Source of the DNA: Escherichia phage HMD-9
Sequence record: PV287714.1
Length of the DNA: 64,000 bases
Reading direction: 5' to 3' (one strand)
Part shown: piece after piece, positions 1-64,000 of the stretch
Position numbering within the stretch: position 1 is the first letter of the stretch
Layout: every line of letters starts with the position of its first letter
Position numbers and translations under genes: made by a program
Notes under the pieces: model-generated
What the model saw: only the letters and a program-made list of their open reading frames with translations
The model's database searches: none
Told to the model about the DNA's origin: nothing

Positions 1-2004
1 CGTCCAGATGTCATGACCGATGGTATCTTTTCCACCGTTGAAATATACACCCTGTAATGAACTAACCATATTAGCGAGTCGTGTATATTCTTCAGAAACT
101 TCATCTACACTGAAGTACTTCATCATAAAATCTAACTCAGGATACTTGATAATTTTATCAATATATCGTTTAGCTGAACTTGAATAACCTACATACTTAT
201 CATAATCTACATCATCAAAAGCATCTACATATAAATCACGCAAAGTTTCAAAAATACATTGACACTGACCAAGTTCTTTTACCTTTTTCTGTAAAAGTGG
301 ACGAATAACATAAAATTCATTAATGCCAATAAGATTAGCCATACGAATCAAAATATTCGTAGATGGATGACAAAGCGATGTAGTACCATCCATAGAGAAA
401 ATATCAGAACGATGCATGTATGCTACATAACCAGTAATTTCATCTGCTTCTGACGTAAGTGTAAACAACTCCTCTTTTTCCCAGCGCCCGTCTTTAATTT
501 CAAACTTAAATGCAGTAGCAGTTTTAGGACGAGGAGCTGTACTTTTTACTACCTTTGGAATATAACTTTTAACTAAAGCTTCAATTTCTGACAAATAATG
601 AATGTTAACTTCATCACTTTCAAACATTGCCATAATATCAGGAAGCAAATCAATCTGCGATTCTACTTCCGGATTAATAAACAGAAGCCGCTCATTGTGA
701 TGAATATTTAAGGTGTTATTAAATTCGCTATCATCTAATGCACGTGCTAATCCACGAACAATATTAACACGATTTTTAATATTATCAATAACAATATTAA
801 TTTTTGTCGTATTAATACCAAACAGACGATAGCTTGACGCAACGGCTGAAGTTTCATGGCTTTGCTTAATGCGTTTCAGTCGAGGGTCAAGATTTACTTC
901 ATACACAACCCCTGCATTGCATAACTTACTGTCAGGTTCAAACATGCTTTGCATCTTTTTATATGACAGATTTTTAGTCGTGAATTTGACCGAATTACTA
1001 ATCATATAATCTCGAGCAGAATATCCCATCTTCATCAATTCACGGTATGTATGACGAGGAGATGTAGATTCTTTAAATCGTTTTACATCTTCATTAAATG
1101 CCTTTTCACTGAGCTCTTTAACACGCTCAATAATATTTTTACGAGTACGATCATCTAGTGAAAGAGCTTCGCGTGATGGAGCAATATCAAGTGAACCCAT
1201 TGGAAACTTAATGTAATTCACTTCATTGCGAATGCTTAACCAGTTACGGTCTCTAATAACACCATCGATAGGATAAACAATACCGCCATAGATAGCGTAC
1301 AATCCACCACGATCTGGCCAGTATCTTTCTGGATTTACACCGTAATAGTCATCAAAATCCGGAAAATAATCAATTTCGCGGTCAAGACCATTAATGATAG
1401 CCAAATCTTTGAATGGTCGCATGATATAAGAAACTTCATAAGCAAAGTTTCTAAAGTCTTTTTCTTCAACTGGAACTACGATTTCAATACCAGTTTTATC
1501 ATCTGGACCCATTTCTTTTACGAATGTAGGTTTAATCTGCGGACCATCACCATCCATGTAAGCTACATAACCGCGAATTTCACCTTTATGATATGAAGTA
1601 ATACTAAATGTATCAGTATAACTAAACGGAGATTTAGAACCTAAACCAAATCCACCAATAAAATCGTTAGATTCAGCCTTAGATGAACTAAAGTATGAAT
1701 TATACAACCCAGGAGAATTATCATCACCCTGAATATCAAAATCGCTCATACCTGGACCAAAATCTCGACAAACAAATCGCGGATCTAATCGTCCTGGAAC
1801 TTGAATGATAAATTTTTCAGGATTTCCATTAAGAGCATGGGCATCAATCATGTTGGTAATCAATTCACGGACTACTGCGCGAATCTTGTTTGTATACAAA
1901 TCAGATGACAGAATTTTAAATACTTTAGGAGACGCTGTGATGCTAAATGCTTTTGATTTAGAACCATTACCAAGAATTGTTTCTTTTTCAGTGGTGATAA
2001 TCAT
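1..2004 (-). CDS. rIIA: rIIA protein, partial (N-terminal 668 codons; 3' end lies beyond window start)
   Basis: Uninterrupted minus-strand frame from ATG at 2002-2004 ([14 protein letters not shown]...) to position 1; GAGGAAA SD upstream; recognised as T-even rIIA from memory. Confidence 0.85.
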
Positions 2005-2014
2005 AATTTCCTCA

Positions 2015-2218
2015 TTAATTCATATTGCGTTTAATAACTTCAGCAACTTCTAGTAGTTCATCTTTAGTTGCGGTGTCGGATTGAATTTTATCTCTAATAT
2101 TCTTAAAGCGGTTTTTAAACTCTTCGGCTTCTCCCATATCGAAAAAGCGTTGAATGATTCTATATTCTCGATGAACTGCTTTATCAAAAAGTTCTAAATT
2201 TACTTTATATGATTTCAT
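2015..2218 (-). CDS. small early protein (rIIA.1-like position)
   Basis: 67-aa track ORF with GAGGA SD, immediately downstream of an early promoter and 10 nt upstream of rIIA. Confidence 0.55.
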
Positions 2219-2243
2219 TTCAATATCCTCATTTGCCTAATTA

Positions 2244-2273
2244 ATTATACCACATCCTTGTGGTAAAGTAAAC
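2244..2273 (-). promoter_or_regulatory. T4-type early promoter (GTTTAC -35, 18-bp spacer, TATAAT -10)
   Basis: Reverse complement reads GTTTACtttaccacaaggatgtggTATAAT; near-identical copy at 46938-46967. Confidence 0.6.
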
Positions 2274-4093
2274 TACTGGCTCATCCATTCTTTACGAAGG
2301 TCAGCATTATCTCCCATGAGCATTTCAAAAAGCTCTTTCCAATTCTCAGGAAGTTTAACAACATCATATACTGGATTTTGAATCATCTCACGATATTCAG
2401 ATTTTTCCAAAGAGCCAAGTCCCTTAATATAACGGATGCTATGTTTAGGTAGAGCATCTTTAGCACTCTCATATTCAGCGACTGTATAAAACCATTCTTG
2501 TTTTTTACCGACCTGAGCGATGATTACAGGAGTTTTGACAAAGCGAATTCTTCCTTGTTCAAACAGTTCTGGCCAATTACTAAAAAATCCGAGCAAAGAA
2601 GGATAAATGCTTCCTAGACCATCATGGTCAGCATCGGTCATAATAGCAATATTATGATAATTCAAGTTTTCGGCTTTTTCACCAAGAACTAATCCAGTGA
2701 TTGCGCAAATATCAAACAGTTCTTTGTTTTTAAGCATATCAGCATATGACATACCCCAACTGTTGAGAACTTTACCACGCAATGGATAACCGCCATGAAG
2801 TTCTTTATCACGAACATCAATAAGATATCCAATAGCCGAATCACCCTCAGTCAAGAAAAGAGTAGTGTCAGCATCTTTACCACAAAGATTCGCTTTAATA
2901 TGTTTATGAACCTTAGCTTTAGAAACCTTTTTAGCTGCTTTAGTTTCTGCTGCTTTTTCTGCCGCCAATTTACGAGCCAAGGCAGCTTCAATAATTGGCA
3001 TTAAAATTGCTTCATTATTTAAAATAGCACGTGAAATCTTTTTAGCATCAAGCTGAATATGACTACGAATTTCACCAAATGGAGAAGTCAGACGCTCTTT
3101 AGTTTGAGAGTCAAATCGCATGTTTTTCATATCACGAACAAACATAACGATAGTCAAACATTCTTTAACACGTGCTTTAGTTACGTCAATTTTAAATTTA
3201 CGTTTGATTTGTGGAATAAGGTCTTCACAAATATCATCCATAACACAATCAATATGATGGCCACCATTCTTAGTATGAATGTTATTGACGTATGTTAATT
3301 GACGAAAACCATCCGGCGAACGACCAACCGCAATAGAACAGTTTTCTTGTTCTTGAACGATAGCATGCTCATCATATTGGCGTGCATATTTCTTAAAATT
3401 ACCCTGAACCTTTTTACCATTAAAGGTAAATTGAATATCAGGATAAACTACTGCAAGTGTCTGGAGACGATCCAGTGTAATGTCAAGATAAACTTGAGAC
3501 AGCTCATTAGTTTCAAATGACATAAAATCAGGAATGAAAGTAACGCGAGTTCCTTTCCATTTTCCAGGAATATCTTCCCACGATTTATTTTCCATGCCGT
3601 TTGAACAACGAACTACAATATTATTTTGACCGTCGCCAGTTTCACCGACAAACATCACAGAAAAAATGTTAGTTAAACTAGAGCCAACACCGTTCATACC
3701 GCCAGTGACGCGTTCTTTGTCATCACCGAAGTTACCACCTGCTTTTGGAATAGTCCAGGCAGCAACAGGACCAGGAATTTCTTCACCGGTAGGTGTTTTA
3801 ACCATCGCCTGTGGAATACCACGACCGTTATCTTCAACTGTTACTTGATTGTTTTTGATAGTAACATTAATTTTATTTGCGAATTTAAACTTAGTACGAA
3901 TACCTTCATCTACTGAGTTATCGATAATTTCATCAATAAGCTTAACAAGACCAGGTACATACTGAACACTTTCCCATTTACCAAACAGAAAGCGCTCATG
4001 CATTTCATTAGCAGAAGAACCAATGTACATGCCGCTACGCTTTTTGATATGTTCAATATCGCTCAGAATTTTAATTTCATTCTTAATCATCAC
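2273..4093 (-). CDS. 39: DNA topoisomerase II large subunit gp39, unsplit 606-aa form (GyrB-like ATPase plus the part that is gene 60 in T4)
   Basis: 606-aa track ORF; N-terminus MMIKNEIKILSDIEHIKKRSGMYIGS and EDNGRGIP GyrB motifs; continuous through the region split by gene 60 in T4. Confidence 0.9.
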   Translation of the reverse strand: MMIKNEIKILSDIEHIKKRSGMYIGSSANEMHERFLFGKWESVQYVPGLVKLIDEIIDNSVDEGIRTKFKFANKINVTIKNNQVTVEDNGRGIPQAMVKTPTGEEIPGPVAAWTIPKAGGNFGDDKERVTGGMNGVGSSLTNIFSVMFVGETGDGQNNIVVRCSNGMENKSWEDIPGKWKGTRVTFIPDFMSFETNELSQVYLDITLDRLQTLAVVYPDIQFTFNGKKVQGNFKKYARQYDEHAIVQEQENCSIAVGRSPDGFRQLTYVNNIHTKNGGHHIDCVMDDICEDLIPQIKRKFKIDVTKARVKECLTIVMFVRDMKNMRFDSQTKERLTSPFGEIRSHIQLDAKKISRAILNNEAILMPIIEAALARKLAAEKAAETKAAKKVSKAKVHKHIKANLCGKDADTTLFLTEGDSAIGYLIDVRDKELHGGYPLRGKVLNSWGMSYADMLKNKELFDICAITGLVLGEKAENLNYHNIAIMTDADHDGLGSIYPSLLGFFSNWPELFEQGRIRFVKTPVIIAQVGKKQEWFYTVAEYESAKDALPKHSIRYIKGLGSLEKSEYREMIQNPVYDVVKLPENWKELFEMLMGDNADLRKEWMSQ

Positions 4094-4142
4094 TTATCCT
4101 CGTTTGGTTTCGGGAATATTATACTCCAATAATCATAAAGCT

Positions 4143-4160
4143 AAAGGCCCGAAGGCCTTT
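4143..4160 (-). terminator. GC stem-loop with UUCG tetraloop (intercistronic hairpin/terminator) followed by TTGGAGTATAAT and gene 39 RBS
   Basis: aaaggcc-cgaa-ggccttt on plus strand, flanked by T run; same hairpin class recurs at least 8 times in window. Confidence 0.5.
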
Positions 4161-4432
4161 TATTTAAAACGAATAGTTGAATCCTTAAAGAACAGCCCAG
4201 AACATACAGTTCCTTCTACTTTCTGCCCGGTAGGTCCAATAGCACGAAATCCAGTGTGTTGGAAATCATTTTCAGAGCAACCGAACCAATTATATCCAGT
4301 GATTTCAATATTAGTAAAACCACTTGAAGACAAAACTTTGGTTGCATTATCAGCATCAGTACATCCTATTAAAGACACTGCTAATACTAATGCTGCGATA
4401 GAACGATTAACATATTTCATAATTTCACTCAA
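4160..4432 (-). CDS. predicted lipoprotein
   Basis: 90-aa track ORF; signal peptide and lipobox (LVLAVSLIGC). Confidence 0.6.
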   Translation of the reverse strand: MSEIMKYVNRSIAALVLAVSLIGCTDADNATKVLSSSGFTNIEITGYNWFGCSENDFQHTGFRAIGPTGQKVEGTVCSGLFFKDSTIRFK

Positions 4433-4802
4433 ATTTAATGGCTTGAAGAAGACTAATAACTCTCAAGCGGCTTCTTTCATCTTTAACTGTAAAGGAAAGA
4501 GGGTCACCAGATTTCATAGTGATAGTGCATCCAAAATCAAAATTTTCGGGAACTTCTTCGAAGAAGTCAAATTCTTCAGCATAAATTAGAACATTACTCT
4601 GCATACTGTGAAGAATTTTTCCGTCATTTCCAGATGCTGTACTAATCATCGTAACATTATGGCCTTTCATATCTTCAACGATAAATTCGCTTGTAGATAT
4701 TACAGCATTAATAGAACCATTCCTATAAATAGCAGACATTAGATATTTCTTTTCTTCGCCTTCGCGAATACGATATTTCTTACCGATTTTAAACATAATC
4801 AC
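4425..4802 (-). CDS. hypothetical early protein
   Basis: 125-aa track ORF in operon context; no recognisable motif. Confidence 0.5.
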   Translation of the reverse strand: MIMFKIGKKYRIREGEEKKYLMSAIYRNGSINAVISTSEFIVEDMKGHNVTMISTASGNDGKILHSMQSNVLIYAEEFDFFEEVPENFDFGCTITMKSGDPLSFTVKDERSRLRVISLLQAIKFE

Positions 4803-4975
4803 CCTTTAAGTAAGTCGTAAAATCCACCATTCACATGCTTAGGAGCGGAAACTAACCGAATAGCAATCCGATGACAATCAGGACATACATCAGTATCCCT
4901 TTCAGAAATTTTCTTGATTTTTTCGTATTCTTTTGCGCAGTCTTTGGATTGACATTTATAATCATAAAGAGGCAT
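4799..4975 (-). CDS. small zinc-ribbon protein (CxxC...CxxC), 58 aa
   Basis: ORF below track cutoff: MPLYDYKCQSKDC...CPDCH; AAGGAA SD; stop overlaps next gene start. Confidence 0.45.
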   Translation of the reverse strand: MPLYDYKCQSKDCAKEYEKIKKISERDTDVCPDCHRIAIRLVSAPKHVNGGFYDLLKG

Positions 4976-4977
4976 AA

Positions 4978-5397
4978 TTATTCCTTAAAGTGAGCTTTCA
5001 ACATCTGATACAAAGACCATGCTTGTTCATTATTTTCAATAGTAACTTTCATTACCGGGAATTCTGTGAAATCTTCTATTTGTTCTTGCTCTTCCTGCTC
5101 TTGTTCTTCAGCAGCCTGATATGGATTTTCAACTTCATCAAAGAACCCAGCTTCGTTAGTAGAGAGCCAGATAAAGTTTTCATCAAGGATATCACCGCCG
5201 GCACAACGTTTGAGTACACCTATGGATGTCATAATTTTAGTAGGACGCCCAAGATAATCAGCATCTAAAATTTTAAAAGGTTCCATACCTAAACGTCGTG
5301 CATAGATTCCGTTATCAGTATGGTCTTTAATAAAATTTTCTTGAGCTTGTTTATTTTTAAATTGATACCATTTATTAACTTCAAATTTAATAGCCAT
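4978..5397 (-). CDS. hypothetical acidic protein with EQ-repeat (goF-like position)
   Basis: 139-aa track ORF; [10 protein letters not shown] tract; position matches goF in T4 gene order (memory only). Confidence 0.55.
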
Positions 5398-5612
5398 TAA
5401 TAAATTTCCTTCCAGTAAGTTGTGCCATCTTCAGTAATTTCACGAAATACACCATAAATTGGCTGTTTATCACCGACTTTCTCATACACATAAACCGAAG
5501 TCAAGTGAGTAAACTTGCTAGTATGTTCCTTTTGAACTACTACCAAATCTGGATCGAATAATACATCTTCAAATTCATCATTAGTGCAATTCTGAACAAT
5601 TTTACGTTTCAT
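5397..5612 (-). CDS. hypothetical 71-aa protein (cef-like position)
   Basis: 71-aa track ORF adjacent to motB; size and position match T4 cef from memory. Confidence 0.5.
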
Positions 5613-5702
5613 TACAATTTCCTCATTAATTGAACATTGGAGCGATGCGTTTCAGAAGAGTATCAACACCTTTAGCGAATTTCCATTTTATTCTCCAAGT
5701 TG

Positions 5703-5745
5703 TTTTCTGTATCAGTAGTTGATATTGATATAGTACCATAATCAA
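5703..5745 (-). repeat. 13-bp perfect inverted repeat forming a leader stem-loop (PeSL-like element)
   Basis: atcagtagttgat at 5703-5715 and atcaactactgat at 5733-5745; shares gtagttgat core with elements at 24231, 49900, 51337, 63781. Confidence 0.6.
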
Positions 5746-5773
5746 CTACTGATGTATATAGTTTTATGAAAAA
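5745..5773 (-). promoter_or_regulatory. early promoter variant (GTTTAA -35, TATACA -10)
   Basis: Reverse complement GTTTAAattttttcataaaactaTATACA immediately upstream of the inverted repeat. Confidence 0.45.
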
Positions 5774-5782
5774 ATTTAAACT

Positions 5783-6271
5783 TTATGCATAGAGAGCATT
5801 GCTATAGTGTTTAATCCAACTTTCAGGAATGACTTTGTATGTTCCTAAAAATACCACATTGTACAGCTTAACACCATCTTCTACCCATTGATCGGTAATG
5901 TATCCACACATAGCACGAGTATAAACAACCCTTCCATCGTCTTTGATAAAGTTAAATTCACAAGGAGCAACGAACTTGATAGCTTGACCGAGTTTCCACT
6001 TAAAGTCTACACCTACATGCGAAGTATCAATCGTTTCAATTCCTTTAGCAGGAACAGCTTTCAAAAACGCAGATTCAAGAAATTTCGCGCGAACATAACC
6101 AAACTGAGGTTTAGACTTTCCATCTTTAGGAATGATACGAACTTTTACTTCAGAATCTTCATCTTTAACGCCATGTTTAAGCTGAATGCTTACAATTTCG
6201 ACCAATTTTCCTGCTGCTTTAGAACGGGATTTATCAGATACACGAGCAATTTCACCAATATTAATAATCAT
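5783..6271 (-). CDS. motB: MotB-like early protein
   Basis: 162-aa track ORF, matches T4 MotB size and N-terminus from memory. Confidence 0.7.
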   Translation of the reverse strand: MIINIGEIARVSDKSRSKAAGKLVEIVSIQLKHGVKDEDSEVKVRIIPKDGKSKPQFGYVRAKFLESAFLKAVPAKGIETIDTSHVGVDFKWKLGQAIKFVAPCEFNFIKDDGRVVYTRAMCGYITDQWVEDGVKLYNVVFLGTYKVIPESWIKHYSNALYA

Positions 6272-6347
6272 AGTTATCTCTCACTTGTTAAAAAGATTTT
6301 ATACTCCACAGGACCATTATACTCTGGTCCCAAGAGTTTGTAAACTA

Positions 6348-6887
6348 TTAATTCAAAATAGCTACCACTGCACTACGAGGTACTACGCTAAAATCGCCTG
6401 CATGAACAACGTTCAGAAGTTCAACACCATCTTCAATCCATTGGTCAGTTACCCAACCACAGACCGAAATAAATGGGGTCTTAATAGCTACTGCACGAGT
6501 CAAAAGGTCAGTAGGATCAACTTCTTTGAAGAGGATAAGCTCTGCTTCAAAGACTATAGTTTTAATTACTTCATCATTATCTAAGCGTTGTGCTCGAATC
6601 ACGTAAGCTTTATTCTTATCATGCCAGTTACTTTTTGAAAAGCTTTTAACCACAAACTCGCCTTCACCAAAGACATTAGTCAATGCTTTATAACCTAAAT
6701 TTAGTTCAGTAGTTTTAATTTCAGTTTCAACCAGTTTGTAGGTTTTGCCGATTTCAATAGCGGTAGTCATAGTAGGTTCCTTAATTTCCAGTGGTTTAAC
6801 AGGGCATACATAAGTGCTTACAACATCAAAATCAATCAGTTTAGCTACCGGATTTGGCGTGTATTCAGGATTATAATTAAATTTCAT
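6348..6887 (-). CDS. MotB paralogue
   Basis: 179-aa track ORF; C-terminal block GWVTDQWIEDGVELLNVVHAG parallels GYITDQWVEDGVKLYNVVFLG of neighbouring MotB. Confidence 0.65.
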   Translation of the reverse strand: MKFNYNPEYTPNPVAKLIDFDVVSTYVCPVKPLEIKEPTMTTAIEIGKTYKLVETEIKTTELNLGYKALTNVFGEGEFVVKSFSKSNWHDKNKAYVIRAQRLDNDEVIKTIVFEAELILFKEVDPTDLLTRAVAIKTPFISVCGWVTDQWIEDGVELLNVVHAGDFSVVPRSAVVAILN

Positions 6888-6889
6888 AA

Positions 6890-7390
6890 TTATCTCATTT
6901 CAACAAAATCTATGAGTTCAGCATGCGATTTGCGGAACATTACTTGGTGCCCGCCAATGATAACTTCATCTTCAGGAACTTCGTATACAGCGAGATAAAA
7001 TCCTTTAGAAGATAATTCTTCCCGCTCTTCTCGTGTGAACCATCTCATCATATCATATTCACTAGCGAAAGCAAAATGATAAAGAGCTATAAACCATCCT
7101 GGAATATGATATTCTACTCCAACATAATCTTTCTTGAACTTAGTATTAATTACTATATTAGCGTTTTTAACTAATAGTTTATCTTCGTGTGGTAAAGGAA
7201 TTCTTTTATTATTATCGCTATGATGCATAAAATTAGGTCTATCATAACCTACGTGTAATAACCACTCTTCGCTCCATGAATCTATTATACTCCTGTACGG
7301 CGTTATTTGAACACAAAGATTTCGACGTATTGTTATAGCATCTTCATAATTAAGAATACTAAAAGATGATTCAACACGATAAATTTTCAT
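6890..7390 (-). CDS. hypothetical early protein, 166 aa
   Basis: Track ORF 6890-7429 trimmed to ATG at 7388-7390 (GAGGA SD); the longer start lies inside the promoter. Confidence 0.55.
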   Translation of the reverse strand: MKIYRVESSFSILNYEDAITIRRNLCVQITPYRSIIDSWSEEWLLHVGYDRPNFMHHSDNNKRIPLPHEDKLLVKNANIVINTKFKKDYVGVEYHIPGWFIALYHFAFASEYDMMRWFTREEREELSSKGFYLAVYEVPEDEVIIGGHQVMFRKSHAELIDFVEMR

Positions 7391-7417
7391 TTTATTATCC
7401 TCAGTAGCTATGGTGTT

Positions 7418-7447
7418 ATAATACCACAACTAACCGAGGAAGTAAAC
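7418..7447 (-). promoter_or_regulatory. T4-type early promoter
   Basis: Reverse complement GTTTACttcctcggttagttgtggTATTAT. Confidence 0.55.
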
Positions 7448-7453
7448 AACTTT

Positions 7454-8137
7454 TTATCGTTTTGTTGGAAGAGAAAGAGGATCGCACTCTTCCTCTGATG
7501 GAGCATCTTCAAGACCCATAGCATATCGCAAAGCATACTTCATCATCAGGATGTCTTTCGCACAGTCATGAATAGAATCATGTGCAACGAATCCATCTAA
7601 AGTTCCCTTTGGAAGAGGACATGTGGTCATATCACGAACAAGCAGAAGTGCTTCAATTCTGGTACGAATATCACGCTGATTCCAGAATTTACATGGTTCT
7701 AACTTAAATGTGTCAAGTTCATTCTCAGAAACGCCATTAAGACGTTGAATATCGCGAATGAGATCGATTAAAATTGGAAAATCAAACGACATTCCACGGC
7801 ACCAGCCTTGAGATTTCCAAGGATCGATGTTATGTGCATTGATGTAATCATTAAATTTTACAATACCATCGATAGTGCTTACATCTTCATCTGATGGCGC
7901 AATATTTTTTCGAGCTTCAGGAGACTGATTTTTCCACCATTCGATAGTGCTTTTAGTAAAAAGACGATGTCCTTTTTGGCTTTTTAAATCAAACTTGATT
8001 TTAATGCCGCGTGAAACTAATTCATCGAATGTTTCAACTACTTCTGGGTTAGGGTCAAAGGCAATAACAGCCAAATCAATAACAGCTGCCTTTTCACCGC
8101 TTCCCATTGTTTCAAAATCTATAATAAAATCAAACAT
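7454..8137 (-). CDS. dexA: exonuclease A (DexA)
   Basis: 227-aa track ORF, N-terminus MFDFIIDFETMG, DEDD-type exonuclease; matches T4 DexA length. Confidence 0.9.
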   Translation of the reverse strand: MFDFIIDFETMGSGEKAAVIDLAVIAFDPNPEVVETFDELVSRGIKIKFDLKSQKGHRLFTKSTIEWWKNQSPEARKNIAPSDEDVSTIDGIVKFNDYINAHNIDPWKSQGWCRGMSFDFPILIDLIRDIQRLNGVSENELDTFKLEPCKFWNQRDIRTRIEALLLVRDMTTCPLPKGTLDGFVAHDSIHDCAKDILMMKYALRYAMGLEDAPSEEECDPLSLPTKR

Positions 8138-8412
8138 TAAATTTTCCTCGCTAAATCGCGAATTTGACCTACAGTATAATCTTGGATATAAACTTTATTA
8201 ATGGGCTCATCAATAAATTTTGTCATAGATTCAATATCTTTTTGTATCTCTTCAAGACTGTATACTATCTTTAAAGCTTTTTCGCGAATAGTAACATTAT
8301 CAGGTCCTGAATTTTCTTGAATGACAGCTTTAACATTTGCCACAAGAGATTTAAACTGATGCAAACTTAATTCAATCATTAATAACCGCCTTATAAAGAT
8401 GGCTAATTTCAC
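8137..8412 (-). CDS. hypothetical protein, member of tandem paralogue pair
   Basis: 91-aa track ORF; similar spacing pattern to adjacent 86-aa ORF. Confidence 0.5.
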   Translation of the reverse strand: MKLAIFIRRLLMIELSLHQFKSLVANVKAVIQENSGPDNVTIREKALKIVYSLEEIQKDIESMTKFIDEPINKVYIQDYTVGQIRDLARKI

Positions 8413-8632
8413 CTAAAACATAATCACTGATTGTAACAGTTTTCACTTCACCGCAAAAGAATTCTAATGCAATCAAATCTCGTTCAATTTCTTCCAATTG
8501 AAGCATTAACTTACTAGACTCAATTTTTACAGTTTCATAATTTTTACTGTAAGATATTTCATAAATTTCGCTTACTTTATCTTGAAGCAGATAAAACTGG
8601 TCTTTAGTTATTTCCACGAATAGCTTCCTCAA
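8372..8632 (-). CDS. hypothetical protein, member of tandem paralogue pair
   Basis: 86-aa track ORF overlapping downstream gene. Confidence 0.5.
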   Translation of the reverse strand: MRKLFVEITKDQFYLLQDKVSEIYEISYSKNYETVKIESSKLMLQLEEIERDLIALEFFCGEVKTVTISDYVLGEISHLYKAVIND

Positions 8633-8638
8633 ATTTAA

Positions 8639-9958
8639 TCATACGTAAAACACATCATAACGACCACGAGTGACACCAACATAAAGAAGCTGCTGTGCTA
8701 GTTCAGCATCTGCATAATGAATACAAGGCGTATAAATGAAAGCACGGTCTACAGACATGCCCTGTGCTTTATGGAATGTTGATGCAGGAAGTGCTTTCAC
8801 TTTACTAAACTGTGATTTAGCATCCCAAAAATCACTCCACGGAGCTTTTCCGCCTTTATTCCAATTTTTATAAGTTTCTGCCGTTTTACCTAAAAATAAG
8901 TTAAACTTATACAGCTCTTCATCAGATGAAATTATTTTAATCTTTTCACGATAATATTCATCATCGCCGTAAGTTTCTACTGTTAAATCCCAATGACGAA
9001 TTAAGTATTCTCCAGAAACACCACGAGCTTTAACAAAGGTTGATGTATACTCTGCTTCTATAATACGAACTAATTGTCCGTTATTAAAAATAATTTCTGA
9101 CACAGGCTTTCCATCAATTTTATATGTTTTAATTAATGGTTCCTGCATTACAATAATTTCACCAACGATAAAATCTTTATCAGTTTCAAAAATCTTTTTA
9201 CGAATAATGCTATTTAACTTGTCAACAGATTTATTCGTAAATGCCATTACACGATTTTCAAACAAATCATCTAGTGATTTTACGATTGAAAAATAATTTA
9301 CCATAAAATCGCGTAAAGCGGTATCACCAGTAAATCCACGTACTCCATGTCCGTCAACAATTTTATCATAAATCCACTTACCATTACGAACATCAGTAGC
9401 TACATCAATAATAGGAGCATTACTGCGTTTAACTTCAGTGAGTTCACACTGATAAAAATCTTTGTGCGTAAAGAATGGACTGATATAAGCAGTGTTTTCT
9501 CCTGGGTCAACAGGTCTAATTTGCTTATTATCGCCTATTCCAATTATAGTACACCAAGGTGGAATAGTTGAAAGCAGAATTTTAAATAGCTTTCTATCAT
9601 ACATTGATACTTCGTCGCAGATTAATACTCTGCATTTAGCCAAATCCGGTACTTCTTTTTGCTCAAAAAGAACATTTTCTTCGTATGTTACTGGGTTAAT
9701 TTTAAGAATACTGTGAATAGTACTCGCTTCTTTCCCTGACAGTTTTGAAAGAATCTTTTTAGCTGCATGAGTAGGAGCTGCTAAAATAATGCCAGTTTCG
9801 CCCGTAGATATTAAAGCTTCAATGATGAACTTAGTAAGAGTAGTCTTACCGGTACCAGCAGGTCCATTAATAGTTACATGATGTTTCTTTTCTTTAATAG
9901 CCCTCATAACGATGTTAAAGGCATTTTTCTGGCCTTCTGTCAAATCATCAAATGTCAT
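8639..9958 (-). CDS. dda: Dda DNA helicase (SF1)
   Basis: 439-aa track ORF; Walker A GPAGTGKT; length and sequence match T4 Dda. Confidence 0.95.
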   Translation of the reverse strand: MTFDDLTEGQKNAFNIVMRAIKEKKHHVTINGPAGTGKTTLTKFIIEALISTGETGIILAAPTHAAKKILSKLSGKEASTIHSILKINPVTYEENVLFEQKEVPDLAKCRVLICDEVSMYDRKLFKILLSTIPPWCTIIGIGDNKQIRPVDPGENTAYISPFFTHKDFYQCELTEVKRSNAPIIDVATDVRNGKWIYDKIVDGHGVRGFTGDTALRDFMVNYFSIVKSLDDLFENRVMAFTNKSVDKLNSIIRKKIFETDKDFIVGEIIVMQEPLIKTYKIDGKPVSEIIFNNGQLVRIIEAEYTSTFVKARGVSGEYLIRHWDLTVETYGDDEYYREKIKIISSDEELYKFNLFLGKTAETYKNWNKGGKAPWSDFWDAKSQFSKVKALPASTFHKAQGMSVDRAFIYTPCIHYADAELAQQLLYVGVTRGRYDVFYV

Positions 9959-10266
9959 CGTAAATTCCCTGCAATTGGTATACTAACAATACGCCCAGTA
10001 TCTAAAATTCGCCGATATAATCTTTGCGTGTCTACATCAGGCTTAACATGTTTAACTTCTATTTTATTAAACCAAAACTTGCGTGGAGTCTCAACTAATC
10101 TCGGAATTCCCATACCTAAAGCTAGTCGATACTGCTCTTTAAGAGTTGTAAATACTTTATCAGCAATCTCCCTTTCAAAAAATACAGCAGGACGATGTTC
10201 ATCAAGAGGAACAGGCACCGCAAATCCATCTTTATCTCTATACACTATCGCATATACATGAAACAT
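9955..10266 (-). CDS. hypothetical protein (dda.1-like position)
   Basis: 103-aa track ORF, 4-nt overlap with dda. Confidence 0.55.
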   Translation of the reverse strand: MFHVYAIVYRDKDGFAVPVPLDEHRPAVFFEREIADKVFTTLKEQYRLALGMGIPRLVETPRKFWFNKIEVKHVKPDVDTQRLYRRILDTGRIVSIPIAGNLR

Positions 10267-10267
10267 A

Positions 10268-11014
10268 TTATCCTCGGATAAGTTTAAAAATTGAACAATT
10301 TAGCGGGTATCCTCTTTTCAGTTTAAGTTTATCAATAAAAGACAAGTTTTGATACCGCTCTACACCTTGAATAATTTTATCACACATATCATATTGCATT
10401 TCTGCTTCTGACAACTTTTTCACAGTTTTCCAATCCGAGCCTTTAAGAAGAACGTTCAATTTAACAACTTCAGCGCCTTCTGCTATACGAGAACCATCAA
10501 TACGAGCTTTAAGTGCTATAATCGTTAGCTTAACGTCAGAAGTTTGTTTTGATTTAGAAAGCTGAGAAATGTGTTCAATTCTGTTTTCACGTTTTTTCTG
10601 TATAGCTTTAATTTGATTATAAGTCTTTTTGATTTTAGCCCATTTCTTTTCATCTAAATTTAGTTTATGAACTTTTTTCGCAGATGAACGACCAATTCGT
10701 AAAGCAAACAAATCACGCTTTTCAATCAACTCTTCTAAAGTATAATCAGAACGAAATGTATTATACTTTTTCTTTACTGCAATAACATTCCCTTTAATAT
10801 ATCCAACGTTATTATCAAAACGTTCTAATGATAATTTCTCTCCTTCAATACGATTATCAAAAGGTTCTCCCGAGTAAGCGCAAACTTTCTGATCTAAAAT
10901 GTTCTTAATGTAATTGAAGTCCAAGTTAAAATCTTTAGAGCGTCTTTTAGCTGATGCCTGAGTATGCTCTAGACGACGTGTAATTTTACGAATTTGATTT
11001 TTAGACAGTTTCAT
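10268..11014 (-). CDS. srd: Srd-like protein (position of T4 srd); contains degenerate HNH-like motif
   Basis: 248-aa track ORF between dda.1 and modA; CAYSGEPF...LSLERFDNNVGYIKGNVIAV resembles HNH_3 core with His replaced. Confidence 0.55.
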   Translation of the reverse strand: MKLSKNQIRKITRRLEHTQASAKRRSKDFNLDFNYIKNILDQKVCAYSGEPFDNRIEGEKLSLERFDNNVGYIKGNVIAVKKKYNTFRSDYTLEELIEKRDLFALRIGRSSAKKVHKLNLDEKKWAKIKKTYNQIKAIQKKRENRIEHISQLSKSKQTSDVKLTIIALKARIDGSRIAEGAEVVKLNVLLKGSDWKTVKKLSEAEMQYDMCDKIIQGVERYQNLSFIDKLKLKRGYPLNCSIFKLIRG

Positions 11015-11043
11015 ATTTTTCTCACGGACGGTTAACTACTTAT

Positions 11044-11073
11044 ACTATATCATTTTTACTTCAGCTTGTAAAC
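11044..11073 (-). promoter_or_regulatory. T4-type early promoter
   Basis: Reverse complement GTTTACaagctgaagtaaaaatgaTATAGT. Confidence 0.55.
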
Positions 11074-11129
11074 AACTTTATGAAAAATGCTTTAAAACTT
11101 TCATGGTATAATGAATCTAAGTCCTTCCA

Positions 11130-11732
11130 TTATAGATTAAATCCTTCAAAATCAAGAGTATAGATAGTGTATGTTGAATGCTTTTTATACTCATATCTAT
11201 CTGCAATTCTAAATACACTTCCAGCTGGTATCATTACTTCTTGTTCATCTGAAACTAATTCCATATTACGATAGCGATGGCTATCCGGAAACTTAAAACT
11301 CGGACTATATTCTTTACAACGTAGAGCTTTTATAGCATACTCCTGAAAATTAAATACCATAGGAGCTTTGAATTCAAAAATAACTTGTGTGTTGTATTCT
11401 AATCCAGAAGCAAAATGTAGAGCTATATTTTTATCATATGAAGCTGATACTACTTTATCAAATGTAATAATATCAATTCCTTGATTTAACACCTGCTTAG
11501 TCTCAACTGGAACACCTCTCCAAAGAGGTTTATCGTTTGGTTCCAAACGAGATTTGATTATTTCATTTAACCAAGAATGATCGTCTGGCTTATTAGTAAT
11601 ACAATGAATTAAAAGTTCAATTTCAGATAAATTAAATCCTTCAGAAAGTAATTCTTCACGAATAGAAGCACGCACCGATGCATCCATTGATTTGATTTTA
11701 AAATCTTTTAATTGCATTGCTGAATATTTCAT
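11130..11732 (-). CDS. modA: ADP-ribosyltransferase ModA
   Basis: 200-aa track ORF, lower-coordinate member of tandem ADP-ribosyltransferase pair as in T4. Confidence 0.8.
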   Translation of the reverse strand: MKYSAMQLKDFKIKSMDASVRASIREELLSEGFNLSEIELLIHCITNKPDDHSWLNEIIKSRLEPNDKPLWRGVPVETKQVLNQGIDIITFDKVVSASYDKNIALHFASGLEYNTQVIFEFKAPMVFNFQEYAIKALRCKEYSPSFKFPDSHRYRNMELVSDEQEVMIPAGSVFRIADRYEYKKHSTYTIYTLDFEGFNL

Positions 11733-12364
11733 TCAACTACCTCAATATCATACACTTTAAATGTTCCAAACGAATCGTGTAATTTTTCTTTTGAAATAGA
11801 AGTTATTTTATACTTTCCAATTGGAATCATCCATTCTTGTTCACGCACAATCATCATTAAGTTATCAGTACGTTCTGAATCTAATCCATCAGTATCTTCA
11901 TATGTATACTTAAACTCAGTATTAGGAGAAGAAAGTATAATATCGCTGATATGGTCAGAGTAATTAAAAGCTTTATCAGTTTTTAAGCGAAGTACTATTT
12001 CAGTGAAATATTCAGCATAAGAAAAAGAACACGCTGTATGCAAACTAGTAGTAAATGAATCTACTCTGTTCGTTGAAAACACTTCTCCAACTTGTAAATC
12101 TTTAATGAGTTCTTTTGTCGATTTTGATATACCACGATATAGCTGATAAGGCGATTTAGTTAAATGCTTTTTAACGATTTTATTCAACTGCCGATGAAGA
12201 GCTTCATTCTTTTTGGCTTCCATACATTGCCAAAGAACTGACTGCTCAAAGTCAGTAAATTTTTCACAGACTTTTTTATACATATCATATTGAAAATCGA
12301 CACTTTCAGCTTTTATAGATAACTGTTCAACATCTGCAAGATTAATAATCATGATAGCCTCCAT
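11729..12364 (-). CDS. modB: ADP-ribosyltransferase ModB
   Basis: 211-aa track ORF, paralogous to ModA, 4-nt overlap. Confidence 0.8.
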   Translation of the reverse strand: MEAIMIINLADVEQLSIKAESVDFQYDMYKKVCEKFTDFEQSVLWQCMEAKKNEALHRQLNKIVKKHLTKSPYQLYRGISKSTKELIKDLQVGEVFSTNRVDSFTTSLHTACSFSYAEYFTEIVLRLKTDKAFNYSDHISDIILSSPNTEFKYTYEDTDGLDSERTDNLMMIVREQEWMIPIGKYKITSISKEKLHDSFGTFKVYDIEVVE

Positions 12365-12378
12365 ATACTTCAGAAGCT

Positions 12379-12408
12379 ATCATATCATTGTTAGGAAGGA
12401 AAGTAAAC
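12379..12408 (-). promoter_or_regulatory. T4-type early promoter
   Basis: Reverse complement GTTTACtttccttcctaacaatgaTATGAT. Confidence 0.55.
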
Positions 12409-12419
12409 AACTTTTTGAA

Positions 12420-12602
12420 TTATTTTGCCCAGGGAGCCCAGGGCGGAGGGTCAAGATGGTATGAAGCTAGTTCTTCTAGAAGAGCATCTGGGGCTTCAAT
12501 TCCATAATTCTGTAATACTATACGGTACTCTTTCTTATAATCACTAGAATCATTCTGGATATTCGTAGAATGATTATCTTCTAACATCTCAAATAAATCC
12601 AT
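12420..12602 (-). CDS. hypothetical small protein
   Basis: 60-aa track ORF. Confidence 0.45.
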   Translation of the reverse strand: MDLFEMLEDNHSTNIQNDSSDYKKEYRIVLQNYGIEAPDALLEELASYHLDPPPWAPWAK

Positions 12603-12610
12603 ATTAATTC

Positions 12611-13081
12611 CTAGCGATAAAAACCAAACCGACGATTAGTTTCAATAATCTTTCTTTCTTCTTCGGACATTCTCCAGCGTAGTCCAACATCAAAATGAGC
12701 CCAGACCATCTTAACGAATGCATTTATATCTTTAATATCTTCAATAATGAATGTTTTACTTTTAGAAGGTTGACTCGCTAATTTAACTTTATCGTCTTCA
12801 AACAGGTCAAAAAGACCATATTCATGAGCTCTTTTATAGCCTTTAATAGTTAAAGCTTCAGAAGAAGAAAATGGTGAATCAGTATTCTGCAAAATATCTT
12901 CAGTATGCTTTATAATTAGAATAACATTTTCTGGATATTTTCTTTCTTTTATATCTTTAATTAAAATATCCGGATTTTCTGCTAAAGGAATAATTAATGA
13001 GCACTCTTTATCAAGTGTATTTACTGATTTACCTTCTTTAGACATAAATTCTATTGAATAATGTTTTGCTACTTCAATCAT
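12611..13081 (-). CDS. hypothetical protein
   Basis: 156-aa track ORF. Confidence 0.5.
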
Positions 13082-13234
13082 GTGATTTCCTCTTGCCTAC
13101 TAATGGGCCGTCAGGAATTTTGTTTTCCTGGATATATTTCTCATTTTCTTCCATCATTTTACTGCCAATTTTAAGAAGCAAATCCAATGCTTCATTTGCT
13201 TTAGCCTTGGCCTCTTCTAGCATCATATCTCTGT

Positions 13235-13438
13235 TCATGATTTATCCCCATAGATGTCTCTCATCAATTTAAGCGCTGAGCGTTCTAATTTCTTTTCTTT
13301 CTCAACGCTAATCATTGATTTCATCCATTCTTCTGATTCGTTCTGCATTTCTTTATTTGCTTGTTCAACCCAACCATCATCAATGTACATTGAGTTTGGT
13401 CTATTGAACCATTCAAACATTTTCTTCAGAACTTTCAT
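13235..13438 (-). CDS. hypothetical small protein
   Basis: 67-aa track ORF. Confidence 0.4.
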
Positions 13439-13898
13439 TTGTTTTACCTAAAACAACAGCAGGAGCATCATCAAATTCATGAATTTTTAGCAAATTTGGA
13501 TGTAAACTATTCCATACAGAAGAAATAAAGTATGATAAAGCATCTTCACTCACAATTATAAATTTATTTCCTTTATCTATTTTCCAACTATATAGTGAAT
13601 CGTACGAATAAAAAGATAAAGGATTATCATTATATTGTTCTGCGCTAACATTAATGTATTCGGATTTAGTAAATGCTTCAATTGCTCTAAATGGAATATT
13701 TGGTACAGTTTCAATGATACCAATCTTTTTAAGCTTTATTTCAGCATCTTCTGGAACTGGCATTGAAACGAAATTTTCTACGAGATACATTGGGTCACAA
13801 TAACCCTTATCAATCATTACTGCTACTGTAATTGGAACATCTTTAGCAAACGACATACTATTACTGCTAATATACATTTCAAACAAAATCGCTTCCAT
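13413..13898 (-). CDS. hypothetical protein, 161 aa (mrh-like position)
   Basis: Track ORF trimmed to ATG at 13896-13898 with GAGGAAAA SD (MEAILFEMY...). Confidence 0.55.
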
Positions 13899-13906
13899 AA
13901 TTTTCC

Positions 13907-14248
13907 TCAATCACAAGATGTAGATGAACAACTAGAATCGCAAGAACTTCCACACGAATCGCCCGTCCATACATGAACAGGAACATTAGTGTCATATGAA
14001 TCAGAACTAGACTGTGTATTCTGTGTATTAGATGATGTAGTAGGTGTTGACCAACGCCAAGGATTTTTATAATATTCTTGGGCTTCTTCATAAGTCATAG
14101 TAACCGCTTCTACTGTTCCATCTCCCATATAAACATATTCAACTACAGTTAAAGGAAGGTAGTCATTTGAAATAGGAACTACACCTTCTCCAGGAGCTGT
14201 AGAGAAAAAATCCGTAAAGAAATTTTTAAACCAGTTAAAGATAAACAT
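13907..14248 (-). CDS. hypothetical protein with Cys/Ser-rich C-terminal tail
   Basis: 113-aa track ORF ending [19 protein letters not shown]. Confidence 0.5.
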
Positions 14249-14460
14249 TACAAAAAGCCTCTTTGAAATTCGACTCTTTGAAATCCACCCCAGTCAGTGT
14301 ATCGCATTTCAGCATTGAACTCGACTGAACCATCTGCATGCATCATGAATGAATGCGTGACGATATCACAATCCCAGCTTTTCATATCCCATTTATCAGA
14401 GATAGCTTTATCAAGAACCTTCTGGAGGTCTTCATTTGGTTTAATCCAACGATTTAACAT
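14248..14460 (-). CDS. hypothetical small protein
   Basis: 70-aa track ORF with GGAGAG SD just downstream of early promoter. Confidence 0.5.
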   Translation of the reverse strand: MLNRWIKPNEDLQKVLDKAISDKWDMKSWDCDIVTHSFMMHADGSVEFNAEMRYTDWGGFQRVEFQRGFL

Positions 14461-14486
14461 AGTGCTCTCCTCTATAAGATAATTCT

Positions 14487-14516
14487 ATTATACCATACTC
14501 ATTTTGGAAAGTAAAC
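14487..14516 (-). promoter_or_regulatory. T4-type early promoter
   Basis: Reverse complement GTTTACtttccaaaatgagtatggTATAAT. Confidence 0.6.
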
Positions 14517-14530
14517 CGGTAAAATGAAAA

Positions 14531-14552
14531 AAGGACTCCCAAAGGAGTCCTT
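14531..14552 (-). terminator. rho-independent terminator downstream of soc
   Basis: aaggactcc-caaa-ggagtcctt hairpin followed on minus strand by U run. Confidence 0.6.
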
Positions 14553-14558
14553 GAATTA

Positions 14559-14795
14559 TTAACCGCCTATTTGTGTAGGCGTAAACATTGCAGCATTCTT
14601 AGTTTTCCAAGTTGCTGCATCGGAAACTACATCAGAATAAGCTGCTTTTTCTGACGGAAAGATTTGATAATGAGAATCTGCGATACGATGCTCGTTAGAA
14701 TAAATTTCAAACGGAACAGAAACTTCCATACCTTTAACTTCTTTGCCTTCACCTGCTGGATGAGTAAAGGTCTTGATGTTAACGAAACCACCCAT
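14559..14795 (-). CDS. soc: small outer capsid protein Soc
   Basis: 78-aa track ORF; VNIKTF...HYQIFPSEKAAYS matches Soc. Confidence 0.85.
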   Translation of the reverse strand: MGGFVNIKTFTHPAGEGKEVKGMEVSVPFEIYSNEHRIADSHYQIFPSEKAAYSDVVSDAATWKTKNAAMFTPTQIGG

Positions 14796-14826
14796 AATAA
14801 ACTCCTTTATTGTTTAATTACAAGTG

Positions 14827-14834
14827 TATTTATA
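14827..14834 (-). promoter_or_regulatory. T4 late promoter (TATAAATA) upstream of soc
   Basis: Plus strand tatttata = TATAAATA on minus strand, about 32 nt upstream of soc ATG. Confidence 0.6.
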
Positions 14835-14899
14835 TCAGTTTTCATTGAAAACTTGTGCCATGAATTCATGTTCATCTTGAATTTGTTTATATAAAGACA

Positions 14900-15415
14900 T
14901 TAATACCCATTATCTTGACGTTCAAAATTATGTTTATTTTTCAAATAATAAAGTTTAAAGATTTCTTCCGCATTCATTCCAAGACCAGCAAACATATTTA
15001 ATACGAAATGAAATATATCAACAAGCTCAAATTTAATTTCGAGCTGATCTTCTGGGGACATTTCATCAATGCGTTTTTCTTGCGCTTCAATATAACGCGC
15101 TTTCCATTTTTTCCAAACTGCCGATGCGTCTTTTTCACCACGTGACATTTCACCAAGAGAAGTCAGAAGTTCACGGAATTCATCATCAATACAGTCTTTT
15201 TGTTCACGCATCCAAGAAACAACATCACCGGCAGTTTCTAATTTATCTGGATGATAGCAGTATTCGCGATCATTTGCTAAACGAACCTGCAGAGATTTCT
15301 GCATATCAAGCATAACCTGCAGCGGGTCTTTTTCATCACCGAGAATATTCCAGTATTCATTTTGAGCTTTATCAGCGCCTTCGATCAGTTGACTACATTC
15401 GTTAAAGTATGCCAT
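14900..15415 (-). CDS. 56: dCTP pyrophosphatase gp56 (MazG-like)
   Basis: Track ORF trimmed to internal ATG (MAYFNECSQL...) giving 171 aa as in T4; GAAAGGAA SD. Confidence 0.9.
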   Translation of the reverse strand: MAYFNECSQLIEGADKAQNEYWNILGDEKDPLQVMLDMQKSLQVRLANDREYCYHPDKLETAGDVVSWMREQKDCIDDEFRELLTSLGEMSRGEKDASAVWKKWKARYIEAQEKRIDEMSPEDQLEIKFELVDIFHFVLNMFAGLGMNAEEIFKLYYLKNKHNFERQDNGY

Positions 15416-15449
15416 TATTTTTCCTTTCAATTCATGGGTTAGTAGATTA

Positions 15450-15476
15450 ATTATACAATAAATATATAAAGCAATA
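15450..15476 (-). promoter_or_regulatory. MotA-dependent middle promoter for gene 56
   Basis: Minus strand TTGCTTTA MotA box, 11 bp, TATAAT. Confidence 0.55.
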
Positions 15477-15486
15477 AGGAGGACAT

Positions 15487-15687
15487 ATGGTACAAAAATT
15501 AATGGCACTTGTTAATGCCATCAAAGGTAATAAAAAACGTATAGCTTTTACTATTTCTGCTATGATAGGAATTTTACTCTGGAATTTTGTTTTATCGCCA
15601 ATTGCTATTGCTCATGGCGTTAATATTCCAGTAATTACTCTTGATACATTCGTAGATTTAGCATTTGCTTTAGTTGGGTTAATTTAA
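15487..15687 (+). CDS. plus-strand small membrane protein (two predicted TM helices), 66 aa
   Basis: Only intergenic plus-strand ORF; AAGGAGG SD 4 nt before ATG; exactly fills gap between 56 and 61. Confidence 0.4.
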   Translation: MVQKLMALVNAIKGNKKRIAFTISAMIGILLWNFVLSPIAIAHGVNIPVITLDTFVDLAFALVGLI

Positions 15688-16712
15688 ATCTTAGCATATT
15701 TAGATAACCGCATTTTAGCCATCAACCCCTGAGCAATATTATTTCTCATATATTCCATAATTTGTTCAGGGGTTGCACCTTCCTTTCTAATCATATCATT
15801 AACATCTTTTGATTTCCAGGGAGATTTATCCCAAAACATAACCCTTTCTCCTGCATCAACTAATTTAGTCATTCGTTTAATAGTGTCAGGGTGACGAGGT
15901 TCATTATCTAAGACCCACACTCGTCTATCTTTAAATGGAACAACTTCTAGGTCTAATTGACCACCCGTAATAGCTATACCATTTTCAATAAAAAGTGAAT
16001 CTATAGGTCCTTCTAGAACATATACATCACCATCTTTAACTCGTTCAACGCCATATATTTTTGTTGCCTCAGGATAAGCTTTGATGGTGATATATTTTTG
16101 AGGAGCATCTTTCTTTAATGCACGTCCTTGAAAAGACTCAGCTTTTCCATTAGCATTATAAATTGGAATAACAAGACGAGGCTCAGGTATTTCCTTTTTG
16201 TATGTTCCTGGTGCTATGCTATTAACTAATTTAGGCCATTCGGTTGTAAACCAAAGATATTTCCATTTGTCCTTTGGAATACAACGAGCTTTTACGTATT
16301 TTATAATTGGATGGTCTTCCGTCAGTTTATCTAATCTAATGCATGACGGAAGAGATTTAATTATTTTCTTCTCAGGTTGTTTAGGAAATTCTTTAGGTTT
16401 TTCTACTGGACGACTTTTACCTTTTTCTTTTCTTATTTCAAAGATATACTCACGATATAAATCAGGTTCAAACTCCTTTAAATATATTCCGATTGGTGCA
16501 TGATAGTTGCAGTTATAACAATGAATATTTCCTTCATTATTATCGCCATAATACCATCCACGGGCTTTATTTTGGTCGGTTTTTGAATCTCCACAAACAG
16601 GGCATCTAAACCGCAATTTAAAAGTTGAACTATTATTTACTTGTGTGAATTTAGGTAAATGAGCTAATGCACGGTATGCAAACTCATTATCAATCCAAGG
16701 TATTGATGACAT
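15684..16712 (-). CDS. 61: DNA primase gp61
   Basis: 342-aa track ORF; zinc ribbon Cys37/Cys40 (RCPVCGDS) and HCYNC; matches T4 gp61. Confidence 0.95.
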   Translation of the reverse strand: MSSIPWIDNEFAYRALAHLPKFTQVNNSSTFKLRFRCPVCGDSKTDQNKARGWYYGDNNEGNIHCYNCNYHAPIGIYLKEFEPDLYREYIFEIRKEKGKSRPVEKPKEFPKQPEKKIIKSLPSCIRLDKLTEDHPIIKYVKARCIPKDKWKYLWFTTEWPKLVNSIAPGTYKKEIPEPRLVIPIYNANGKAESFQGRALKKDAPQKYITIKAYPEATKIYGVERVKDGDVYVLEGPIDSLFIENGIAITGGQLDLEVVPFKDRRVWVLDNEPRHPDTIKRMTKLVDAGERVMFWDKSPWKSKDVNDMIRKEGATPEQIMEYMRNNIAQGLMAKMRLSKYAKI

Positions 16713-16714
16713 TT

Positions 16715-16879
16715 TTACTCTTCTTTTTCTTTAGATTCCTCTTTTTTCTTTTTAGGAATCTGTTCAGGACCTTTATTTACTACAGCGCCTGACGTTGTTC
16801 CAGTAGAGATATTTTCAGGATTACCGCCTGAATCTCCAGCGACCATATCTTCTTTAATAAATTCTTTATATGTTTTCAT
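16715..16879 (-). CDS. small protein with capsid-targeting-sequence-like N-terminus, 54 aa
   Basis: ORF below track cutoff: MKTYKEFIKEDMVAG...; GAGG SD; stop 2 nt before gene 61 ATG. Confidence 0.45.
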   Translation of the reverse strand: MKTYKEFIKEDMVAGDSGGNPENISTGTTSGAVVNKGPEQIPKKKKEESKEKEE

Positions 16880-16880
16880 A

Positions 16881-17492
16881 TTAACCTCTATTCATAAAAG
16901 CATTAAAAATTTGGTCATCAATAGACTGTTTTTCTGATGGTAATTCATATCCACATATTACAATTTTGTGATCAATATCAAAATACACAGAAGCAATATG
17001 ATTAATGATGTTTTCAGTAAAGTCTAAATCAACATCAATATCTTTTTGACCACAGCCCAAAGGATAAATAATGCGAGTAATTCGATTATCTTTAACAAAG
17101 ATTCCACCGACATACTCTGTGTTGCGTTTAAAGTCTACACGGCGACGTAATGAAAAATATTCAGGCTCTTTATGAGCTCGGCTCATAGGACACAACGAGT
17201 AACTAGAATAAGAGATGTCAAATCCTACGCCTTCAATATGAGCCAAAGTATCATGATTAAACCAATTATAATCGTACGCCAAATCCATTAGATTATAATA
17301 TGTAAAAGGCACCGGATTAACATCATTAGTCACAAGCATGTAATTAGCAACTGCTATAATTTCATTGTTTTTGACGAATACAAACCGCGATTGATGTGAA
17401 TGACCTGGACCCGCGTTTTCACGATTAATGATATAACACTGGGCACCTTTATATTTGTATGTATCTTTGCACTTGTGCATTTGGTAGAGCAT
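16881..17492 (-). CDS. hypothetical protein (61.1/61.2 region)
   Basis: 203-aa track ORF between spackle and primase. Confidence 0.6.
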   Translation of the reverse strand: MLYQMHKCKDTYKYKGAQCYIINRENAGPGHSHQSRFVFVKNNEIIAVANYMLVTNDVNPVPFTYYNLMDLAYDYNWFNHDTLAHIEGVGFDISYSSYSLCPMSRAHKEPEYFSLRRRVDFKRNTEYVGGIFVKDNRITRIIYPLGCGQKDIDVDLDFTENIINHIASVYFDIDHKIVICGYELPSEKQSIDDQIFNAFMNRG

Positions 17493-17785
17493 TATTCACC
17501 TACCACTTCAGCGATGATATTTTTATTATTAAAGTTTTTATCGCAATATAGAACATAATTATACTGCATTACACCACCAGACTTAAGCTGTTTTTGCACT
17601 TCAGCTTTCATTTCAGGACGATCACGCTCAACGATATTCATAATATCCGCTTCAATTTGAGTTTCAACTTCAGTCTGATCTGCAGTCATAGACCATTCAC
17701 ACAAATCTGTGTCATAACCCGCCATAGCAGGCTGAGCAGCACAAGAAGATAAAGCAAAAATTGCAGCAAAGATAAATTTTTTCAT
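17492..17785 (-). CDS. sp: Spackle periplasmic protein
   Basis: 97-aa track ORF with signal peptide; size and position of T4 sp (61.3). Confidence 0.75.
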   Translation of the reverse strand: MKKFIFAAIFALSSCAAQPAMAGYDTDLCEWSMTADQTEVETQIEADIMNIVERDRPEMKAEVQKQLKSGGVMQYNYVLYCDKNFNNKNIIAEVVGE

Positions 17786-17845
17786 GATAATCTCCTCAGC
17801 AGTTTATGTTTATAAAGTATCTCAATTTCCAATAAAAGTAAACAG

Positions 17846-18103
17846 TTATTTTAAAACTTCTACATAATCACATGTTACAAACTGTTTCTCTAACTTGGCG
17901 ATTTTACGAAAGTATCTTTTGCATTGGCGAATCTGTCGCTTCGTAGGGCGCACAGCAAACTTAATAAATTCCACTCGACCAAATGGAGGACTTTCTTCTG
18001 CTGGAATATCTAACACTAATTCCCACGTATCCGCAATAAGTGCCTTGAATTGAGTATTTTTCCTGACATTATACGGAGTAGGTTTAAATAAAACAATGTG
18101 CAT
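17846..18103 (-). CDS. hypothetical protein (61.4-like position)
   Basis: 85-aa track ORF. Confidence 0.55.
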   Translation of the reverse strand: MHIVLFKPTPYNVRKNTQFKALIADTWELVLDIPAEESPPFGRVEFIKFAVRPTKRQIRQCKRYFRKIAKLEKQFVTCDYVEVLK

Positions 18104-18104
18104 A

Positions 18105-18287
18105 TTATCCTCTGCAATCTACTTCACACACTTTCTTGTCATCAATGAAAGCTTTAACTAGTGCTTTATTAACTTCAGCATATTGAGTAGTAGCCCATTG
18201 AACGTCATCTTTCATCATTGTGATTTCTTTAGTAAACATGCTTTCATTCTTAAACCACCCCATAAAAACTACCTTTACCAATTCCAT
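18105..18287 (-). CDS. dmd: Dmd antitoxin (inhibitor of RnlA/LsoA)
   Basis: 60-aa track ORF adjacent to gene 41; size and position of T4 dmd (61.5). Confidence 0.75.
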   Translation of the reverse strand: MELVKVVFMGWFKNESMFTKEITMMKDDVQWATTQYAEVNKALVKAFIDDKKVCEVDCRG

Positions 18288-18316
18288 AACAATCTCCTCA
18301 TTTAACCAACAAGACT

Positions 18317-18346
18317 ACTATACCATAGTCTTGTCAGCTTGTAAAC
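18317..18346 (-). promoter_or_regulatory. T4-type early promoter
   Basis: Reverse complement GTTTACaagctgacaagactatggTATAGT. Confidence 0.55.
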
Positions 18347-19773
18347 TAAAATTTTAATTCATTTGCCAAAGCATCTAACTGAGCTCGAGCCGATTCATTT
18401 CTTTGATAGCGGTTCTGTTCAGCCTGAATCTGCTGTGAACCTGCTACTTCGTTCACTTCAGTTGGAGTAGAATCTTGTTCAATTTCTACCCATTTCTGAT
18501 TTCCTTTTTGAACGCCCATCAAAAACTTATTCCATTTATTCTTATCGCCATATCGTGATTTGATTTGCTTAATGAGTTGCTGTTCAGCCGCTGCTAACTC
18601 CTCGGTTTCAATGACCGCAAGCATAAAATCGGCTGTTGCTGGAAGACCGGCAGATTCTGCAATATCGCTCATGTTAACATCAGAAGAATCCCAAGCTTGC
18701 TTACCAACCTGTGCTGCAGTCCAAAGAACAGTTTCGGTTTCAACAGCTAGAGCACGCAATTCCTCTGCGATAGCTTTAACAGTTGTGTAACTATTTTCTG
18801 AGTAAACCCTGATGCGACAAGATTTACAAATACCTAGATAGTCAACAATAATGATTGTTGGAACAAAATTCTTCTTGAGCTTTAATTCGTTTAAAAGCGA
18901 TCGAAATGTATTAGCGTCTGCTCCACCAGTAGGATACTGTTTAACGATTAAACGGCCGAGAGTAGATTTCTCACGCCATTTTTCCATTTTTCCTTTATAT
19001 TCAGCGTAAGAAATATGCCCATCATCAATGTCATCAAGAGAAACATCGAGCATATTAGCGTCAATACGCTTAGCACAGACTTCTTCTGCCATTTCCATTG
19101 AAATGTAAAGAACATTATGACCGAGCTGTAAATAATCTGCTGCCAATGAACACAGACCTAATGACTTACCAACGTTAACACCAGCCATTAAAACGTTCAG
19201 TGTTCCAGTTTCAGCTCCGCCTTTAGTAATTTTATTTAGAATTTTGAGTTTAAATGGAACCTTACGAGCTTTATTCATATAAGATAGCCAACGTGCTTCG
19301 TAGTCATCCATCCAATCATGACCAACGTAGCTATCAAATGAAACTGATAATGCTTGGCGCATGATGTCAGGAATAGCACCTACATCTGGCATTTTCTTAT
19401 TTCGTTTTTCTGGAGGAAGCTCAGCATTAGTTTGAATTTCAATTATTTTAGACGTAGCATTAAACATCGCCCTTTGCTGAACATATTTTTCTGTTTCTTT
19501 TACTAACCAGCTGTGGTCTTCTGGAGAATCGGCTAGTTTTGAAATAAGTGTTTTTACACCAGAATATTCTGTTTCAGTAAATGAACTATTTTCTAATGCA
19601 ACATTTAACGCATTAATAGATGGAACGCTATGGTACTCATTAACATGAGATTTAATTAATTTGAATGTATTTTTAGCTGGACCACTTTCAAAATATTCTG
19701 AATCCATATATGGCCAAACTTTTGAAAAATAAGCTTGGTCAAATATGAGATGAGAAAGAATAATTTCTACCAC
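18346..19773 (-). CDS. 41: replicative DNA helicase gp41 (DnaB-like)
   Basis: 475-aa track ORF; Walker A GVNVGKS; matches T4 gp41. Confidence 0.95.
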   Translation of the reverse strand: MVEIILSHLIFDQAYFSKVWPYMDSEYFESGPAKNTFKLIKSHVNEYHSVPSINALNVALENSSFTETEYSGVKTLISKLADSPEDHSWLVKETEKYVQQRAMFNATSKIIEIQTNAELPPEKRNKKMPDVGAIPDIMRQALSVSFDSYVGHDWMDDYEARWLSYMNKARKVPFKLKILNKITKGGAETGTLNVLMAGVNVGKSLGLCSLAADYLQLGHNVLYISMEMAEEVCAKRIDANMLDVSLDDIDDGHISYAEYKGKMEKWREKSTLGRLIVKQYPTGGADANTFRSLLNELKLKKNFVPTIIIVDYLGICKSCRIRVYSENSYTTVKAIAEELRALAVETETVLWTAAQVGKQAWDSSDVNMSDIAESAGLPATADFMLAVIETEELAAAEQQLIKQIKSRYGDKNKWNKFLMGVQKGNQKWVEIEQDSTPTEVNEVAGSQQIQAEQNRYQRNESARAQLDALANELKF

Positions 19774-19782
19774 ACTTACTCC

Positions 19783-20145
19783 TTAAAAGAATTTAAATTT
19801 TTTCTTTGACCTTTTATTAAATGCATCTTGTAGTTGCATTGTAATACATTTTTCTACATGAGGAGCTAACTCAGCTTTTCTTTCTTGGTCAAGAACAGCA
19901 AAGTCCATTACGACTTTTCCATCAACCCAATCTAATTTTGTCACATACACAATGTGTGTAGAACCATCTTCTAGTTTAATGACAATCTCCTGGATAACAT
20001 TTTCCATGGCAGATTTAATTATCTTAAGAGATTCATTAAAAAGACGTTCTTTTCTTTCTTCTTCCCCCTCCGAAGAGGGGGATTCATCGATAATTTCTAG
20101 ATCTAAATCTAAATCATCTTTATTCATTAAATTCTTCCATATCAC
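19783..20145 (-). CDS. 40: gp40 head vertex assembly protein
   Basis: 120-aa track ORF between uvsX and 41. Confidence 0.6.
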   Translation of the reverse strand: MIWKNLMNKDDLDLDLEIIDESPSSEGEEERKERLFNESLKIIKSAMENVIQEIVIKLEDGSTHIVYVTKLDWVDGKVVMDFAVLDQERKAELAPHVEKCITMQLQDAFNKRSKKKFKFF

Positions 20146-21301
20146 TTAACTGATCTAGGTCAGTTTCTAAATCAGCTGCTGATTTACTTTTACTTTCTGG
20201 AGATTTAAATTTTTCGACCTTTGAGTTAATCAATTCATCAACTTCAGCTTCAACAATTTCATTACTATCAATAGCACCTAACTGATAAGCACGTTTAATA
20301 GCATCTCGGAATGGTTGATGCTTAAATAAAGGACCCCAGAATGTAGTGCAATTGGTATCTTTTGCACGCCAAGATTTTTCTTCGCGAATCATCTCACCGG
20401 TTTCTTCGTCAAGAAATTCACGAGCATACCAACCATTTTTAGGTTTTACTACAAATCCTAATTCAAGAGCCATATCTAACAGTCCAGAATAAGGATCGAT
20501 GCCACCGTCAAATTTAACATCAATAAAGAATTTACTTTTTTCTTTAACGGTACGAGATTTTTCTACATTTAGAACAAATTGATACCCCTGAAGATCAGAA
20601 CCATCTTTAATCTGGCGCTTACCGATAATGAATACAGTATCAGCCGAATACATTACGCCTGTACCGCCTGTCATCACGGTTTTACTAAACATTTCAATTG
20701 TTTCAATTGTATGGTTAACCGCAACGCACGGAATGTTTTTAATACTAAAATAAGGAGTAACAATACGGAATAATGACTTCAGTGATTTAGCACGAGTCAT
20801 ATCTGCCACAGATTTTTCATTCAAGGCATCTTCCGTTTCTTTCTTAGAAGCCATATTACCGATTGAGTCGATGAATACAATAACTTTTTCACCACGCTCA
20901 ATAGCTTCAAGCTGATTCACCATATCAATTTTCAGCTGTTCAACTGACTGAATTGGCGTATGAATTACTCGTTCCGGGTCAACTCCCATAGATCGCAAAT
21001 AAGCTGGAGTAATACCAAATTCGCTATCATAGAATAGACACACCGCGTCAGGATATTTGTTCAAATACGCCGCAACCATAGTCAAAGACATATTTGATTT
21101 AAAGTGTTTAGAAGGACCTGCAAAAATGGTTAAACCAGACTGCATACCACCATCAATCGCACCTGAAATAGCAATATTAAGCATCGGGATTTTTGTACGG
21201 ATTACATCCTTTTCATTAAAGAATTTAGATGTAGTCAGTTCAGCAGTCATTTTAGAAGTGGAAGCTTTAATCAAACGGGATTTTAAATCTGCAATAGACA
21301 T
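20120..21301 (-). CDS. uvsX: UvsX recombinase (RecA-like)
   Basis: 393-aa track ORF; RecA fold motifs; matches T4 UvsX. Confidence 0.95.
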   Translation of the reverse strand: MSIADLKSRLIKASTSKMTAELTTSKFFNEKDVIRTKIPMLNIAISGAIDGGMQSGLTIFAGPSKHFKSNMSLTMVAAYLNKYPDAVCLFYDSEFGITPAYLRSMGVDPERVIHTPIQSVEQLKIDMVNQLEAIERGEKVIVFIDSIGNMASKKETEDALNEKSVADMTRAKSLKSLFRIVTPYFSIKNIPCVAVNHTIETIEMFSKTVMTGGTGVMYSADTVFIIGKRQIKDGSDLQGYQFVLNVEKSRTVKEKSKFFIDVKFDGGIDPYSGLLDMALELGFVVKPKNGWYAREFLDEETGEMIREEKSWRAKDTNCTTFWGPLFKHQPFRDAIKRAYQLGAIDSNEIVEAEVDELINSKVEKFKSPESKSKSAADLETDLDQLSDMEEFNE

Positions 21302-21600
21302 TCATTTTTTCCATAAGCATCATTATATTTTCCTCACGGTTTAATAGAGGGTTTATACTTAGAGTAACTACATTAAAACTTATTTAAGATAGAATAATTT
21401 TATCACTCAATCTTTTAGCATTATCGCTTGAAGTCTCAGTTAACTGGGCGTTTGGCTATTCGATGAAATTCTCTCTTTTCTAACCAACATAACAAAAAGT
21501 CCCAAAAAAGCAAACAGACCTAAACCGATAAAGCAACAAAGGTCCTAACATTTATTCCACCGGTTAAAGATAAATAACTTTCTAATAATAGTTCATAATT

Positions 21601-22656
21601 TTATAAGTCAATAGCTTTTTTGAACGCATCTTGCCATTCGGCTTTCTTTGCACGAGTTTTATTTAAAATATCATGTTGAATAGAAAGCATCTCTTTACGT
21701 AAAGCATCACTGCGTTTTAACTCATTGACTCTATCAATGAGTTCAACACGATTATTTACATAAAAACGAGCATCATTAATAATTCGATGTTTGGTATCAA
21801 ATTCTTCATCAATTAGCATCACCGCATCAGATGCCATTGTTTCCCAGACGCGTAAGGTAATAAAGTTGTCATTGTAATTCTTGTCACCAATAATTAATGC
21901 AACGATAGCTTGACTATTCTTTTCAGATACCATGTTCATAGGAATTTTTCCAGTGAACACTGGAGCTTTGGTCCAAGGATATTTAGGATTTTTAAATTGT
22001 TTTTCTCGTGCAGTGCCAAAAAACTCAATATTTAAACCTGTGTCAAATAAGAATTCTACCATCTTGGATTCGCGTTGACCAGACCGAAATGAACCACCAT
22101 AAATAACATCCAAAGTTTTCTTGGTAGGCTTAGATATTTGAAAATCGTTTATATGAATTTTATATTGTTCAATAGGAAAATATTCGAATTCAATAACATT
22201 ATCAACTTTCTTATGCGCAGCCTTAGCAATGTTTAAATTTATACCTTGGGAAATCACTTTAATTGGTGATTTAATTAATAGCTCTTCTTCAGTGTACAAA
22301 TATGCCCATGGTCTATTTTTAACATTTGGCCAAGACTGAGAAAACGGCAAACGTATATCTGTAAATAAATAATAAATTTTACTTTTGTATTTTGCCATAA
22401 ATTTTTGCGCAGATAAAACTGCTAAATTAGGTTTACCACCAAAAAAGTTAATAGAAGAATTAACAACTATCAAACGGTCATAATCATTAACATCTACTTC
22501 ATCAAAAGATTTAGTGTAAACATCATTTTTAAGAGAAATAATGTCGACATTAAGACCCATTTCAGAAATAGCTTTAAAAAGATAAATAGTTTCAGAAGAT
22601 GAAATAGTTTTAAAATCAATAACATTATTACCCATATTAATTATAGCAATTTTCAT
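21601..22656 (-). CDS. bgt: DNA beta-glucosyltransferase
   Basis: 351-aa track ORF, MKIAIINMGNNVI...; matches T4 BGT. Confidence 0.95.
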   Translation of the reverse strand: MKIAIINMGNNVIDFKTISSSETIYLFKAISEMGLNVDIISLKNDVYTKSFDEVDVNDYDRLIVVNSSINFFGGKPNLAVLSAQKFMAKYKSKIYYLFTDIRLPFSQSWPNVKNRPWAYLYTEEELLIKSPIKVISQGINLNIAKAAHKKVDNVIEFEYFPIEQYKIHINDFQISKPTKKTLDVIYGGSFRSGQRESKMVEFLFDTGLNIEFFGTAREKQFKNPKYPWTKAPVFTGKIPMNMVSEKNSQAIVALIIGDKNYNDNFITLRVWETMASDAVMLIDEEFDTKHRIINDARFYVNNRVELIDRVNELKRSDALRKEMLSIQHDILNKTRAKKAEWQDAFKKAIDL

Positions 22657-22679
22657 ATTATTCCTTTTATATTAAACGA

Positions 22680-23420
22680 TTAAGCGTATTTTCCTATATA
22701 ATCTTTTTTCGAAATATGTGTTTCGCCAGTTTTCCACCAATGGTCAACCAAATAAAAATGACGAGAATACACATGAAGGCTTCCGACATTCCATATAATG
22801 GAACCTGCTTTATACTGGCGAGTTGAATCACCTGCGTTCAAATCAGATACTAATTTATCTAATACATATTTTTGCCATGCATAATCATTACGGAATCCGA
22901 AGACCACGTCATTTGAACGCATATTAACCACTGCATTGACTTTCTTATCACGAATCAGGTACTGTACTGTATTAGTACACATGAAATCTGACATGCCATC
23001 TTTATTGTAATCAAACTGCATAGATGGACGAGTATAAATCATGATACCACGTCGAGAATCAGGATTTTGACCAAGTTCAGCTAAACACATGTCATACTGA
23101 GCATAGTTATCTTCTGACCAGATGGCCCAACCATAATTCGAGTTAATTTCGCCTTTAGAAGATGCTACCTGCTGCCAAATCTTTGGTGTTTCACCTGGAA
23201 TGTCTTTAACGAACAAGCTCTTAGATTTATACCATTCAAGTTCACGCTGAATGTATTCATCATTAAGAGCGCCAAAAATAAACGGTTCATCTGCTACAAA
23301 TGATGCGCCAATAATTTCAATAGTTTTAACACCAGTTTTATCAACTACGAAATCTTTTTCCTTTAATGCAGTTCCCAAATGAAGACGGATTTCTTCAACT
23401 GTCATAGAGTCACTAATCAT
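22680..23420 (-). CDS. 42: dCMP hydroxymethylase gp42
   Basis: 246-aa track ORF; thymidylate-synthase-like fold; matches T4 gp42. Confidence 0.95.
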   Translation of the reverse strand: MISDSMTVEEIRLHLGTALKEKDFVVDKTGVKTIEIIGASFVADEPFIFGALNDEYIQRELEWYKSKSLFVKDIPGETPKIWQQVASSKGEINSNYGWAIWSEDNYAQYDMCLAELGQNPDSRRGIMIYTRPSMQFDYNKDGMSDFMCTNTVQYLIRDKKVNAVVNMRSNDVVFGFRNDYAWQKYVLDKLVSDLNAGDSTRQYKAGSIIWNVGSLHVYSRHFYLVDHWWKTGETHISKKDYIGKYA

Positions 23421-23427
23421 TTAAACC

Positions 23428-23577
23428 TCAATTGATACATTCATATTTAACTTGTAACAGTAATAAACCCCAACCTAAAATAATAGTTGGAATCATAAGA
23501 GGAACCGTTACACTATAGTATATACTTATTATAATCATCAAGATTAAAAGCAATGCTGCTATAATTTTGCTTTTCAT
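23428..23577 (-). CDS. small hydrophobic peptide, 49 aa
   Basis: ORF below track cutoff; ATG overlaps imm stop (ATGA); single predicted TM helix. Confidence 0.3.
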   Translation of the reverse strand: MKSKIIAALLLILMIIISIYYSVTVPLMIPTIILGWGLLLLQVKYECIN

Positions 23578-23825
23578 TCCTTCTCTCTGATGATAATTAC
23601 CTGATTTGGCTGCGCAGACTTTTTAGTTTCACCTGCAATTGACCAAATAAATGTAATAAACCAACCAATAATTGACCAGTTAAACAGTAAAGATGTAAAA
23701 AAGATTCCTACTGTCGATTTTGACCCACGCATCAAGGCGATGAACCATGGAAGCATGTATATAATAATAGCCAACACGCCTGAAACTAAAACCATAAAAA
23801 TTGAACCTGCTACTAAAGTTTCCAT
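23574..23825 (-). CDS. imm: superinfection immunity protein Imm
   Basis: 83-aa track ORF, two TM helices; matches T4 Imm. Confidence 0.85.
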   Translation of the reverse strand: METLVAGSIFMVLVSGVLAIIIYMLPWFIALMRGSKSTVGIFFTSLLFNWSIIGWFITFIWSIAGETKKSAQPNQVIIIREKE

Positions 23826-23832
23826 GTTTTCC

Positions 23833-24213
23833 TCACTTAGTCAAATTTTTTACACATGAATTATAAGAATTCACTACATACTCCATCGGAGCATTTTTAC
23901 CAGTACGCCACTGGTAATTATTAGCCCAATTTGCCCAAAGTTCTGCACAGTAGTTTTCAATTTTTTCTTCGCGTGTAATTACATCCGAATTACGATATGC
24001 TTGAGCAGATTCATCTGGACGAATAGCTTCGTCAAAATTCGCCTGCATTTGTTCTACTGTCTGTTTTGGAGCTTCTTTATAACACTTGACATTAGGATTA
24101 TAAAATTTGCTTGAACAGTTTACAATTTTTCCTACATCAGACTGATTTACTACCGGTCCTTGAGCTACACAACCAGCAAGACCTAATGCAATAACCAAAA
24201 TAGCGATTTTCAT
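23833..24213 (-). CDS. predicted lipoprotein (imm.1-like)
   Basis: Track ORF trimmed to MKIAILVIALGLAGC (signal peptide and lipobox), 126 aa; longer start lies in promoter element. Confidence 0.6.
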   Translation of the reverse strand: MKIAILVIALGLAGCVAQGPVVNQSDVGKIVNCSSKFYNPNVKCYKEAPKQTVEQMQANFDEAIRPDESAQAYRNSDVITREEKIENYCAELWANWANNYQWRTGKNAPMEYVVNSYNSCVKNLTK

Positions 24214-24230
24214 TTCATTCTCCAAATCCG

Positions 24231-24280
24231 TATCAGTAGTTGATAGTTGTATAGTACCACAGAGGAACGGTCTTGTAAAC
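24231..24280 (-). promoter_or_regulatory. PeSL-type early promoter cassette
   Basis: tatcagtagttgatagttgtatagtaccacagaggaacggtcttgtaaac; about 45 bp nearly identical to copy at 49900-49944. Confidence 0.6.
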
Positions 24281-24368
24281 AGTTTTGTGAAAAAATTTTT
24301 AATGAATTCAAAGGGCCCAGAATCATCTATTTTTCCTAAGTATAGATTTATATTACTTGTATGAAAAA

Positions 24369-24384
24369 GGGACCTGGAGGTCCC
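24369..24384 (-). terminator. rho-independent terminator downstream of gene 43
   Basis: gggacc-tgga-ggtccc hairpin, U run on minus strand. Confidence 0.55.
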
Positions 24385-24397
24385 TAGATTTATTCTA

Positions 24398-27094
24398 TCA
24401 GCCAAACAGGAAGTCTAACGAAGCTTTTTCTTCATAGTCCATGCCAGCCGATTCACACATACCAGCAAGCGGTTTAACAAACGATTTTTGGAACAAAGTT
24501 GAGTAGTCAATCCAAGATAGTACGTCAGAACGAATTTCTTTTGGAAGTTCTGTGCCTGATGGCCAAGCAATGCACTTGTCACCAAATGGATTTCCTTCAC
24601 GTAATGGAAGAACCATTACCTTATTTCCATCCAAAATTGGAGCTACACCTAAACCGCTAACAGCTCGACGATAAGTTAGCACACCACGAATATGGAACGG
24701 ACATTTAAATCCTGGCCAACCTTTATCATCATATTTCGCTATATCGTTCGCAGTTTTTACTTCAGCAATAACTTTATAGTCAAGTTGACGATATTCTTTC
24801 TCAAAGTTCTTGTAGTATTCTTGGACAGACTCTTCACCTTCCTGAAGAATACGACGAATACTTTCTTCGAGAGCTTCTTGTACTGCTTTTGGTGTTGAAC
24901 TCTGTTGAGTTTCCATACCCATGATTTTTAGATGTGGTTCAGCAAATCGCTTATCTTCCATATCATAAACGTTCAGAGCATAACGTTTTTTCGCTTTCCA
25001 AAATCCACCAACACCCTTTGAACCAAGCGGAGGGCAAGAAATAGCTTCACGGTCCATATGCATCAGATGCTCACGGTTATTCATATAATCACATAACTCA
25101 CGATATGCAACATCAATCATAGGTTCCATCTTTTTCTTACCAAACTGATTCATGAATTCAACTAAATCATTTTGTTCTTTAAAGCGGTCAAGACCTACTT
25201 TTTCAATTACTTTATCTACACAAACATATACCGAATCAGTATCACCTGCTGCGATGAAATCTTCACCATCAGTTCCACACACTTTATTTAGATATTCATT
25301 AATTTTACGAGCAATCCACTGAATACCGACTTGACCGAAAATTGTGATAGCAGTAGCATTTCGCAAATCATAGTAACGGAAATGAATATTACCAAGAGCA
25401 CCATAAAGACTGTTGATAAGAATTTTACGGTTCAGCTGATTTGTGTTAGCGAGTGTAGCAGCTTTTTCACATTCTTCGATCAGACTATTAAGAACAGATT
25501 CGGTGTAATTCGATAATTCGTTTAAGAAATCATCATTGAACTTAACATATCGTTCAACTTCTGGTTTAGTTGAACAAGACCCTGCACCTTTCATAATAAT
25601 CTTTTTAATAGCTTCGGCATTCATTTCTTCAGCGAACATTTTCTTTTTCCAATCTTTACGCTGGAAAAATACTTTAGCGATTTCCTTTGGAATGATACCT
25701 TCTTGGTGCTTATCATACATCCATCCATTCGGAGAACAAGAATATTCATCACTTGGCTTAGGAGCTGTTCCTGCGATATATTCATGAATTGGATGAACTT
25801 TGAACTGTCCACGAATAGTCTCAGGACTAATGTTAACCTGACGAATAATGCTAGGATACAGAGACGTCAAGTCAAAACTCATAATGTATCGACGAGCAAT
25901 CGGTTTAGGTTCAAACACAAATGCACCTGGAAAACTTTGTTTAACGTGCGAACCTTGTTGAGGAATAACCTTGTGTTCACCTTTCAATGAGTTAAAAATA
26001 ATAGCATCCCAAGTTTTAATAGGACTCATTACACCAGAAAAAGGCATTTTAGCATAATAAGACATACTTAAAACTAGATCGATAAACCCACGAATTTTAT
26101 CAATTGCTTGAACTGATTCTACGTCAATGATGTTATAACTAATGTATCGTTGATGATTAGTCTCACGAAGTTTATTAATAGGACCATCGTACGGCAATTT
26201 ACCTTTTTTGGTTTCATGTTGAGCAACTGATTCCAAAGAGAATGACGGCAAATTAGTAAATGCGAATTTCTTGTACAAATCTAAATAATCAAGAATAGAT
26301 ACGCCATCAATAGAATAAATTTCTTTGCTACCGTACACATTTTGAATTAGTTTAGATTTTACCCGACCGATTGGAGAGAAACGTTTCATACTGCGTTCGC
26401 CGAGAACCATTTTAACGCGATTCATGATATACGGAACGTCAAATCCCTCAATATTCCAACCGGTAAAAATAGCCGGTCGTTTCTGTTCCCAGAGATTAAT
26501 ATATTCCATGAGCATATCACGCTCATTATCGAATGGCATATAAATTACTCGGTCAAGAATTTCTTGAGGAACTTCATCACCACCTTCACAGTCAAGCTTA
26601 GCAGCTAACTTTGCATCCCATTTTGATACTGAACCGTACATTGAATTCAACAAATCAAAGACGTAAAAACGGTCGTCAATTGAATCATAATGAGTGATAG
26701 CATCAATTTCATATTCTGCTTTCATTGGGTCAGGAAATTTATCACCAGTAACCTCAATGTCACAGTTAGCTACACGAACAAATTTTCGGTCATAAACAAT
26801 TTCTGAACCATATGTATCACTGATATAAGCGAGTTTAAAATCGTTCATACCAAGAGCTTCGAGACCGATGTCTTCCATTCGTTTCATCCAATCTCGTGCA
26901 TCTTTCATTGATGGAAATTTTTGAGGAGCGCAATTTTTACCATAAATGTCTTTGTATTTTGACTCTTCCTTACAATGCCTAAACATAGTCGGAAGATATT
27001 CTACTTCACGAGTACGTTCCTTTCCATTTTCATCAATATAACGTTCAACAATATTATTTCCGACTGTTTCGATAGAGATATAAAATTCTTTCAT
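24398..27094 (-). CDS. 43: DNA polymerase gp43 (family B)
   Basis: 898-aa track ORF; exonuclease and polymerase motifs (DTDS); matches T4 gp43 length. Confidence 0.97.
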   Translation of the reverse strand: MKEFYISIETVGNNIVERYIDENGKERTREVEYLPTMFRHCKEESKYKDIYGKNCAPQKFPSMKDARDWMKRMEDIGLEALGMNDFKLAYISDTYGSEIVYDRKFVRVANCDIEVTGDKFPDPMKAEYEIDAITHYDSIDDRFYVFDLLNSMYGSVSKWDAKLAAKLDCEGGDEVPQEILDRVIYMPFDNERDMLMEYINLWEQKRPAIFTGWNIEGFDVPYIMNRVKMVLGERSMKRFSPIGRVKSKLIQNVYGSKEIYSIDGVSILDYLDLYKKFAFTNLPSFSLESVAQHETKKGKLPYDGPINKLRETNHQRYISYNIIDVESVQAIDKIRGFIDLVLSMSYYAKMPFSGVMSPIKTWDAIIFNSLKGEHKVIPQQGSHVKQSFPGAFVFEPKPIARRYIMSFDLTSLYPSIIRQVNISPETIRGQFKVHPIHEYIAGTAPKPSDEYSCSPNGWMYDKHQEGIIPKEIAKVFFQRKDWKKKMFAEEMNAEAIKKIIMKGAGSCSTKPEVERYVKFNDDFLNELSNYTESVLNSLIEECEKAATLANTNQLNRKILINSLYGALGNIHFRYYDLRNATAITIFGQVGIQWIARKINEYLNKVCGTDGEDFIAAGDTDSVYVCVDKVIEKVGLDRFKEQNDLVEFMNQFGKKKMEPMIDVAYRELCDYMNNREHLMHMDREAISCPPLGSKGVGGFWKAKKRYALNVYDMEDKRFAEPHLKIMGMETQQSSTPKAVQEALEESIRRILQEGEESVQEYYKNFEKEYRQLDYKVIAEVKTANDIAKYDDKGWPGFKCPFHIRGVLTYRRAVSGLGVAPILDGNKVMVLPLREGNPFGDKCIAWPSGTELPKEIRSDVLSWIDYSTLFQKSFVKPLAGMCESAGMDYEEKASLDFLFG

Positions 27095-27152
27095 AGATAT
27101 TCCTTAGTTTATAGCCCGAGTTATTAGGCTCTTGATATATTATACTCCAAAT

Positions 27153-27170
27153 AAGGGGCCGAAGCCCCTT
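27153..27170 (-). terminator. UUCG-tetraloop GC hairpin followed by TTGGAGTATAAT upstream of gene 43
   Basis: aaggggc-cgaa-gcccctt. Confidence 0.5.
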
Positions 27171-27172
27171 GC

Positions 27173-27394
27173 TTAAATTAATACCAGCTGTCGGTGAAAA
27201 ATTGTTAATCCATCTGCATTAATTGACTTAACCACTGCGGTAAAGTGTTTTTGTTCTGGGTGAACTAATTTTTGAAATTCTACCTGAAATTTTAGTTGGA
27301 GATTTTCTGGTAAATCAAAAAGTGTTTCTGTTGCAGAAAGATTATATTTTTCTTTAAGAGACGCCATGTATTCTTGTGGGGTTATAGCAGTCAT
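27173..27394 (-). CDS. hypothetical small protein between regA and 43
   Basis: Track ORF trimmed to ATG immediately after regA stop; 73 aa. Confidence 0.4.
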   Translation of the reverse strand: MTAITPQEYMASLKEKYNLSATETLFDLPENLQLKFQVEFQKLVHPEQKHFTAVVKSINADGLTIFHRQLVLI

Positions 27395-27395
27395 A

Positions 27396-27764
27396 TTAAT
27401 TACCAATCGTATATTTTGGAACGAGTTTCCATTCATGTTTTTGTTTAAAAGAAATAACTCGGAAGTTATTGGTTAAATCTTTCATAAAAGTTCTTTGACC
27501 AGGAACGATTTCAATCAGTCCCCAATCTTCTAACAGCCATGCAATCGAATCACGACGAACTTCATCTTCTTCTGTCATTTCAACCTGGCGACCATCCATA
27601 CGAAGCATTTCTTTAAAATGAACGATATAGTATAGTCCTTTTTTCTGAAGAATATGACAGGACTGATACAGAACTTTATCTTTATTATTAGCAATTCCCA
27701 TGCGAGTCAAAGTTTCTTTTACTTTCAGAAAATCTTCAGGTTTTTTAAGAGTAATTTCAATCAT
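27396..27764 (-). CDS. regA: translational repressor RegA
   Basis: 122-aa track ORF identical in length and sequence to T4 RegA from memory. Confidence 0.95.
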   Translation of the reverse strand: MIEITLKKPEDFLKVKETLTRMGIANNKDKVLYQSCHILQKKGLYYIVHFKEMLRMDGRQVEMTEEDEVRRDSIAWLLEDWGLIEIVPGQRTFMKDLTNNFRVISFKQKHEWKLVPKYTIGN

Positions 27765-27765
27765 T

Positions 27766-28329
27766 TTACCATTCCAATGCTAGTTTTTTGAGTTGTTTCT
27801 GTTCTTTTACGTTCTTAGTCACTTCTTTCAAAAAATCATCCGTGACTAAACCTTTTAGTTCTTTTAATACTAAAGGAAGTTTTCCATTTTTAGTAAGAAT
27901 TGATTTATAGTTAATTGCATCATTTGTATTAACTTGATACCGCTTAGCAAGTAACTTAATAATCAATACTTCGGTAGAATCTTCAACCAGTTTTGCCCAT
28001 TTACCGTATCTTTTACCCCGAGGAACAGCAGCCATCAGATAATTAAAATGGGCTTCATCGCTTAAACCTGATCCAATTAAATTCATAGCATATACAGCTG
28101 GCATGCACTCAGGAAATTGTGATAATGCATTCTCAACCATGTATTTTGAATAATCTTTTTGAGTAATAGAGCATTTAGTTTTATTATTGATAGCTCCAAT
28201 TATTTCAAAAAACTCATTTTCAGCTTTTTCTTTAAAAGAATCAGCAGCAGATTGGACAGCTGTCCAATCTTTTGAATACCAAGCAACTTGATGCTCGTTT
28301 AATTGAATATCATCTTCAAATAAGCTCAT
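27766..28329 (-). CDS. 62: clamp loader small subunit gp62
   Basis: 187-aa track ORF, adjacent to gp44. Confidence 0.93.
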
Positions 28330-28330
28330 A

Positions 28331-29290
28331 TCACTTCCACTGCATTTCGCATGCCAATTGAATGAAAAGATATGCTAAATGTAATTCCGTATTAGCCGCA
28401 ATTCCATGATACTGGTTATTTTCACCAACAATTTCATACATACGAATAATACTTTGCGGAGTTACGCGTGTATAAATTTCTTCGGCAAGTTTACCTACGA
28501 ACCACGAATAATCAGCCGCATATTTTGGTGCTAAAGCTCTGAGTTGTTTAACATCTTTATTTTTGAGAGACTCAAGAACATCATCAATAGCACCACGATC
28601 GTTAGTAACCAGTGATAAAATACCAGCATCCAAAACACCTTTAGATGAATAACTATCGAGCTCGCCGATAGTTTTACGAAAATCAGGAAAATTCTTTTTA
28701 ACCAAAGCTGCTACAACTTTCATATCAGCTATAGCAATTCCTTCACGCTTACAGATTTCAGTCAATCGACGAATCATCTGCTTCATCATTTCAATTTTAT
28801 CTTCATCGGTCGGTTGACCGAACGTAATAACTCGGCAGCGTGACTGAAGCGGTTTAATAATACCATCAATATTGTTAGCAGTAATAATAATACTACAGTT
28901 TGAACTATAAGCTTCCATAAAGGAACGAAGATGTCGCTGAGACTCTGCTAATCCTGAACGGTCAAATTCATCAATGACGATTACTTTTTGACGACCATCA
29001 AATGAAGCTGCACTAGCAAAATTAGTCAAAGGACCACGAACGAAATCAATTTTACAATCTGACCCATTCACAAACATCATATCAGCATTTACATCATGAC
29101 ACAATGCTTTTGCTACGGTTGTTTTACCTGTTCCTGGAGAAGGAGAATGAAGAATAATATGTGGAATCTTACCTTTACTTGTAATAGATTTAAAGGTTTC
29201 TTTATCAAAGGAGGGAAGAATACATTCATCGATAGTAGATGGACGATATTTCTGTTCAAGAATGTGTTCTTTTTCATTTACAGTAATCAT
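28331..29290 (-). CDS. 44: clamp loader ATPase gp44
   Basis: Track ORF trimmed to MITVNEKEH (GAGGAAA SD) giving 319 aa; Walker A SPGTGKTT. Confidence 0.95.
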
Positions 29291-29324
29291 AATTTCCTCA
29301 TTCAAGTTTTAGTGCAAATTATAA

Positions 29325-29338
29325 AGGGCCGAAGCCCT
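29325..29338 (-). terminator. UUCG-tetraloop GC hairpin between genes 45 and 44
   Basis: agggc-cgaa-gccct. Confidence 0.5.
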
Positions 29339-29341
29339 CTA

Positions 29342-30028
29342 TTAAAAGTCGTGGGTAGAATCAGCTTCAAGAGCTACTACATAATTCGCGTGTTCACCTT
29401 CAAATTTAGCAGCGCCTTGTTTACCTTTTGCCCAGAGCAGAAGTTTATAATTTCCTGGTTGCATTTTCATATTTGCCATATTGATAATGAAATTAAATGT
29501 ATTTTCACCATCATAATCACCAAGAGTCAAAGAATATTTAACACGGGTCAAAGCGGAATCTTCTACTTTATTAAAACCGTTAATTACGATTTTACCTTCT
29601 TTTACTGTGATAGCAATTGTATCAATCTGCAGACCACGAGATACACGCAACAGCTGTTGAAGGTCTTCAGCTTTAATTTCAGTAACAACAGATGCTACCG
29701 GGAATGGAATTGGTTTATTAGGAGCAACTACTGTACTCGGATCGGCTGCCGGCCAAAAAATTGTTGAACGGGCATCAGCAATTTTAATATTACCATCTTC
29801 TGACTGGGAAATTTCTGCATCATCATTAACTAGAGACAGAATACCGAGAAAACCGTTCAAATCGTAAATTGCTACATCAAAATCAATAGTGTCAGAAATA
29901 TTTGCTTCCGCATAAGTTGTACCATTAACCGCGCGAGTCATAATAAATTGACCGGATTTAAGCATAATACCAGAGTTAATAGTAGCGAAATTTTTAAGCA
30001 GAGCAGTAGTATCTTTAGACAGTTTCAT
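29342..30028 (-). CDS. 45: sliding clamp gp45
   Basis: 228-aa track ORF; matches T4 gp45. Confidence 0.95.
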   Translation of the reverse strand: MKLSKDTTALLKNFATINSGIMLKSGQFIMTRAVNGTTYAEANISDTIDFDVAIYDLNGFLGILSLVNDDAEISQSEDGNIKIADARSTIFWPAADPSTVVAPNKPIPFPVASVVTEIKAEDLQQLLRVSRGLQIDTIAITVKEGKIVINGFNKVEDSALTRVKYSLTLGDYDGENTFNFIINMANMKMQPGNYKLLLWAKGKQGAAKFEGEHANYVVALEADSTHDF

Positions 30029-30056
30029 GTAATTTCCTTCAATTCAAATGAGATTT

Positions 30057-30082
30057 AATTTTATAACTAATTTAATAAAGCA
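30057..30082 (-). promoter_or_regulatory. MotA-dependent middle promoter for gene 45
   Basis: Minus strand TTGCTTTA, 12 bp, TAAAAT. Confidence 0.5.
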
Positions 30083-30083
30083 A

Positions 30084-30473
30084 TTAACGATTAAAATCAG
30101 CAGCAATTGTTTCCGCAACAATTTGAGCAGCAACAATTAGACGTTCATCTGCATTACCACAATAATCGTCTTCAAGGCGTTCACCACATGAAGTCATAAT
30201 AAATTTAGCACCAGCATTTAGAGATTCTGCCGTATGTTTGCGCATCAGTTCAATCCATTTATCACTCACTTCACGATCGATAGCTTCATAATACGCATGA
30301 CGAGCAGGTGCAGATTTAATTTTGTTCTGAATAACTTCCATCGCGTTATCAGAAAGAGACAAAACCCATGCTCGACGAATTTTATTTTGGTTTTGCGGAT
30401 TTGATTCAGAACGCACGTGTTTTGGCTGAATATCTTTTACATCAACAGTATAATTCACAGTAATTTTAGTCAT
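30084..30473 (-). CDS. rpbA: RNA polymerase binding protein RpbA
   Basis: 129-aa track ORF downstream of gene 45. Confidence 0.8.
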
Positions 30474-30482
30474 AATACACCT

Positions 30483-30671
30483 TTAGTCATAATAATCAGT
30501 AACAGTCCAAGCTTCATTCCTGTTGGACATTATTTTCGTATATTCTGATTTAAATGCATTCTTAAGCATAGATTCAGTAACTATATGCTCTTCATTAGAA
30601 AAATTATTTCTCAGAATATATCGTTTTATTTCAGGAATAGTTAATAGATGCTGTCCAGTTGAATATTCCAT
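30483..30671 (-). CDS. hypothetical small protein
   Basis: 62-aa track ORF. Confidence 0.45.
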   Translation of the reverse strand: MEYSTGQHLLTIPEIKRYILRNNFSNEEHIVTESMLKNAFKSEYTKIMSNRNEAWTVTDYYD

Positions 30672-30726
30672 GTTTTTCCTCCATAGAGATTATACTCTAA
30701 TAAATTAAAGCATAATCTCTTATAAA

Positions 30727-32409
30727 TTAAACCATTACAGTAAATCGACCGACTTTCTTCATTTGAAGATGCTGACCATATTCTTGCGGGTCATGGTCTT
30801 TATGCGAAATTATAAAAACATTAGTATTTTTCATTGAATTTATAATATTAGCTACGCCTTTAATACCTTCGGCATCAAATGACCCATCAAATACTTCATC
30901 AAGAATTAATGTACTAATACTAACACCAGATACGATAGAAGCAATATCACGCCAAGTAAATAAAAGAGCAATATCGATTCGTGCTTTTTCACCTTCACTA
31001 AATGAAGCATAACTAAAATCTTCACGACCACGTGATTTAATTGTCTCATTAAATTCTTCATCTAATGTAAACACATAATCCGCTTCCATTATTTTAAGAT
31101 AATGGTTAATCTGCTTATTAAATAATGGAATGTACTTTTTAATAATAGCACCTTTAATACCAGAATCTTTGAGCATGTCAGTCAAAATTCCTCTGTGGTA
31201 TTTTTCCATTACTAAATTAGTTTTCGTCTTAACAATTTTATCAAGTTCTTCTTGAAGCAGTGCTATTTCATCAGCATGGTCAATAAACTCGGATGATGCT
31301 TTTTCTATAGCCGCTTTAACCTTTTTAGCTTTATCTACCGTCGTGATTAAGGATTGCTTTTTATTGCGAATATCATTCGCCAACGTCTGCTGGGTTTTAA
31401 TATTATCTCGGTATTCGTCAACAAGAACTTTTAAATTATCACGATGTGTTGAAAGCTGTTCAAACGAATGCGTGCATTCAGAAACTTTATCTTTAATTTT
31501 AGAAACAACTTTATCACCGGAACTTAACTGCGACAAACAAGTTGGACATAATCCACCTTCGTGATACATATTAATGACTTTATTATACGAGTCAATTTTT
31601 GATTTAATTAAAAATGCTTCTTGACCGATTTTATTAAATGCATCAGTTGGGTCTTCATCTAAAACAATATTAACTAATCTTTCATTAGCTTCTTCTATTT
31701 CCGATTTTAGCGTTCTAGCTTCTTTTGCCAAATCGTCATACATATTCTGCAGACGAGTAAGGTTTTCACCAGACAATTTTTTCTGGCGTTCAACATTATC
31801 GTTATATATTTTAATTTGTTGGATAATACTATCTTTTTTAACATCAAGCACTTGATTTTGTGAATTTAATTCACGTATTAGTGCTTTATTAAGCTTATCC
31901 ATTTCAGCTAATGTTCCTACCTCGAGCAGGTCTTCGACGAGTTTTCTTCTTGCAGGAGTGGATAGGCCCATGAAAGGGGTATATCCAGCCGTGCCGAGTA
32001 CGACGATCTGTTTGAAACTGGCGTATGACATTCCGATAAGCTGTTCAAATTCTGCTTGGAAATCTTTACTGCTGGCAGATTCATTAAGACGTGTACCGTT
32101 AACGGTGATTTCGAAAACATTTGGTTTTTGTCCTCTTTTGATATAGTACTTTTTCTCATCATATTCCATCCACAGTTCAACTAAAAGCTCTTTCTTATTT
32201 GTGCTGTTTATTAATTGGCCTTTCTTTACATCACGGAATGGCTTGCCAAAAAGCCCAAATGTGATGGCTTCTAACATAGTAGACTTACCACCACCATTTC
32301 GTCCAGTAATAAGAGTTTTTTGAACCTTATCTAATTGAATGTCAATAGGATTTCCACCTACTGACATTATATTTTGATACCTAACTCGGTTTAGTTTAAA
32401 ATTCTTCAC
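30727..32409 (-). CDS. 46: recombination endonuclease subunit gp46 (Rad50/SbcC-like)
   Basis: 560-aa track ORF; Walker A GRNGGGKST, coiled coil, CPTC zinc hook. Confidence 0.95.
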   Translation of the reverse strand: MKNFKLNRVRYQNIMSVGGNPIDIQLDKVQKTLITGRNGGGKSTMLEAITFGLFGKPFRDVKKGQLINSTNKKELLVELWMEYDEKKYYIKRGQKPNVFEITVNGTRLNESASSKDFQAEFEQLIGMSYASFKQIVVLGTAGYTPFMGLSTPARRKLVEDLLEVGTLAEMDKLNKALIRELNSQNQVLDVKKDSIIQQIKIYNDNVERQKKLSGENLTRLQNMYDDLAKEARTLKSEIEEANERLVNIVLDEDPTDAFNKIGQEAFLIKSKIDSYNKVINMYHEGGLCPTCLSQLSSGDKVVSKIKDKVSECTHSFEQLSTHRDNLKVLVDEYRDNIKTQQTLANDIRNKKQSLITTVDKAKKVKAAIEKASSEFIDHADEIALLQEELDKIVKTKTNLVMEKYHRGILTDMLKDSGIKGAIIKKYIPLFNKQINHYLKIMEADYVFTLDEEFNETIKSRGREDFSYASFSEGEKARIDIALLFTWRDIASIVSGVSISTLILDEVFDGSFDAEGIKGVANIINSMKNTNVFIISHKDHDPQEYGQHLQMKKVGRFTVMV

Positions 32410-32669
32410 AAAAGATTCCTTTTAATGTATCTTTTAGACCATTCTATCATATCATCATAATCTAAAAAGTATTCATCAAATTCAGCCATGCAAACAACAC
32501 CTTGTGCTGCTTTTGATGTGATATAAATTATTCCAACATATCTAGAATCTTCTTCGGTGTAATCAATATTTGCTATGAATTCATCGTTAATGTCAAATGT
32601 CGAAAACTTCACAGTATGCATCCTTAATACAAGATACAGCCATATCTTGTAATGATTTAGGTGTGTCAT
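32406..32669 (-). CDS. hypothetical small protein
   Basis: 87-aa track ORF; true start possibly internal Met. Confidence 0.45.
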   Translation of the reverse strand: MTHLNHYKIWLYLVLRMHTVKFSTFDINDEFIANIDYTEEDSRYVGIIYITSKAAQGVVCMAEFDEYFLDYDDMIEWSKRYIKRNLL

Positions 32670-32856
32670 TATCTAAAATGTTGAAGTTAAAAGATACCGC
32701 CCAGTCAGTGCAGACCGTGACCTTTTTAATACAATTATCTTCAACCTCTAGTGGTTCAAACCAATATTCAATAATTTCTTTATGCCCAATATCATCTTTT
32801 ACTTCGCATTCAAAATGCTGACTCATCATAACATTTTTAAATTCATCAAAAGTCAT
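32593..32856 (-). CDS. hypothetical small protein
   Basis: 87-aa track ORF. Confidence 0.5.
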   Translation of the reverse strand: MTFDEFKNVMMSQHFECEVKDDIGHKEIIEYWFEPLEVEDNCIKKVTVCTDWAVSFNFNILDNDTPKSLQDMAVSCIKDAYCEVFDI

Positions 32857-33872
32857 TGTGTTGCCTCTACATATAACTGATTTGCATATTGAATAAGTGC
32901 TTCACGGTCAGAATCAGTGATGTCTGGAATTGCATTAATGTATTCTTCCATCAACGTCTGAAGAGATTGAACTTCAACTTCTTCACTATCATCTGACTCG
33001 ACAGAGTTATCAATCTTTGACACAACTCGTAATGAATGCACAACTTTTTCTAGTTCAGATTCGAACTTCGTTAGATTTTTGTCTACTTCAGTTACTATAA
33101 CACGTACTGATAGATTTGTAAAATCTTTATAGTCAATTTTTCCCTTAAATGGATATTGAATTCGACGATGCCAGGTAGTGTTGTTTGGAATAAATTCCAT
33201 TCGTTCTGTTTCTGTATCAAACATCCAGAACCCACGAGGGTCATTCTCGTCACCTGCAGTTAGTGTCCATGGTGTCCCAATATATCTGACGTTAGCAGCC
33301 TCAGAGATAGTATGGAAGTGACCAGACCACACTTCTTTGTAAGTCTTAAGGAAATCAGGTTCAAGACCGTGAGATTTCATTCCTTTATAAAAATAAAATC
33401 CATTCAGTTCCCAGTGACCGACACAAAAAGAAGCAGATGAAGTTTTAATATGTTCAAGAATTTCACCGGTATTTTCTTCACACATCCAAGGAATTAAATC
33501 AATCAAACATCCGTCAAAATCTACAGTAGTAGGCTTATCATATACTTTAACATTAGGATATTTAGCCAAAAGCTCAGTAGAAGCATTTGGATGCATTACA
33601 TTTTTGTAGTGAAGATCGTGATTTCCTACAATAGTATGTAATGTGATTCCAGCGTCATCAAGCATTTGAACTATTTCACGGGCGAATTCCATAGTTTTAT
33701 GTGTGATTGCTTTTCGCACATCAAAAATATCACCATATTGAATCCATACAGTAATTCCATTTTTCTTAGAATATTCTATCGCTTGCTTAATTCCATCAAT
33801 TTGAATACCGCGAATCCACTCATCATCAGCTTTAACGCCTAAATGCCAATCACCCAAGTTTAGTATTTTCAT
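32853..33872 (-). CDS. 47: recombination endonuclease subunit gp47 (Mre11/SbcD-like)
   Basis: 339-aa track ORF; phosphoesterase motifs GDWH, GNHD. Confidence 0.95.
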   Translation of the reverse strand: MKILNLGDWHLGVKADDEWIRGIQIDGIKQAIEYSKKNGITVWIQYGDIFDVRKAITHKTMEFAREIVQMLDDAGITLHTIVGNHDLHYKNVMHPNASTELLAKYPNVKVYDKPTTVDFDGCLIDLIPWMCEENTGEILEHIKTSSASFCVGHWELNGFYFYKGMKSHGLEPDFLKTYKEVWSGHFHTISEAANVRYIGTPWTLTAGDENDPRGFWMFDTETERMEFIPNNTTWHRRIQYPFKGKIDYKDFTNLSVRVIVTEVDKNLTKFESELEKVVHSLRVVSKIDNSVESDDSEEVEVQSLQTLMEEYINAIPDITDSDREALIQYANQLYVEATQ

Positions 33873-34473
33873 GGTGTCTTTTCCATCCTAATTTAGCTGC
33901 TTTTGAAACCAGTTCTTTAATTTTTCCTTTTGTCCATTCAGGACCAGGAGGTTCATGACATAACATTTGCTTAACTCCGTTATTATACCATTTTTTACCT
34001 TTATTATGTGATGAAGCTTTAAATTTATTTGACCTTCCTTTTACATAACCTTCTGGAATATAAGGCAAAAAGGCAGATTTTCCTGTTAATGGATCATGTG
34101 AATGTATATTTCCTTTACAATTATGAGAACCATATAATGGATGATTTTGTCCTTTATTATCTCTTCCAAATGAACCTTTTGGAGCAGCATATGACATATT
34201 AAAGAATAATGGATTTTTAACTGCATCATGCAATCGTTGATAATATAACTCGCATTTAATAGCTTCTTCACGCGTATCAAATTCAGCTAAAATGCATGAA
34301 TCAAATAAGTGAGGATTATCTGAAAGCTCTTTATTATAAATTTTCTTATACTTTTTAGATAAAACTGAACCATGATATCCAGCTAAATGCCTATCTAAAG
34401 ACGTAGATCCAATATAAAAAGGAGGAAGTTTATCTCCACTATATATTGTTAAATAAGTTATATATTTTTTCAT
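33850..34473 (-). CDS. GIY-YIG homing endonuclease (Seg-like), free-standing
   Basis: 207-aa track ORF; N-terminal YITYLTIYSGDKLPPFYIGSTS GIY-(9-10)-YIG motif; overlaps gene 47 start by 23 nt. Confidence 0.7.
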   Translation of the reverse strand: MKKYITYLTIYSGDKLPPFYIGSTSLDRHLAGYHGSVLSKKYKKIYNKELSDNPHLFDSCILAEFDTREEAIKCELYYQRLHDAVKNPLFFNMSYAAPKGSFGRDNKGQNHPLYGSHNCKGNIHSHDPLTGKSAFLPYIPEGYVKGRSNKFKASSHNKGKKWYNNGVKQMLCHEPPGPEWTKGKIKELVSKAAKLGWKRHHENTKLG

Positions 34474-34610
34474 ATATCAAGAACCGTCATTGAAATGCAA
34501 AATAAAATTATTGAAATAAATCCATCTGGAGTGCTAAAGAACCCAATCCAACATGCTCTAGTGAATAGATAAAATGCGAGAAAAAGTATCACATATCCAA
34601 GAAATATCAT
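34470..34610 (-). CDS. small hydrophobic peptide, 46 aa
   Basis: ORF below track cutoff with GGAG SD; stop overlaps seg ATG (ATGA); AT-rich so may be chance. Confidence 0.25.
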   Translation of the reverse strand: MIFLGYVILFLAFYLFTRACWIGFFSTPDGFISIILFCISMTVLDI

Positions 34611-34633
34611 TATATCAAACTCCGTATAAAGCT

Positions 34634-34651
34634 AAAGGGCCGAAGCCCTTT
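34634..34651 (-). terminator. UUCG-tetraloop GC hairpin overlapping alpha-gt stop codon
   Basis: aaagggc-cgaa-gcccttt. Confidence 0.5.
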
Positions 34652-35852
34652 ATTTTGTAATAATGTCAAACTGCTCTTTAAAGCAGAAGCTTGAATCTTG
34701 ATGCTGATACAAAAATTCATAAGCTTTTTCACGTTCACGGTCATAAAGAGCTCGGTCAGATGACAGTTCTTTAATACGTTCAAATGTTGATTCCATGTCA
34801 TTTTCATCAAACCAAACGATACCGCTATCATGAGAAATTAATGGAGTATTATCAACACGGAATTTTAAATTTTCGCCCGTAGATTTCCAAAATACTGGAA
34901 TTGTTCCACATGCACCAAGCTCGAGATGAGTATATTCTAAAGAACGTTGTAGATATTTTTTATCTAATTTACTCAGCTGATAGCCAAATCCGGATTTACT
35001 CATGCGTTCAAGCATTTCGCTATTTACGTAACGGTCAAGAATTTGCGTTGGCAAATTAGGAGCAATTTTAATTTGGTCTACTTGATGAAGACGATAATAC
35101 TCGTATGGAATTCCTTTTTCTTTAATAGGAATGAATGCTGGAGAACGTTCCAGACCTTCCATAATAGTACTTAGTCCTGCAGGTTTAAGATGTTTTTCAT
35201 GAAAATCAAACATCTGATAAAAGCCTTTCCATGTAGTAGTACGACCAATCCAACGGTTGATATTCATGTTAATTTCAGAAACATCTTTCCAGTAGGTTGA
35301 TCGAACCTTCGCAATATCCATAGGAGGCTGAAAGTTATATACGGTCGGTGCTTCTTCAATATCATCAAACAGAGAAACAGTTTCCGGATACCATTCTTTC
35401 ATCAAAACTTTATTAAAGTCACCATTATCAGAATGGCTAAAAATAACATCAGCTCGACGAACAGTTTCTTCTAATCCCAAATTTCGACGCAAAGAAAGAG
35501 AAGAATGGTCATGCTGATAAACTACAACACGAACCGAAGGTTTAATGTTATCAATAATTTTTTTATAGTTATTAATGGTGTCTTCTTCTACTGAAGTAGC
35601 AGGAACTGAATTGATAATTAAAATATCGCAATCATTTACCAGTTTAAGTGTTTTATCGTATTCTTTTGCCAATAAAACCGGAATTGAAAATGACTTATAA
35701 TCATGTGCGCAATTACGAGTAAATGATTTATCTTTAGCATAAACCAAAGTTACTTCATGACCATTTTTAATAAACCAATCACGTTGCTCAAGAGAAAATT
35801 TAGTTACACCGCAACCTTCAAGACCTCGAGCCATAAAAATACATACTTTCAT
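34650..35852 (-). CDS. agt: DNA alpha-glucosyltransferase
   Basis: 400-aa track ORF, MKVCIFMARGLEGCGVTKF...; matches T4 AGT. Confidence 0.95.
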   Translation of the reverse strand: MKVCIFMARGLEGCGVTKFSLEQRDWFIKNGHEVTLVYAKDKSFTRNCAHDYKSFSIPVLLAKEYDKTLKLVNDCDILIINSVPATSVEEDTINNYKKIIDNIKPSVRVVVYQHDHSSLSLRRNLGLEETVRRADVIFSHSDNGDFNKVLMKEWYPETVSLFDDIEEAPTVYNFQPPMDIAKVRSTYWKDVSEINMNINRWIGRTTTWKGFYQMFDFHEKHLKPAGLSTIMEGLERSPAFIPIKEKGIPYEYYRLHQVDQIKIAPNLPTQILDRYVNSEMLERMSKSGFGYQLSKLDKKYLQRSLEYTHLELGACGTIPVFWKSTGENLKFRVDNTPLISHDSGIVWFDENDMESTFERIKELSSDRALYDREREKAYEFLYQHQDSSFCFKEQFDIITK

Positions 35853-35876
35853 TTAATATCCTCATTGTTTTGGTTT

Positions 35877-35901
35877 ATTTTACCAAAAATTTATAAAGCA
35901 A
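35877..35901 (-). promoter_or_regulatory. MotA-dependent middle promoter for alpha-gt
   Basis: Minus strand TTGCTTTA, 11 bp, TAAAAT. Confidence 0.5.
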
Positions 35902-35902
35902 T

Positions 35903-35922
35903 ATAGGAGCCGAAGCTCCTAT
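35903..35922 (-). terminator. UUCG-tetraloop hairpin
   Basis: ataggagc-cgaa-gctcctat overlapping stop of upstream small ORF. Confidence 0.5.
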
Positions 35923-36092
35923 CCGCATAATACGCCATACAGAGGCTCATTAGAGCTTCTAAATTTTATACGCTTATATGTTATAGTTCCTTCTGCTTTA
36001 GCTTTATCATGAGACTCTTTAAAGCGTCTCATCATTTCTACTTTAGAGGAACGAATTTTATTATAATCTATTTCAGAAGTCTGGGTGTTCAT
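35919..36092 (-). CDS. hypothetical small protein, 57 aa
   Basis: ORF below track cutoff, ATG 3 nt after stop of upstream ORF. Confidence 0.35.
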   Translation of the reverse strand: MNTQTSEIDYNKIRSSKVEMMRRFKESHDKAKAEGTITYKRIKFRSSNEPLYGVLCG

Positions 36093-36095
36093 CTT

Positions 36096-36302
36096 TCACA
36101 GTTGCCACCATTTTTTGACTTGATAAGAATCAACCCACACTTTCATATTAGGGTCTGCTCTTACAATAGGAGGATTAACTTCTTTAATTGAACTATCATG
36201 GTATTCTTTTTCAGAAATTTTCACGCAAAGATGACCATTCAAAGATTCAGTAAATCCTGCATTAATTTTAAGACGCTTGAATTTTACGCGTGTAAGCATC
36301 AA
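36096..36302 (-). CDS. hypothetical small protein
   Basis: 68-aa track ORF (TTG start in track; ATG one codon in). Confidence 0.4.
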   Translation of the reverse strand: MMLTRVKFKRLKINAGFTESLNGHLCVKISEKEYHDSSIKEVNPPIVRADPNMKVWVDSYQVKKWWQL

Positions 36303-36585
36303 TCATATCCTCAATCTGCGATCTAGTAGTCTTCCAAAGAATACTAATGAGTTCATCGTTATATGGCTGTTTTAGAATATCCCGACTTTTCTTGATAGCA
36401 TATTCGTATTGAGCGAAATTATTGTTTTCAGCTGCAATCTGAGCGTGCTTATAAAGACGGTTCAGTTCGCGTTTGTTTTTAGACAATAACTTATTTGCTT
36501 TTCTTTCTGCTTCAAGACGGTTCTTTTCTTCAATAGAAGAAATAAGCTTTTCCACTTCATCATTAATTTCGGGTTTATCAGTCAT
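36268..36585 (-). CDS. hypothetical protein
   Basis: 105-aa track ORF. Confidence 0.5.
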   Translation of the reverse strand: MTDKPEINDEVEKLISSIEEKNRLEAERKANKLLSKNKRELNRLYKHAQIAAENNNFAQYEYAIKKSRDILKQPYNDELISILWKTTRSQIEDMIDAYTRKIQAS

Positions 36586-36586
36586 A

Positions 36587-36805
36587 TTATTTCTCTAATA
36601 TAAAATAAAAATCATCATCTGTTAAATGATACCGATAGTTTAATTCTACACCATTAGATTTAAAAGCGGTATCATACGGATTTTCTGGATCAATATCAAT
36701 GTCAAGAGCTAAAACTTCCCTGAGATACATTTTAAGTAAATAGGGAATAGCTTCAACTTCAGGTATTTCTTCCAAGAATCCGGAGAGGTTAATCGTTAGC
36801 CTCAT
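36587..36805 (-). CDS. hypothetical small protein
   Basis: 72-aa track ORF overlapping gene 55 end. Confidence 0.45.
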
Positions 36806-37346
36806 ATAAAAAATCCAAACTAGGAGAATCGTCTACAACACTTTTCTTTTCAGCCCCTGGTGTTCTATAGGTTGATTCTTCGTAATGCGTCATTTTATCG
36901 TAGATGTCTTGAATAAAAGTTTCATCTACTAACGCAACCATATCGTCGTCACGACTGTCATAGACATTGTGAACGAAGTAACTGTATTTCTTTGCAACTT
37001 CCTTACGTTCTTTTTTAATACGTTGGACGAATGCATTAAAACAAGCTTGAGTTATATATGCATGTGGGTTTTTATATTTCGTTTCATCAAAATTATGAAG
37101 CCCCTTAATAGAAGCTTCTATACCATCTGCAATCATTTCTTGTTTCCAGGATTGGGTGTATCCTGAAAAGTTGAAACGTTTAGATAAGCCTTCTGCAATA
37201 AGCATAATGGCTAATCCGATAGTATCATTCTGACGAACTACTTTATTTGGGTCTTTATTATTTGCTAATTCTGTTTTCCAATCAATAATAGCTTGTAAAA
37301 GCTCTTTATTGTTTACGTAATTATATTTAGGCTTAGTTTCTGACAT
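36789..37346 (-). CDS. 55: late sigma factor gp55
   Basis: Track ORF trimmed to ATG ([13 protein letters not shown]) with AAGAGGTG SD; 185 aa as in T4. Confidence 0.93.
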
Positions 37347-37424
37347 TTTCACCTCTTAGCTCAATTCATAGATCTATTATATCATAATATTTGAAGATCT
37401 ATCTTAAAGCATAGAGGATATCAG

Positions 37425-37694
37425 TTATCTAAGTAAACAGTATGCTTGGAACACTTTCTCCATCATCTTTTTAAATTCATGAATATCTATGTAATGACTA
37501 GTTAAATCAGCATGATATAAAAAGTCTAAAAACTTTTCATGTGTGCTAACATATTCACTTTCATTTAATTCAGAAACATGGCTTTCCCAATATCCAACAC
37601 CAGTCTTATTTGGGAAAAATGAAATTTTCATATATTGGTCAACATAGAAAATTCCATAATTTTCAATAGTAATAGAAATATTAATAAATTTCAT
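37425..37694 (-). CDS. hypothetical protein
   Basis: 89-aa track ORF. Confidence 0.45.
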   Translation of the reverse strand: MKFINISITIENYGIFYVDQYMKISFFPNKTGVGYWESHVSELNESEYVSTHEKFLDFLYHADLTSHYIDIHEFKKMMEKVFQAYCLLR

Positions 37695-37906
37695 ACATTC
37701 ATCAACTTAGCCGCTTCAAGAGCTGCATCTAGTGAATCAAATTGGTCAACGTATTCAATCAATTCGCCATAATTAGCGTATAACCACCATTGGCTAAATT
37801 CATACTCAAGGATGAATCCATTTCCTTCAATTTGAGTTAAACCAATGCCATTTGTATTTACTTCGTATCCGGCAAGACGCAAATCATTGATAAGAGATTC
37901 ATTCAT
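37691..37906 (-). CDS. hypothetical small protein
   Basis: 71-aa track ORF. Confidence 0.5.
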   Translation of the reverse strand: MNESLINDLRLAGYEVNTNGIGLTQIEGNGFILEYEFSQWWLYANYGELIEYVDQFDSLDAALEAAKLMNV

Positions 37907-37908
37907 AA

Positions 37909-38235
37909 TTATGCCTTAGTAATTTTCAGATCAGCAAATTTTTTCTTGCGTTGATTTTTCATACGACGAATAGTTTTATCAGAAATTTCATGCTTTTGAT
38001 AAGCTTTAGATTCTACGCCAAAAGCTTTAACATCAAATTCTGACAAGATATATTGAACCAACAATTCACGGACAGTATTGCGTCCAATTTTCTGATCATT
38101 CTGTTTCATCGTCTGATGAAGCTCTTTTTCCCATTTATCCAAAATTTGAGGAGTTACAATATCGCCTTTTTCTAGCAGAGAAACTACTTTATCATATGCG
38201 TAAGAATTGATAGCGTTTTTAATTTGAATAGTCAT
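37909..38235 (-). CDS. hypothetical protein
   Basis: 108-aa track ORF. Confidence 0.5.
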   Translation of the reverse strand: MTIQIKNAINSYAYDKVVSLLEKGDIVTPQILDKWEKELHQTMKQNDQKIGRNTVRELLVQYILSEFDVKAFGVESKAYQKHEISDKTIRRMKNQRKKKFADLKITKA

Positions 38236-38273
38236 ACATTATCCTCAATTGCATTAAAATTTTATTATCCAAA

Positions 38274-38289
38274 AAGGGCCGAAGCCCTT
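38274..38289 (-). terminator. UUCG-tetraloop GC hairpin
   Basis: aagggc-cgaa-gccctt. Confidence 0.5.
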
Positions 38290-38488
38290 ATTTAAATTGT
38301 TTGGCACCCTTCCAGCCTTCGTACATCATTGCGGCTGATATTAATATTGCCCCTGAACAGCTTGAATATTTGTGATTCCAAAACCAGTTCAGAAAAACTT
38401 CGTCATCAATACCTTGGGCTATCATATTTTCAAAGAACTGACGACGAGCTTCGGCAATTCGTTGTGATAATTTAGATTCAGGATTCAT
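38288..38488 (-). CDS. hypothetical small protein
   Basis: 66-aa track ORF. Confidence 0.45.
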   Translation of the reverse strand: MNPESKLSQRIAEARRQFFENMIAQGIDDEVFLNWFWNHKYSSCSGAILISAAMMYEGWKGAKQFK

Positions 38489-38620
38489 TTAAATTTTCCA
38501 GTTACCATTTTCATCAATGAATTTAATCCAGTCATTTACTGACCACTTGGTCGTATCGCCTTTTGGAGCAACATTTAAAGTGTATAATCCTTGTTTAAAA
38601 AGCATTCGTTTGATATTCAT
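38489..38620 (-). CDS. hypothetical small protein, 43 aa
   Basis: Track ORF trimmed to internal ATG with GAGGAAAAT SD. Confidence 0.35.
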   Translation of the reverse strand: MNIKRMLFKQGLYTLNVAPKGDTTKWSVNDWIKFIDENGNWKI

Positions 38621-38627
38621 ATTTTCC

Positions 38628-38921
38628 TCAGCTATAACGATAACACTCGTTTGATTTGCGCTTAGCAACTCGTTGAGAAGTATTGTAATCAAAATCGTCA
38701 TCAATGTAAACTGATTTTTTCAACTTTCTTACTTCACTGCGTAATTGACGATTTAGCTCATCTTTAACTTCTGAATCAATGCCTTTCATTCTACGCCATT
38801 TATCTGAGCGAAAAATGTTTTCAACCATATCTTTATGACTTACACCATCAGGAGCTTTACGCTTTCCGAAATAGTCATAATCACGTACTTTTAAATCTTT
38901 ACGACGATACGTTTTACCCAT
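38628..38921 (-). CDS. hypothetical basic protein, 97 aa
   Basis: Track ORF trimmed to internal ATG (MGKTYRRKDLK) with AAGGAAA SD. Confidence 0.45.
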   Translation of the reverse strand: MGKTYRRKDLKVRDYDYFGKRKAPDGVSHKDMVENIFRSDKWRRMKGIDSEVKDELNRQLRSEVRKLKKSVYIDDDFDYNTSQRVAKRKSNECYRYS

Positions 38922-39096
38922 GGAGTTTAATTTCCTTAGCAACTGAACTAAATACAGCACGGTCACAAATCATCTGTTTATGTAACTTAAGTATAAGATA
39001 ATAAACTTCAAAACCGTTTACGTAAGTAACACGAACAACATTACCATTAATAAAATAATATTGTCCCTTTTTAATTTCTTTATCAACCACAACCAT
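38914..39096 (-). CDS. hypothetical small protein
   Basis: 60-aa track ORF downstream of early promoter. Confidence 0.45.
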   Translation of the reverse strand: MVVVDKEIKKGQYYFINGNVVRVTYVNGFEVYYLILKLHKQMICDRAVFSSVAKEIKLHG

Positions 39097-39126
39097 ATCA
39101 AATCCTCAAAGGCAATTCATATGTTA

Positions 39127-39156
39127 ATAATACCATAGTTTGAACTTCTTGTAAAC
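39127..39156 (-). promoter_or_regulatory. T4-type early promoter
   Basis: Reverse complement GTTTACaagaagttcaaactatggTATTAT. Confidence 0.55.
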
Positions 39157-39237
39157 AACTTTGTGAAAACTATTTTAGGGAATGATAAGAAGGGAACGAT
39201 AGCTTAGAATGGTAATATACAGAATGTGAGAAAGAAA

Positions 39238-39251
39238 GGCCCAGAGGGCCC
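39238..39251 (-). terminator. GC hairpin downstream of nrdH-like gene
   Basis: ggccc-aga-gggcc followed by U-rich tract on minus strand. Confidence 0.5.
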
Positions 39252-39254
39252 GTC

Positions 39255-39578
39255 TTAGTCTTCTATGATATCTCTATCATATCCAAGTGAAATGAGAGTT
39301 TCTTTGAAGTGTTTAATGTTCTTTTGTCTAGAATCATTGATGAAAATGACTGGATAACGAATGTTAAGAGATGTGAATCCAGCGCGTTTAGCAAGAGATA
39401 CAATCAGCGGACGATCATACTCAATCTTACCATTATTTGTAAGAACTTTATAGAAAGTAAAAGGAGCATTGAGCTCCTTTAGAAGTTTTGTAACTGATTG
39501 ACATCCAGGACAACGACCTACTTCATCTGGAATTCCATAGACTTCAATCTTATTCTTTAAGTTCGAGTTTTGTTCCAC
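39255..39578 (-). CDS. nrdH: glutaredoxin-like protein NrdH
   Basis: CPGC redox motif (KIEVYGIPDEVGRCPGCQ); start uncertain, probably GTG at 39576-39578. Confidence 0.55.
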   Translation of the reverse strand: MEQNSNLKNKIEVYGIPDEVGRCPGCQSVTKLLKELNAPFTFYKVLTNNGKIEYDRPLIVSLAKRAGFTSLNIRYPVIFINDSRQKNIKHFKETLISLGYDRDIIED

Positions 39579-39861
39579 GAGAAATAATTCCTTGATAAGC
39601 CCAGTATGGCGGGTTAACAGAATCATCGCCAGAATTTTCTTCAGGAAAATAAACCTGGATAACAAATCCAGATGCATCAAAGGTAAAATAAACCGTAGGT
39701 AATTCACCTAACAATTCAGCACGGTTATTAATTTCTTCGAGTTCTCGTTCTCGTCCAGCCCAAAAACTAGGATTTAGATTACATTCATAGAAATAATAGT
39801 CATTACCGAACATATCAAAACCCTTCCAACTCTCTACCACATACCGCTCAAAACTAATCAT
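39550..39861 (-). CDS. hypothetical protein
   Basis: 103-aa track ORF. Confidence 0.5.
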   Translation of the reverse strand: MISFERYVVESWKGFDMFGNDYYFYECNLNPSFWAGRERELEEINNRAELLGELPTVYFTFDASGFVIQVYFPEENSGDDSVNPPYWAYQGIISRGTKLELKE

Positions 39862-39863
39862 AA

Positions 39864-40103
39864 TTAAGCCTTTTTATCAAGAACAGCATTCAGTTTGTTA
39901 GTAATTTTATCCAGACGCTCATTGAACTCGCTAGAAGACAGTCCTTTTTCTGGAGAAATTAAGCTAATCACGAAAAATATAGCAATAAAAGGAATAAGAA
40001 AAATAGCACCAACTGCCATAAACAAAAAGAACGTCACAGTTGTAAGAAAATCAGCTAAACCTTTACGAAATTTATACATATTTACCCTTAATTTATTAAC
40101 CAA
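39864..40103 (-). CDS. hypothetical membrane protein
   Basis: 79-aa track ORF with one hydrophobic helix. Confidence 0.5.
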   Translation of the reverse strand: MVNKLRVNMYKFRKGLADFLTTVTFFLFMAVGAIFLIPFIAIFFVISLISPEKGLSSSEFNERLDKITNKLNAVLDKKA

Positions 40104-40193
40104 GCATTGATAAGTACTAAACTATACTGCGAATAAAATTCTGGACCAAAATGAAAAATCATATCATTTATAGTATCAATAATATAATTCAGT

Positions 40194-40664
40194 TTAATCA
40201 TGTTTCCACACCCCATCGGTATTTGACCAAAGCCGCTGATTATCTGAACCTCGCCACAGCTTTTTGGTCGGAAGATTTTTCTCATACTTCCCATCAATAA
40301 TAACATCAACATATTTAAGCATTTCTAGTTGTTTAATATCTTCAAACTTATATCCTGTCCACAACCAAATGCTTTTATTCGGATAAAGATTTTTTACCGT
40401 TTGAACAATGCAATGAACATCATCTCGGTTATCAGGATAAAGAGGGTCTCCTCCAGTTATAGTTAATCCTTCTATATAATCATTATTCAAACATTCAATT
40501 AATTGTTCTAGTGTTTCACCAGTGAATGGAACGCCATTTCTAGCATTCCATGTTGATTTATTATAACACCCTTCACATTTATGCAAACACCCCGTAACGA
40601 AAAGAACGACCCTGCATCCAGGGCCATTTACAAAATCGCAGGGATAAAATCTATCGTAATTCAT
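40194..40664 (-). CDS. nrdG: anaerobic ribonucleotide reductase activating protein NrdG (radical SAM)
   Basis: 156-aa track ORF; CxxxCxxC (CLHKCEGC). Confidence 0.93.
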   Translation of the reverse strand: MNYDRFYPCDFVNGPGCRVVLFVTGCLHKCEGCYNKSTWNARNGVPFTGETLEQLIECLNNDYIEGLTITGGDPLYPDNRDDVHCIVQTVKNLYPNKSIWLWTGYKFEDIKQLEMLKYVDVIIDGKYEKNLPTKKLWRGSDNQRLWSNTDGVWKHD

Positions 40665-42478
40665 TGGTGTTTAACCCTATGCATGATTTCTTTATTTTTG
40701 CCGAGATTAAATCCGCGTTCATTCGGATTTCCCAAATAACCACAAGTTCTTCTTATTGTGTTCATCTTTTTAGGATCAGTTTCTCCACAAATAGAACAAA
40801 CAAATCCGTTTTCAGTAGGAGTCATTTCATGGGTACTTCCACATGTAAAACATTTATCTACTGGCATATTAACACCAAAATAATCTAAATGTTGTGCAGC
40901 ATAATCCCATACAGCCTCAAGACCTTTTAGGTTATTTTTCATATCAGGAAGTTCAACATAAGAAATGTGACCACCTGTCGCAATGAAATGATATGGGGCT
41001 TCTCGAGAAATCTTTTCAAACGGAGTGATATTTTCTTCTACTGAAACGTGGAAACTATTAGTGTACCATCCTTTATCAGTAACATCCTTTACACTTCCAT
41101 ATTTCTCGGTATCAAGTTTACAGAAGCGATAACAAAGGTTTTCAGCAGGTGTAGAATACAAGCTAAAAGCAAAACCGGTTCTTTCAGTCCACTGCTTAAG
41201 ACGAGCATTCATTTTAGTTAAAATTTCCTGTCCAATATCACGACCGACAAGAATATTCAATTCGTGAATACCAATGTATCCTAGGGACACTGAACTTCTA
41301 CCGTTTTTAAATAACTCAATTATGTCGTCGTCAGGTTTAAGACGAACCCCGAATGCACCTTCTTGGTAAAGAATAGGAGCAACAGTCGCTTTAACTCCTT
41401 TTAAGGAACTAATTCTACACATCAAGGCTTCAAAACACAGGTCCATTCGCTCATCAAACAATTCAGTAAATTTCTGTTCATTGAACTGTGTTCCAATATA
41501 AGAATCTAACGCGATACGAGGAAGATTCAGTGTTACAACGCCAAGATTATTACGTCCATCAAGAATTTCATTACCGGTTGAATCTTTCCATACGCTCAAA
41601 AAACTACGGCAACCCATTGGAGAAACAGGAACAGATGAACCAGTGATAGCTTTATTATTCTTAACTGAAATAATATCAGGATACATTCTTTTGCTTGCGC
41701 ATTCTAAAGCAAGCTGCTTAATATCATAGTTCGGGTCGTCTTTATAAAGATTAACACCTTCTTCAACGAACATAACAAGTTTAGGGAAAATAGGAGTTAT
41801 CCCATCACGACCAAGACCTTTAATGCGGTTTTTAAGAATTGCTTTCTGAATCATTCGTTCAGTCCAGTCAGTTCCCGTACCAAATGTAATTGTTACAAAA
41901 GGCGTCTGTCCGTTTGAACTAAAGAGAGTATTTACTTCATATTCATAAGCTTGGAACGCATCGTATACGTCTTTTTCTGTTTTAGATTGGGCATAATTCA
42001 ATGCATCTGCGATTTGCCATTTTTCCGCGTCCTCAATATGTTTTGCGTAGGTGCGTTTAACATAAGGAGAAAGTACTTTATCTACATTCGCAAAAGTCGT
42101 TCCGCCATATTGATGAGAAGCAACCTGTGCAGTAATTTGTGCCATAATTGCAGTAGCAACGCCGATTGATTTAGGAGTTTCAATCTGTGCATTACCGAGC
42201 TTAAATCCATTCTCAAGCATTCCTTTTAAATCTACTAAACAGCAATTAGTAAATGGAAGAGCAGGGGAATAATCAATATCATGGAAATGAATAATTCCGC
42301 TTTCATGCGCTTTCATAATAAAAGACGGGACCATATTTTTGGCAATGTGTTTAGACACAATACCAGCCATAAGGTCCCGTTGAGTTGGAAAAACACGAGA
42401 ATCTTTATTAGCATTCTCGTTTAAAAGGTCTTTATTAGTTTTATGAATCAATCCTTCAATTTCTTTTTCAATTGTCAT
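40661..42478 (-). CDS. nrdD: anaerobic ribonucleotide reductase NrdD, uninterrupted
   Basis: 605-aa track ORF; C-terminal zinc ribbon and glycyl radical motif (RTCGY); no intron. Confidence 0.95.
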   Translation of the reverse strand: MTIEKEIEGLIHKTNKDLLNENANKDSRVFPTQRDLMAGIVSKHIAKNMVPSFIMKAHESGIIHFHDIDYSPALPFTNCCLVDLKGMLENGFKLGNAQIETPKSIGVATAIMAQITAQVASHQYGGTTFANVDKVLSPYVKRTYAKHIEDAEKWQIADALNYAQSKTEKDVYDAFQAYEYEVNTLFSSNGQTPFVTITFGTGTDWTERMIQKAILKNRIKGLGRDGITPIFPKLVMFVEEGVNLYKDDPNYDIKQLALECASKRMYPDIISVKNNKAITGSSVPVSPMGCRSFLSVWKDSTGNEILDGRNNLGVVTLNLPRIALDSYIGTQFNEQKFTELFDERMDLCFEALMCRISSLKGVKATVAPILYQEGAFGVRLKPDDDIIELFKNGRSSVSLGYIGIHELNILVGRDIGQEILTKMNARLKQWTERTGFAFSLYSTPAENLCYRFCKLDTEKYGSVKDVTDKGWYTNSFHVSVEENITPFEKISREAPYHFIATGGHISYVELPDMKNNLKGLEAVWDYAAQHLDYFGVNMPVDKCFTCGSTHEMTPTENGFVCSICGETDPKKMNTIRRTCGYLGNPNERGFNLGKNKEIMHRVKHQ

Positions 42479-42948
42479 TTTAAACTCTTTCTAAGCTGCT
42501 TCTTAAATGAAGCTATTAATTGTGTTTTGGTGTCAGATTCATTATATTCAAATCCTCTTTGAAGCATCTCAGCCATCATTTCCTCTTTTCCTAAACGAGA
42601 AAATTCCTTTGATTTATCTCCAACAAAGTTAGGGTGAATATTATTTTGGGTGTAATCGGATTTTAAATAAGTAAGTAAATTTTCTAACCATTCAAGATAA
42701 TCAACACCTTGTCCCTTTAAGCCAGAACGATTAAATTTATGCTTCATTTGACCTTCTGCAGCATTACAGAGATTACATAGCAACCCACGTACCTTTCCTG
42801 CTTTTGGTCCATTTAATTCATGGTCATGGTCAAGGTGATTAGCTTGAACATCAGGATTTAATTCTCGTTGGCAAATTAAGCATTTACCGTTTTGTGCATT
42901 ATAAAATTTTTGTTTTTCTTCTTTGTATAATTTGCCAGTCAATAACAT
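42475..42948 (-). CDS. 49: endonuclease VII gp49 (Holliday junction resolvase)
   Basis: 157-aa track ORF; HLDHDHELNG H-N-H-like motif; matches T4 gp49. Confidence 0.93.
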   Translation of the reverse strand: MLLTGKLYKEEKQKFYNAQNGKCLICQRELNPDVQANHLDHDHELNGPKAGKVRGLLCNLCNAAEGQMKHKFNRSGLKGQGVDYLEWLENLLTYLKSDYTQNNIHPNFVGDKSKEFSRLGKEEMMAEMLQRGFEYNESDTKTQLIASFKKQLRKSLK

Positions 42949-42991
42949 AATAAAACCCTTACCTTAAATAGATAAGGGTATTTATTATTTT

Positions 42992-43168
42992 TCAAGTATT
43001 GTAAAACATTCGATGCAATCGCTTATATTGCCGAATCATCTTTTTAGTAGGACGAGAATAAGTTCCTACACAAGTGGTCATATTAGGGTCTGTAGAATTT
43101 CCTTTAATAAAAAGTTTCCAAACCTTACCACCATTTAACTTTTCAGTATAAATCAATTCAGTTTTCAT
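42992..43168 (-). CDS. hypothetical small protein, 58 aa
   Basis: ORF below track cutoff; ATG overlaps stop of upstream gene (TAATG). Confidence 0.35.
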   Translation of the reverse strand: MKTELIYTEKLNGGKVWKLFIKGNSTDPNMTTCVGTYSRPTKKMIRQYKRLHRMFYNT

Positions 43169-43632
43169 TAAAATGCTCGGTCAGAAAAAGAAATTTGAGT
43201 TTCAAGCCATTCAATATATTCTGCCGCAGCTTGCATCAGGTTACCTTCATAACCATCGTTATTTTCTTGCGCAGCTAATTTAGCTAATGCATATGAAATG
43301 CGTTCACCCTGAAAAGCGGCTTTAGGTTTATGAATAGCTTGATCAACTCGTTCTACGACTTCTTCAATTTCGCCGTTTTCTACTGATTCAGTATTCCATA
43401 GGCACCAATATGTAATTGGCTTATCATAGATGTTAATAACCTTTCCGTCAGAAAGTTCAATTTCAATAATTCCAGTATCAGGTTCTATATCATCTTCACA
43501 TTCTTTCGCAAGTTCACGAACTTTAAAGACAGTACCTGCACTAAGTTCTGGCCAGTAATTACACAACCCTTTATCAGCACGATTAATTCTAAACCACTTA
43601 TCTACTGTAATCATGTCCCATCTCCATATCAA
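43168..43632 (-). CDS. hypothetical protein (pin/49.x region)
   Basis: 154-aa track ORF. Confidence 0.55.
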   Translation of the reverse strand: MIWRWDMITVDKWFRINRADKGLCNYWPELSAGTVFKVRELAKECEDDIEPDTGIIEIELSDGKVINIYDKPITYWCLWNTESVENGEIEEVVERVDQAIHKPKAAFQGERISYALAKLAAQENNDGYEGNLMQAAAEYIEWLETQISFSDRAF

Positions 43633-43736
43633 TTATGTCATTTATTGTAGGTTCATTATATACTGTTTCTTCATCAGTGTAAACCGGTTCTTCCGGCTCT
43701 GGCTCTACAGTTTCCCATCTAACCGCCCACCAGGGT

Positions 43737-43946
43737 TTAACCCCGAAGCTTATTAAGTTCTTCATAATCAATCCAGGATTCTAATCCTGATGGCAAATCA
43801 GATTCAATTTCCCAAAGAAGCTCTTCAATTTTCTGAAGACGATCTAATTCTTCAGCTGGAATAGTAACCATTGACGGAGTTCTTGATACACTAATATCGT
43901 AAATCATATTTACCCCAGTTTGACCATACAATCGCCGTATTTCCAT
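43737..43946 (-). CDS. hypothetical small protein
   Basis: 69-aa track ORF. Confidence 0.45.
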   Translation of the reverse strand: MEIRRLYGQTGVNMIYDISVSRTPSMVTIPAEELDRLQKIEELLWEIESDLPSGLESWIDYEELNKLRG

Positions 43947-44125
43947 TTAGAAATAGACTTTTCACCATTAGAATAATAAACTTCGAGTTTAGCACGATTA
44001 TTTTTAATTTGAATAACCTTTGCTGTCATCAAAGTTCCATACCCGTAATAAACTGCAACCTCATCACCTACATATACCGCGCTTCCGCGGTAGTCATGGA
44101 TATAATCAGTTCCTTCAAGCATCAT
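43910..44125 (-). CDS. hypothetical small protein
   Basis: 71-aa track ORF. Confidence 0.45.
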   Translation of the reverse strand: MMLEGTDYIHDYRGSAVYVGDEVAVYYGYGTLMTAKVIQIKNNRAKLEVYYSNGEKSISKWKYGDCMVKLG

Positions 44126-44385
44126 TTAAAGTATTCCCGCAATTGGTCAAATCCACCAATATGACTTCCATCAGGAGCAAATACCTGAGGCATCGTCAAA
44201 CCAATTTGAGTATCACGACCAAGTTTAGTCAGAAGCTCAGCGATTTTCTCATCATCAAAAACACCTTTTTCTGGCATAATGTTGATAAATTCAAACGGCT
44301 GTTTCTTCACAGTCAAGAGACGTTTTGCATTATCGCAATACACACATTTATGGATGTTGCTATCATAACCATATACTTTAAACAT
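44122..44385 (-). CDS. nrdC: thioredoxin/glutaredoxin NrdC
   Basis: 87-aa track ORF; CVYC active site; matches T4 thioredoxin. Confidence 0.93.
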   Translation of the reverse strand: MFKVYGYDSNIHKCVYCDNAKRLLTVKKQPFEFINIMPEKGVFDDEKIAELLTKLGRDTQIGLTMPQVFAPDGSHIGGFDQLREYFK

Positions 44386-44386
44386 A

Positions 44387-44629
44387 TTATTCCTTAATTC
44401 CTAGTACTTGTTTAAAAGTCTCGTCGTAATCAAGACTTTGGCCCGTTTGTTCTTTATGTTTGTATATAATATCACTTACTTCTGATAGCATATTTTTATA
44501 TGAACGAGTTAAAGCAGATTTAAGCACACTATATCTATCAGGAAATTTACCATGTTCATTATAATAAGCTATTGCTAATTCACGGACTGCCTTTTCAGCA
44601 GTCTCCATATATTCTTTACGCTTTGTCAT
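44387..44629 (-). CDS. hypothetical protein
   Basis: 80-aa track ORF. Confidence 0.5.
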
Positions 44630-44698
44630 TTTCTTCTCGGTTAAATCGGTGTTTGCAATGACGGCATTTATAACGAAGATTACTAGTCTGCCAATGGA

Positions 44699-44932
44699 CT
44701 AATTGAACCTGTTCAGTACCGCATTTTGGACAGTTCGGAACATTCTTAGAAGACCTTTCGCGACGTTCAACCATAGCCATAATAGCATCCAAGCAGGAGG
44801 TTTAAAGTCTAGATCGTCACAACCATGAATCTTTCCGCGCATTTCTAGATCGTCTTCTTCACCAGCCATAATAATTTTAATTAGACTGGAATTACTTGAA
44901 GCTGCAATATCTTCTAATAAACGCTTTTTCAT
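44699..44932 (-). CDS. hypothetical small protein
   Basis: 77-aa track ORF. Confidence 0.45.
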   Translation of the reverse strand: MKKRLLEDIAASSNSSLIKIIMAGEEDDLEMRGKIHGCDDLDFKPPAWMLLWLWLNVAKGLLRMFRTVQNAVLNRFN

Positions 44933-45855
44933 TTCAGTACCTCAATAGCATCACGTAAACCATTTGCTTTTGCATTAAGAGCTTTTAACAATTTGGTATG
45001 TTCGGCAATCTGGGCTTCAACTTCAATCAAACGGGCACTGAGATATTCGCGTTCTTCTTTCATAGTATCATTCCCATGATTAGGCTTTGGCGTAGGTTTA
45101 AATTTACTAGGGTCCTTTAACTTAATAACAACTTTAGTTTCAAACAGTGAAAGACCATAATTCGTATTATCGTCAAAGGATTCAACTACGTCCATTTTAG
45201 ACAATAACGTACGAAGATTATAAGTCAAAGAACGAATCGTTTTATTATGTTTATTAGCTTCACGCGGTTTCATATATGGAAGATTTTTATATATTTCATG
45301 CGGAGCACAAACAATAATTGACAATTCAAATGGTCCATTCTGTGATGATGGAATAAATTTAGCCGTAACCCAATCTTTTACATTTACATTAATAGTACGG
45401 TCATCGCCATGACAAAACAGTCTACGAGAATGCTTAAAAAGCATATTCACATTATTATTAAATTCATGTGAAAACTCACTAGCAAATTTTTCTTTACTAT
45501 TTTTAGAAAACCATTCTTCTAAATAAGTTCTTTTCACGTCATTAATAATATTAAATGTAACAACATTAGCATTTGATACATTAGTCTCAATGTAGCTTGG
45601 ATACATAAATTTTTTAACATTATTAACAGCTATTACAGAAGATAGTAATCGGGAACGTTTGAACCACTCTAGCAAAGAACCAAGAGAATGTGAATATGCA
45701 TTTTGTGTATCTTTACAAATATGGTTTTCCCATCCAATATAGTCTAAAAAATCACGAAGAATATTATTGATTACTGCTCTATGTCCTATCTGATAATTAC
45801 GATGTTTAGTAATAAGACTGTCAAAATAATCAATATAATGTTTACGAGTTTTCAT
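44929..45855 (-). CDS. hypothetical protein with C-terminal coiled coil; paralogue family member 1 of 4
   Basis: 308-aa track ORF; N-term MKTRKHY; C-terminal heptad-like LLKALNAKANGLRDAIEVLK. Confidence 0.6.
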   Translation of the reverse strand: MKTRKHYIDYFDSLITKHRNYQIGHRAVINNILRDFLDYIGWENHICKDTQNAYSHSLGSLLEWFKRSRLLSSVIAVNNVKKFMYPSYIETNVSNANVVTFNIINDVKRTYLEEWFSKNSKEKFASEFSHEFNNNVNMLFKHSRRLFCHGDDRTINVNVKDWVTAKFIPSSQNGPFELSIIVCAPHEIYKNLPYMKPREANKHNKTIRSLTYNLRTLLSKMDVVESFDDNTNYGLSLFETKVVIKLKDPSKFKPTPKPNHGNDTMKEEREYLSARLIEVEAQIAEHTKLLKALNAKANGLRDAIEVLK

Positions 45856-45907
45856 GTTCTTCTCACTTGGTTAATGATTTATACTCCGAGCCATCCTTGG
45901 CTTTAAA

Positions 45908-46909
45908 TTACTTAATTAACTGTAAAGCTTGTTCAAGACGATCCAGACGATTAACAGATTCTTCCCAAATCCTTTTAGCCTGCTCATATTCTTTCTGCGC
46001 TTTATTAGAAATTTCTAGAACTTCTTTATAAGCCTTTTCTAGTGCAATAACTTCTGGACGAATTTCTACAGGTTCAGGCGAATCATCAAGATTATCCATT
46101 AGTTCCTCAAGTGTAATTTCTTCTTTAGGAGTATTCACAATTTCATCACATTTTTGTTGGTAAATTTCTTTATCAGTCGGTGAGTACGCACATTTCACTT
46201 CACGAAGACTAACTACAATTTTATATCCTTCCCAACCGCATATATTCTTAAAAGGATACGTATGAATATTTTCTACTGTTTCCATACAAAGTAATGCGGT
46301 TTCTAATTGACGAGTTATAGTGCTAGCAATTGAGAAAAATTTATTAATGTTCTTTTGGTTAGTTTCTGGTGTAAAAAATCCATAATTCACAAAAATAGAT
46401 ACTTTATTTTTATCAAGTTCATATTCTTTTATGATAATCATATCAGAAGCCAAAGGATGAATTTGACGATAATCGCCATAACATAATTTAGAAGCTGATT
46501 TTAGAATCTGTCCTTTGAAAAGTCTGAAATTACTAATCCAACGACGAGTAAAAATATTCTCAGGGTCTTCTTTATTATTAAGATGATAAGAATTATCATC
46601 ACCGAACCAATTATATCCTACTACATCTTTGGTTCGTTTAATTTCTTTCCCAAAATTACCAAGAATATCCCGATTAACCAAATATGAAAGAAGACGAGAC
46701 TCTTTAAAGGTTTTCTTGATAACATCTTTATCTACACGACTAGAAATTTTACGAATTTCATGAATAAATTTAGTAGAAGAAACAATACCTGCATCAACAC
46801 TATTGAGCCATTGATTGATAATAGAAATAACGCTATTTTGACCAAACATCGGTATAGCTTTATCATCAATAACACTATTGAATGATTTGATATATTCGTT
46901 ACGAGTCAT
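45908..46909 (-). CDS. hypothetical protein with C-terminal coiled coil; paralogue family member 2 of 4
   Basis: Track ORF trimmed to MTRNEYIKSF (GAGGAG SD; longer start reads through promoter); 333 aa. Confidence 0.6.
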   Translation of the reverse strand: MTRNEYIKSFNSVIDDKAIPMFGQNSVISIINQWLNSVDAGIVSSTKFIHEIRKISSRVDKDVIKKTFKESRLLSYLVNRDILGNFGKEIKRTKDVVGYNWFGDDNSYHLNNKEDPENIFTRRWISNFRLFKGQILKSASKLCYGDYRQIHPLASDMIIIKEYELDKNKVSIFVNYGFFTPETNQKNINKFFSIASTITRQLETALLCMETVENIHTYPFKNICGWEGYKIVVSLREVKCAYSPTDKEIYQQKCDEIVNTPKEEITLEELMDNLDDSPEPVEIRPEVIALEKAYKEVLEISNKAQKEYEQAKRIWEESVNRLDRLEQALQLIK

Positions 46910-46937
46910 ATTAATCTCCTCAGTAGAAAGTAAGAAC

Positions 46938-46967
46938 ATTATACCACATCCTTGTGGCAAAGTAAAC
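46938..46967 (-). promoter_or_regulatory. T4-type early promoter, near-identical duplicate of 2244-2273
   Basis: Reverse complement GTTTACtttgccacaaggatgtggTATAAT. Confidence 0.6.
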
Positions 46968-47995
46968 TAGTTCAGTGCATTTAGTGCATTGTTCAGTTTA
47001 GAACGTTGCTTTGTCAGATTTTGAACCCTTGACTGAGCTTGTTCTAACACCTTTTCAGCTTCTAGCACTTCATTGGTCGCTTTAACGAGTTCATCATCTA
47101 CTGCCTTAAGAGACTTCTCAATCGCGTCAGCGTGCCATTTTTCTACAGGTTTAAAATTTGAATTTTCAGTAGGAAGAAAACTCACTTTATTAAGTTTACA
47201 TGCATCTATATTGCTTGAGCTATACATCCAAAATTTAGGATCGTTTGATGAGTAATTGGATAAATTTAAATTTAAGTTATCTTGCACTTCCTGCTTTTTC
47301 TCTTGCGTGACTTCGTCCTTTCTCAAAAAATCGTATTTAAATGAAACGATCATATCAAGTTCATACGTTGTTGTATGTTCCCAATTTCGCTCAAAACGAG
47401 GTAAAATCTTAGATTGAACAGCAGCAACAACATCCATATACTTAAATGCTTCTGTCAGCTGTGATTTAAGACATTCACAAATTGAAAGAGAATTTTTTGT
47501 ATTAGGTTTAAAGCTAATTCGTGCAGTTCTATTATTTTCTTTTAATGGTCTTACTTCCATCTGAAGAGTATAACCATCAAATTTCAGGTTCTTTAAGTTA
47601 ATGTCAGAACCTTTTAATCGACTAGCCGTCGACAAAATTTGCTTTAATTGTCTACGGAACAGAGCAATAAATCTCCATTCAATACGATAATGATTTGGAT
47701 TGAAAAATCCAGATGATAAATCGACCTTACTTTGACCAACGCCTTGAACAAATAGAGGATTTTTATAATCAATAGTTTTACAGAAATCGGTGAGCTGCTC
47801 ACGAGCCGTCATTTGCGTAATATACCCCGCTTTACTAAAATGACGTAACCATTCACTGCTATTCGTATACTTAAAGTGATGAATAACACGATTAACTTTA
47901 TCAGGGTCTAAATTATTTTCACACAAAAATGTCATAACATTACGAGTATAGCTGGCATTACGAACCATATCTTCAATTTGAGAACGAGTTTTCAT
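46967..47995 (-). CDS. hypothetical protein with C-terminal coiled coil; paralogue family member 3 of 4
   Basis: 342-aa track ORF; N-term MKTRSQI; C-term coiled coil. Confidence 0.6.
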   Translation of the reverse strand: MKTRSQIEDMVRNASYTRNVMTFLCENNLDPDKVNRVIHHFKYTNSSEWLRHFSKAGYITQMTAREQLTDFCKTIDYKNPLFVQGVGQSKVDLSSGFFNPNHYRIEWRFIALFRRQLKQILSTASRLKGSDINLKNLKFDGYTLQMEVRPLKENNRTARISFKPNTKNSLSICECLKSQLTEAFKYMDVVAAVQSKILPRFERNWEHTTTYELDMIVSFKYDFLRKDEVTQEKKQEVQDNLNLNLSNYSSNDPKFWMYSSSNIDACKLNKVSFLPTENSNFKPVEKWHADAIEKSLKAVDDELVKATNEVLEAEKVLEQAQSRVQNLTKQRSKLNNALNALN

Positions 47996-48003
47996 GGTGT
48001 TCC

Positions 48004-48909
48004 TTAAGATTTAAGTAAATCAACAATTTTAATTAACTTTTCACGCTCAGATTTAGCTTTACTACTCAATCCAGATAGTCTGAAAATTTCATCGTCATAT
48101 TGTTGAATAGAAATATTCAGCTCTTCAATCTGCTTATTAAAATAATCAATTTGTTCAGAATGTTTTTCGTTACTACGAACTGGTACAGGTTTTGCAGGCA
48201 ATGTAGTTGAACTGGATTCATTCGGGCGATAAATTAAAATACAACTTGAACCAATAGGGCATTTTGCACCAGATGAATATTCTAATGTTCCAGCTTCTTT
48301 TAAAACTTCAAAAGCTAAACAGAGATGATGCCCCATATTAACATAATCTGTAGAGTGAGCTCTGATGTAATAATCATCGCCACGAATACTAAATTTAAAG
48401 CATTTAAGGTCTTCTGTATTATTGGTCTTAAAAATCATTTGTTTATCTAGACCTTTAGCTAATCGAGCGCCCAATGCTAATAATCGTCGTTGATTTTCCC
48501 ACAAATCCGCAATCATTTGATCGAATGATAATTTTGGCATCAGTCGACCATAAAGGTCATATCCTTTATTATAATTACGAAGAATTTCACTCGCATTAAT
48601 ACGAGACAACGCTCCAATTTTATTAAGGGCTTTCATAATGCGATTAGATAAACTCATTCCAGACCCATTTGTTCGCTGTAAATGTTTTTCTAATCCAAAT
48701 CCAATATCAACTTTAAACTTATCTAAAATTTCTGCATGAACATCTCTGTCAATAACATTCAAATCCAAAGTTGGGTTAAATCTATGAAAAAATTTATCTG
48801 GCTCTCCACGGCGAAATACAGTCCATTCATTCATCATTTTTTTATTAGCTAAAGATTTAATTACTGCATTGACATTATTAATTACTACTGACATATTTTC
48901 CTCACTCAA
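48004..48909 (-). CDS. hypothetical protein with C-terminal coiled coil; paralogue family member 4 of 4
   Basis: 301-aa track ORF; C-term KSEREKLIKIVDLLKS. Confidence 0.6.
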   Translation of the reverse strand: MSEENMSVVINNVNAVIKSLANKKMMNEWTVFRRGEPDKFFHRFNPTLDLNVIDRDVHAEILDKFKVDIGFGLEKHLQRTNGSGMSLSNRIMKALNKIGALSRINASEILRNYNKGYDLYGRLMPKLSFDQMIADLWENQRRLLALGARLAKGLDKQMIFKTNNTEDLKCFKFSIRGDDYYIRAHSTDYVNMGHHLCLAFEVLKEAGTLEYSSGAKCPIGSSCILIYRPNESSSTTLPAKPVPVRSNEKHSEQIDYFNKQIEELNISIQQYDDEIFRLSGLSSKAKSEREKLIKIVDLLKS

Positions 48910-49303
48910 TTTTACTAATTATGCGGAATATGATTGAACAGACTATATAAGTACCACACACAGATTGAACTAATACCATTCCAAAGAACCAAACAATATT
49001 ATCAAACAATGTCTGTTTTACGTCGAAAGGACGTAAACTTACAGTAATATTATCACCTTTTTCTATTGAAGAATACATCTCTGGGAAAATATATTCACTA
49101 AATCTATAACCGTCTTTGAGTTCATATACGGCAATAAACGATAAACTAGACCCTTTTCCTTGTGTTCCTGTAATGGTATTAACTACAGTAACATCATAAT
49201 CTTTATAATGCATATAATCATTAATAGCATAATAACCGTATGCAACTACTACGCATAAACAACATATCAATAAATTCAATCTTTTAATTATCAACTGTTT
49301 CAT
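48902..49303 (-). CDS. hypothetical membrane protein
   Basis: 133-aa track ORF with N- and C-terminal TM helices. Confidence 0.5.
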   Translation of the reverse strand: MKQLIIKRLNLLICCLCVVVAYGYYAINDYMHYKDYDVTVVNTITGTQGKGSSLSFIAVYELKDGYRFSEYIFPEMYSSIEKGDNITVSLRPFDVKQTLFDNIVWFFGMVLVQSVCGTYIVCSIIFRIISKIE

Positions 49304-49358
49304 AATAATCTCAATTAAAAGGGCTTAGAACCATTATACCATCCTTGATATAAAGCGA

Positions 49359-49886
49359 TTATGCGAGTACCGTCTTTAACCGTTCTTCAAACTTCCGAAG
49401 AGTATTTTGGCGTTCAGCTCTTTGCTTTTTGTAAGTTTCAATACGCTCTGAAATGAGAGTGTATCGTTCATTTACTGATTCTTTCATAAAATCAGGAATT
49501 TCACGAGAAGCTTTAATCTCATCAAATTTATCAATAACAGCTTGCTCTTCAGCAATTAAGTTATCATACATTAAAATATCTTTCTCGATGAACTCAATAT
49601 CTTCTTGAGTTACACGAGATAATTTAGATGCTTTATCCTTTTTGTACTGTTCGTTAGTATCACGAGACCAGTGTAATGTACGATTTTTATTCGTATTCTT
49701 GTAAATTTCTACAATACCAATTTCATCAATAATAACGATCCAATTCCAACGGGATTTGTAAATTTGTCCTCCATCAACAGTGATTTCACCTCCGATTGAG
49801 ATGTCGTTAAAGAACTTACTCTGTGCTTCAGATTTAAATTTACCATCGTTGTAATTTACCAAGTTGAAAATATCTTTAGCGTTCAT
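49359..49886 (-). CDS. hypothetical protein with C-terminal coiled coil
   Basis: 175-aa track ORF directly downstream of PeSL cassette. Confidence 0.55.
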   Translation of the reverse strand: MNAKDIFNLVNYNDGKFKSEAQSKFFNDISIGGEITVDGGQIYKSRWNWIVIIDEIGIVEIYKNTNKNRTLHWSRDTNEQYKKDKASKLSRVTQEDIEFIEKDILMYDNLIAEEQAVIDKFDEIKASREIPDFMKESVNERYTLISERIETYKKQRAERQNTLRKFEERLKTVLA

Positions 49887-49899
49887 TTTGTGTTCCTCC

Positions 49900-49944
49900 G
49901 TAGTTGATAGTTGTATAGTACCACAGAGGAACAGTCTTGTAAAC
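49900..49944 (-). promoter_or_regulatory. PeSL-type early promoter cassette
   Basis: gtagttgatagttgtatagtaccacagaggaacagtcttgtaaac; one mismatch over about 45 bp vs copy at 24231. Confidence 0.6.
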
Positions 49945-49946
49945 CA

Positions 49947-50261
49947 CTAAAAGAAACTTCTTTCACAATTTTTTCCACTGAACCATGCGCTTACCGCTTT
50001 CTTAGTCTTGGGAGCAGTGTTATCCATAAACCATTCAAAGGCAGCCTTTTTATGATTCTGGAGGGCTTCTCGGGCTTTAATCTGCTCACGGTCTATTAAC
50101 ACTAACATATGAGCCTTTCTTGTCACCATGGGCTTCTTATGATTTTTTGAATACTCCCAGTCATTTGTCCATCGCATTGTTGTTGCGAATTGAAATACAG
50201 CTTCTTTAATTTTAGTTTCGTAAATTTCACGAGCCTTTGAGTATAACATCACTACCTCCAT
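49947..50261 (-). CDS. hypothetical protein
   Basis: 104-aa track ORF. Confidence 0.5.
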   Translation of the reverse strand: MEVVMLYSKAREIYETKIKEAVFQFATTMRWTNDWEYSKNHKKPMVTRKAHMLVLIDREQIKAREALQNHKKAAFEWFMDNTAPKTKKAVSAWFSGKNCERSFF

Positions 50262-50350
50262 TCACCAGTTTAGTTCTAGTCATCTTTTTAATGGCAGTCC
50301 ATATAATCTATTTCTGAACTGCCTTTTTGTCATAGAAGTCCTCTTATGAA

Positions 50351-51331
50351 TTATTTCAGAAGAGTAACCTCAGCAATTTCTTCCCAACCGTTTTTGTCGG
50401 TCATAATAAAGTCAGCAAGATAAAGAGCAGTACGCAGTGAAACATTGCGTAAACGATTAACATTAACTTTCATCCATGATAATGCTTTATAAGTTTCTTC
50501 ACTAGAAAGACCGCGCTTTTGCATCATGTCAGTTGAAAGAATAACATCTTCAACCCTGACCATAATTTCTTCATTAGTGTGAACACCCAAATCCAAATAA
50601 ACTGAGCGGGACACTAATGCTTGTAAGTGTGGAGCAAGTTTAGTACCGCGGTCTAATTCGCGGTCAATGTCAACGTTTGTGATAAAAACAATCGTTCCTT
50701 TAAATTCAAACTCACGGTCAATGCCTTTTTCTTCTAAGTAAGAAGATGCAGTGCTCCAGCAGACTTTACGGGTCTCTCCAGTGTCCAGAGCAGCTTTTAG
50801 AAGATTAAGAATGTCCATATCAGAGAAAACATCCACATCATCAATCAAAAGGACAGAATTCTCTTCACGATTATTCCAAAGCTGTTCATAAAGACCAATA
50901 CCAGAGATTTTACCATTAATGCTTTTATATTCAATGTATCCAATATCATTTGCTTTATTTAAAGCTTTATCTAAAGAATACGTTTTACCAATACCTGCTG
51001 CGCCAGAGATAATTAATGAACGAATATTTCCATTAATAATACCGTTCGTCATCATTCCCATAACATTAAATCTTTTATTAATGCGGGTTTTCATATCTTC
51101 ATATGATTCTTTAACTTCTTCAACTTTTACACCATCATATGAAATATCTGATTTGTAAACCCAAACACCGCGACGTTTACCGTCAATTTCAACAAAAACT
51201 TTACCATCTCCTTGTGCATCTACCGGAGCATTATCTGGGAACCATTCGCCTAAGAGCTCAAAAGTTCCAGAGATTTCTTTACCGAAGTAGATACCCTTAT
51301 TGATAGTTACAGTTTTCATTTTATTCTCCAA
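50351..51331 (-). CDS. P-loop NTPase (AAA-like ATPase)
   Basis: 326-aa track ORF; Walker A GAAGIGKT and Walker B LLIDDVD. Confidence 0.6.
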   Translation of the reverse strand: MENKMKTVTINKGIYFGKEISGTFELLGEWFPDNAPVDAQGDGKVFVEIDGKRRGVWVYKSDISYDGVKVEEVKESYEDMKTRINKRFNVMGMMTNGIINGNIRSLIISGAAGIGKTYSLDKALNKANDIGYIEYKSINGKISGIGLYEQLWNNREENSVLLIDDVDVFSDMDILNLLKAALDTGETRKVCWSTASSYLEEKGIDREFEFKGTIVFITNVDIDRELDRGTKLAPHLQALVSRSVYLDLGVHTNEEIMVRVEDVILSTDMMQKRGLSSEETYKALSWMKVNVNRLRNVSLRTALYLADFIMTDKNGWEEIAEVTLLK

Positions 51332-51336
51332 ATCTG

Positions 51337-51386
51337 TATCAGTAGTTGATAGTTGTATAGTACCATAAAGCTTTATGCTTGTAAAC
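51337..51386 (-). promoter_or_regulatory. PeSL-type early promoter cassette
   Basis: tatcagtagttgatagttgtatagtacca...cttgtaaac; first 29 bp identical to copy at 24231. Confidence 0.6.
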
Positions 51387-51411
51387 CGTTTTGTGAAAAA
51401 ATTTTTGAAAT

Positions 51412-51439
51412 AAAAAAGGGGACCTCTAGGGCCCCCTTT
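51412..51439 (-). terminator. rho-independent terminator
   Basis: ggggacc-tcta-gggcccc hairpin flanked by A run and T run. Confidence 0.55.
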
Positions 51440-51447
51440 GTGTTGAT

Positions 51448-51933
51448 TTATTCCATTTCTACTATATGCATGTTCTTTTTGCTATCAAAATATATGTTTT
51501 TAACTATTAACTCAGAATTAATTGGCAGTAAAAACTCTCTTTCATAATCTACCATACAAAGGTTATCATAAAGCTTGTTAAGCTTATCATCGTCAATTTG
51601 ACCAGATTCTTCAATTGCGATTAAATTTTCTAAAATGTCAATCATAGCAGTCGAATAGTCGAAAACGTTTGCATTTTTTAACACTACTAAAACATTAGTC
51701 ATATAGCGTTCTGCCGCAAACGTTTCAGCTATATGAGACTCACTGCTAAAGGAAGTTATTCTTTTAAATTTGATTCTCCTATTAACTTCAAACTTATAAG
51801 ATAGCACTTCCTCTATTGTAAGTCCTCTAAAAAGTGTGTCTTTAATCTCAAGTTTGTCTTTAATGTAATCATTAACACGCTTATGATTAAAATCATTAAT
51901 TTTGTTGCCAAGGCATTGCATTAAAATATGCAT
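51448..51933 (-). CDS. hypothetical protein
   Basis: 161-aa track ORF. Confidence 0.5.
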   Translation of the reverse strand: MHILMQCLGNKINDFNHKRVNDYIKDKLEIKDTLFRGLTIEEVLSYKFEVNRRIKFKRITSFSSESHIAETFAAERYMTNVLVVLKNANVFDYSTAMIDILENLIAIEESGQIDDDKLNKLYDNLCMVDYEREFLLPINSELIVKNIYFDSKKNMHIVEME

Positions 51934-51979
51934 TGTATTCTCCTCAATTTTTAAAGAGCAATTAATTAACTACACATAT

Positions 51980-52009
51980 ATTATAATATGCTTTGCGGCA
52001 GAAGTAAAC
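51980..52009 (-). promoter_or_regulatory. T4-type early promoter
   Basis: Reverse complement GTTTACttctgccgcaaagcata TTATAAT. Confidence 0.5.
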
Positions 52010-52038
52010 AACTTTGTGACGTCATTTTAAACAAAAAA

Positions 52039-52056
52039 GGGAGCCCGAAGGCTCCC
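52039..52056 (-). terminator. rho-independent terminator (UUCG tetraloop) downstream of nucleotidyltransferase-like gene
   Basis: gggagcc-cgaa-ggctccc followed by U run on minus strand. Confidence 0.6.
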
Positions 52057-52058
52057 TA

Positions 52059-53072
52059 TCATTTATAATAACTTCGGTGGTTTTCAAGATAAACCCTCTC
52101 AAGGAAGTCATCCCAGAAACCCATGTCTACTTTTTGCTGCATACCGTTCTTAGAAGCTTCAATGGATGCTGCTTCTACTTGATCGACCACATCTTCCAAA
52201 AACTCTTGAACAGTTTTAAATGGATGTTTACCCAGCTTCACGTCGAGAATAAACGGAGCATCTTGGAGTGGATAAACCAAGTCGCCAGTTTTGTAAATTT
52301 CCAATAGTTGGAGTCCACCACGACAAGCATGACTCAGAGCTTTCCAATCAATGCCTTCGTTAGCTTCAGCTTTACGAGCGCGTTCACCATATTCAGCATC
52401 GAGTTTATTCAAAGACTGCTTAAGCTCAATAAGAGAAAGTGTAGTCTGATATTTACGACCCAACACAGTATAGAACGTTTGCGGGCCTGTTTTCTCATGA
52501 TTATGGAATACCCATTCACAGAATTCGTTTTCTGGAAGACGGTGTTTAATATCTGCAATTTTAGTACGACGTTGTCCTTGTGTTCCATCTTCTCGGTAAT
52601 CAACCCACTGATCGGGGATTTGATTAACTACTTTCAATACATCACGCAATGCGGCCAAACGAGAACCCTTAACACCATATTTAGAAGCTTGCTTGCGGAC
52701 ATATCCTAAATAAGATTTCATGTTAGTTGTATAAAAACGAGAACGATTGTCTTGAATAAACTTCCATACATCAGGCAAATCAGATTTAACTACCAGTTCA
52801 GGTGGAGTGTGGAGCATATCCAATGCTACGGTTTCACCATCTGCTGCTAATTTAAAGAAATACTTAAGACTGTATAGTTCATGGTCAATATCATCTTTAG
52901 TGTTTTTAGATGATGTGTTGTTAGTGTTTTTGCTCATATGCTCTTTAACATTTCCAATAAGAATATCACGAGCAGGAGGAACAAAGATTTCTTTAAAATC
53001 TACATCAGATTCTGGAGTAGAAGTTCCATAAAGATGACTACCAAAATAGCTTTTCATTACTGTTTTCATCAT
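52059..53072 (-). CDS. nucleotidyltransferase-fold protein (Pol-beta superfamily signature)
   Basis: 337-aa track ORF; N-terminal GSHLYGTSTPESDVDF fits GS-x(9-13)-DxD minimal nucleotidyltransferase motif. Confidence 0.6.
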   Translation of the reverse strand: MMKTVMKSYFGSHLYGTSTPESDVDFKEIFVPPARDILIGNVKEHMSKNTNNTSSKNTKDDIDHELYSLKYFFKLAADGETVALDMLHTPPELVVKSDLPDVWKFIQDNRSRFYTTNMKSYLGYVRKQASKYGVKGSRLAALRDVLKVVNQIPDQWVDYREDGTQGQRRTKIADIKHRLPENEFCEWVFHNHEKTGPQTFYTVLGRKYQTTLSLIELKQSLNKLDAEYGERARKAEANEGIDWKALSHACRGGLQLLEIYKTGDLVYPLQDAPFILDVKLGKHPFKTVQEFLEDVVDQVEAASIEASKNGMQQKVDMGFWDDFLERVYLENHRSYYK

Positions 53073-53452
53073 TCAGCCTTATATTCAATAACAGGACATA
53101 CTTTAGCTTTACGCGCTTTTAAAAATTCGACGATAATAGATTTCTTTGGTTGAATAGGAGGTAAACCTTTATACGCCCTATCAATATTTTCTACATGTAA
53201 AGCATAATCCTTTTTCCATTTATAATCTTTATATTTTTCATGCAGTTGTGCAGGAATAACAAATGAACCGATAATAAGTAAAACAAGCAAAATAGCAAGT
53301 ATAAATGCTGATGGAATAAGAGTCCATAAACTACCAAAAATAAGCCATTTCTGTATGATTTCTGCACAGATGATAGTTAGACCTGCGAGTATAGTACATC
53401 CGAAAAAAGAAACAAAAATGTAGGAATAACAATAGACCAAAAATACGCGCAC
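53069..53452 (-). CDS. hypothetical membrane protein
   Basis: 127-aa track ORF, two or three TM helices. Confidence 0.5.
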   Translation of the reverse strand: MRVFLVYCYSYIFVSFFGCTILAGLTIICAEIIQKWLIFGSLWTLIPSAFILAILLVLLIIGSFVIPAQLHEKYKDYKWKKDYALHVENIDRAYKGLPPIQPKKSIIVEFLKARKAKVCPVIEYKAE

Positions 53453-53531
53453 AGTGTCTTAGGTCGTTTCCATTCGTCGTTAAACATTTTGAATAATTTA
53501 TAATGCCAAGAGCTTTCATTAATAATCATAA

Positions 53532-54053
53532 TTATCCTTTCATTGAAGGTGTAACAGTTGTTAAATACTTAATCATAGCTTCAGCTTCTGATTTTGATAA
53601 TGAAATTTCTCCATTGTTTTGACGAATAGAAATAAAATCCGGATGACGGTCACCACCAGCTTTTAAAATACACATATAAGTATCAGTTTCATCTTCAATA
53701 TCTGAAATGATTGAAGCAGTTCCGCATGAATGTGGTTTTTGATAAATCAATGCAGCTTTTCTTCCACCGTTTGACTGTTCATAAACTTTTAACACATCAA
53801 ACAAATCACTTCTTTTATCAATAGCTAAGATGTTGTTTTCATCTTCAATGTTAAATCCTTCGGATACTTCATAAAGTGTCACCCATAAATCGCCAATATC
53901 AATGACAGCATTCACCTTTCCATGATTTTCAAGAGCATTACAAATTTTCTTAATTTCATCATAACTCATTTTAATAATATCATCTCCTTGAATAAGGAAG
54001 ATGTCATTTTTAAATTCAACACGAATTAAACCGCTTTCACTTGAAATAAACAT
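53532..54053 (-). CDS. hypothetical protein, tandem paralogue A
   Basis: 173-aa track ORF; C-terminus SKSEAEAMIKYLTTVTPSMKG parallels neighbour. Confidence 0.5.
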   Translation of the reverse strand: MFISSESGLIRVEFKNDIFLIQGDDIIKMSYDEIKKICNALENHGKVNAVIDIGDLWVTLYEVSEGFNIEDENNILAIDKRSDLFDVLKVYEQSNGGRKAALIYQKPHSCGTASIISDIEDETDTYMCILKAGGDRHPDFISIRQNNGEISLSKSEAEAMIKYLTTVTPSMKG

Positions 54054-54059
54054 ATTTCC

Positions 54060-54617
54060 TCACTTTGAAATCATAGTTGGAATGACAGAATCAAGATAAG
54101 TCTTTAGCGCAATAGCTTCGTCTTTGGTAAATGTGACAATATGTGATCGAAAATCGTCAATTTGGCGAATAATTAAGACATCTCCCTCTTCATAACATTT
54201 TGATACATTTAAAAGAGTTTCATCATTCTGATCGCAAGCATTAGTAATAATAGCATTGCAATTTTTGAGCCATTTTAAACTATGTTTTCTTTCATTAGAA
54301 TAATAAAAATATTTAATCTTAGCTATAAAACTATCCCAATGAATAACTGATAAGCACATTGACTCACTTTTAATATTAAATCCTGGGCATGAAGAATAAA
54401 AATGAATTTTGTGCTCATCATTGATGCTTACTATTTTATCAGTATAAGGATATTCAATTTGGGTTAAATGAATGATTTCACTAGGCGTAAAATACAGCAT
54501 ATCGTCTTCTTGCGTCAAACGATACATATTATTTACTTTTTCTATAGCCAATTCACCAAAAAGCGGACTAACTTCTAATACTAATCGTTTCATATTGATT
54601 CTCTTCGACTCACTCAC
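54060..54617 (-). CDS. hypothetical protein, tandem paralogue B
   Basis: 185-aa track ORF; C-terminus TKDEAIALKTYLDSVIPTMISK. Confidence 0.5.
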   Translation of the reverse strand: MSESKRINMKRLVLEVSPLFGELAIEKVNNMYRLTQEDDMLYFTPSEIIHLTQIEYPYTDKIVSINDEHKIHFYSSCPGFNIKSESMCLSVIHWDSFIAKIKYFYYSNERKHSLKWLKNCNAIITNACDQNDETLLNVSKCYEEGDVLIIRQIDDFRSHIVTFTKDEAIALKTYLDSVIPTMISK

Positions 54618-54752
54618 AATTACATACTCCTTTGAATAATATCAATAATGTTGTTCACTAGATTATAAGTAAACATTGGGTGATAATATTGAATCATCAC
54701 ATACACAACAAACAAAATTTTCATTCTCTTCTCCTTGGCAGTTGACAAGATT

Positions 54753-54782
54753 ACTATATCATAACCTTGCCAACTTGTAAAC
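54753..54782 (-). promoter_or_regulatory. T4-type early promoter
   Basis: Reverse complement GTTTACaagttggcaaggttatgaTATAGT. Confidence 0.55.
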
Positions 54783-54947
54783 CATTAAATGACGTTTTCA
54801 ATAAAATTCTGAAGCTTTGTGTGAGCATCAACCATGATTTTCATTTCTTCCTTTGCGAAAGCTGTACCTCTTTCACGAGAAGAATACTCATAGTCAGAAA
54901 CTGCATTAGCGTATTCTTCAATTAGCTTCATTAAAAACATCTGCTTT

Positions 54948-55142
54948 TCAGTTTTCACTATTCCACCTAATCATTTCAAGATATTGAACTAACTTAGCTT
55001 TGGATTTATCCAAATCCTTTTTAGCTGCTTCTATACCATCGTACGAATATCCTTCACAATGCTCAACTGCCAATTGGTATGAATCTATTTCAATATCACG
55101 TGCTAATTTAATGATTTTTTCAAACTGTTCACGTGTTAGCAT
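54948..55142 (-). CDS. hypothetical small protein
   Basis: 64-aa track ORF. Confidence 0.4.
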   Translation of the reverse strand: MLTREQFEKIIKLARDIEIDSYQLAVEHCEGYSYDGIEAAKKDLDKSKAKLVQYLEMIRWNSEN

Positions 55143-55144
55143 AC

Positions 55145-55384
55145 TTAAACTCTCGTATTATGATCGATAATTTCATCAAGAAACATATCTAAAGCTTCTA
55201 CAGCATTATCAACTTTAGCTTCAAATTCTTCAATACCTTTATTTGCAATGCCTGACGAAAACCAAGCAAAGTCACTAAGTTCCTCATCTGCTTTGCGAAT
55301 TAAAGCTACCAATTCTTTAATTTTATCTGCTTGTTCTATACTAATCATTATTCCACCACATATGAAAGAGAGAATATTGCACAC
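55145..55384 (-). CDS. hypothetical small protein
   Basis: 79-aa track ORF. Confidence 0.4.
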
Positions 55385-55581
55385 GCCATATGAATTGCAG
55401 CTTCATCACACATATCATAACGTTTCTTAAGAAGTTCTACAAGTTCTTCACTAGTAACTTCATCCATGTCGACGAAAAAATCACCATTAATGATGACGTA
55501 GATATTTCCTTCTTGATTAAGTGCTTCAATTTTCACGATGTTCTCCTCTTTATCCGATGGTTGTATAGTATCACAGCTCAA
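55348..55581 (-). CDS. hypothetical small protein
   Basis: 77-aa track ORF. Confidence 0.4.
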
Positions 55582-55595
55582 ATGGAAATGAAAAA

Positions 55596-55613
55596 AGTCT
55601 CCCGAAGGAGACT
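55596..55613 (-). terminator. rho-independent terminator (UUCG tetraloop)
   Basis: agtctcc-cgaa-ggagact followed by U run on minus strand. Confidence 0.55.
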
Positions 55614-55617
55614 AATG

Positions 55618-56004
55618 TTATTCGAGGGAAAGAAGATATTTACTTTGATAAAACATTCCAGTAATATCATCTATCGTGCTTTGAATGGCTGGAGGCATTT
55701 CTTTGTAAATGCTGTTAGATTGGTCTAGTATGCGATCAATCATTTTAATTGTGTCGGTAGGAAGTTTACTGGCATCTGGAATAGAAGGTGTGTATTTTCT
55801 ACCAGAATACCCCAAATATTGCTCACCAAATTTATCAATCAAATCTGGCAACTCAGAGAAAATAAAATCGTATGCTTTGTGTCTAGCATAACTTTTAGTT
55901 TCAAAATGCGCAGAATGAAAATAAGCTTGTGCAGCCATTAATAAACCTAAGTATTCATCTGCCTTTGAAGGTTTTCCACTTTGTGAAAAGTCGCTGAATT
56001 TCAT
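55618..56004 (-). CDS. hypothetical protein (rI.-1-like position)
   Basis: 128-aa track ORF immediately downstream of rI. Confidence 0.55.
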   Translation of the reverse strand: MKFSDFSQSGKPSKADEYLGLLMAAQAYFHSAHFETKSYARHKAYDFIFSELPDLIDKFGEQYLGYSGRKYTPSIPDASKLPTDTIKMIDRILDQSNSIYKEMPPAIQSTIDDITGMFYQSKYLLSLE

Positions 56005-56294
56005 TCAATCTCCAATTTAATGTTCATAATTCTAGCGTATGATTGTGCCATCTCCGCGCCTCGTTCTATACATTCAAAATCGGAAGAGCACGGGTCATTT
56101 TTATAGGTCGTTCGCATAAAACTATAGAACTGTTCAGATGATTCTACGCTTTTATTTTCAAAAAGCGTATAAACATGTCTAATACCAGATTCCATAAATT
56201 TATCAAAATGAGGATCGACATTCGCTTCAATCGATGGAGATAAAACAAATGACAATCCTAGCATGGCAAATAGTGCCGTTGCTTTTAAGGCCAT
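56001..56294 (-). CDS. rI: lysis inhibition regulator rI
   Basis: 97-aa track ORF; signal-anchor MALKATALFAMLGLSFVLSP; matches T4 RI. Confidence 0.85.
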   Translation of the reverse strand: MALKATALFAMLGLSFVLSPSIEANVDPHFDKFMESGIRHVYTLFENKSVESSEQFYSFMRTTYKNDPCSSDFECIERGAEMAQSYARIMNIKLEIE

Positions 56295-56306
56295 AAAGGC
56301 CTCCTA

Positions 56307-56519
56307 TCATTTTTGCCCTGTATTTACTTTATGCCGATGCACGGCCTTAACTTTATCAAGGTATTTTTCAAAATTTCGCAATCTAGTATAGTCTGCCGGA
56401 GATTGGTTGAGTGATACTTCTCGACGCAAAGCTGAAATGATATTTCCAACTTCCCTACGAATTTCATCTAATTGAAGAACAGTAAGATTGCGAAGTTGCT
56501 TTTCAGTTAATTGTAGCAT
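56307..56519 (-). CDS. hypothetical small protein
   Basis: 70-aa track ORF. Confidence 0.45.
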
Positions 56520-56561
56520 ATATACCCCTTTAGTTAGATAAACCTATTTATAACTTTTGCA

Positions 56562-57143
56562 CTAACCGAGCTTTTTAGTTAATTCATTCCAATGTTTTCT
56601 GCACAAAGAAACATAAATTTCATCACCAATACAGATTTGATTACCTTCTTTAACTGGTGTTCCATCTTCCATTAATCGAGCTGTCATAATAGCTTTTTTA
56701 CCACAATGACAAACTGCTTTTAGTTCAATAAGTTTATCTGCAATCGCCAAAAGTTCTTTAGAACCTTCAAATAATTTTCCAGCGAAATCAGTCCTTAGCC
56801 CATAAGCCATAACAGGAACATTATATGTATCAACAATTCGGCTTAATTGATGCACCTGTTCAGTTTTTAAAAACTGAGCTTCATCTACAAATACGCAATG
56901 AATATCTTTTTGTGCTTCAGCCCATTTATAGAACTCAAAAATATCCATATCATCCGTAATAATATTCGCTTCCTGTTTAATTCCAATGCGAGAAACGACT
57001 TCACAAACAGAATCGCGAGTATCAATAGCAGGTTTAAGAACTAATACACCCATTCCGCGTTCTTTATAATTATGCGCAGCAGTTAAAAGAGAAGCAGATT
57101 TTCCAGCATTCATTGCTGCATAAGTAAAAATTAAACTCGCCAT
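56562..57143 (-). CDS. tk: thymidine kinase
   Basis: 193-aa track ORF; P-loop MNAGKS and zinc ribbon CHCGKKA...C; matches T4 Tk. Confidence 0.95.
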   Translation of the reverse strand: MASLIFTYAAMNAGKSASLLTAAHNYKERGMGVLVLKPAIDTRDSVCEVVSRIGIKQEANIITDDMDIFEFYKWAEAQKDIHCVFVDEAQFLKTEQVHQLSRIVDTYNVPVMAYGLRTDFAGKLFEGSKELLAIADKLIELKAVCHCGKKAIMTARLMEDGTPVKEGNQICIGDEIYVSLCRKHWNELTKKLG

Positions 57144-57152
57144 ATCACCTTC

Positions 57153-57338
57153 TTAAAGCGTATTCACATAAGCTATTAATTCGTTTTCTTTCTTATCAAA
57201 CCGGTTAGCAAATTCTTCTTGCTGTTCGGGAGATAGCGGGCCGTATTCATCATAAAAGGTGTTTGCTTCTGTATGCTCATCTAGAAGTTCATGGATAAGC
57301 TCAAACAATTTATCTTTTTGTTCTTTACTCAGACTCAT
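57153..57338 (-). CDS. hypothetical small acidic protein
   Basis: 61-aa track ORF. Confidence 0.45.
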   Translation of the reverse strand: MSLSKEQKDKLFELIHELLDEHTEANTFYDEYGPLSPEQQEEFANRFDKKENELIAYVNTL

Positions 57339-57508
57339 ATATTAATTTCCAGGAGTTTTAAAATAATTCGCTTTTGCTTAAATATTTCCATAGTTAAATG
57401 GTCAGTATCTTTTTGACCGATTCCAATAGCAAAACCTTTATTAACAGCGAGTTCAATTAAATTATCAAGCTCACGTAACACTTCATATTGTAACTCAAAA
57501 CTATTCAT
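57335..57508 (-). CDS. hypothetical small protein, 57 aa
   Basis: ORF below track cutoff; stop overlaps next ATG. Confidence 0.35.
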   Translation of the reverse strand: MNSFELQYEVLRELDNLIELAVNKGFAIGIGQKDTDHLTMEIFKQKRIILKLLEINI

Positions 57509-57732
57509 TTTGGTTTACCTTCTTTAACGAAATCGGGATAAGGATAAAATCCTGAATAAAATCCTTCACCTTTATGATTGATGCATCCTTTATTAGAACA
57601 ATAGCACCAATAGTCGAAATCACAAGCCATTTCATCATTACATAAAGCAAAAACAACCGGCCATTTACACTTTTCACAATGGGCATTTTTAAGAATACTA
57701 GTTTGGCTCATAACCATGTAACCTTTAAGCAA
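57505..57732 (-). CDS. cysteine-rich small protein (probable zinc binding)
   Basis: 75-aa track ORF with 8 Cys (CEKCKW...CNDEMACDFDYWCYCSNKGC). Confidence 0.45.
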   Translation of the reverse strand: MLKGYMVMSQTSILKNAHCEKCKWPVVFALCNDEMACDFDYWCYCSNKGCINHKGEGFYSGFYPYPDFVKEGKPK

Positions 57733-57920
57733 TATTCTTCTACATGTTGTTTACGACCTTTCCTATCAATAAAGGTATATTCAACGAATGTTCCAATATA
57801 GTCTTTATCTACATCATGAGGACTATTAATTGGGCATTTAGTACGGCAAATGCGTTCCCATTGACGAATAATTTCCACTTTGTTTTTAGGATCAAACGGA
57901 TGCGGGTAATGTACTTTCAT
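57708..57920 (-). CDS. hypothetical small protein
   Basis: 70-aa track ORF. Confidence 0.4.
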   Translation of the reverse strand: MKVHYPHPFDPKNKVEIIRQWERICRTKCPINSPHDVDKDYIGTFVEYTFIDRKGRKQHVEEYCLKVTWL

Positions 57921-58371
57921 AATCCACCACTATTAAATCAATATCAGGAGTAAACATGTCGATTAATTTAGAAACCTTATCCCAATCACCGCCAGCAATA
58001 CCACAACCTATGCGTGGAATGTAAATTACTGGTTTAAACAAAAGGGTCTCTGCCTGTAGATTTAATTCTATCATGCAGTTTACTAAAGCACCATAATCAA
58101 GATTAGGACCCGGTTCGTATTGTGTATACAGGTTATAGCATATACCAAATCCTGTAGGATTATGTTTAAAAACAATAGACATATCGCCTAATTTATCACG
58201 AGAACCGTACTCGGTAGTGGTTTTATCTATTTCTAAAATTTTAGGATAGGCCCTTGCTAATTGACCCGCTACACCCGAACCCATAGTATGAAAACAGTTG
58301 CACCCGTGCGCAATAATATTACCTTGAAGAAATAGGGCGACAATATCGCCCTTGATATATTTTACAATCAT
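57892..58371 (-). CDS. macro-domain protein (ADP-ribose binding/hydrolase fold)
   Basis: 159-aa track ORF; GCNCFHTMGSGVAGQL and IPRIGCGIAGG resemble macro-domain NAAN/GGGV and P-x-I-S-x-G motifs. Confidence 0.55.
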   Translation of the reverse strand: MIVKYIKGDIVALFLQGNIIAHGCNCFHTMGSGVAGQLARAYPKILEIDKTTTEYGSRDKLGDMSIVFKHNPTGFGICYNLYTQYEPGPNLDYGALVNCMIELNLQAETLLFKPVIYIPRIGCGIAGGDWDKVSKLIDMFTPDIDLIVVDYESTLPASV

Positions 58372-58709
58372 CTAGTACTCAATCCTCGATTATAAGAATC
58401 TACCAAACGGTCAACCATTGAATGACAAGCGGCTTTATCTTTCTCCTCCGCAACTGAACATTCTAAGGTATTCCACTTTTTAGCATATCGTTTTAATAAA
58501 GTATCATTCTTGTATCTACTTGATTTATCTCTTTCTCCGTCTTTATATGCATATATTAATTTCTGCGCAAATTCAGCTTGGCATGCTTTATTTTTTCCGC
58601 AATAATCCGCGGCAGTACGGTTTACATACTCTCTAATTTCAGTATATGATGTATCTGCTAACACAGAAAATGAAATTAATCCTATACATAAAACCAAAAT
58701 TTTAGTCAT
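58368..58709 (-). CDS. secreted small protein
   Basis: 113-aa track ORF with signal peptide MTKILVLCIGLISFSVLA. Confidence 0.5.
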   Translation of the reverse strand: MTKILVLCIGLISFSVLADTSYTEIREYVNRTAADYCGKNKACQAEFAQKLIYAYKDGERDKSSRYKNDTLLKRYAKKWNTLECSVAEEKDKAACHSMVDRLVDSYNRGLSTR

Positions 58710-59247
58710 TTACTATTTCCAAAAGTTTATTATTTTTAAGGTAATTAGCCTTTTCTAGGACTTCAGAAGCATATTTAGAACCTGCTTTAACATTCCATCC
58801 CGAATTATAAGAGGATATTGCTTTTCTTATATCGCCCTTATGTATATTTAACCAATAAGAAAGTTCAATGTACGCCCAGGAAGCTGAATTGGACCGTTTA
58901 TTCAACATTCTTTTTATTTCAGCATCGGTCATATTATAACCAAGTTCCTTAACTCTTGCACGCATGGTCGGCAAATAGTTTTGGAACATTCCGTAGGCAT
59001 GATGCTTTGGTTTAGATTTTAAATTAACTCCGGCAGAGCTTTCTTGCCATAAAATAGCAGCCATTATATGACCTAATCCGCTCTTGTGGATATTTTTATG
59101 TGTTTTATATTTTCCATCCTTGGAAAATTGTTCCCCGAATTGATACGCGTAACGCATGTTATCGAGTTGGACATTACTGAAAGTATGCTCGGAGCTATGT
59201 GCCATCATTGAAATGGCCAATAGACCAGCGAGTAGTGCTTTTCTCAT
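58702..59247 (-). CDS. secreted lytic-transglycosylase-like protein (SLT motif)
   Basis: 181-aa track ORF; signal peptide; WQESSAG...YGMFQ resembles SLT catalytic E-S and GLMQ motifs. Confidence 0.55.
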   Translation of the reverse strand: MRKALLAGLLAISMMAHSSEHTFSNVQLDNMRYAYQFGEQFSKDGKYKTHKNIHKSGLGHIMAAILWQESSAGVNLKSKPKHHAYGMFQNYLPTMRARVKELGYNMTDAEIKRMLNKRSNSASWAYIELSYWLNIHKGDIRKAISSYNSGWNVKAGSKYASEVLEKANYLKNNKLLEIVND

Positions 59248-59254
59248 GCTTACC

Positions 59255-59716
59255 TCATTGAGTTTTAATTACTGCTTTAGAAGCCTTTCCTGGTAAACGA
59301 CGACTGTTGATAATTGCCATCCTACACTGAAGTGACGGGTCTTTGAACTTCGCATTAGGTTTACAAACTGTAAATCCAAGCCAAAGATTTCCATCTGTGA
59401 TTTCTAAACGCCCAGGACGATATTCAACCCCATCAATAAAATCTTCGTCAATATCAGGGCGTGGAGGCATACTCAGGAATTCATTAACTTCTAAAACATG
59501 GTCTTTTATTTTGTGGAATAATTCAAAAACATATGTCTCATCAATCTCCCGCTGAATTGCACGATCAAGAAGATGCTGAGAATATTTTAGATGAAACGAT
59601 GAGACTCCTGCTGCTTTTGATGCCTCACGAATCTCATTGTTAATTTGACGAAACTCCGACTCAAAGTGACGACGGAGCTTATTTCGACGGATAAAAACTT
59701 CTGTGTTGATAGTCAT
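59255..59716 (-). CDS. regB: endoribonuclease RegB
   Basis: 153-aa track ORF, matches T4 RegB length and N-terminus. Confidence 0.9.
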   Translation of the reverse strand: MTINTEVFIRRNKLRRHFESEFRQINNEIREASKAAGVSSFHLKYSQHLLDRAIQREIDETYVFELFHKIKDHVLEVNEFLSMPPRPDIDEDFIDGVEYRPGRLEITDGNLWLGFTVCKPNAKFKDPSLQCRMAIINSRRLPGKASKAVIKTQ

Positions 59717-59743
59717 GTTATTCTCCTCTTAACTGATAGAAAA

Positions 59744-59773
59744 ATTATACTACAGTCAAGAGGAAAAGTAAAC
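59744..59773 (-). promoter_or_regulatory. T4-type early promoter for regB
   Basis: Reverse complement GTTTACttttcctcttgactgtagTATAAT. Confidence 0.6.
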
Positions 59774-59775
59774 AG

Positions 59776-60054
59776 TTATTCTTTAAATCTAATCAATTTA
59801 TTCATAGACTTTGTAACTTCTGCACGAACCTCATGTAGGTTTTTAAGCTGTTCAAGACGTTGCTCATAGTAAGCAATTTCATCTTCTTCGAGACAGTCCT
59901 GTGAATCTTCTTTAAGATAACGCGCATAGTCCTGGAAAGCTTTACGGACTACTTCCTGGAAGTCATCAAGACTTTGAATTTTCTTAGGAGCAACAGATAC
60001 ACGACGAGGGGCAGTATAATACTCATAACCAAACCCTGCGCTTAATTGAGCCAT
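59776..60054 (-). CDS. hypothetical protein
   Basis: Track ORF trimmed to ATG overlapping upstream stop (TAATG); 92 aa. Confidence 0.45.
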
Positions 60055-60320
60055 TAATATTTTTCCTCTGGTTGGAACACAGCACGACAAGCCCACATAC
60101 TGGCTTCTTTGAGTTTCGTTTTAGCAATAGTTAACTGATCAAGACTTTCAGCATAATTCTTCGCGAATTCACAGTCTTCACAATTATCTAGTGCTTCCCA
60201 GAATTCATCATATAAAGCATCAAAGATAAGTCCTAAACGAACTTCAGCATCTTTGATAGCATTCACTTTACCGATTTTCTCTTCAGTATGTGGCTTATAA
60301 CCCTTAATATCTTCAATCAT
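60054..60320 (-). CDS. hypothetical protein
   Basis: 88-aa track ORF. Confidence 0.5.
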
Positions 60321-60534
60321 ATTTTACTTTCTCACCAGTACCCAAATCATATTCAACTAAACGAATAGGTTCATGAATGCCATATCCCTGAACAGAAATT
60401 TCTGTCGTAGGATAAATTCCACTAATATCACCCATATTCCACGCTTCATTAAATTGTTGTTCGCCTGAATTACTAAACCATTCGGCGAAAGCATTTAGCA
60501 CATCTTCAGAACCTTCAATAATTATCTTTGCCAT
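60313..60534 (-). CDS. hypothetical small protein
   Basis: 73-aa track ORF. Confidence 0.45.
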   Translation of the reverse strand: MAKIIIEGSEDVLNAFAEWFSNSGEQQFNEAWNMGDISGIYPTTEISVQGYGIHEPIRLVEYDLGTGEKVKYD

Positions 60535-60908
60535 TACAGACTCTCAGTAAAGGTACGAGCGATAACGTCGCGCTGCTGTTCCGGAGTCAGAGAGTTAAAG
60601 CGAACTGCATAACCGGATACACGGATGGTCAGCTGCGGATATTTTTCCGGATGCTTAACTGCATCCTCCAGAGTTTCACGACGCAGAACGTTTACGTTCA
60701 GGTGTTGACCACCTTCAATTTTAACTGTAGGTTGTGTTTCAATTTCAATTTCACGGGCATGTAAACCGTAGAAAATTTCTGGGTCTACAAAAGAGTCCTC
60801 TTTAAAGGTTTTAGAGACAATAATTCGTGCTTGAATACCGTCTTCAAAATAAATAGTACCTTTATGTGTGCCTTCAAGAATTTGATATGCTTTCATATAA
60901 CCTCTCAA
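60534..60908 (-). CDS. grcA: autonomous glycyl radical cofactor (GrcA/YfiD-like)
   Basis: 124-aa track ORF; C-terminal 60 aa match E. coli GrcA incl. glycyl radical motif RVSGYAV; 3' half GC-rich with host-like codons. Confidence 0.8.
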
Positions 60909-61234
60909 TTAGAAAATAAATTTATCCAAGATTGCTCTTTAATTAAAAATGGCTCAGAATCATATGCCATTAAACTTTGGGTAATTAGTCCTTTAAAAGG
61001 CCCATCAATAAATTCCATGGTAAAATATGGAATTTTATTCATTAATCTTGCATTAGGAGCAGTGCACAAAACTCTGCATCCTTTGAATACGCCTTTTTGT
61101 AATTTGTATTGCTTAGGATAAAATTCGCTCAAGACGTTGTTATTTGCCAAAATTTCAAAATGATTCACCAATTTATTTTTAATAGTTTTTGGCGAAAAAT
61201 AAAGATATTCGAAAAGTTGCGTGTCTGTCATCAT
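60905..61234 (-). CDS. hypothetical protein
   Basis: Track ORF trimmed to ATG overlapping upstream stop (ATGATGA); 109 aa. Confidence 0.45.
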
Positions 61235-61806
61235 TGCATTCCGATTACGAAAAACTGCGGACGAGTAATACCACCAATGCAACAATTACTATTGCAACAG
61301 TGGTGCACAGTTTCAATATGAATATCGTAAATTTTATCCATATCAGGAGATTTAACAGGCTCATCAATTATATACAAAATCCGCGAAAGCGATAAACCTC
61401 TGAACTTGCTACCTCTATTACCAACAAAACTACGGACAGAATCAGTAAATAAACGGAATCGAATATCATCGCCAGAATAACGAGAAAATTCTTTTTTAAT
61501 GTGGCCCGCAGAAATTTTAGCATAAGATGAAGTATTAGAAAGAACAATAACCGTTCCGCCGTCATACAACCAATTAACAGCAAAATTAGTTACTGCAGTC
61601 GATTTACCTGATTGTCTGCCACCATCTAAACGAAGTGTACAGTACTGCTTGAGTACGTCTTCAAATGGTGGGGCATAACCGTTCTTACAAATTTCTTCTA
61701 CTCTAGCATCAGAATGGTGTGTAAAAGCATTCATCAGGGATAGATAAGGTCCAGTTAAAAATGTTCTCATATTATTTCTCTTAAGGTTTGGACCATTCCG
61801 TGGCAC
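61231..61806 (-). CDS. small P-loop NTPase-like protein
   Basis: 191-aa track ORF (GTG start in track); Walker A-like GGRQSGKST and Walker B-like LYIIDE. Confidence 0.45.
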   Translation of the reverse strand: MPRNGPNLKRNNMRTFLTGPYLSLMNAFTHHSDARVEEICKNGYAPPFEDVLKQYCTLRLDGGRQSGKSTAVTNFAVNWLYDGGTVIVLSNTSSYAKISAGHIKKEFSRYSGDDIRFRLFTDSVRSFVGNRGSKFRGLSLSRILYIIDEPVKSPDMDKIYDIHIETVHHCCNSNCCIGGITRPQFFVIGMQ

Positions 61807-61948
61807 ATGAATTGTCCATTTCTGTATTTACCCATTACCGCACTTGGGCTCGACCTTATTACAGGTTGGCGGGAATCCCTCATAGAATCATGAGGTCCAG
61901 GTTGTTCCCATGTTATTTGAATGTAAATAGGCCTAAATATAGGCCTTA

Positions 61949-62545
61949 TTAATTACCACGGGCTGCATTAGCAACGGCATAAGCGTACTGAACATTAGCG
62001 TCTTTAAACATACCTTTAGAGGTGTCTATTTCTGCCTTAAAGCCGCCTTTAGCCATAACATCGGCAAATTCTTTACGGAAAGCCATTGCATCAAGACCTT
62101 TCCATGATGATTTGTGCTTGGCGAATTCAAGACCAGCGTAGTTGACAGCCTTAGCTAATTTATTATCAATAACCCATTTACCAGCTTTAGGCACAAACAC
62201 AGGACCTTTCTGTTTAGAGAACAGTTTTAAATTCCAGCGACGAAGGTCAAAGTCAGCTTTAACAAAAGCTGCGTCCAAGTTACTAGCAACAACATCTTCA
62301 ATATGAGCAAATTTAAGTCCGTCAACTTCAATATTTAGGTCGGTACGCCAGCGAAGTCCTTTCCAGGCGAAAGCTTTAAAGTCGGAAGCCTTTGTAGCTA
62401 AATACCGTTCAATAGGAGCTGTTTTAGCGTCAAAACCATTTCCTGGGTTGTCAACGCCGTTTCCTCGGTAAGTCCACTCATCTTTATTAATGCCTTGGAC
62501 CTTTCCTACAGAAGCTTCGGCGATAAATTCTTTATATGTTTTCAT
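61949..62545 (-). CDS. internal protein (IPIII-like) with capsid targeting sequence
   Basis: 198-aa track ORF; N-terminal MKTYKEFIAE CTS; basic, Lys/Ala-rich body. Confidence 0.7.
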   Translation of the reverse strand: MKTYKEFIAEASVGKVQGINKDEWTYRGNGVDNPGNGFDAKTAPIERYLATKASDFKAFAWKGLRWRTDLNIEVDGLKFAHIEDVVASNLDAAFVKADFDLRRWNLKLFSKQKGPVFVPKAGKWVIDNKLAKAVNYAGLEFAKHKSSWKGLDAMAFRKEFADVMAKGGFKAEIDTSKGMFKDANVQYAYAVANAARGN

Positions 62546-62598
62546 ACGGATTCCTTAAAGGTAAATATTTTAATTGGTATGTTCAAGTAACTGTAGAT

Positions 62599-62627
62599 AT
62601 ACTATCACAATTCTAGGAGATGTAAAC
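62599..62627 (-). promoter_or_regulatory. T4-type early promoter for IPIII-like gene
   Basis: Reverse complement GTTTACatctcctagaattgtgaTAGTAT. Confidence 0.5.
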
Positions 62628-63026
62628 TTATTTGTAGGTTTTCATCCAATTCTTGAACAAAGCCACGACGTCTTTCTCTTTAACGTTCAGTTTAACGTCC
62701 AACATTTTACCACCAGCTGCTCTCGTTTGGCGAATCTTAGCAGTACCGGTTTCGCCATTCCACTCAACATAATATTGTCCAGCGTTCATTGCAATACCAT
62801 CGCCGTAGTCTTCATTTTTAGAAGTGGTGAAGGCCAGCTTCATAGTCTTAGAGACACGAGCCTGCATGCCTGTCTGAAGGGCATTACGAACGCGAATAAC
62901 CTGAGGAGTGGCCTGGGTCAGGTTCTCATTCAGTTCTTCAGTGAACTCTTCAGATTCAAACATAGCCAAAAGTTCTTTAGATGCAGGAATTACATTCTCT
63001 GCGATAAATTCTTGATACGTTTTCAT
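62628..63026 (-). CDS. internal-protein-like protein with capsid targeting sequence
   Basis: 132-aa track ORF; N-terminal MKTYQEFIAE CTS. Confidence 0.6.
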   Translation of the reverse strand: MKTYQEFIAENVIPASKELLAMFESEEFTEELNENLTQATPQVIRVRNALQTGMQARVSKTMKLAFTTSKNEDYGDGIAMNAGQYYVEWNGETGTAKIRQTRAAGGKMLDVKLNVKEKDVVALFKNWMKTYK

Positions 63027-63056
63027 TTTTGTTTCCTTGTTTGTTTTGATAGAGTA

Positions 63057-63086
63057 ATTATACCATAATAATACTTAAGCGTAAAC
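63057..63086 (-). promoter_or_regulatory. T4-type early promoter
   Basis: Reverse complement GTTTACgcttaagtattattatggTATAAT. Confidence 0.55.
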
Positions 63087-63089
63087 TGT

Positions 63090-63350
63090 TTAAGCTTTAC
63101 CGCCAGAAATAATTCCGAAGTTGTTAAAATCATATCCAATATCGTCAACATCTACTTTAGGGCTTGCTACAACATAAGCAATTTCACTACGTTTTGCATA
63201 GGTGTTTATTTCTCTACCATCGCCGCCTAGGAAAGAATACCCATTACGTTTTAATGAGCCAAAGTCTTCCGCATCACCAATGAAAGCTTTAACTTTAAAT
63301 TTAGGACCTTTGGCATCTGCTTCAGCGATAAATTCTTGATACATTTTCAT
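63090..63350 (-). CDS. internal-protein-like protein with capsid targeting sequence
   Basis: 86-aa track ORF; N-terminal MKMYQEFIAE CTS. Confidence 0.6.
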   Translation of the reverse strand: MKMYQEFIAEADAKGPKFKVKAFIGDAEDFGSLKRNGYSFLGGDGREINTYAKRSEIAYVVASPKVDVDDIGYDFNNFGIISGGKA

Positions 63351-63356
63351 TTTTCC

Positions 63357-63770
63357 TTAGTAAATTGATTTACCATAGTATTTGTACCAAGTAGGACGTT
63401 GAGCAATTTTTTCGTCTAAGCGTGCTTGACTTATCGCAATGGACGCTTCGGACGGGACATAATTATTACGAAATTCGGCAGGGATGTCAGAAATATCCTG
63501 AACAGTCGTGTCCTTGATTTTGAAACCACGTTTCAAGCATTCAGCGATTAGCTCGATTTGACGTAAACGTAAAAATTCGAGTTTGTCGTAAAAGAATGTT
63601 ACGTGTCCTGTGCCTAAGATAAATGTTGGAGAGATTTTAAAATCCTTTACGCGTTTACCGTTTTTAACATGTTTACGGACTGCACCAAATACGCGTGGTA
63701 ATTCACGATACTCAGCCATAAGATGTTGGTCGGTCAGTTCAGAAACAAGTGTTAAATTGATACGAGTCAT
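63357..63770 (-). CDS. denV: endonuclease V (pyrimidine dimer DNA glycosylase) DenV
   Basis: Track ORF trimmed to [12 protein letters not shown]; about 90 percent identical to T4 endo V from memory. Confidence 0.93.
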
Positions 63771-63780
63771 AATTTCCTCC

Positions 63781-63827
63781 AAGTAGTTGATGAATGTATA
63801 GTATCAAAACCCTTGGAGGAAGTAAAC
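63781..63827 (-). promoter_or_regulatory. early promoter with PeSL-like leader upstream of denV
   Basis: Reverse complement GTTTACttcctccaagggttttgaTACTAT followed by leader catcaactactt. Confidence 0.55.
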
Positions 63828-63828
63828 A

Positions 63829-64000
63829 CTATTTTTCTGAAGCGCCTGAAATATATTTTTCAAGACGTTGTTTCATCAGCGAGCCGTTCTTAGCGATTTC
63901 TTCCGGTTTATCACACATACGCAACAAGGCTTCAAGCTTAACGATATCGCTTGTACGTTCAAATTTGCGAGTATCTATCTTACTAGCAAGTTCAGAAATA
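63829..64000 (-). CDS. hypothetical protein, partial (C-terminal 57 codons; 5' end beyond window)
   Basis: Open minus-strand frame to window edge ending ...LMKQRLEKYISGASEK then TAG at 63829-63831. Confidence 0.4.
   Translation of the reverse strand, partial: ISELASKIDTRKFERTSDIVKLEALLRMCDKPEEIAKNGSLMKQRLEKYISGASEK

Follow-up and report, generated by a model that had tools for sequence, protein, structure and literature searches.

CUUCGG hairpins are abundant in the intergenic regions of bacteriophage T4, where they were first described by Tuerk (1988, PNAS 85:1364), and the unusual stability of the C(UUCG)G loop was shown in the same work by reverse transcriptase stops (both statements as cited in PMC8948821 and PMC3972237). 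Intergenic stem-loops of T4, such as terminators, often carry this stabilizing UUCG tetraloop (Durand et al., PMC1702504). The closest described cassettes are the PeSLs, intergenic elements that consist of a stem-loop and an early promoter (TTTACW, N17, TAYWAT in T4 and PST) (Arbiol 2010, PMC2839356; Comeau 2014, PMC4122927), the stem-loops of which were effective terminators in reporter assays in RB49 (PMC2839356). PeSLs and their Mot box form, the PmSLs, are enriched beside indels (PMC2839356, PMC4122927); the PmSLs on record come from Vibrio phage nt-1 and not from T-even phages (PMC4122927). Transcription of T4 middle genes starts at MotA/AsiA-dependent promoters, in which the MotA box, with the consensus (a/t)(a/t)(a/t)TGCTT(t/c)A, is located 12 ± 1 bp upstream of a sigma-70 -10 element (TAnnnT) (PMC2988021).

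The DNA analyzed here is a stretch of 64,000 nucleotides from Escherichia phage HMD-9 (PV287714.1), referred to below as the window. It comes from a T4-like Tequatrovirus with ~96% identity to the nearest records; a 6-kb slice of it matched 742 phage records, the best of them at 96.8% (Escherichia phage LH2 and other Tequatrovirus genomes). When mapped onto T4 (NC_000866), the window spans the early and middle region, from rIIA to about vs/regB. It has a GC content of ~34% and a GC skew that is negative throughout, and essentially all of its long ORFs are on the minus strand, so that the relevant RNA is the minus strand and CGAA in the plus strand corresponds to UUCG in RNA. The large subunit of topoisomerase is encoded by a single 606-aa ORF (2273-4093, minus strand), in which genes 39 and 60 are fused; accordingly, the gene 60 translational bypass element with its UUCG take-off hairpin, as well as mobA, are absent. 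Promoters and terminators are not annotated in the T4 reference records NC_000866 and AF158101. The hairpins and promoters of the window are listed in Table 1.

Table 1. Hairpins, promoters, and operator discussed in the text (positions in the window; MFE, predicted minimum free energy)
Feature	Position	Strand	Description
C(UUCG)G hairpin, 7 bp	4143..4160	-	Starts at the gene 39.1 stop, upstream of the fused 39/60; MFE -10.7 kcal/mol
Predicted P39-type middle promoter	4118..4145	-	MotA box TTTAGCTTTA 4136-4145; 12-nt spacer with GGAG; -10 TATAAT 4118-4123
soc 3' terminator hairpin, 9 bp, UUUG loop	14531..14552	-	Followed by U6; loop is UUCG in T4
Early promoter after hairpin 14531	14487-14516	-	GTTTAC 14511-14516; TATAAT 14487-14492
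C(UUCG)G hairpin, 8 bp	20063..20082	-	In gene 40 CDS, 38 nt past the uvsX stop; ~-16 kcal/mol
gp43 translational operator hairpin	27113..27130	-	Positive control for covariation; described in PMC3014915
-10 of predicted P43-type middle promoter, TTGGAGTATAAT	27139..27150	-	-10 at 27139-27144; start near 27134
C(UUCG)G hairpin, 7 bp	27153..27170	-	After the extra ORF past regA, upstream of gene 43
C(UUCG)G hairpin, 5 bp, perfect	29325..29338	-	Between genes 45 and 44; MFE -13.2 kcal/mol
C(UUCG)G hairpin, 8 bp	34633..34652	-	Overlaps the a-gt stop, upstream of 47.1/47; homologous to T4 36607-36626
Predicted P47-type middle promoter	34609..34636	-	MotA box TTTAGCTTTA 34627-34636; 12-nt spacer with GGAG; TATAAT 34609-34614
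C(UUCG)G hairpin, 8 bp	35903..35922	-	After a-gt.2; MFE -16 kcal/mol
Predicted PmobB/Pa-gt.1-type middle promoter	35877..35902	-	MotA box ATTGCTTTA 35894-35902; 11-nt spacer; -10 TAAAAT 35877-35882
C(UUCG)G hairpin, 6 bp	38274..38289	-	Between 55.3 and 55.2; followed by UUUUUGG
C(UUCG)G hairpin, 8 bp	52038..52057	-	After nrdC.11; followed by U6; MFE -18.3 kcal/mol, z -4.1
T4-type early promoter	51980..52009	-	After hairpin 52038; GTTTAC 52004-52009, 18-nt spacer, TATAAT 51980-51985
C(UUCG)G hairpin, 7 bp	55596..55613	-	After rI.-1; followed by U6

In a census of the whole window that admitted 4-nt loops and perfect stems of 5 bp or more, nine UUCG hairpins were identified in the minus-strand RNA, versus 0.32 ± 0.58 (maximum, 3) in 500 dinucleotide-preserving shuffles. 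All nine have perfect stems of 5-8 bp and the C-G closing pair (CUUCGG), and in all of them it is the transcribed strand that reads UUCG. The plus-strand RNA contains one UUCG hairpin only (at 9229), with an AT-only stem, which is consistent with chance. UUCG is the commonest tetraloop of the census: other loops are found at most 4 times among the perfect-stem hairpins and at most 3 times among those with GC-rich stems, and GNRA loops show no enrichment. The sequence-only reading that preceded this analysis had listed eight intercistronic hairpins with a GC stem and a cgaa loop in the plus strand. All of these were recovered, each within 1 nt of where it had been placed, and proved to be perfect GC-rich stems of 5-8 bp that carry CGAA in the plus strand and hence C(UUCG)G in the minus-strand RNA; a search with the consensus pattern SSSCGAASSS gave 7 occurrences in the window versus 0.65 expected. 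The ninth UUCG hairpin (20063-20082, inside gene 40, at about codons 15-21) and a UUUG-loop homolog of the T4 soc terminator (14531-14552) were absent from that list. A search of the window against Rfam at gathering thresholds gave no match.

Eight of the nine hairpins begin -4 to +4 nt from the stop codon of the upstream gene (binomial P ~1e-13; seven of these distances were computed, and the eighth, for hairpin 35903, was taken from the ORF 35919..36092, which is outside the computed ORF set), and the base of the stem is often built from the A residues of the stop codon. The predicted MFE structure of the 40-nt context is the hairpin itself in every case, with energies from -10.7 to -18.3 kcal/mol. 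Among the ~20 strong minus-strand hairpins located just past stop codons in an energy ranking, 8 have UUCG and 1 has UUUG loops, so that UUCG is the plurality choice and not the sole one. A 16-mer, AGGGCTTCGGCCCTTT, is found in three identical copies (29323-29338, 34634-34649, and 38273-38288, minus strand), which form the cores of the hairpins at 45/44, a-gt/47.1, and 55.3/55.2, respectively; the third of these hairpins is missing from T4. If A-U and G-U pairs are included, the 45/44 hairpin spans 29321-29342, with a stem of 9 bp.

The window also contains strong hairpins of other kinds. The three most stable local ones (54740-54775, 18304-18339, and 30685-30720, minus strand; 15-16 bp, ~-17 to -18 kcal/mol) closely precede Shine-Dalgarno sequences and include elements that resemble those of promoters; in the 30685-30720 hairpin, a MotA box (ATGCTTTAA) pairs with the -10 element (AGAGTATAAT). 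A non-UUCG terminator-like element, AGGGACC-UCCA-GGUCCCU followed by U5 (24368-24385, minus strand), is found 12 nt past the gene 43 stop and precedes a late-promoter-like TATAAATC.

The UUCG hairpins of the window share with those of T4 the loop, the C-G closing pair, the intercistronic location, and the phage group. T4 has perfect-stem UUCG homologs of 7 of the 9 hairpins at matching positions (for example, T4 5381-5398 for the 4143-4160 hairpin), and its 45/44 homolog is a G-U variant. Nothing essential differs between the two sets: the window has the additional hairpin 38274, in place of which T4 has a 13-nt intergenic spacer, lacks the gene 60 bypass hairpin, and has UUUG in the soc terminator. 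The latter loop fails the C(UUCG)G criterion; the stem, the U6 tract, and the downstream early promoter are otherwise as in T4. The occurrence of C(UUCG)G hairpins at the ends of T4 genes is therefore a real observation and one that is already well described. In the GenBank entries of close relatives, the 4143 hairpin has independently been annotated as a putative terminator (phage G8) and the adjoining stretch as a promoter (phage Lutter).

Conservation of the hairpins was examined in homologous loci drawn from viral contigs; in the gene 43 set, the gp43 N-termini were 59-100% identical. Upstream of gene 43, a hairpin is found at the same place in 19 of the 20 loci, with stems that include GGGGC/GCCCC, GGGCC/GGCCC, GGGAC/GUCCC, and GGGAG/CUCCC and loops UUCG, UCCG, or UACG (CUGUGU in one lineage). 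Between genes 45 and 44, a hairpin is present in all 18 loci, with unrelated stems (GGGC, GGGCC, GGUC, GAGCC, and GGCC) and UUCG or UACG loops. Because picking the best hairpin in each locus is circular as a test of pairing, these picks were used only to catalog stems and loops, and only the alignment-based count is a fair test of covariation. In the MAFFT alignment of the gene 43 hairpin (14 distinct sequences), both-sided changes are seen at 4 of the 7 stem pairs, and 91% of the cells are paired; the covariation score is 0.32 versus 0.13 in shuffled alignments (0 of 500 reach the former value), and it collapses when the partners are slid. The gp43 translational operator, which has compensatory changes across relatives, such as C-G to A-U at the third stem pair, served as the control in the same alignment, and the covariation of the UUCG hairpin is at least as good. 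Upstream of gene 39, the hairpin is retained in near-identical relatives only, whereas distant homologs have plain sigma-70 promoters.

The hairpin in gene 40 is a case of its own. Its position is kept across very divergent T4-like phages (loci L087-L126), sometimes as an intergenic one, with unrelated stems and encoded peptides; the loops found at this position in relatives include UUCG, UCAG, UAAG, UGAU, AAAC, GGAA, GAAA, and GAGA.

The orientation of the hairpins in the whole T4 genome points the same way as the covariation. All 15 GC-rich UUCG hairpins in regions with minus-strand genes read UUCG in the minus strand, and the late block, with its plus-strand genes, has a single strong UUCG hairpin (106536, just past gene 23), which reads UUCG in the plus strand. 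The orientation of the hairpins in T4 thus follows that of the genes, which indicates that the constraint acts on RNA and argues against a purely DNA-level palindrome. Stem pairs of the G-U type, found at 45/44 in T4 and in three loci of relatives, are likewise sensible on the transcribed strand only.

The tracts that follow the stems divide the hairpins into two groups. With at least 5-6 U in the 8 nt directly past a GC-rich hairpin taken as the criterion of a terminator, U-rich tails are found at 52038 (7 of 8), 55596 (6 of 8), and 14531 (6 of 8), and hairpin 38274 is followed by a run of 5 U, the end of the stem included. U-tracts are weak at 35903 (5 U in 8 nt), 4143 and 34633 (4 each), and 29325 and 27153 (3 each; the tail of 29325 reads UUAUAAUUUG), and there is not a single U in the 8 nt past hairpin 20063. 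The five hairpins with weak U-tracts are therefore probably leaky, and intrinsic termination is doubtful both there and at 20063. The combination of a GC-rich stem with a U-run is shared with bacterial intrinsic terminators, from which the present set differs in that a full U-tract is found in only ~4 of the 10 hairpins of the window and that one of them lies within a CDS. UUCG loops are reported to be over-represented among E. coli terminators too (d'Aubenton-Carafa et al. 1990).

The sequence-only reading had proposed that the hairpins probably terminate transcription or stabilize RNA and are coupled to promoters at which transcription restarts, and it would have fallen if transcript ends did not coincide with them. 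At least one such coincidence is on record: Kim et al. (2025, PMC12152347), in a statement that cites Hinton 1989, place an in vivo RNA 3' end directly past a stem-loop within the 358 nt that precede gene 41. In the stretch between the uvsX stop and gene 41, the UUCG hairpin 20063-20082 is the only strong isolated stem-loop, and it is probably the one referred to in that statement. A search of the literature found no genome-wide T4 3'-end or Term-seq map. The proposed function is supported by this 3' end, by the U-tracts, by mapped promoters (see below), and by the annotations of relatives. Per-site termination efficiency and stabilization, as well as the split between termination and protection from exonucleases, are given here as we infer them.

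The promoters that follow the hairpins are, in part, known ones. The identical sequence noticed earlier before genes 39 and 43 is TTGGAGTATAAT, present at 4118-4129 and 27139-27150, i.e., 13 nt past the gene 39 hairpin and 2 nt past the gene 43 hairpin; the T4 copy before gene 39 reads CCGGAGTATAAT, which reduces the shared core to GGAGTATAAT. The -10 elements in these copies belong to the mapped MotA-dependent middle promoters P39 and P43 of T4 (PMC2988021), in agreement with the suggested restart promoters. The transcription starts of P39, P43, P47, and PmobB have been mapped in T4 to 5349, 29933, 36576, and 38682, respectively (Hinton 2010, PMC2988021, Table 1). In T4, the ends of the homologous hairpins are at 5381, 29952, 36607, and 38715, which places these starts 32, 19, 31, and 33 nt downstream of them; at the four sites, the window is 93-98% identical to T4. 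The window has the same -10 elements as these T4 promoters (Guild 1988; PMC2988021), with the box at 11-12 nt in three of them. The sequence-only reading described the hairpins as often fused to a -10 element; what they abut are whole promoters, made of a MotA box and a -10 or of a -35 and a -10. The MotA promoter is a neighbor of the hairpin and not the hairpin itself.

The MotA boxes predicted next to hairpins 4143 and 34633, both of which read TTTAGCTTTA, have one mismatch each to the consensus (T to A) and begin within the 3' arm of the stem, and the predicted start of the P39-type promoter is near 4111. The ATTGCTTTA box, which likewise fits the consensus, begins directly past the stem of hairpin 35903, after which a-gt comes next, since mobB is absent from the window. 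Because the box begins in or at the stem in all three cases, the same U/T-rich bases double as the tail of the RNA hairpin and as an activator site in DNA. These three sites (4143, 34633, and 35903) fit the PmSL form, a stem-loop with a Mot box and a -10. The PeSL form, an intergenic stem-loop followed by an early promoter, a Shine-Dalgarno sequence, and a start codon, fits hairpins 52038, 14531, and 51415, the latter with a non-UUCG loop; the PeSL stem-loops of PST and T4 (AGNA-loop-TCNT), however, are not specifically UUCG hairpins. At 55596, the -35 of the early promoter that is found at the homologous T4 site has been deleted, and TGATACTAT remains. Downstream of hairpin 38274, there is no recognizable promoter.

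The P43-type site differs from the other middle promoters in lacking the canonical box. A pattern scan found no MotA box at 12 ± 1 nt from its -10, and such a box was rejected. The only GCTT near -30 is that of the tetraloop, GCTTCG (27160-27165), which is 15 nt from TATAAT both here and in T4; in three lineages of relatives that have no separate box, the loop is 13 nt from the -10, and further lineages have a separate box past the hairpin. A doubtful possibility is that the P43-type tetraloop, (G/A)CTTCG, itself serves as the MotA core, that hairpin-MotA units are the T-even counterpart of the PeSLs, and that GGAG cleavage by RegB discards early read-through RNA while sparing middle RNA. If true, the same six base pairs would specify the structure at the 3' end of one RNA and also the activator site of the promoter that follows.

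GGAG sequences occupy positions ~-16 to -13 of the P39-, P43-, and P47-type promoters (4124-4127, 27145-27148, and 34620-34623, minus strand), and the one upstream of gene 43 is conserved in relatives (loci L004-L023). In early RNA that reads through, GGAG would agree in part with the RegB site GGAGRAYARAA; transcripts that start at the middle promoters do not contain it.

Several hairpins mark the places where the window and T4 differ in gene content, with junctions exactly at hairpins 27153, 35903, and 52038. Compared to T4, an extra 73-aa ORF of unknown function (27173-27394, minus strand; phrog_3826) is inserted exactly between the regA stop and the P43 hairpin. Both of its junctions share GGTA(A/T)T..TTAA, and other relatives have different ORFs that end at the same hairpin. 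Another extra ORF, 51448-51933 (minus strand), matches the RNA polymerase ADP-ribosylase family phrog_832 in part and is absent at this place in T4. It is bracketed by two cassettes of a hairpin and an early promoter, with the hairpins at 52038-52057 (UUCG) and 51415-51439 (CUAGA loop), in the region 51357-52057. This layout fits the pattern of PeSL-flanked insertions, and the positions of the junctions suggest that recombination may have occurred at the hairpin sites of the window.

Such junctions are the main argument for regarding the hairpins as DNA palindromes or cruciforms that serve as recombination joints or protein-binding sites, with the RNA structure being incidental: several hairpins are located exactly at gene-content differences from T4 (27153, 35903, the ORF 51448-51933, and 38274), the 16-mer AGGGCTTCGGCCCTTT is identical in its three copies, and the PeSL papers propose recombination at hairpin-promoter cassettes (PMC2839356, PMC4122927). 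A palindrome, however, has no cause to keep TTCG on one particular strand, and all 16 GC-rich cases in T4 follow transcription. Neither would it hold the loop to UNCG while the stems change, nor contain G-U pairs, which are A-C mismatches on the opposite strand. This explanation is accordingly judged very unlikely, and cassette recombination is compatible with the RNA function and secondary to it. It is hardly conceivable that the recurrence reflects base composition and chance or a set of protein-binding operators similar to the gp43 or RegA sites. Chance does produce short GC-rich palindromes in long sequences, and a real operator hairpin is located 23 nt downstream of one UUCG hairpin; against this, none of the 500 shuffles reached even four UUCG hairpins, versus nine observed, and the positions at stop codons are highly improbable by chance. 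As nothing beyond C(UUCG)G is conserved across the sites, a common sequence-specific protein site is unlikely. Chance and DNA-only palindromes were rejected on the basis of the shuffle, position, covariation, and T4 orientation tests.

A closer competitor holds that the hairpins do not terminate transcription at all and are exonuclease barriers that set the RNA ends after cleavage by RegB (at GGAG) or RNase E, with read-through by RNA polymerase. In its favor, hairpins 4143, 27153, 29325, and 34633 have weak U-tracts and 20063 has none; three hairpins (4143, 27153, and 34633) have a GGAG 5-20 nt downstream, which is kept beside the -10 in relatives; RegB is known to cleave GGAG in early transcripts (PMC3014915); and T4 middle genes are partly expressed through the extension of early transcripts (PMC2988021). 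The textbook U5-U7 tracts at 52038, 55596, and 14531 and the ability of PeSL stem-loops to terminate transcription in reporter assays (PMC2839356) do not agree with this scheme. In addition, GGAGUAUAAUA fits just part of the RegB 3' consensus GGAGRAYARAA, and cleavage by RegB or RNase E at the hairpin sites was not found documented in the literature examined. As a general explanation, this scheme appears rather unlikely; for the hairpins with weak tails, a pure role in processing and stability is reasonable as a partial alternative.

It is highly probable, then, that C(UUCG)G RNA hairpins placed after stop codons define the 3' ends of the transcripts upstream of them and shield these ends, through termination where a U-run is present and by blocking exonucleases elsewhere, and that in most cases a promoter then restarts transcription. 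The hairpins would form in the minus-strand transcripts directly after the stop codons. RNA polymerase would terminate at the hairpins with U-runs, 52038, 55596, and 14531, and probably at 38274. At 4143, 27153, 29325, 34633, and 35903, with their interrupted U-tracts, and at 20063, which has none, termination would be partial at best, and these weak-tail hairpins would mainly block 3'-to-5' exonucleases, giving stable ends to the upstream mRNA. Transcription would be restarted by a T4 early promoter (GTTTAC, 17-18 nt, TATAAT) after the terminator-type hairpins, save 38274, and by a MotA/AsiA-dependent middle promoter after 4143, 27153, 34633, and 35903. As a block of genes would in this way be both insulated and restarted, hairpin-promoter units may, as PeSL and PmSL cassettes, make convenient recombination joints.

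What the sequence-only reading rediscovered is a real and functional textbook feature of T4 gene organization, and the current understanding of it is unchanged. The window adds examples of compact coding, such as a flank that serves both as a terminator tail and as a MotA box and a conserved hairpin within the CDS of gene 40. The least-explored aspects are the tetraloop DNA as a MotA box at P43 and the hairpin-MotA box units as shuffling cassettes of T-even phages. For the annotation of Tequatrovirus genomes, the hairpins are reliable markers of transcription-unit boundaries, which also flag mapped promoters (P39, P43, P47, and PmobB) and likely recombination joints.

Follow-up and report, generated by a model that had tools for sequence, protein, structure and literature searches.

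A probable PeSL-type early promoter cassette between motB and cef of a T4-like phage, with the -10 element inside a hairpin that may act on read-through RNA

The DNA analysed here (the window) is a 64,000-nt stretch of Escherichia phage HMD-9 (PV287714.1), a T4-like phage (Tequatrovirus) that is 97.4% identical to T4 and 99.5% identical to phage LH2 over the approximately 1 kb surrounding the feature under study. This feature is an inverted repeat on the minus strand, located in the spacer between motB, the gene upstream of it, and cef (Table 1). The motB stop codon (5785-5783) is followed by the A/T-rich tract AAATTTTTTCATAAAAC, and on the cef side of the repeat come a Shine-Dalgarno (SD) sequence, GGAG, 14 nt 3' of the hairpin and outside its stem, and an ATG (5686-5684). 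In the window, the 89-aa ORF that begins at this ATG has been cut down to ATG GAA ATT CGC TAA (5686-5672; MEIR*) and the old C-terminal coding part; compared with T4, there is one A fewer in the run after the ATG of the vestigial ORF, which leaves the four-codon ORF. The SD of cef itself (5624-5618) is also outside the hairpin. A 39-aa ORF with a TTG start (5626-5745) runs over the hairpin and was judged spurious; it spans the -10 element, the predicted transcription start and the cassette SD. Elsewhere in the window, gene 39 (topoisomerase large subunit; 2273-4093, minus strand) is a single unsplit ORF of 606 aa where T4 has 39 and 60, which makes the phage T2/T6-like in that respect.

Table 1. 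Features of the motB-cef spacer and hairpins at other early promoters, in positions of the 64,000-nt window
Feature	Position	Strand	Basis or remark
motB CDS, 162 aa	5783..6271	-	ORF list; 97-99% identity to T4 motB in annotated records
GTTTAA, taken as -35 in the original prediction	5776..5781	-	within the A/T-rich upstream tract; not a promoter hexamer
A/T-rich UP-like tract AAATTTTTTCATAAAAC	5761..5777	-	near-identical to AAATTTTTTCACAAAAC at the promoters with -12 at 24256 and 51362
-35 hexamer TATACA, taken as -10 in the original prediction	5753..5758	-	5 of 6 matches to T4-group TTTACW; alignment; weight matrix
Whole stem-loop	5711..5753	-	13 bp, 2x2 internal loop, 5 bp, CUA loop
Hairpin 5' arm ATCAGTAGTTGAT	5741..5753	-	fills the -35/-10 spacer, about -30 to -18
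Extended -10 TGGTACTAT (TGG + TACTAT; hexamer 5735-5730)	5730..5738	-	apical part of the hairpin
Hairpin 3' arm ATCAACTACTGAT	5711..5723	-	predicted first 13 transcribed nt
Predicted transcription start, A	5723	-	7 nt past the -10; first base of the 3' arm
Cassette Shine-Dalgarno GGAG	5693..5696	-	sequence reading; aligned with the SD of paralogous cassettes
Vestige of 89-aa ORF	5626..5686	-	comparison with T2, F13076, JY01, ECO4, D5505 and PYps14T
cef, 71 aa	5397..5612	-	first intact gene served by the hairpin-enclosed promoter
-10 inside or at the edge of a hairpin	7392-7441, 59718-59767, 54735-54784, 49887-49936	-	-17 to -24 kcal/mol
-10 inside or at the edge of a hairpin	18291-18340, 63774-63823, 12342-12391, 6291-6340	-	-17 to -24 kcal/mol

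The original prediction described a perfect 13-bp inverted repeat whose arms are separated by 17 nt. Both 13-mers were found and are fully complementary, but they lie 8 positions away from where they had been placed (5703-5715 and 5733-5745), with atcagtagttgat at 5711-5723 and atcaactactgat at 5741-5753. The repeat lengthens to 20-nt arms with 85% complementarity and 3 nt between them, forming a 43-nt hairpin. As minus-strand RNA it folds at -20.2 kcal/mol (z = -6.3), and none of 200 shuffles folds as well, in agreement with the stability that had been claimed for it. Among perfect 13-bp inverted repeats whose arms are no more than 40 nt apart, it is the only one in the 64 kb. It should be noted, however, that dinucleotide shuffles contain a mean of 0.15 perfect 13-bp repeats per window (roughly p = 0.1-0.15); hence, perfection alone is only mildly unusual and constitutes weak evidence. 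The repeat is judged non-random because the hairpin ranks eighth for stability among 50-nt windows of the minus-strand RNA across the whole 64 kb, because the repeat is invariant in hundreds of T4-like genomes, and because it occupies the same position as covarying hairpins in other genera. A comparison of positions 5300-6400 with Rfam gave no match at E <= 1.

The repeat had been placed just downstream of a promoter made up of GTTTAA (5781-5776) and TATACA (5758-5753). These strings are present in the window, but both alignment and a weight matrix argue against their being a -35/-10 pair and instead assign TATACA as the -35 hexamer of the frame TATACA-N17-TACTAT. The weight matrix, trained on 17 other early promoters of the window (training scores 27.4-59.6 bits), gives this frame 35.8 bits and the GTTTAA/TATACA frame -44.1 bits; among 63,935 positions of the minus strand the former ranks 16th, and the plus strand has none with so high a score. 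The same frame fits the published T4/PST early promoter consensus, TTTACW-N17-TAYWAT (PMC4122927), at 11 of 12 positions and carries the TGG extension as well, whereas TATACA read as a -10 lacks the conserved final T. T4 early promoters have been described as UP/-35/TGn/-10 promoters (PMC2988021), and GTTTAA aligns to the UP-like tract. The distance from GTTTAA to TATACA is 16 bp in T4, 17 bp in this phage, 18 bp in most strains and 19 bp in T2, a variation that a true promoter pair would not tolerate, while the TATACA-N17-TACTAT spacing is constant across those strains. A TATACA-N17-TA(C/T)TAT layout is also found in Dhakavirus. For the RB69 ortholog, an early promoter was predicted independently by Nolan et al. 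(Pe:6863, score 33.2; PMC1524935 supplements), and this prediction uses the same frame.

Standard sigma-70 spacing from the TACTAT hexamer predicts that transcription starts at A5723, which corresponds by coordinate conversion to position 6594 (complement) of T4 AF158101.6. A T-A(+1)-TCAA motif is conserved at this position in all genera compared. In the accessible literature, no mapped start site or 3' end was found for the motB/cef locus of T4. Rather than following the promoter, as originally proposed, the repeat wraps around the promoter core, with the -10 element in the loop. A plus-strand antisense promoter was rejected: TTGATA (5719-5724) and CATAAT (5737-5742) are just 12 bp apart, and the scan gave no plus-strand site.

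The assignment of the promoter determines which RNAs can fold. As the predicted start is the first base of the 3' arm, the 5' arm would be absent from locally started RNA; since the 5' arm is the promoter spacer, the hairpin is expected to form only in read-through RNA from motB. Folding of the 5' UTR, which had been proposed as a check, gave a divided answer: the read-through RNA from motB folds (z = -2.8) and includes the entire hairpin, whereas the RNA from +1 to cef has no significant structure (z = +1.5). The suggestion that the repeat forms a leader hairpin shaping mRNA stability or processing therefore fails, because the promoter was misassigned and the predicted +1 leaves out the 5' arm. 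A start beyond the repeat had been named as the result that would overturn this suggestion, and A5723 comes essentially to that; the hairpin is nevertheless retained in RNA that reads through from motB. The fold of the read-through RNA also pairs the A/T tract at 5766-5776 (AAUUUUUUCAU) with the cef SD region at 5618-5628 (AUGAGGAAAUU) on the minus strand, a pairing that is impossible in RNA begun at A5723. This second pairing may merely reflect a general tendency of U-rich tracts to pair with purine-rich ribosome sites, and the length of the U-run is strain-variable.

Several promoters in the window are related to the one upstream of cef. Near-identical paralogs occur with -12 at 24256, 49920 and 51362, and these canonical promoters carry the identical TGGTACTAT. 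Exact copies of the 3'-arm 13-mer lie at 24232-24244 and 51338-51350 (minus strand), directly 3' of canonical early promoters (GTTTAC-N17-TGGTACTAT) and 5' of GGAGAATAAAATG; neither has a complementary 5' arm. Alignment of these two cassettes (24256 and 51362) with the 5723 site shows homology over the full cassette, comprising in order the A/T tract AAATTTTTTCA(T/C)AAAAC, the -35 hexamer (TATACA at the cef site versus TTTACA in the paralogs), the extended -10, the leader ATCAACTACTGATAC, the SD and the ATG. The two cassettes precede a lipoprotein-like ORF (downstream of gene 43) and a 326-aa ATPase-like ORF. The -35/-10 spacer of the promoter whose -12 is at 51362 is filled by CATAAAGCTTTATG (51364-51377), a perfect palindrome of 14 bp; upstream of this promoter, at about 51405-51440, stands a strong canonical terminator made of GGGGGCCCTAGAGGTCCCC and a T-run.

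On the minus strand, 18 sites in the window reach 20 bits or more with the weight matrix, and enclosure of the -10 in a hairpin is common among the early promoters. In addition to the cef site, this arrangement is seen at the promoters with -12 at 7423, 18322, 49920, 54758, 59749 and 63803, and likewise at the motB promoter (hairpin 6340-6291). About half of the early promoters in the window share the design, and five of its 10 most stable hairpins enclose the -10 of an early promoter. In the hairpins beginning at 7441, 59767, 49936, 63823, 12391 and 6340, the 3' arm includes the SD, so that read-through RNA would mask the SD whereas locally started RNA would not. A canonical G+C-rich terminator with a U-tract is present within 200 nt upstream of none of the seven strongly embedded promoters, compared with five of the 11 others (hypergeometric estimate, p about 0.054). 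This difference, which is only suggestive, hints that hairpin embedding and an upstream terminator are alternatives.

The combination of features at the motB-cef site corresponds to that of PeSLs. As defined for RB49 and phi1 by Arbiol et al. 2010 (PMC2839356), such a cassette combines an A/T tract with an early promoter and a stem-loop, plus the SD and ATG of the next gene. Five subclasses were distinguished according to the position of the stem-loop, the commonest being 'between -35 and -10' and 'overlapping the -10 box' (PMC2839356). PeSLs were extended to T4/PST by Comeau et al. 2014 (PMC4122927). The original prediction had called the repeat a PeSL variant, and this designation holds, as every sequence-level feature that defines the cassettes is found here. 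The site is intergenic, begins at the motB stop and consists of A/T-rich DNA; it has a sigma-70-like early promoter fitting TTTACW-N17-TAYWAT, a stable stem-loop (5753-5711) over the -10 box (5735-5730), and the SD GGAG and an ATG at its 3' end, with an ORF that is vestigial in this phage. Like other PeSLs, it exists in many copies per genome and marks a point where relatives differ by inserted or deleted genes. Two differences should be mentioned. T4/PST PeSL stem-loops, as described in PMC4122927, lie just upstream of the promoter, whereas the one at motB-cef encloses the -10. The motB-cef stem is also A/T-rich and unusually long and perfect (13 bp), while RB49 and phi1 stems pair G-tracts with C-tracts. 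Taken together, the sequence features make it highly probable that this is a PeSL-type early promoter with its -10 inside a hairpin. The motB-cef hairpin thus belongs to a described class and is not a new kind of system.

Within the genus, all T4-type relatives examined share an unchanged block from GCATAAAGTTTAAA to GGAGAATAAAATGG, while its flanks vary. Upstream of the block lies either motB or an extra MotB-like gene (F13076, JY01). Downstream, the 89-aa ORF is intact in many relatives, T2, ECO4, JY01 and F13076 among them, and reduced to a remnant after a deletion of about 210 bp in T4, D5505 and this window; in PYps14T, cef comes directly after the block. A fixed block amid changing flanks is cassette-like behaviour. 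In Salmonella phage F13076 and phage JY01, the second MotB-like gene is inserted after motB, and GCATAAAGTTTAA is found at both ends of the insertion (L012 about 355-375 and 795-815; L013 about 590-610), suggesting that recombination may have occurred via this short repeat at the 5' edge of the cassette. An IMG/VR scan with the loop sequence returned only identical T4-like copies and unrelated promoters. Since the arms never vary within Tequatrovirus, evidence of covariation comes from other genera only.

The comparison used the cef-upstream regions of nine annotated phages and of 42 IMG/VR loci, which amount to 29 different sequences. Nearly all of these have GTTTAC-N17-TG(A/T)TACTAT with a hairpin centred on the -10 and a loop formed by -13 to -10. 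A hairpin surrounds the cef -10 in Mosigvirus, Dhakavirus, Kanagawavirus, Marfavirus, Muldoonvirus, Moonvirus, Gelderlandvirus and Karamvirus, and the stems represent at least five different sequences. For instance, the 5' and 3' arms are GGGCTAT and ATAGCCC in Karamvirus and Moonvirus, GGGTTAT and ATAACCC in Gelderlandvirus, GGTCTAT and ATAGACC in RB69 (Mosigvirus), GGTGTAGG and CCTACACC in Kanagawavirus and Muldoonvirus, GGTAGGAGC and GCTCCTACC in Marfavirus, and GGTAGGGTA and TACCCTATC in Dhakavirus. With the structure fixed by position relative to the -10, 78.8% of cells in 25 of the sequences are paired, and sliding the 3' partners by 1-3 columns lowers this to 34-48%; both sides have changed in eight of the 13 pairs (44 cells), and none of 500 shuffles reached the observed pairing values. 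These figures should be read with the knowledge that the structure was derived from the same sequences and that the three innermost pairs are partly set by the promoter consensus. Counts of G.U versus A.C, which compare the two strands, stand at 13 to 18 on the fixed structure, mostly at positions outside real helices, and at 4 to 1 inside helices, compatible with action at either the RNA or the DNA level. The hairpin is probably under selection for pairing, and the cross-genus covariation, together with the place of such hairpins among the strongest structures of the window, indicates that PeSL stem-loops are so selected.

The conservation is not uniform. The T4-type hairpin has another stem, and its register is shifted by about 2.5 nt (centre at -9, compared with -11.5 in the other genera), so the covariation bears on it from a different register. 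No -10-spanning hairpin was found at the orthologous promoter of Roth19-type phages or of L066; both this absence and the difference in register count against the preferred reading of the locus given below. At one locus (L009) the hairpin is present and a good -10 is absent. The 3'-arm motif occurs without a partner in Roth19-type cef promoters (TATCAACTACTGAGGAG leader) as well as in the two paralogs, which marks it as the older, ancestral leader element and leaves the 5' arm as the lineage-specific novelty. The promoter upstream of the distant cef homolog of L066 (IMG/VR UViG_2974769608, about 241-300) has its -35 within an inverted repeat, GAGGT...ACCTC, with a T-run behind it in the spacer; this makes a terminator-like hairpin over the -35, not the -10.

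We propose, with a probability of roughly 0.6, that the motB-cef site is a PeSL promoter cassette for cef and later genes, whose hairpin acts on read-through RNA. The cassette would run from the A/T tract through the -35 TATACA, a 17-bp spacer, TGGTACTAT, the start at A5723 and the leader to GGAG and ATG, and its early promoter would serve cef and the genes behind it. Bases +1 to +13, the predicted beginning of the RNA, recur in inverted orientation and without mismatch in the spacer (-30 to -18), which places the -10 element at the top of the hairpin. A locally started RNA would carry the 3' arm alone and remain unfolded, whereas RNA from the upstream motB promoter would carry both arms and fold. 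As the fold would be confined to read-through RNA, such RNA is also the most likely target of the hairpin, which may attenuate or terminate it or may leave the motB message with a protected 3' end; as a consequence, cef expression would depend on its own promoter. Whether the hairpin insulates cef in one of these ways, by attenuation, termination or a protected 3' end, we consider an even bet. The comparisons show the promoter frame at the level of sequence, the fold, a hairpin conserved around this -10 across genera and the cassette-like behaviour, and from them the start site and the insulation are inferred. Such a role would match that proposed for PeSL stem-loops, which has been tested in one of them. 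The stem-loop was proposed to terminate or attenuate upstream transcription, and one PeSL stem-loop reduced a lacZ reporter about as much as the rrnB T1 terminator (PMC2839356). The activity tests reported there cover a few RB49 and phi1 cassettes, namely PeSL211/210 as a terminator and PeSL193/192 and PeSL206/205 as promoters; in the promoter tests, a single wild-type PeSL206/205 clone alone gave a reading.

The resemblance to an intrinsic terminator is limited. The hairpin is stable, follows the motB stop codon closely and occupies the spacer between two transcription units, and it is labelled a terminator in one GenBank record (SA20RB), where the call was made automatically by WebGeSTer. 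However, a canonical intrinsic terminator was rejected, since there is no U-tract after the hairpin (tail ACAGAAAACAAC) and the stem is not G+C-rich, with G-C in four of its 13 outer pairs. A scan of 4000-8500 for terminators found no terminator-like sites, and TransTerm called no terminator at the RB69 ortholog (PMC1524935 supplements). These points weigh against the insulating role. The same nesting is seen in RB43, a distant T4-like phage, several of whose TransTerm terminators lie wholly inside predicted early promoters, e.g., one at 3977-3995 within Pe:4005 (3955-4005) and one at 12170-12191 within Pe:12201 (PMC1524935, additional files 3 and 6).

A different mode of action on the same read-through RNA is suggested by T4 genes e, soc, 49 and I-TevI, in which a promoter lies inside a hairpin and transcripts begun there escape an inhibitory fold; the nested promoter of gene e is a late promoter (PMC3014915). 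The motB-cef site resembles these genes in having a promoter inside hairpin DNA, such that RNA from upstream folds and local RNA lacks the 5' arm. The nested promoters of soc, 49 and I-TevI are late promoters as well, and the 3' arm of these hairpins sequesters the SD or AUG; at motB-cef, by contrast, the promoter is early and the SD is not sequestered. Several sister promoters in the window do include the SD in the hairpin, as these genes do. Phage T7 offers a further comparison, its early genes being separated by RNase III processing hairpins. The motB-cef hairpin is similarly intercistronic, has about 20 paired positions with an internal loop, and could leave a protective 3' stem on the upstream message. 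In T4, however, most mRNA processing is ascribed to RegB, RNase E and RNase G (PMC3014915).

In the best-surviving alternative, the hairpin is a switch that reads transcript origin: RNA polymerase would not be stopped, and read-through RNA would be marked for a different fate, such as processing (e.g., by RNase III) or altered translation of downstream genes. The geometry is that of e, soc, 49 and I-TevI, whose local transcripts lack the 5' arm (PMC3014915), and the SD lies within the 3' arm at sister hairpins 7441-7392, 59767-59718, 49936-49887, 63823-63774 and 6340-6291. The missing U-tract fits a non-terminating role, and we infer that 13 bp, an internal loop and 5 bp approach the length of an RNase III substrate. 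Nevertheless, both SDs at the locus (5696-5693 and 5624-5618) are outside the hairpin, and the cef-upstream hairpins of other genera also stop before the SD; we consider such a switch unlikely at this site.

A second alternative, which we consider less probable still, is that the palindrome functions as DNA, double-stranded or extruded, for instance as a hot spot where recombination shuffles cassettes, or by modulating how the promoter is opened or occupied. PeSLs have been proposed as recombination sites, and one mini-circle crossover was mapped in the loop of a stem-loop (PMC2839356). In the present phage, both DNA strands fold about equally (-11.5 and -10.9 kcal/mol), and the block is the junction of indels. 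On the other hand, many orthologous stems contain sense-strand G.T pairs, which are C.A mismatches on the other strand, and sense folds are the more stable in most lineages, partly as dictated by the promoter consensus. Moreover, homologous recombination requires sequence identity, not self-complementarity, and the indels observed do not have their end points in the hairpin.

Two further explanations are very improbable. That the repeat has no function and arose as a mutational by-product, e.g., by quasi-palindrome template switching that copied the leader into the spacer, with genome similarity preserving it, would agree with the invariance of the arms within the genus, with the different ages of the two arms and with a chance expectation that is not negligible, but it does not account for the enclosure of the same -10 by different, covarying stems in at least eight genera or for the recurrence of the design at about half of the early promoters and in half of the 10 strongest hairpins of the window. 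5'-terminal hairpins do stabilise bacterial mRNAs, and the hexamer strings are present with 17-bp spacing in the window; a GTTTAA/TATACA promoter starting about 7 nt past TATACA, with both arms in a leader hairpin that controls mRNA stability or processing, is nonetheless hardly credible in view of its weight-matrix score, its variable spacing and the position of GTTTAA in the UP-like tract, and other genera have GTTTAC where TATACA stands, in the same architecture.

Having set out these alternatives, we return to the PeSL cassette acting on read-through RNA and its wider meaning. What is modestly new is that the stem at the cef promoter covaries across genera and that hairpins enclosing a promoter are so prevalent in a T4-type genome. 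More tentatively, hairpins that enclose the -10 could be a general, selected device for telling RNAs apart by their start point, a possibility that we regard as rather doubtful. If it is true, RNA started upstream would fold at each gene boundary and then be stopped, trimmed or, where the SD is in the 3' arm, translationally silenced, while locally started RNA would remain open; the late-promoter trick of e, soc and 49 would then extend to about half of the early promoters, and the cef-upstream hairpin would be a conserved functional RNA element, not a recombination scar. The practical value of the analysis lies in a corrected reading of hairpins and hexamers in T4-like genomes: a strong hairpin near promoter-like hexamers should not be taken for a leader or a plain terminator, because the promoter can sit inside it. 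Hence, in T4-like genomes, one segment of DNA may give folded or unfolded RNA depending on where transcription originates.

Follow-up and report, generated by a model that had tools for sequence, protein, structure and literature searches.

A dam-less 56–61 junction in Escherichia phage HMD-9 and dam.1, a conserved gene for a predicted small membrane protein

In bacteriophage T4 (AF158101), genes 56 and 61 are separated by dam (780 bp) and a further 310 bp, in the order 56, dam, 61. The early and middle transcripts of T4 are all counter-clockwise and only late ones have either polarity (Geiduschek and Kassavetis, PMC2988020). Late genes, such as soc and gene 23, are served by gp55, gp33 and gp45 at the promoter element TATAAATA, which is perfect in 32 of the 50 late promoters listed, while the commonest variant, A(−13), accounts for nine (PMC2988020). 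Middle promoters carry a MotA box, with the consensus (a/t)(a/t)(a/t)TGCTTtA, centred near −30 and 12 ± 1 bp from a TAnnnT −10 element (Hinton, PMC2988021). One of these, P56/69, has its start site mapped at position 16813 of T4 (PMC2988021, Table 1), and T4 records describe its transcript as the oriA primer. According to a dRNA-seq preprint, T4 has 150 transcription start sites, 22 of them antisense (bioRxiv 10.1101/2024.04.04.588121).

We analyzed a stretch of 64,000 nucleotides from Escherichia phage HMD-9 (PV287714.1), termed the window below, which is a Tequatrovirus genome segment ~95% identical to T4. An earlier note, made from the letters alone, had flagged the 56–61 junction of this DNA as lacking a dam-sized gene and carrying a lone plus-strand membrane ORF. 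This observation is correct, yet it describes a largely ordinary configuration of the locus together with a gene, dam.1, that is already annotated and has never been studied. The explanation that we consider likely combines a common, dam-less form of the junction with dam.1 as the gene of a late-expressed membrane protein, Dam.1.

The 56–61 junction with and without dam

The junction in the window comprises the following features.

14900–15415, minus strand: gene 56, dCTP/dUTP pyrophosphatase (dCTPase; phrog_173, E 7e-41; Pfam dUTPase_2), left flank of the junction
15476–15482, plus strand: AAGGAGG, Shine-Dalgarno sequence of dam.1, 4 nt before the ATG
15487–15687, plus strand: dam.1 orthologue, 66-aa predicted small membrane protein (phrog_2024; CDS in phage T4T)
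15684–16712, minus strand: gene 61, DNA primase (phrog_47, E 2e-106; T4 annotation), right flank, convergent with dam.1

The gene coordinates leave a gap of 268 bp (15416–15683), the spacing given in the earlier note. That note had also placed a dam gene between 56 and 61 of T4; AF158101 confirms this, and the T4 interval, which holds the 780-bp gene, is not equally short. A tblastn search with T4 Dam found no homologue anywhere in the 64-kb window, in agreement with the absence of a dam-sized gene at the junction. The flanking genes are close to those of T4, with gp56 showing 94% amino acid identity. Across the 1.8 kb of genes 56 and 61, the window shares 98.3% identity with Escherichia phage 236Ecol005PP and 95.4–95.6% with T4.

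Comparison with other records indicates how common this layout is. A 111-nt probe spanning the dam-less junction was found nearly full-length in 293 phage records, and a T4-like dam in only 184, against 501 records with gp61 at the Tequatrovirus level (~500 Tequatrovirus records in all). The dam-less form is the commonest state of the 56–61 junction in Tequatrovirus.

Where dam is present, it mostly belongs to a two-gene cassette. Gene X (181–186 aa), which has a MunI-like restriction-enzyme fold, lies directly upstream of dam in T2 and in 147 records. It has been lost from T4, which keeps just the last 23 codons, 100% identical. X–dam pairs with abutting stop and start codons also occur in diverged T4-like metagenomic contigs, in which X is 55–63% identical. 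By this pairing, and its recurrence in diverged contigs, dam belongs to a mobile or polymorphic cassette. The X–dam cassette is inserted between the gene 56 promoter and the plus-strand ORF, and the window is a form without it, having neither the complete cassette of T2-type phages nor the dam-only derivative of T4. In T4, dam and the 23-codon remnant of X separate dam.1 from gene 56, whereas in the window dam.1 directly faces the gene 56 promoter.

The earlier note implied that HMD-9 had undergone something special at this site, namely a recent deletion of dam with biological consequence. Such a reading can call on T4, T2 and the other dam-positive records, 184 altogether, which have the gene at the 56–61 site, and on the missing Dam homologue in the window. 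We nevertheless consider it very unlikely. The same junction is found in the ~293 records, which include T6 and many RB phages, and dam moves together with gene X as an insertion cassette. Dam is likewise missing between 56 and 61 in the examples examined from sister genera (Mosigvirus, Gaprivervirus, Carettavirus, Kanagawavirus, Gelderlandvirus and Jiaodavirus), so that its absence is not a peculiarity of HMD-9.

A model of a single clean dam deletion was also rejected, because the homology breakpoints and the placement of the MotA box disagree. Between T4 and the window, homology on the left extends up to the −10 hexamer and resumes on the right at ATAAATA, and the MotA box lies on opposite sides of the ATAAATA box in the two genomes.

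Two side observations concern the surroundings of the junction. The window lacks segF, the homing-endonuclease gene that T4 has between soc and 56; here (14796–14899), soc and the end of gene 56 are 104 bp apart. Among the 4-bp palindromes of the window, GATC shows the strongest depletion, with 62 sites observed versus ~204 expected from a second-order Markov model of the whole window (O/E 0.30); the next lowest is TCGA (O/E 0.62). McClelland reportedly described selection against GATC in enterobacteriophages in 1985. The depletion is of interest beside the dam/X polymorphism, and the coupling of a restriction-enzyme-fold gene to dam in T2-type phages, together with a three-fold depletion of GATC, may be the more testable novelty of this locus.

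dam.1, a conserved gene on the plus strand

The plus-strand ORF has a named counterpart. The T4T record (HM137666) annotates an ORF at the identical position, between dam and 61, as dam.1 (17724–17924, ADJ39749.1). Its product is 94% identical to that of the window; the two share their length of 66 aa, the convergent 4-bp stop overlap with gene 61, the Shine-Dalgarno sequence and the ATAAATA box. The window protein matches the PHROG family phrog_2024 ("hypothetical protein") with an E-value of 8.2e-31, residues 2–66 aligning to profile positions 1–65 of 65. The ORF flagged in the earlier note is a real and conserved gene whose product is a predicted small membrane protein. It is neither new nor tied to the dam gap, since T4 carries it as well, positioned between dam and 61.

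T4 is the reference of phage molecular biology, yet in AF158101 the dam.1 ORF is intact and unannotated, and NC_000866 does not annotate it either. The T4 reference annotation has gone without the gene for decades, and no phenotype is known. A search for dam.1, T4Tp032, ADJ39749 and phrog_2024 found no relevant literature, and Petrov et al. 2010, the depositors of T4T, do not discuss the ORF. Including dam.1 in the reference annotations would make it visible to proteomic, Ribo-seq and genetic screens.

The gene is widespread, and hundreds of records list its product as hypothetical. By tblastn, dam.1 matched 692 phage records, and the 500 of these at ≥90% identity are about as many as the records with a Tequatrovirus-level gp61 (501). 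An IMG/VR search with the single protein returned five loci only. At least seven Tevenvirinae genera, which are all seven examined, have dam.1 at this site and in the opposite orientation (Tequatrovirus, Mosigvirus, Gaprivervirus, Carettavirus, Kanagawavirus, Gelderlandvirus and Jiaodavirus). Identity to the window protein is ~54% in Mosigvirus and ~48% in Gaprivervirus, and falls to 24–26% in Kanagawavirus, Gelderlandvirus and Jiaodavirus, whose copies were found by synteny and confirmed by alignment. Ten sequences, which come from at least seven lineages and include the window protein, all have the same five residues, W32, N33, P38, G44 and P48 (W-N..P..G..P). The stop codons of dam.1 and gene 61 overlap by 4 bp within a shared TTTAAA on convergent strands, and an overlapping stop downstream of 61 on the opposite strand recurs in T4T, ST0, VR25, phage 305 and Melville. 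Gene 61 abuts 56 and dam.1 is absent in RB49 (Krischvirus) and leE (Pseudotevenvirus). Among the genomes examined, dam.1 occurs only in the Tevenvirinae.

Copy number and start codon vary in places. Gaprivervirus VR25 has two tandem plus-strand paralogues, of an a-type and a b-type (L005, 2495–2901), the second copy is disrupted in TH40, and two contigs (L018 and L021) have only the b-type beside the primase gene. This distribution points to two dam.1 subfamilies that were lost differentially. In the T6 record (AP018814; L015, 1201–1203), ATT replaces the ATG of dam.1 and the annotators began the CDS at Met6. Possible readings of the ATT are a weak start, a natural knock-down and a sequencing error.

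We compared substitution patterns within and between genera. Well-separated pairs inside Tequatrovirus, and likewise inside the Mosigvirus group, give a pairwise dN/dS (Nei–Gojobori) of 0.09–0.25. Comparisons across genera show saturation at synonymous sites (pS 0.65–0.82), with pN at 0.25–0.35. Variable sites at codon positions 1, 2 and 3 number 8, 2 and 12 among 11 Tequatrovirus sequences and 7, 0 and 15 among three Mosigvirus-type sequences, a combined 15/2/27 (chi-square ~21, 2 df, versus uniform). The Shine-Dalgarno sequence of the window, called near-perfect in the earlier note, is an exact AAGGAGG. A GGAG or GGAGG core lies 4–6 nt before the ATG in every lineage examined, even where the intergenic DNA cannot be aligned. 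By these comparisons, dam.1 is a true protein-coding gene that has been kept under purifying selection across the Tevenvirinae genera examined. Since it occupies the same site in seven genera and is under purifying selection, dam.1 almost certainly does something.

The earlier note also called it the only credible plus-strand gene in 64 kb, and this was borne out. The other plus-strand ATG-ORFs with 40 aa or more that lie mostly outside long minus-strand ORFs all lack a Shine-Dalgarno-like sequence within the 45 nt upstream. Over the first 50 kb, the T4T annotation has just two plus-strand CDSs, those of dam.1 and of gp55.7 (28 aa). The counterpart of gp55.7 in the window (39121–39204, plus strand) has an in-frame stop at codon 6, which suggests that gp55.7 is not a conserved gene. 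A plus-strand ORF at 4871–4993, downstream of a plus-strand TATAAATA, was a further candidate for a clockwise gene but was rejected for want of a Shine-Dalgarno sequence; by an estimate of the coordinate offset from T4T, it is probably antisense to gene 39.2.

Transcription signals on the two strands

The 5' region of dam.1 holds signals for both strands.

15476–15467, minus strand: MotA box TATTGCTTTA, a perfect match to wwwTGCTTtA
15455–15450, minus strand: TATAAT, −10 hexamer of P56/69, separated from the MotA box by an 11-bp spacer
15457–15464, plus strand: T4 late-promoter-type box AATAAATA, followed 22 nt downstream by the ATG of dam.1, with a predicted start near 15470
15489–15524 (stem 15524–15499), minus strand: terminator-like hairpin with a U-run, antisense to dam.1 codons 5–13 and downstream of gene 61

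The perfect box, its 11-bp spacing and the TATAAT hexamer uphold the reading of a MotA-type middle promoter for gene 56, and the predicted promoter is collinear with the mapped P56/69 of T4. The window and T4 agree in the MotA box, in the length of the spacer, in the −10 hexamer and in how far the promoter lies from the start codon of gene 56. The spacer sequence differs: in the window, unlike T4, it holds the late box of the divergent gene, and the Shine-Dalgarno sequence of dam.1 abuts the MotA box.

The minus-strand hairpin has an 11-bp stem and a dG of −12.4 kcal/mol (z −4.3), with none of 200 shuffles equally stable; on the plus strand it is weak (z −0.5). It is specific to Tequatrovirus, being absent from Mosigvirus ST0 and Gaprivervirus VR25. 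A role as a candidate terminator of gene 61 transcripts, parting the 61 and 56 transcription units, is plausible.

Comparison of the equivalent position across genera reveals a conserved late-promoter-type box. It reads AATAAATA in Mosigvirus and Jiaodavirus, as in the window, GATAAATA in T4 and T2, CATAAATA in Gaprivervirus and ATTAAATA in Melville, while Kanagawavirus 305 and contig L018 have a perfect TATAAATA. L021 has the TAAATA core only and L016 no recognizable late box. The perfect sequence never occurs at this site in Tequatrovirus.

Such boxes are rare in the window. WATAAATA occurs seven times on both strands against 24.8 ± 5.2 expected in 64 kb, a depletion of ~3.5-fold that is consistent with an early region in which spurious late promoters are avoided.

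4724, 15457, 22364 and 60848, plus strand: the only four plus-strand WATAAATA copies in the whole window, with the dam.1 box at 15457
14827, 42979 and 56545, minus strand: the three minus-strand copies

The late gene soc (14559–14795) served as a positive control, with TATAAATA at 14834–14827 on the minus strand, 32 nt upstream.

The late-promoter box, which the earlier note had missed, offers a way in which a clockwise gene could be transcribed although the early region around it runs counter-clockwise. Since early and middle transcription of T4 is counter-clockwise, dam.1 should be readable by the late apparatus only, a constraint that it shares with clockwise late genes of T4. Like theirs, its candidate box has 8 bp, lies ~22 nt ahead of the ATG and precedes AT-rich sequence, and it would give a short leader that includes a Shine-Dalgarno sequence. 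Unlike them, its predicted box is the A(−13) variant, and the gene stands alone in an early/middle cluster. We propose that RNA polymerase modified by gp55 and gp33, with the gp45 clamp as activator, would read dam.1 from the conserved box and produce a ~16-nt leader with a strong Shine-Dalgarno sequence. Transcription would then be late and dependent on gp55, with its start near 15470. Downstream of dam.1, the plus strand showed no intrinsic terminator, and the transcript may therefore continue antisense into gene 61.

Two alternatives to a translated, late-expressed dam.1 were weighed. According to one, the ORF is not translated and the interval is kept for regulatory DNA or RNA, such as P56/69, oriA-related sequence, the gene 61 terminator or an antisense RNA. 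The interval does contain the MotA box and −10 hexamer, the strong minus-strand hairpin falls inside codons 5–13, and the T4 reference annotation has no CDS here. These regulatory elements, however, span just the first ~40 nt of the ORF, whereas the codon-position bias and a dN/dS of 0.1–0.25 extend across the whole 198 nt. Moreover, the protein persists in Mosigvirus and Gaprivervirus, where the hairpin is missing, and its length, start, Shine-Dalgarno sequence and invariant residues are kept across genera in spite of synonymous saturation. Selection on the reading frame and the retained Shine-Dalgarno sequence make a non-coding interval very unlikely, and we give this reading hardly any credence. 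The other alternative accepts the protein and has it expressed early or middle from a sigma70-type plus-strand promoter. A weak match, TTGACT-18-CATTAT (9 of 12), is found at 15389–15418 on the plus strand, but such matches are no commoner than in shuffled sequence (5 versus 4.0 expected). The late box is conserved across genera and the −35/−10 pair is not, and the counter-clockwise polarity of all known T4 early and middle transcripts (PMC2988020) also speaks against early or middle expression, which we judge highly improbable.

The Dam.1 protein and its possible role

We used AF2, with an alignment of 10 sequences, to explore the structure of Dam.1, and obtained a model with helices at residues 2–12, 16–42 and 52–63 (mean pLDDT 81). 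The N-terminal 20 residues carry a net charge of +5, and one clear transmembrane segment is predicted at about residues 19–42. The last 18 residues are hydrophobic in Tequatrovirus, Mosigvirus and Gaprivervirus, with a mean Kyte–Doolittle value of 1.8–2.2 and two conserved acidic residues. In five homologues from other genera, the same segment scores 0.6–1.1 and contains 2–3 charged or His residues. Of the two transmembrane helices predicted in the earlier note, one is clear; the C-terminal segment is not hydrophobic across genera, and its AF2 helix (52–63) comprises only 12 residues. Homologous segments should share a topology, which favours a single-pass protein. Dam.1 is probably a single-pass inner-membrane protein, N-in/C-out, with a short periplasmic or interfacial helix, and a two-transmembrane hairpin is less likely. 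A basic, amphipathic N-terminal helix would then lie in the cytoplasm, one transmembrane helix would bear the invariant Trp–Asn pair and a Pro, and the short C-terminal helix, with the conserved acidic residues, would most likely be periplasmic or interfacial.

Dam.1 of the window is 54% identical to that of Mosigvirus ST0, compared with ~74–75% for gp61 and gp56. This fast divergence, in combination with the retention of Asn and Pro in a membrane helix, suggests specific helix–helix contacts and a co-evolving partner.

Searches for a function were uninformative. The search of the 66-aa peptide against protein families that the earlier note had suggested did identify a family, phrog_2024, but no match in Pfam or NCBIfam and no characterized family. 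An HMM search of 1.84 billion representatives and a word-index homologue search both returned family members only, none informatively named. A Foldseek search of BFVD with the AF2 model found family members, two uncharacterized 63-aa phage proteins at sub-significant scores (E 0.07–0.18) and otherwise noise. Among all these matches there is no homologue with a known function, and nothing links the protein to lysis or to another process.

A hole-forming role, as a small two-transmembrane holin or pinholin-like protein, would suit a protein of this size with predicted late expression. Two stretches of the Tequatrovirus version are hydrophobic, a pore could be lined by the transmembrane Asn and by the acidic residues along one side of the C-terminal helix, and the OE5505 homologue is labelled "Holin" in UniRef and BFVD. 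That label, and "head morphogenesis" on other Dam.1 records, look automatic. Dam.1 matches no holin family in Pfam, PHROGs or NCBIfam, and the second hydrophobic segment is not kept in the homologues from other genera. Holins have a charged C-terminal tail, whereas Dam.1 ends in a hydrophobic ...AFALVGLI with its charges at the N-terminus. Its neighbours are the dCTPase and primase genes, with no endolysin or spanin gene adjacent, and T4 already has a complete lysis set, consisting of the holin T, the antiholins RI and RIII, the endolysin E and the spanins PseT.3/PseT.2. We therefore regard a holin as improbable.

As a predicted late, single-pass membrane protein, Dam.1 can be compared with small phage membrane effectors. 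Class II holins, pinholins and the T4 proteins RI, Imm and Sp are small, membrane-anchored and act at the inner membrane, as predicted for Dam.1, and effectors of this type share with it a fast divergence relative to neighbouring core genes. Dam.1 resembles none of them by sequence or by profile, and any functional likeness is purely hypothetical; Imm and Sp, moreover, are encoded by early genes on the other strand, unlike dam.1, which is predicted to be late. Dam.1 may be a late modulator of the envelope or of the lysis phase at the inner membrane, a suggestion that we offer tentatively and with considerable doubt. Its helix would make contacts with a phage or host membrane partner and thereby influence lysis timing, lysis inhibition or another envelope event. 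A bolder version, which we hold to be unlikely, makes Dam.1 an unrecognized component of the late envelope programme that uses the Trp–Asn/Pro motif, for example, to tune holin/antiholin timing, lysis inhibition or superinfection. If this were true, Dam.1 would be a new player in the best-studied phage lysis system.

Follow-up and report, generated by a model that had tools for sequence, protein, structure and literature searches.

The internal proteins IPI, IPII and IPIII of bacteriophage T4 are head cargo that bears a capsid targeting sequence (CTS) and is processed by the prohead protease gp21; within the CTS, experimentally mapped determinants lie at positions 4 and 7 for targeting and at positions 8 and 10 for processing (PMC9026906). 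The vertex protein gp24 also has a 10-residue leader that ends in an aliphatic-x-Glu motif and is removed by gp21 (MAKINELLRE, followed by S; PMC7136217), and gp21 cuts the major capsid protein gp23 after Glu65. In gp23, residues 66-105 form a disordered segment that points into the prohead and, before expansion, is probably in contact with the scaffold; the head-length mutations A66D, A94V and G97S map to it (PMC9546572). The N-fist makes contacts to four subunits and has a part in forming the Soc site (PMC9958956). Head proteins of the SPN3US/phiKZ type carry propeptides of more than 100 residues that are cut after Glu (PMC5694885). Another group of small T4 genes is the published anti-TA island formed by 61.2 (adfA) and, further upstream, sp, tifA (61.4) and dmd (PMC9391042). 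Gene 61.1, a neighbor of these genes, appears in the list by Nolan et al. (2006) of the few conserved ORFs that lack a function, and very few other small ORFs are both conserved throughout the T4-like group and still without an assigned function.

In the window, by which we mean the whole 64-kb stretch of phage DNA analyzed here, T4 gene 61.1 is the 54-aa ORF at 16879..16715 on the minus strand (54 codons plus TAA; ATG at 16879-16877, stop at 16717-16715), with the protein sequence MKTYKEFIKEDMVAGDSGGNPENISTGTTSGAVVNKGPEQIPKKKKEESKEKEE. The original prediction had placed a 54-aa ORF at precisely these coordinates, leaving the strand unstated, and its reading of the flanking sequence was accurate. 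The Shine-Dalgarno sequence GAGG is present on the minus strand at 16885..16888, 5 nt 5' of the ATG and within the final codons of gene 61.2 (adfA; 16881..17492, minus strand), which stops 1 nt before the 61.1 ATG, and the 61.1 stop lies 2 nt before the ATG (16712) of gene 61, which encodes the 342-aa DNA primase on the same strand (15684..16712). The description of the ORF as unlisted was mistaken, in that it is annotated as 61.1 in T4, RB32, VR7, CC31, Acj61 and others and is 96-100% identical to its T-even orthologues. PHROG 1823 (function unknown), which represents a short form of the family, matches residues 1-54 of 54 (E=7e-34), and PHROG 2086, which represents a long form, matches at E=2.6e-16; an "internal virion protein" PHROG weakly matches residues 1-25, and neither Pfam nor NCBIfam gave a usable match to the short or the long form. 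The gene itself was thus known before, and it is the combination of a CTS-type leader with the maturation site and N-fist of gp23, described below, that yields a testable hypothesis for it.

The first 10 codons of 61.1 (16850..16879, minus strand) encode MKTYKEFIKE, a leader of the internal-protein CTS type. It is identical to the canonical MKTYQEFIAE at 8 of 10 residues (positions 1-4, 6-8 and 10), a strong match that had been loosely worded as a match over the first eight residues. The window offers an in-genome comparator in its internal-protein locus (61949..63350, minus strand), with ORFs of 198, 132 and 86 aa and the CTS sequences MKTYKEFIAE, MKTYQEFIAE and MKMYQEFIAE. Against the IPIII-like gene of this locus (MKTYKEFIAE), the 61.1 leader is identical at 9 of 10 residues and its first 24 nt at 23 of 24 positions. 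Like T4 IPI, IPII and IPIII, 61.1 therefore carries the decapeptide M-K-T-Y-x-E-F-I-x-E, and all four mapped determinants are retained (Tyr4, Phe7, Ile8 and Glu10), including the aliphatic-x-Glu processing motif Ile8-Lys9-Glu10. When 2,717 ATG starts on both strands of the window were scored against CTS residues 2-10, the background reached a maximum of 4 of 9 matches and was exceeded only by 61.1 (7/9) and the three internal-protein genes (8, 8 and 9), with 4.4e-5 starts expected per window at 7/9 or better; 61.1 is the sole ORF outside the internal-protein genes in 64 kb with such a match. The regions upstream of 61.1 and the internal-protein genes are unrelated, and no promoter/Shine-Dalgarno cassette common to them was found.

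Whether this leader could be an accidental match in a nonfunctional ORF, as had also been entertained, is answered by conservation. A tblastn search matched 61.1 in 1,493 T4-like phage records, the weakest of which may be matches to gp23 only, and many genera preserve the reading frame, among them phages that infect Escherichia, Klebsiella, Acinetobacter, Aeromonas or Vibrio and other T4-likes. Its dN/dS of 0.05-0.10, with synonymous sites saturated, indicates that 61.1 is under strong purifying selection. Taken together, in-frame conservation, purifying selection and a leader that keeps every mapped determinant lead us to reject the accidental match, which only the small size of the ORF and the lack of proteomic detection favor and which the leader match expectation given above and the gp23 homology described below also contradict; we consider it extremely improbable and effectively refuted.

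The plan of the family was examined in members from seven genera and in 31 representatives drawn from 1.84 billion proteins. It consists of a variable leader (4 to ~110 aa), a Glu, an N-fist-like core and a Lys-rich tail. In all members examined, the Glu directly precedes the [DEAS][MV]VAGD start of the core, a 2-residue insertion notwithstanding, and mostly sits within an aliphatic-x-Glu motif. Some members (P0117 and P0139) have leaders of just 4-6 residues without the CTS determinants. The core of 29 residues is 55-76% identical across T4-type, Krischvirus, Slopekvirus and Acinetobacter phages.

In the window, this core corresponds to codons 11-38 of 61.1 (16766..16849, minus strand; DMVAGDSGGNPENISTGTTSGAVVNKGP) and is a paralogue of the gp23* N-terminus and N-fist (gp23 residues 66-93). 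By BLASTP, 61.1 residues 2-38 align without gaps to gp23 57-93 (E=1e-8), an alignment that places the Glu10-Asp11 junction of 61.1 on the Glu65-Ala66 junction of gp23, where gp21 cuts. An hhalign comparison of the 61.1 family with gp23 gave 97.8% probability (E=1.3e-12), restricted to gp23 columns 54-103; the family HMM matched gp23 of six genera (E from 6e-12 to 2e-9) and neither gp24 nor any other ORF in the window; and among 177,635 PDB sequences only T4 gp23 was significant against the 61.1 profile (E=3.8e-13), with the next match at E=0.16. A single-sequence phmmer search of the 1.84 billion representatives recovered the 31 family members and no gp23 at E<1e-3, meaning that profiles are needed to reach gp23. 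On these alignments, the body of 61.1 is homologous to gp23 57-101, that is, to the gp21 cleavage site and the N-fist segment. Over the 29-residue core, 61.1 and gp23 are ~45-60% identical, and the homology fades just past Gly-Pro93 and is gone by about residue 101. As judged from the same comparisons, the N-terminal cleavage-site/N-fist segment is all that 61.1 shares with gp23, the HK97-fold body (A and P domains and E-loop, ~450 residues) being absent. When 61.1 cores were compared with gp23 of their own and of foreign phages across six genera, 13-18 of 29 residues were identical in either case; the lack of preference for the phage's own gp23 indicates that the paralogy is old and speaks against recent gene conversion or tight co-evolution.

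The comparison with gp23 thus has a narrow extent. The cleavage junctions superpose, and both segments are disordered when unassembled, as predicted by AlphaFold for the core and tail of 61.1 alone and as described for gp23 (PMC9546572); such disorder is what would be expected of this gp23 segment taken on its own. Unlike gp23, 61.1 lacks the remaining ~420 residues with the HK97 fold as well as the first 55 residues of the delta piece. Past the Gly-Pro, gp23 continues into the N-arm and the Gol region, whereas 61.1 has its Lys-rich tail (codons 39-54, 16718..16765, minus strand; EQIPKKKKEESKEKEE), which contains an indel-prone A-run. The Gol region, whose peptide activates Lit, lies in gp23 downstream of the point where homology to 61.1 ends, and an overlap between 61.1 and the Gol peptide was accordingly discarded, the homology being lost by ~101. 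A serine-protease signature suggested by GDSGG in the core was also set aside: many members have Ala or His in place of the Ser, the gp23 motif reads GDHGY, and a protein of this size is too small.

To account for the leader and the core together, we tentatively favor the interpretation, which we put somewhat short of an even chance, that 61.1 is a prohead-directed mini-protein processed by gp21. It would consist of three modules, namely a 10-residue leader of the internal-protein type, a stand-alone copy of the gp23 cleavage-site/N-fist segment and a Lys-rich tail, and would be made from an early polycistronic mRNA together with adfA and primase. The leader, and possibly the gp23-like segment as well, would bind 61.1 to the scaffolding core; the gp23 counterpart of this segment faces the core before expansion. 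Prohead protease gp21 would then cut 61.1 after Glu10 as it cuts gp23 after Glu65, a cleavage predicted from the motif and from the alignment with the gp23 site, releasing a 44-residue peptide that may stay in the head, escape from it or dock at the position of the gp23 N-fist. Prohead entry and any role of the mature peptide are likewise predictions from the sequence. The 10-residue leader ending in aliphatic-x-Glu recalls that of gp24, to which 61.1 has no detectable homology beyond this leader pattern.

As a member of the internal-protein system, 61.1 would be atypical. The T4 internal proteins are folded and basic, whereas the 61.1 payload would be a 44-residue disordered peptide homologous to gp23, with a predicted net charge of -2 for the mature T4-type form. 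Unlike the internal-protein genes, 61.1 is located in the 41-61 cluster and not in the internal-protein locus, lacks a late promoter, and has a product that no report places in the virion. The late promoter sequence TATAAATA does not occur on the coding strand between genes 41 and 61. In T4 time-resolved omics data, the internal-protein genes belong to an early-RNA/late-protein class, and 61.1 has an early mRNA class and no protein class (NA); proteomics of T4-infected cells gave no quantity for the protein, although a product made early might last until heads are assembled. A mass-spectrometry study of the T4 head, in which gp21 sites were examined anew, lists nine processed head proteins and makes no mention of 61.1, and the searchable literature reports 61.1 in no virion proteome, an absence that is weak negative evidence. 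Papers on 61.1 function, mutants or proteomics came down to gene lists, and a literature search for deletions of the 41-61 interval yielded nothing useful. The original suggestion of a small packaged peptide therefore gains a gp23-paralogous body and a predicted Glu10 cut aligned with gp23 Glu65, but is weakened by early-only transcription, the lack of a late promoter and the failure to see the peptide in proteomics. For detection, the tryptic peptide of uncut 61.1 would be EDMVAGDSGGNPENISTGTTSGAVVNK, and the semi-tryptic peptide of the Glu10-cut form DMVAGDSGGNPENISTGTTSGAVVNK.

Several further observations count against packaging. T4-type 61.1 has Asp directly after the predicted cut, as compared to Ala or Ser at the known internal-protein, gp23 and gp24 sites; the early-only RNA and the 4-6-residue leaders of some members noted above point the same way, and the neighborhood of 61.1 is one of replication and anti-toxin genes, not a head-gene cluster. 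In the ~95 kb of Krischvirus G37-3 covered, the CTS pattern matched just 61.1 and UvsW.1, no internal-protein group with a 61.1-type leader was found, and a de novo search of N-terminal decapeptides returned one unrelated paralogue group. Should 61.1 nevertheless be packaged, the best-studied of all phage heads would contain a component missing from its inventory, and the N-fist would have a partner acting in trans.

The same gp23 homology is compatible with a trans-acting assembly regulator that is not cargo but competes with the gp23 N-terminal segment for binding to gp22, gp21 or neighboring gp23 subunits and thereby adjusts nucleation, head length or when cleavage and expansion occur. It is the homologous segment of gp23 that probably contacts the scaffold and that carries the head-length mutations (PMC9546572), the N-fist touches four subunits and contributes to the Soc site (PMC9958956), the conserved cleavage-site motif would make 61.1 a possible competing substrate, and head genes already occur in the early region (gene 40 by gene 41, soc by gene 56). 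Set against this are the stoichiometry expected of a low-abundance early product facing roughly 900 gp23 copies per head and our failure to find in the literature any head-morphology phenotype mapping to 61.1, and we consider such a regulator quite improbable; it also overlaps heavily with the processed mini-protein, from which sequence cannot separate it. In a related and more speculative proposal, which we regard as unlikely, a free-standing copy of the cleavage site and N-fist would have been kept throughout the T4-likes as a trans-acting capsid module, docking, once cut by gp21, where the N-fist is missing or disordered (for example at the portal or vertices) or using its Lys-rich tail to tether DNA or scaffold, or else would serve as a decoy.

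A decoy of this kind would be an early cytoplasmic mimic of the nascent gp23 N-terminus, never packaged, that engages a capsid-sensing defense, chaperone or protease before gp23 appears. Like dmd, tifA (61.4) and adfA (61.2), 61.1 is small, early and part of the same polycistronic 41-61 cluster, other genes of the anti-TA island have been called attractive anti-toxin candidates, and TifA, too, contains clustered positive residues (PMC9391042). In E. coli, the CmdTAC system is set off by the binding of its chaperone to newly synthesized Gp23 (PMC11618068), and the strong gp23 homology of 61.1 is limited to an exposed, disordered segment. In contrast to these neighbors, however, 61.1 is conserved far beyond coliphages, and its span of host genera departs from the patchy, host-linked distribution typical of accessory counter-defense genes; it resembles none of Dmd, TifA and AdfA in sequence, as judged by the family HMM; and its core fails to track the gp23 of its own phage. 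Nor does a decoy give any reason for a CTS-type leader with targeting determinants, and a CmdTAC titration model predicts that a mimic triggers the toxin and does not block it. We therefore doubt the decoy, while noting that it would be the first phage early mimic of its own capsid protein N-terminus, and that if 61.1 is not packaged, such a mimic beside three anti-toxin genes would be a strong counter-defense candidate.

A third set of observations concerns the junction with primase. In the window, 61.1 precedes gene 61 on the same strand, an order also found in all 11 genomes inspected (RB32, CC31, KP27, G37-3, Acj61, IME13, XZ1, VR7, CLB_P2, SF and K65), and the two genes directly adjoin in nine. 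Together with the purine-rich stretch that the final codons of the tail place just 5' of the gene 61 ATG in Tequatrovirus and with the capacity that a Lys-rich tail might have to bind nucleic acid, this could mean that 61.1 is a small primase- or replication-associated protein or a translational-coupling leader for gene 61, its likeness to gp23 and the CTS being a relic without capsid function. The tight junction, from which coupling to primase had been proposed, is real in Tequatrovirus, but the 2-nt spacing is confined to that genus: the four other Tevenvirinae-type relatives examined at the junction have either ORFs in between or a spacer of 32-39 nt, with a hairpin that is clear in at least three, and outside Tequatrovirus overall the spacers are 32-316 nt, with a hairpin in several genera, or are replaced by two intervening ORFs. 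Selection acts on the amino acids of the gp23-like core and the preceding Glu, not on the 3' end, and a coupling leader would not need a core so well conserved between distant genera, making a primase-linked role, in our view, distinctly improbable. In the distant genomes inspected, 61.1 is the only gene of the 41-61 interval annotated as a T4 orthologue, the other ORFs there being annotated as hypothetical and varying in number.

Returning to the interpretation of 61.1 as a processed prohead mini-protein, the long members of the family provide a further comparison. In these proteins of ~155 aa, some 108 residues make up a helical N-domain, after which come aliphatic-x-Glu and the conserved core, and an AlphaFold model of a long form has a pLDDT of 64.6 overall, with helices at 80-87 over residues 10-70. 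Such a layout of long propeptide plus cargo resembles that of the SPN3US/phiKZ-type head proteins, though here cleavage is a prediction and the N-domain is unlike any characterized propeptide or core protein in sequence or fold. Two candidate origins for this domain were rejected, one as a diverged gp23 delta domain (the hhalign homology being limited to gp23 columns 54-103) and one as a core protein (no match to gp67, gp68 or gp22). Foldseek with the long form returned only uncharacterized phage proteins from BFVD and nothing from the PDB, and the 64-kb window has no counterpart of the domain. Long helical propeptides and short CTS-like leaders alternate inside one 61.1 subfamily, which is consistent with interchangeable targeting modules. 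A corollary of the speculative capsid-module proposal is that 61.1 links the CTS to the end of the gp23 propeptide, both of which read aromatic-x-x-Phe-aliphatic-x-Glu, a resemblance that suggests that the CTS may have evolved from the capsid protein's own pre-cleavage segment. Lastly, the label "major capsid protein" on records of 54 to 160 aa is a recurring database error that overstates a local similarity to gp23.

The window is a segment of a Tequatrovirus (T4-like) genome, and a 2.8-kb query around the small ORF upstream of the primase gene matched 540 phage records, with 98.7% identity to Escherichia phage 236Ecol005PP. On the minus strand, where genes run in the order 41, dmd, 61.4, sp, 61.2, 61.1, 61, 56, the 54-aa ORF extends from an ATG at 16879 to a TAA at 16717-16715. 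The preceding gene stops 1 nt before this ATG, with a GAGG Shine-Dalgarno sequence 5 nt upstream of it, within that gene's last codons; the ORF's own stop is followed after 2 nt by the ATG of gene 61 (primase, 342 aa). While this arrangement bears out the ORF, GAGG and 2-nt gap of the original prediction, the description of the ORF as unlisted was wrong, as the gene is already known, being annotated as 61.1 in T4, RB32, VR7, CC31 and Acj61. Over its full length the protein matches PHROG 1823, a family of unknown function (E=7e-34), and tblastn matched 1,493 phage records, the weakest of which may be gp23 rather than 61.1 orthologues, from Escherichia, Klebsiella, Shigella, Aeromonas, Acinetobacter, Enterobacter, Vibrio and other hosts. 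Comparison of the window with orthologues from three other genera gave dN/dS of ~0.05-0.10 (pN 0.07-0.12; pS 0.61-0.78, saturated). The in-frame conservation proposed earlier as a check is thus present across T4-like phages, and 61.1 is firmly shown to be a real gene. It is one of five conserved, function-less T4-group ORFs in the list of Nolan et al. 2006 (PMC1524935), and we found no later functional work on it in the literature.

Two other features of this locus deserve mention. A conserved 66-aa hydrophobic ORF (15487-15687, plus strand; phrog_2024, E=8e-31; ORF030w in RB32) lies between genes 56 and 61 on the opposite strand, where it shares 4 nt with the 3' end of gene 61, and looks like a small membrane protein. 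Gene 56 (dCTPase; 14900-15508, minus strand) appears in a mechanical ORF list as 202 aa from a GTG; its RB32 orthologue has 172 aa, in agreement with an internal ATG (MAYFNECS...).

The 61.1 leader, MKTYKEFIKE, agrees with the canonical internal-protein capsid targeting sequence (CTS), MKTYQEFIAE, at 8 of 10 positions, differing only at positions 5 and 9. The match reported earlier therefore stands, although not for all of the first eight residues, and it lies far above background: of the window's 2,717 ATG starts, none in the background exceeded 4/9 matches to CTS residues 2-10, and the number expected by chance with at least 7/9 is 4.4e-5. That the likeness is an accident is very improbable. 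Lys at position 5 also occurs in the window's IPIII-like gene, and the internal-protein locus (61949-63350, minus strand) carries the leaders MKTYKEFIAE, MKTYQEFIAE and MKMYQEFIAE. With the first of these genes 61.1 shares 9/10 residues and 23 of the first 24 nt; the DNA upstream of the two is unrelated. According to a review of Black's work (PMC9026906), residues 4 and 7 are the main determinants of CTS targeting and residues 8 and 10 those of processing, which Asp at position 10 blocks; all four mapped determinants (Tyr4, Phe7, Ile8, Glu10) are present in 61.1.

The internal-protein locus itself comprises three CTS-bearing ORFs in tandem: a 198-aa IPIII-like ORF (phrog_5341), an 86-aa internal head protein (phrog_2667) and a 132-aa ORF that is probably an uncharacterised packaged protein, given its perfect MKTYQEFIAE leader and a PHROG of unknown function (phrog_15461). 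A relaxed pattern, M-x-x-aromatic-x-x-aromatic-aliphatic-x-E, also begins a conserved 103-aa ORF (39553-39861, minus strand; MISFERYVVE; phrog_2749, function unknown) and UvsW.1 of Krischvirus G37-3 (L012:13859-14095; MISFKRFLVE).

Database labels of "major capsid protein" on some small 61.1 records prompted a comparison with gp23. By BLASTP, 61.1 residues 2-38 align without gaps to gp23 57-93 (16/37 identical, E=1e-8), with no match to gp24. Profile-profile comparison of long-form 61.1 with gp23 N-termini from six genera gave 97.8% probability (E=1.3e-12), restricted to gp23 columns 54-103, and the 61.1 family HMM matched gp23 in 6/6 genera (at Z=100,000, E 6e-12 to 2e-9) and none of the other window ORFs. 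Searched against 177,635 distinct PDB sequences, a 27-sequence family profile found T4 gp23 only (residues 61-101, E=3.8e-13); mature gp23* was matched at residues 2-36, and the next other match had E=0.16. The junction at which gp21 cuts gp23, between Glu65 and Ala66 (PMC7136217), aligns exactly with 61.1 Glu10|Asp11. Beyond it lies the gp23 N-fist (66-91), which is disordered in the interior of the unexpanded prohead, where it probably touches the scaffold, and upon expansion becomes ordered and exterior, making contact with four subunits and contributing to the Soc site. The mutations A66D, A94V and G97S, which affect head length, fall in this stretch (PMC9958956, PMC9546572, PMC7136217). 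The 29-residue 61.1 core is identical to gp23 at 13-18 positions, for own and foreign gp23 alike, indicating an ancient duplication. These comparisons firmly establish 61.1, at the level of sequence, as a CTS-type leader joined to a paralogue of the gp23 cleavage site and N-fist and a Lys-rich tail. Membership in the capsid-protein family was rejected because the HK97 body is absent.

All 11 genomes inspected have a 61.1 orthologue upstream of gene 61, directly adjacent in nine and with two small ORFs intervening in KP27 and G37-3. Short forms (50-63 aa) occur in Tequatrovirus, Gaprivervirus, Dhakavirus, a Jiaodavirus-like Klebsiella phage, Krischvirus and IME13, and long forms (~154-162 aa) in Karamvirus CC31, Mosigvirus SF, Slopekvirus KP27, Acinetobacter Acj61 and a KVP40-like Vibrio phage, so both are present within Tevenvirinae. 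All members share the core [DEAS][MV]VAGD[SA]GG...I[AS]xGxT[ST]GA[VI]xNxGP and the Lys-rich tail. The residue directly before the core is always Glu, in most cases within an aliphatic-x-Glu motif (IKE|D, LFE|D, MLE|D, LYE|S, VEE|A, LKE|D, VDE|D), even despite 2-residue insertions (KEFVKLNE|D). Among 1.84 billion representatives, exhaustive searching with phmmer returned 31 members, 50-251 aa long and of identical plan, some even nearer gp23 (...LKE|AEVSGDSGG, ...ILE|AEVIGDSGY, GDHGG). The long-form N-domain (~108 aa) is predicted to be helical (pLDDT 80-87 at residues 10-70), with core and tail predicted disordered, and no relative of the N-domain was detected among the gp23 delta-domain, gp22, gp67, gp68, Pfam, PDB folds or the window.

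The A-rich tail (16718-16765, minus strand; protein P0002) shows homopolymer-indel polymorphism: shortening the window's AAAAAAG run by one A gives exactly the 62-aa T6-type tail (KKKKRNLKKKKSKNVINTLD), which reads on past the gene 61 start, and both frames remain Lys-rich. Three metagenomic relatives (P0128, P0143, P0146) carry an extra C-terminal domain of ~100 aa beyond the tail, whose CTS-like start (M-x-E-V-x-x-F-K-x-F-V-E) points to fusion with a downstream gene having its own leader, or to read-through into one.

The most economical mechanism would be that 61.1 enters the prohead core, where gp21 cleaves it after Glu10 and frees a 44-residue peptide, since the leader retains all mapped CTS determinants and the predicted cut site coincides with the gp23 site in the alignment. 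Long helical N-domain and 10-residue leader have been exchanged in evolution while the Glu junction and core were preserved, as expected if the N-terminus were a swappable targeting propeptide and the C-terminal peptide the product. Once freed, the peptide could occupy N-fist sites, use its tail to bind scaffold or DNA, or escape; its net charge is -2 in T4-type phages and -1 to +6 in other lineages, so a simple DNA-neutralising role would not be general. A regulator that acts on assembly without being packaged seems improbable.

In T4, the 61.1 transcript belongs to the early class and its protein was not quantified, while internal-protein genes are early-RNA/late-protein (PMC9697503 supplement). 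We found no T4 late promoter (TATAAATA) on the coding strand between genes 41 and 61, and a sigma-70-like promoter lies upstream of dmd. Because expression is early only, packaging together with gp21 cleavage is held tentatively, at a shade under an even chance. The nearby genes dmd, tifA (61.4) and adfA (61.2) encode inhibitors of host toxins, in a region named an anti-TA island (PMC9391042), and capsid-sensing systems such as CmdTAC exist (PMC11618068); both would suit a cytoplasmic mimic of the gp23 N-terminus serving as decoy or counter-defence factor, which is nevertheless unlikely in view of the very broad conservation of 61.1. The proposed coupling to primase holds for the 2-nt junction, found in Tequatrovirus only, but not for other phages, which have spacers of 32-39 nt with predicted folding of -11 to -13 kcal/mol (VR7, CLB_P2, SF, K65), longer gaps or intervening ORFs; a primase-linked role is likewise doubtful, on a par with unpackaged regulation.

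These spacers (L016:669-700, VR7; L017:663-700, CLB_P2; L018:666-704, SF; L019:669-707, K65) include at least three with a clear stem-loop of the GGCCTTATTA.TTTAAGGCC type (CLB_P2, SF, K65), preceded in CLB_P2 by TGATATAATGG and in SF and K65 by close variants. They resemble the promoter-stem-loop (PeSL) cassettes known from T4-like phages; the stem-loop is absent from the window, where 61.1 and gene 61 are 2 nt apart.

Compared with known systems, 61.1 most resembles the T4 internal proteins in its leader and gp23 in its cleavage junction, and in sequence-level tests it behaves as a member of the CTS class. We found no paper interpreting the gp23 similarity, linking it to the cleavage site and N-fist, or noting the CTS, so 61.1 is filed here as a probable CTS-bearing, gp21-processed head component with an unusual payload. 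The CTS pattern (aromatic-4, Phe-7, aliphatic-8, Glu-10) is that of the conserved gp23 pre-cleavage segment (F59, F62, L63, E65), and the union of both in one polypeptide suggests a common origin. Automated pipelines evidently noticed the local capsid similarity, as names such as "major capsid domain-containing protein" indicate. Orthologues of 54-160 aa bear this name or "major capsid protein" (for example NC_027349.1, MN580668.1, and the UniRef names for P0002, P0065 and P0105), a misleading label that extends a 40-residue local similarity to the whole protein.
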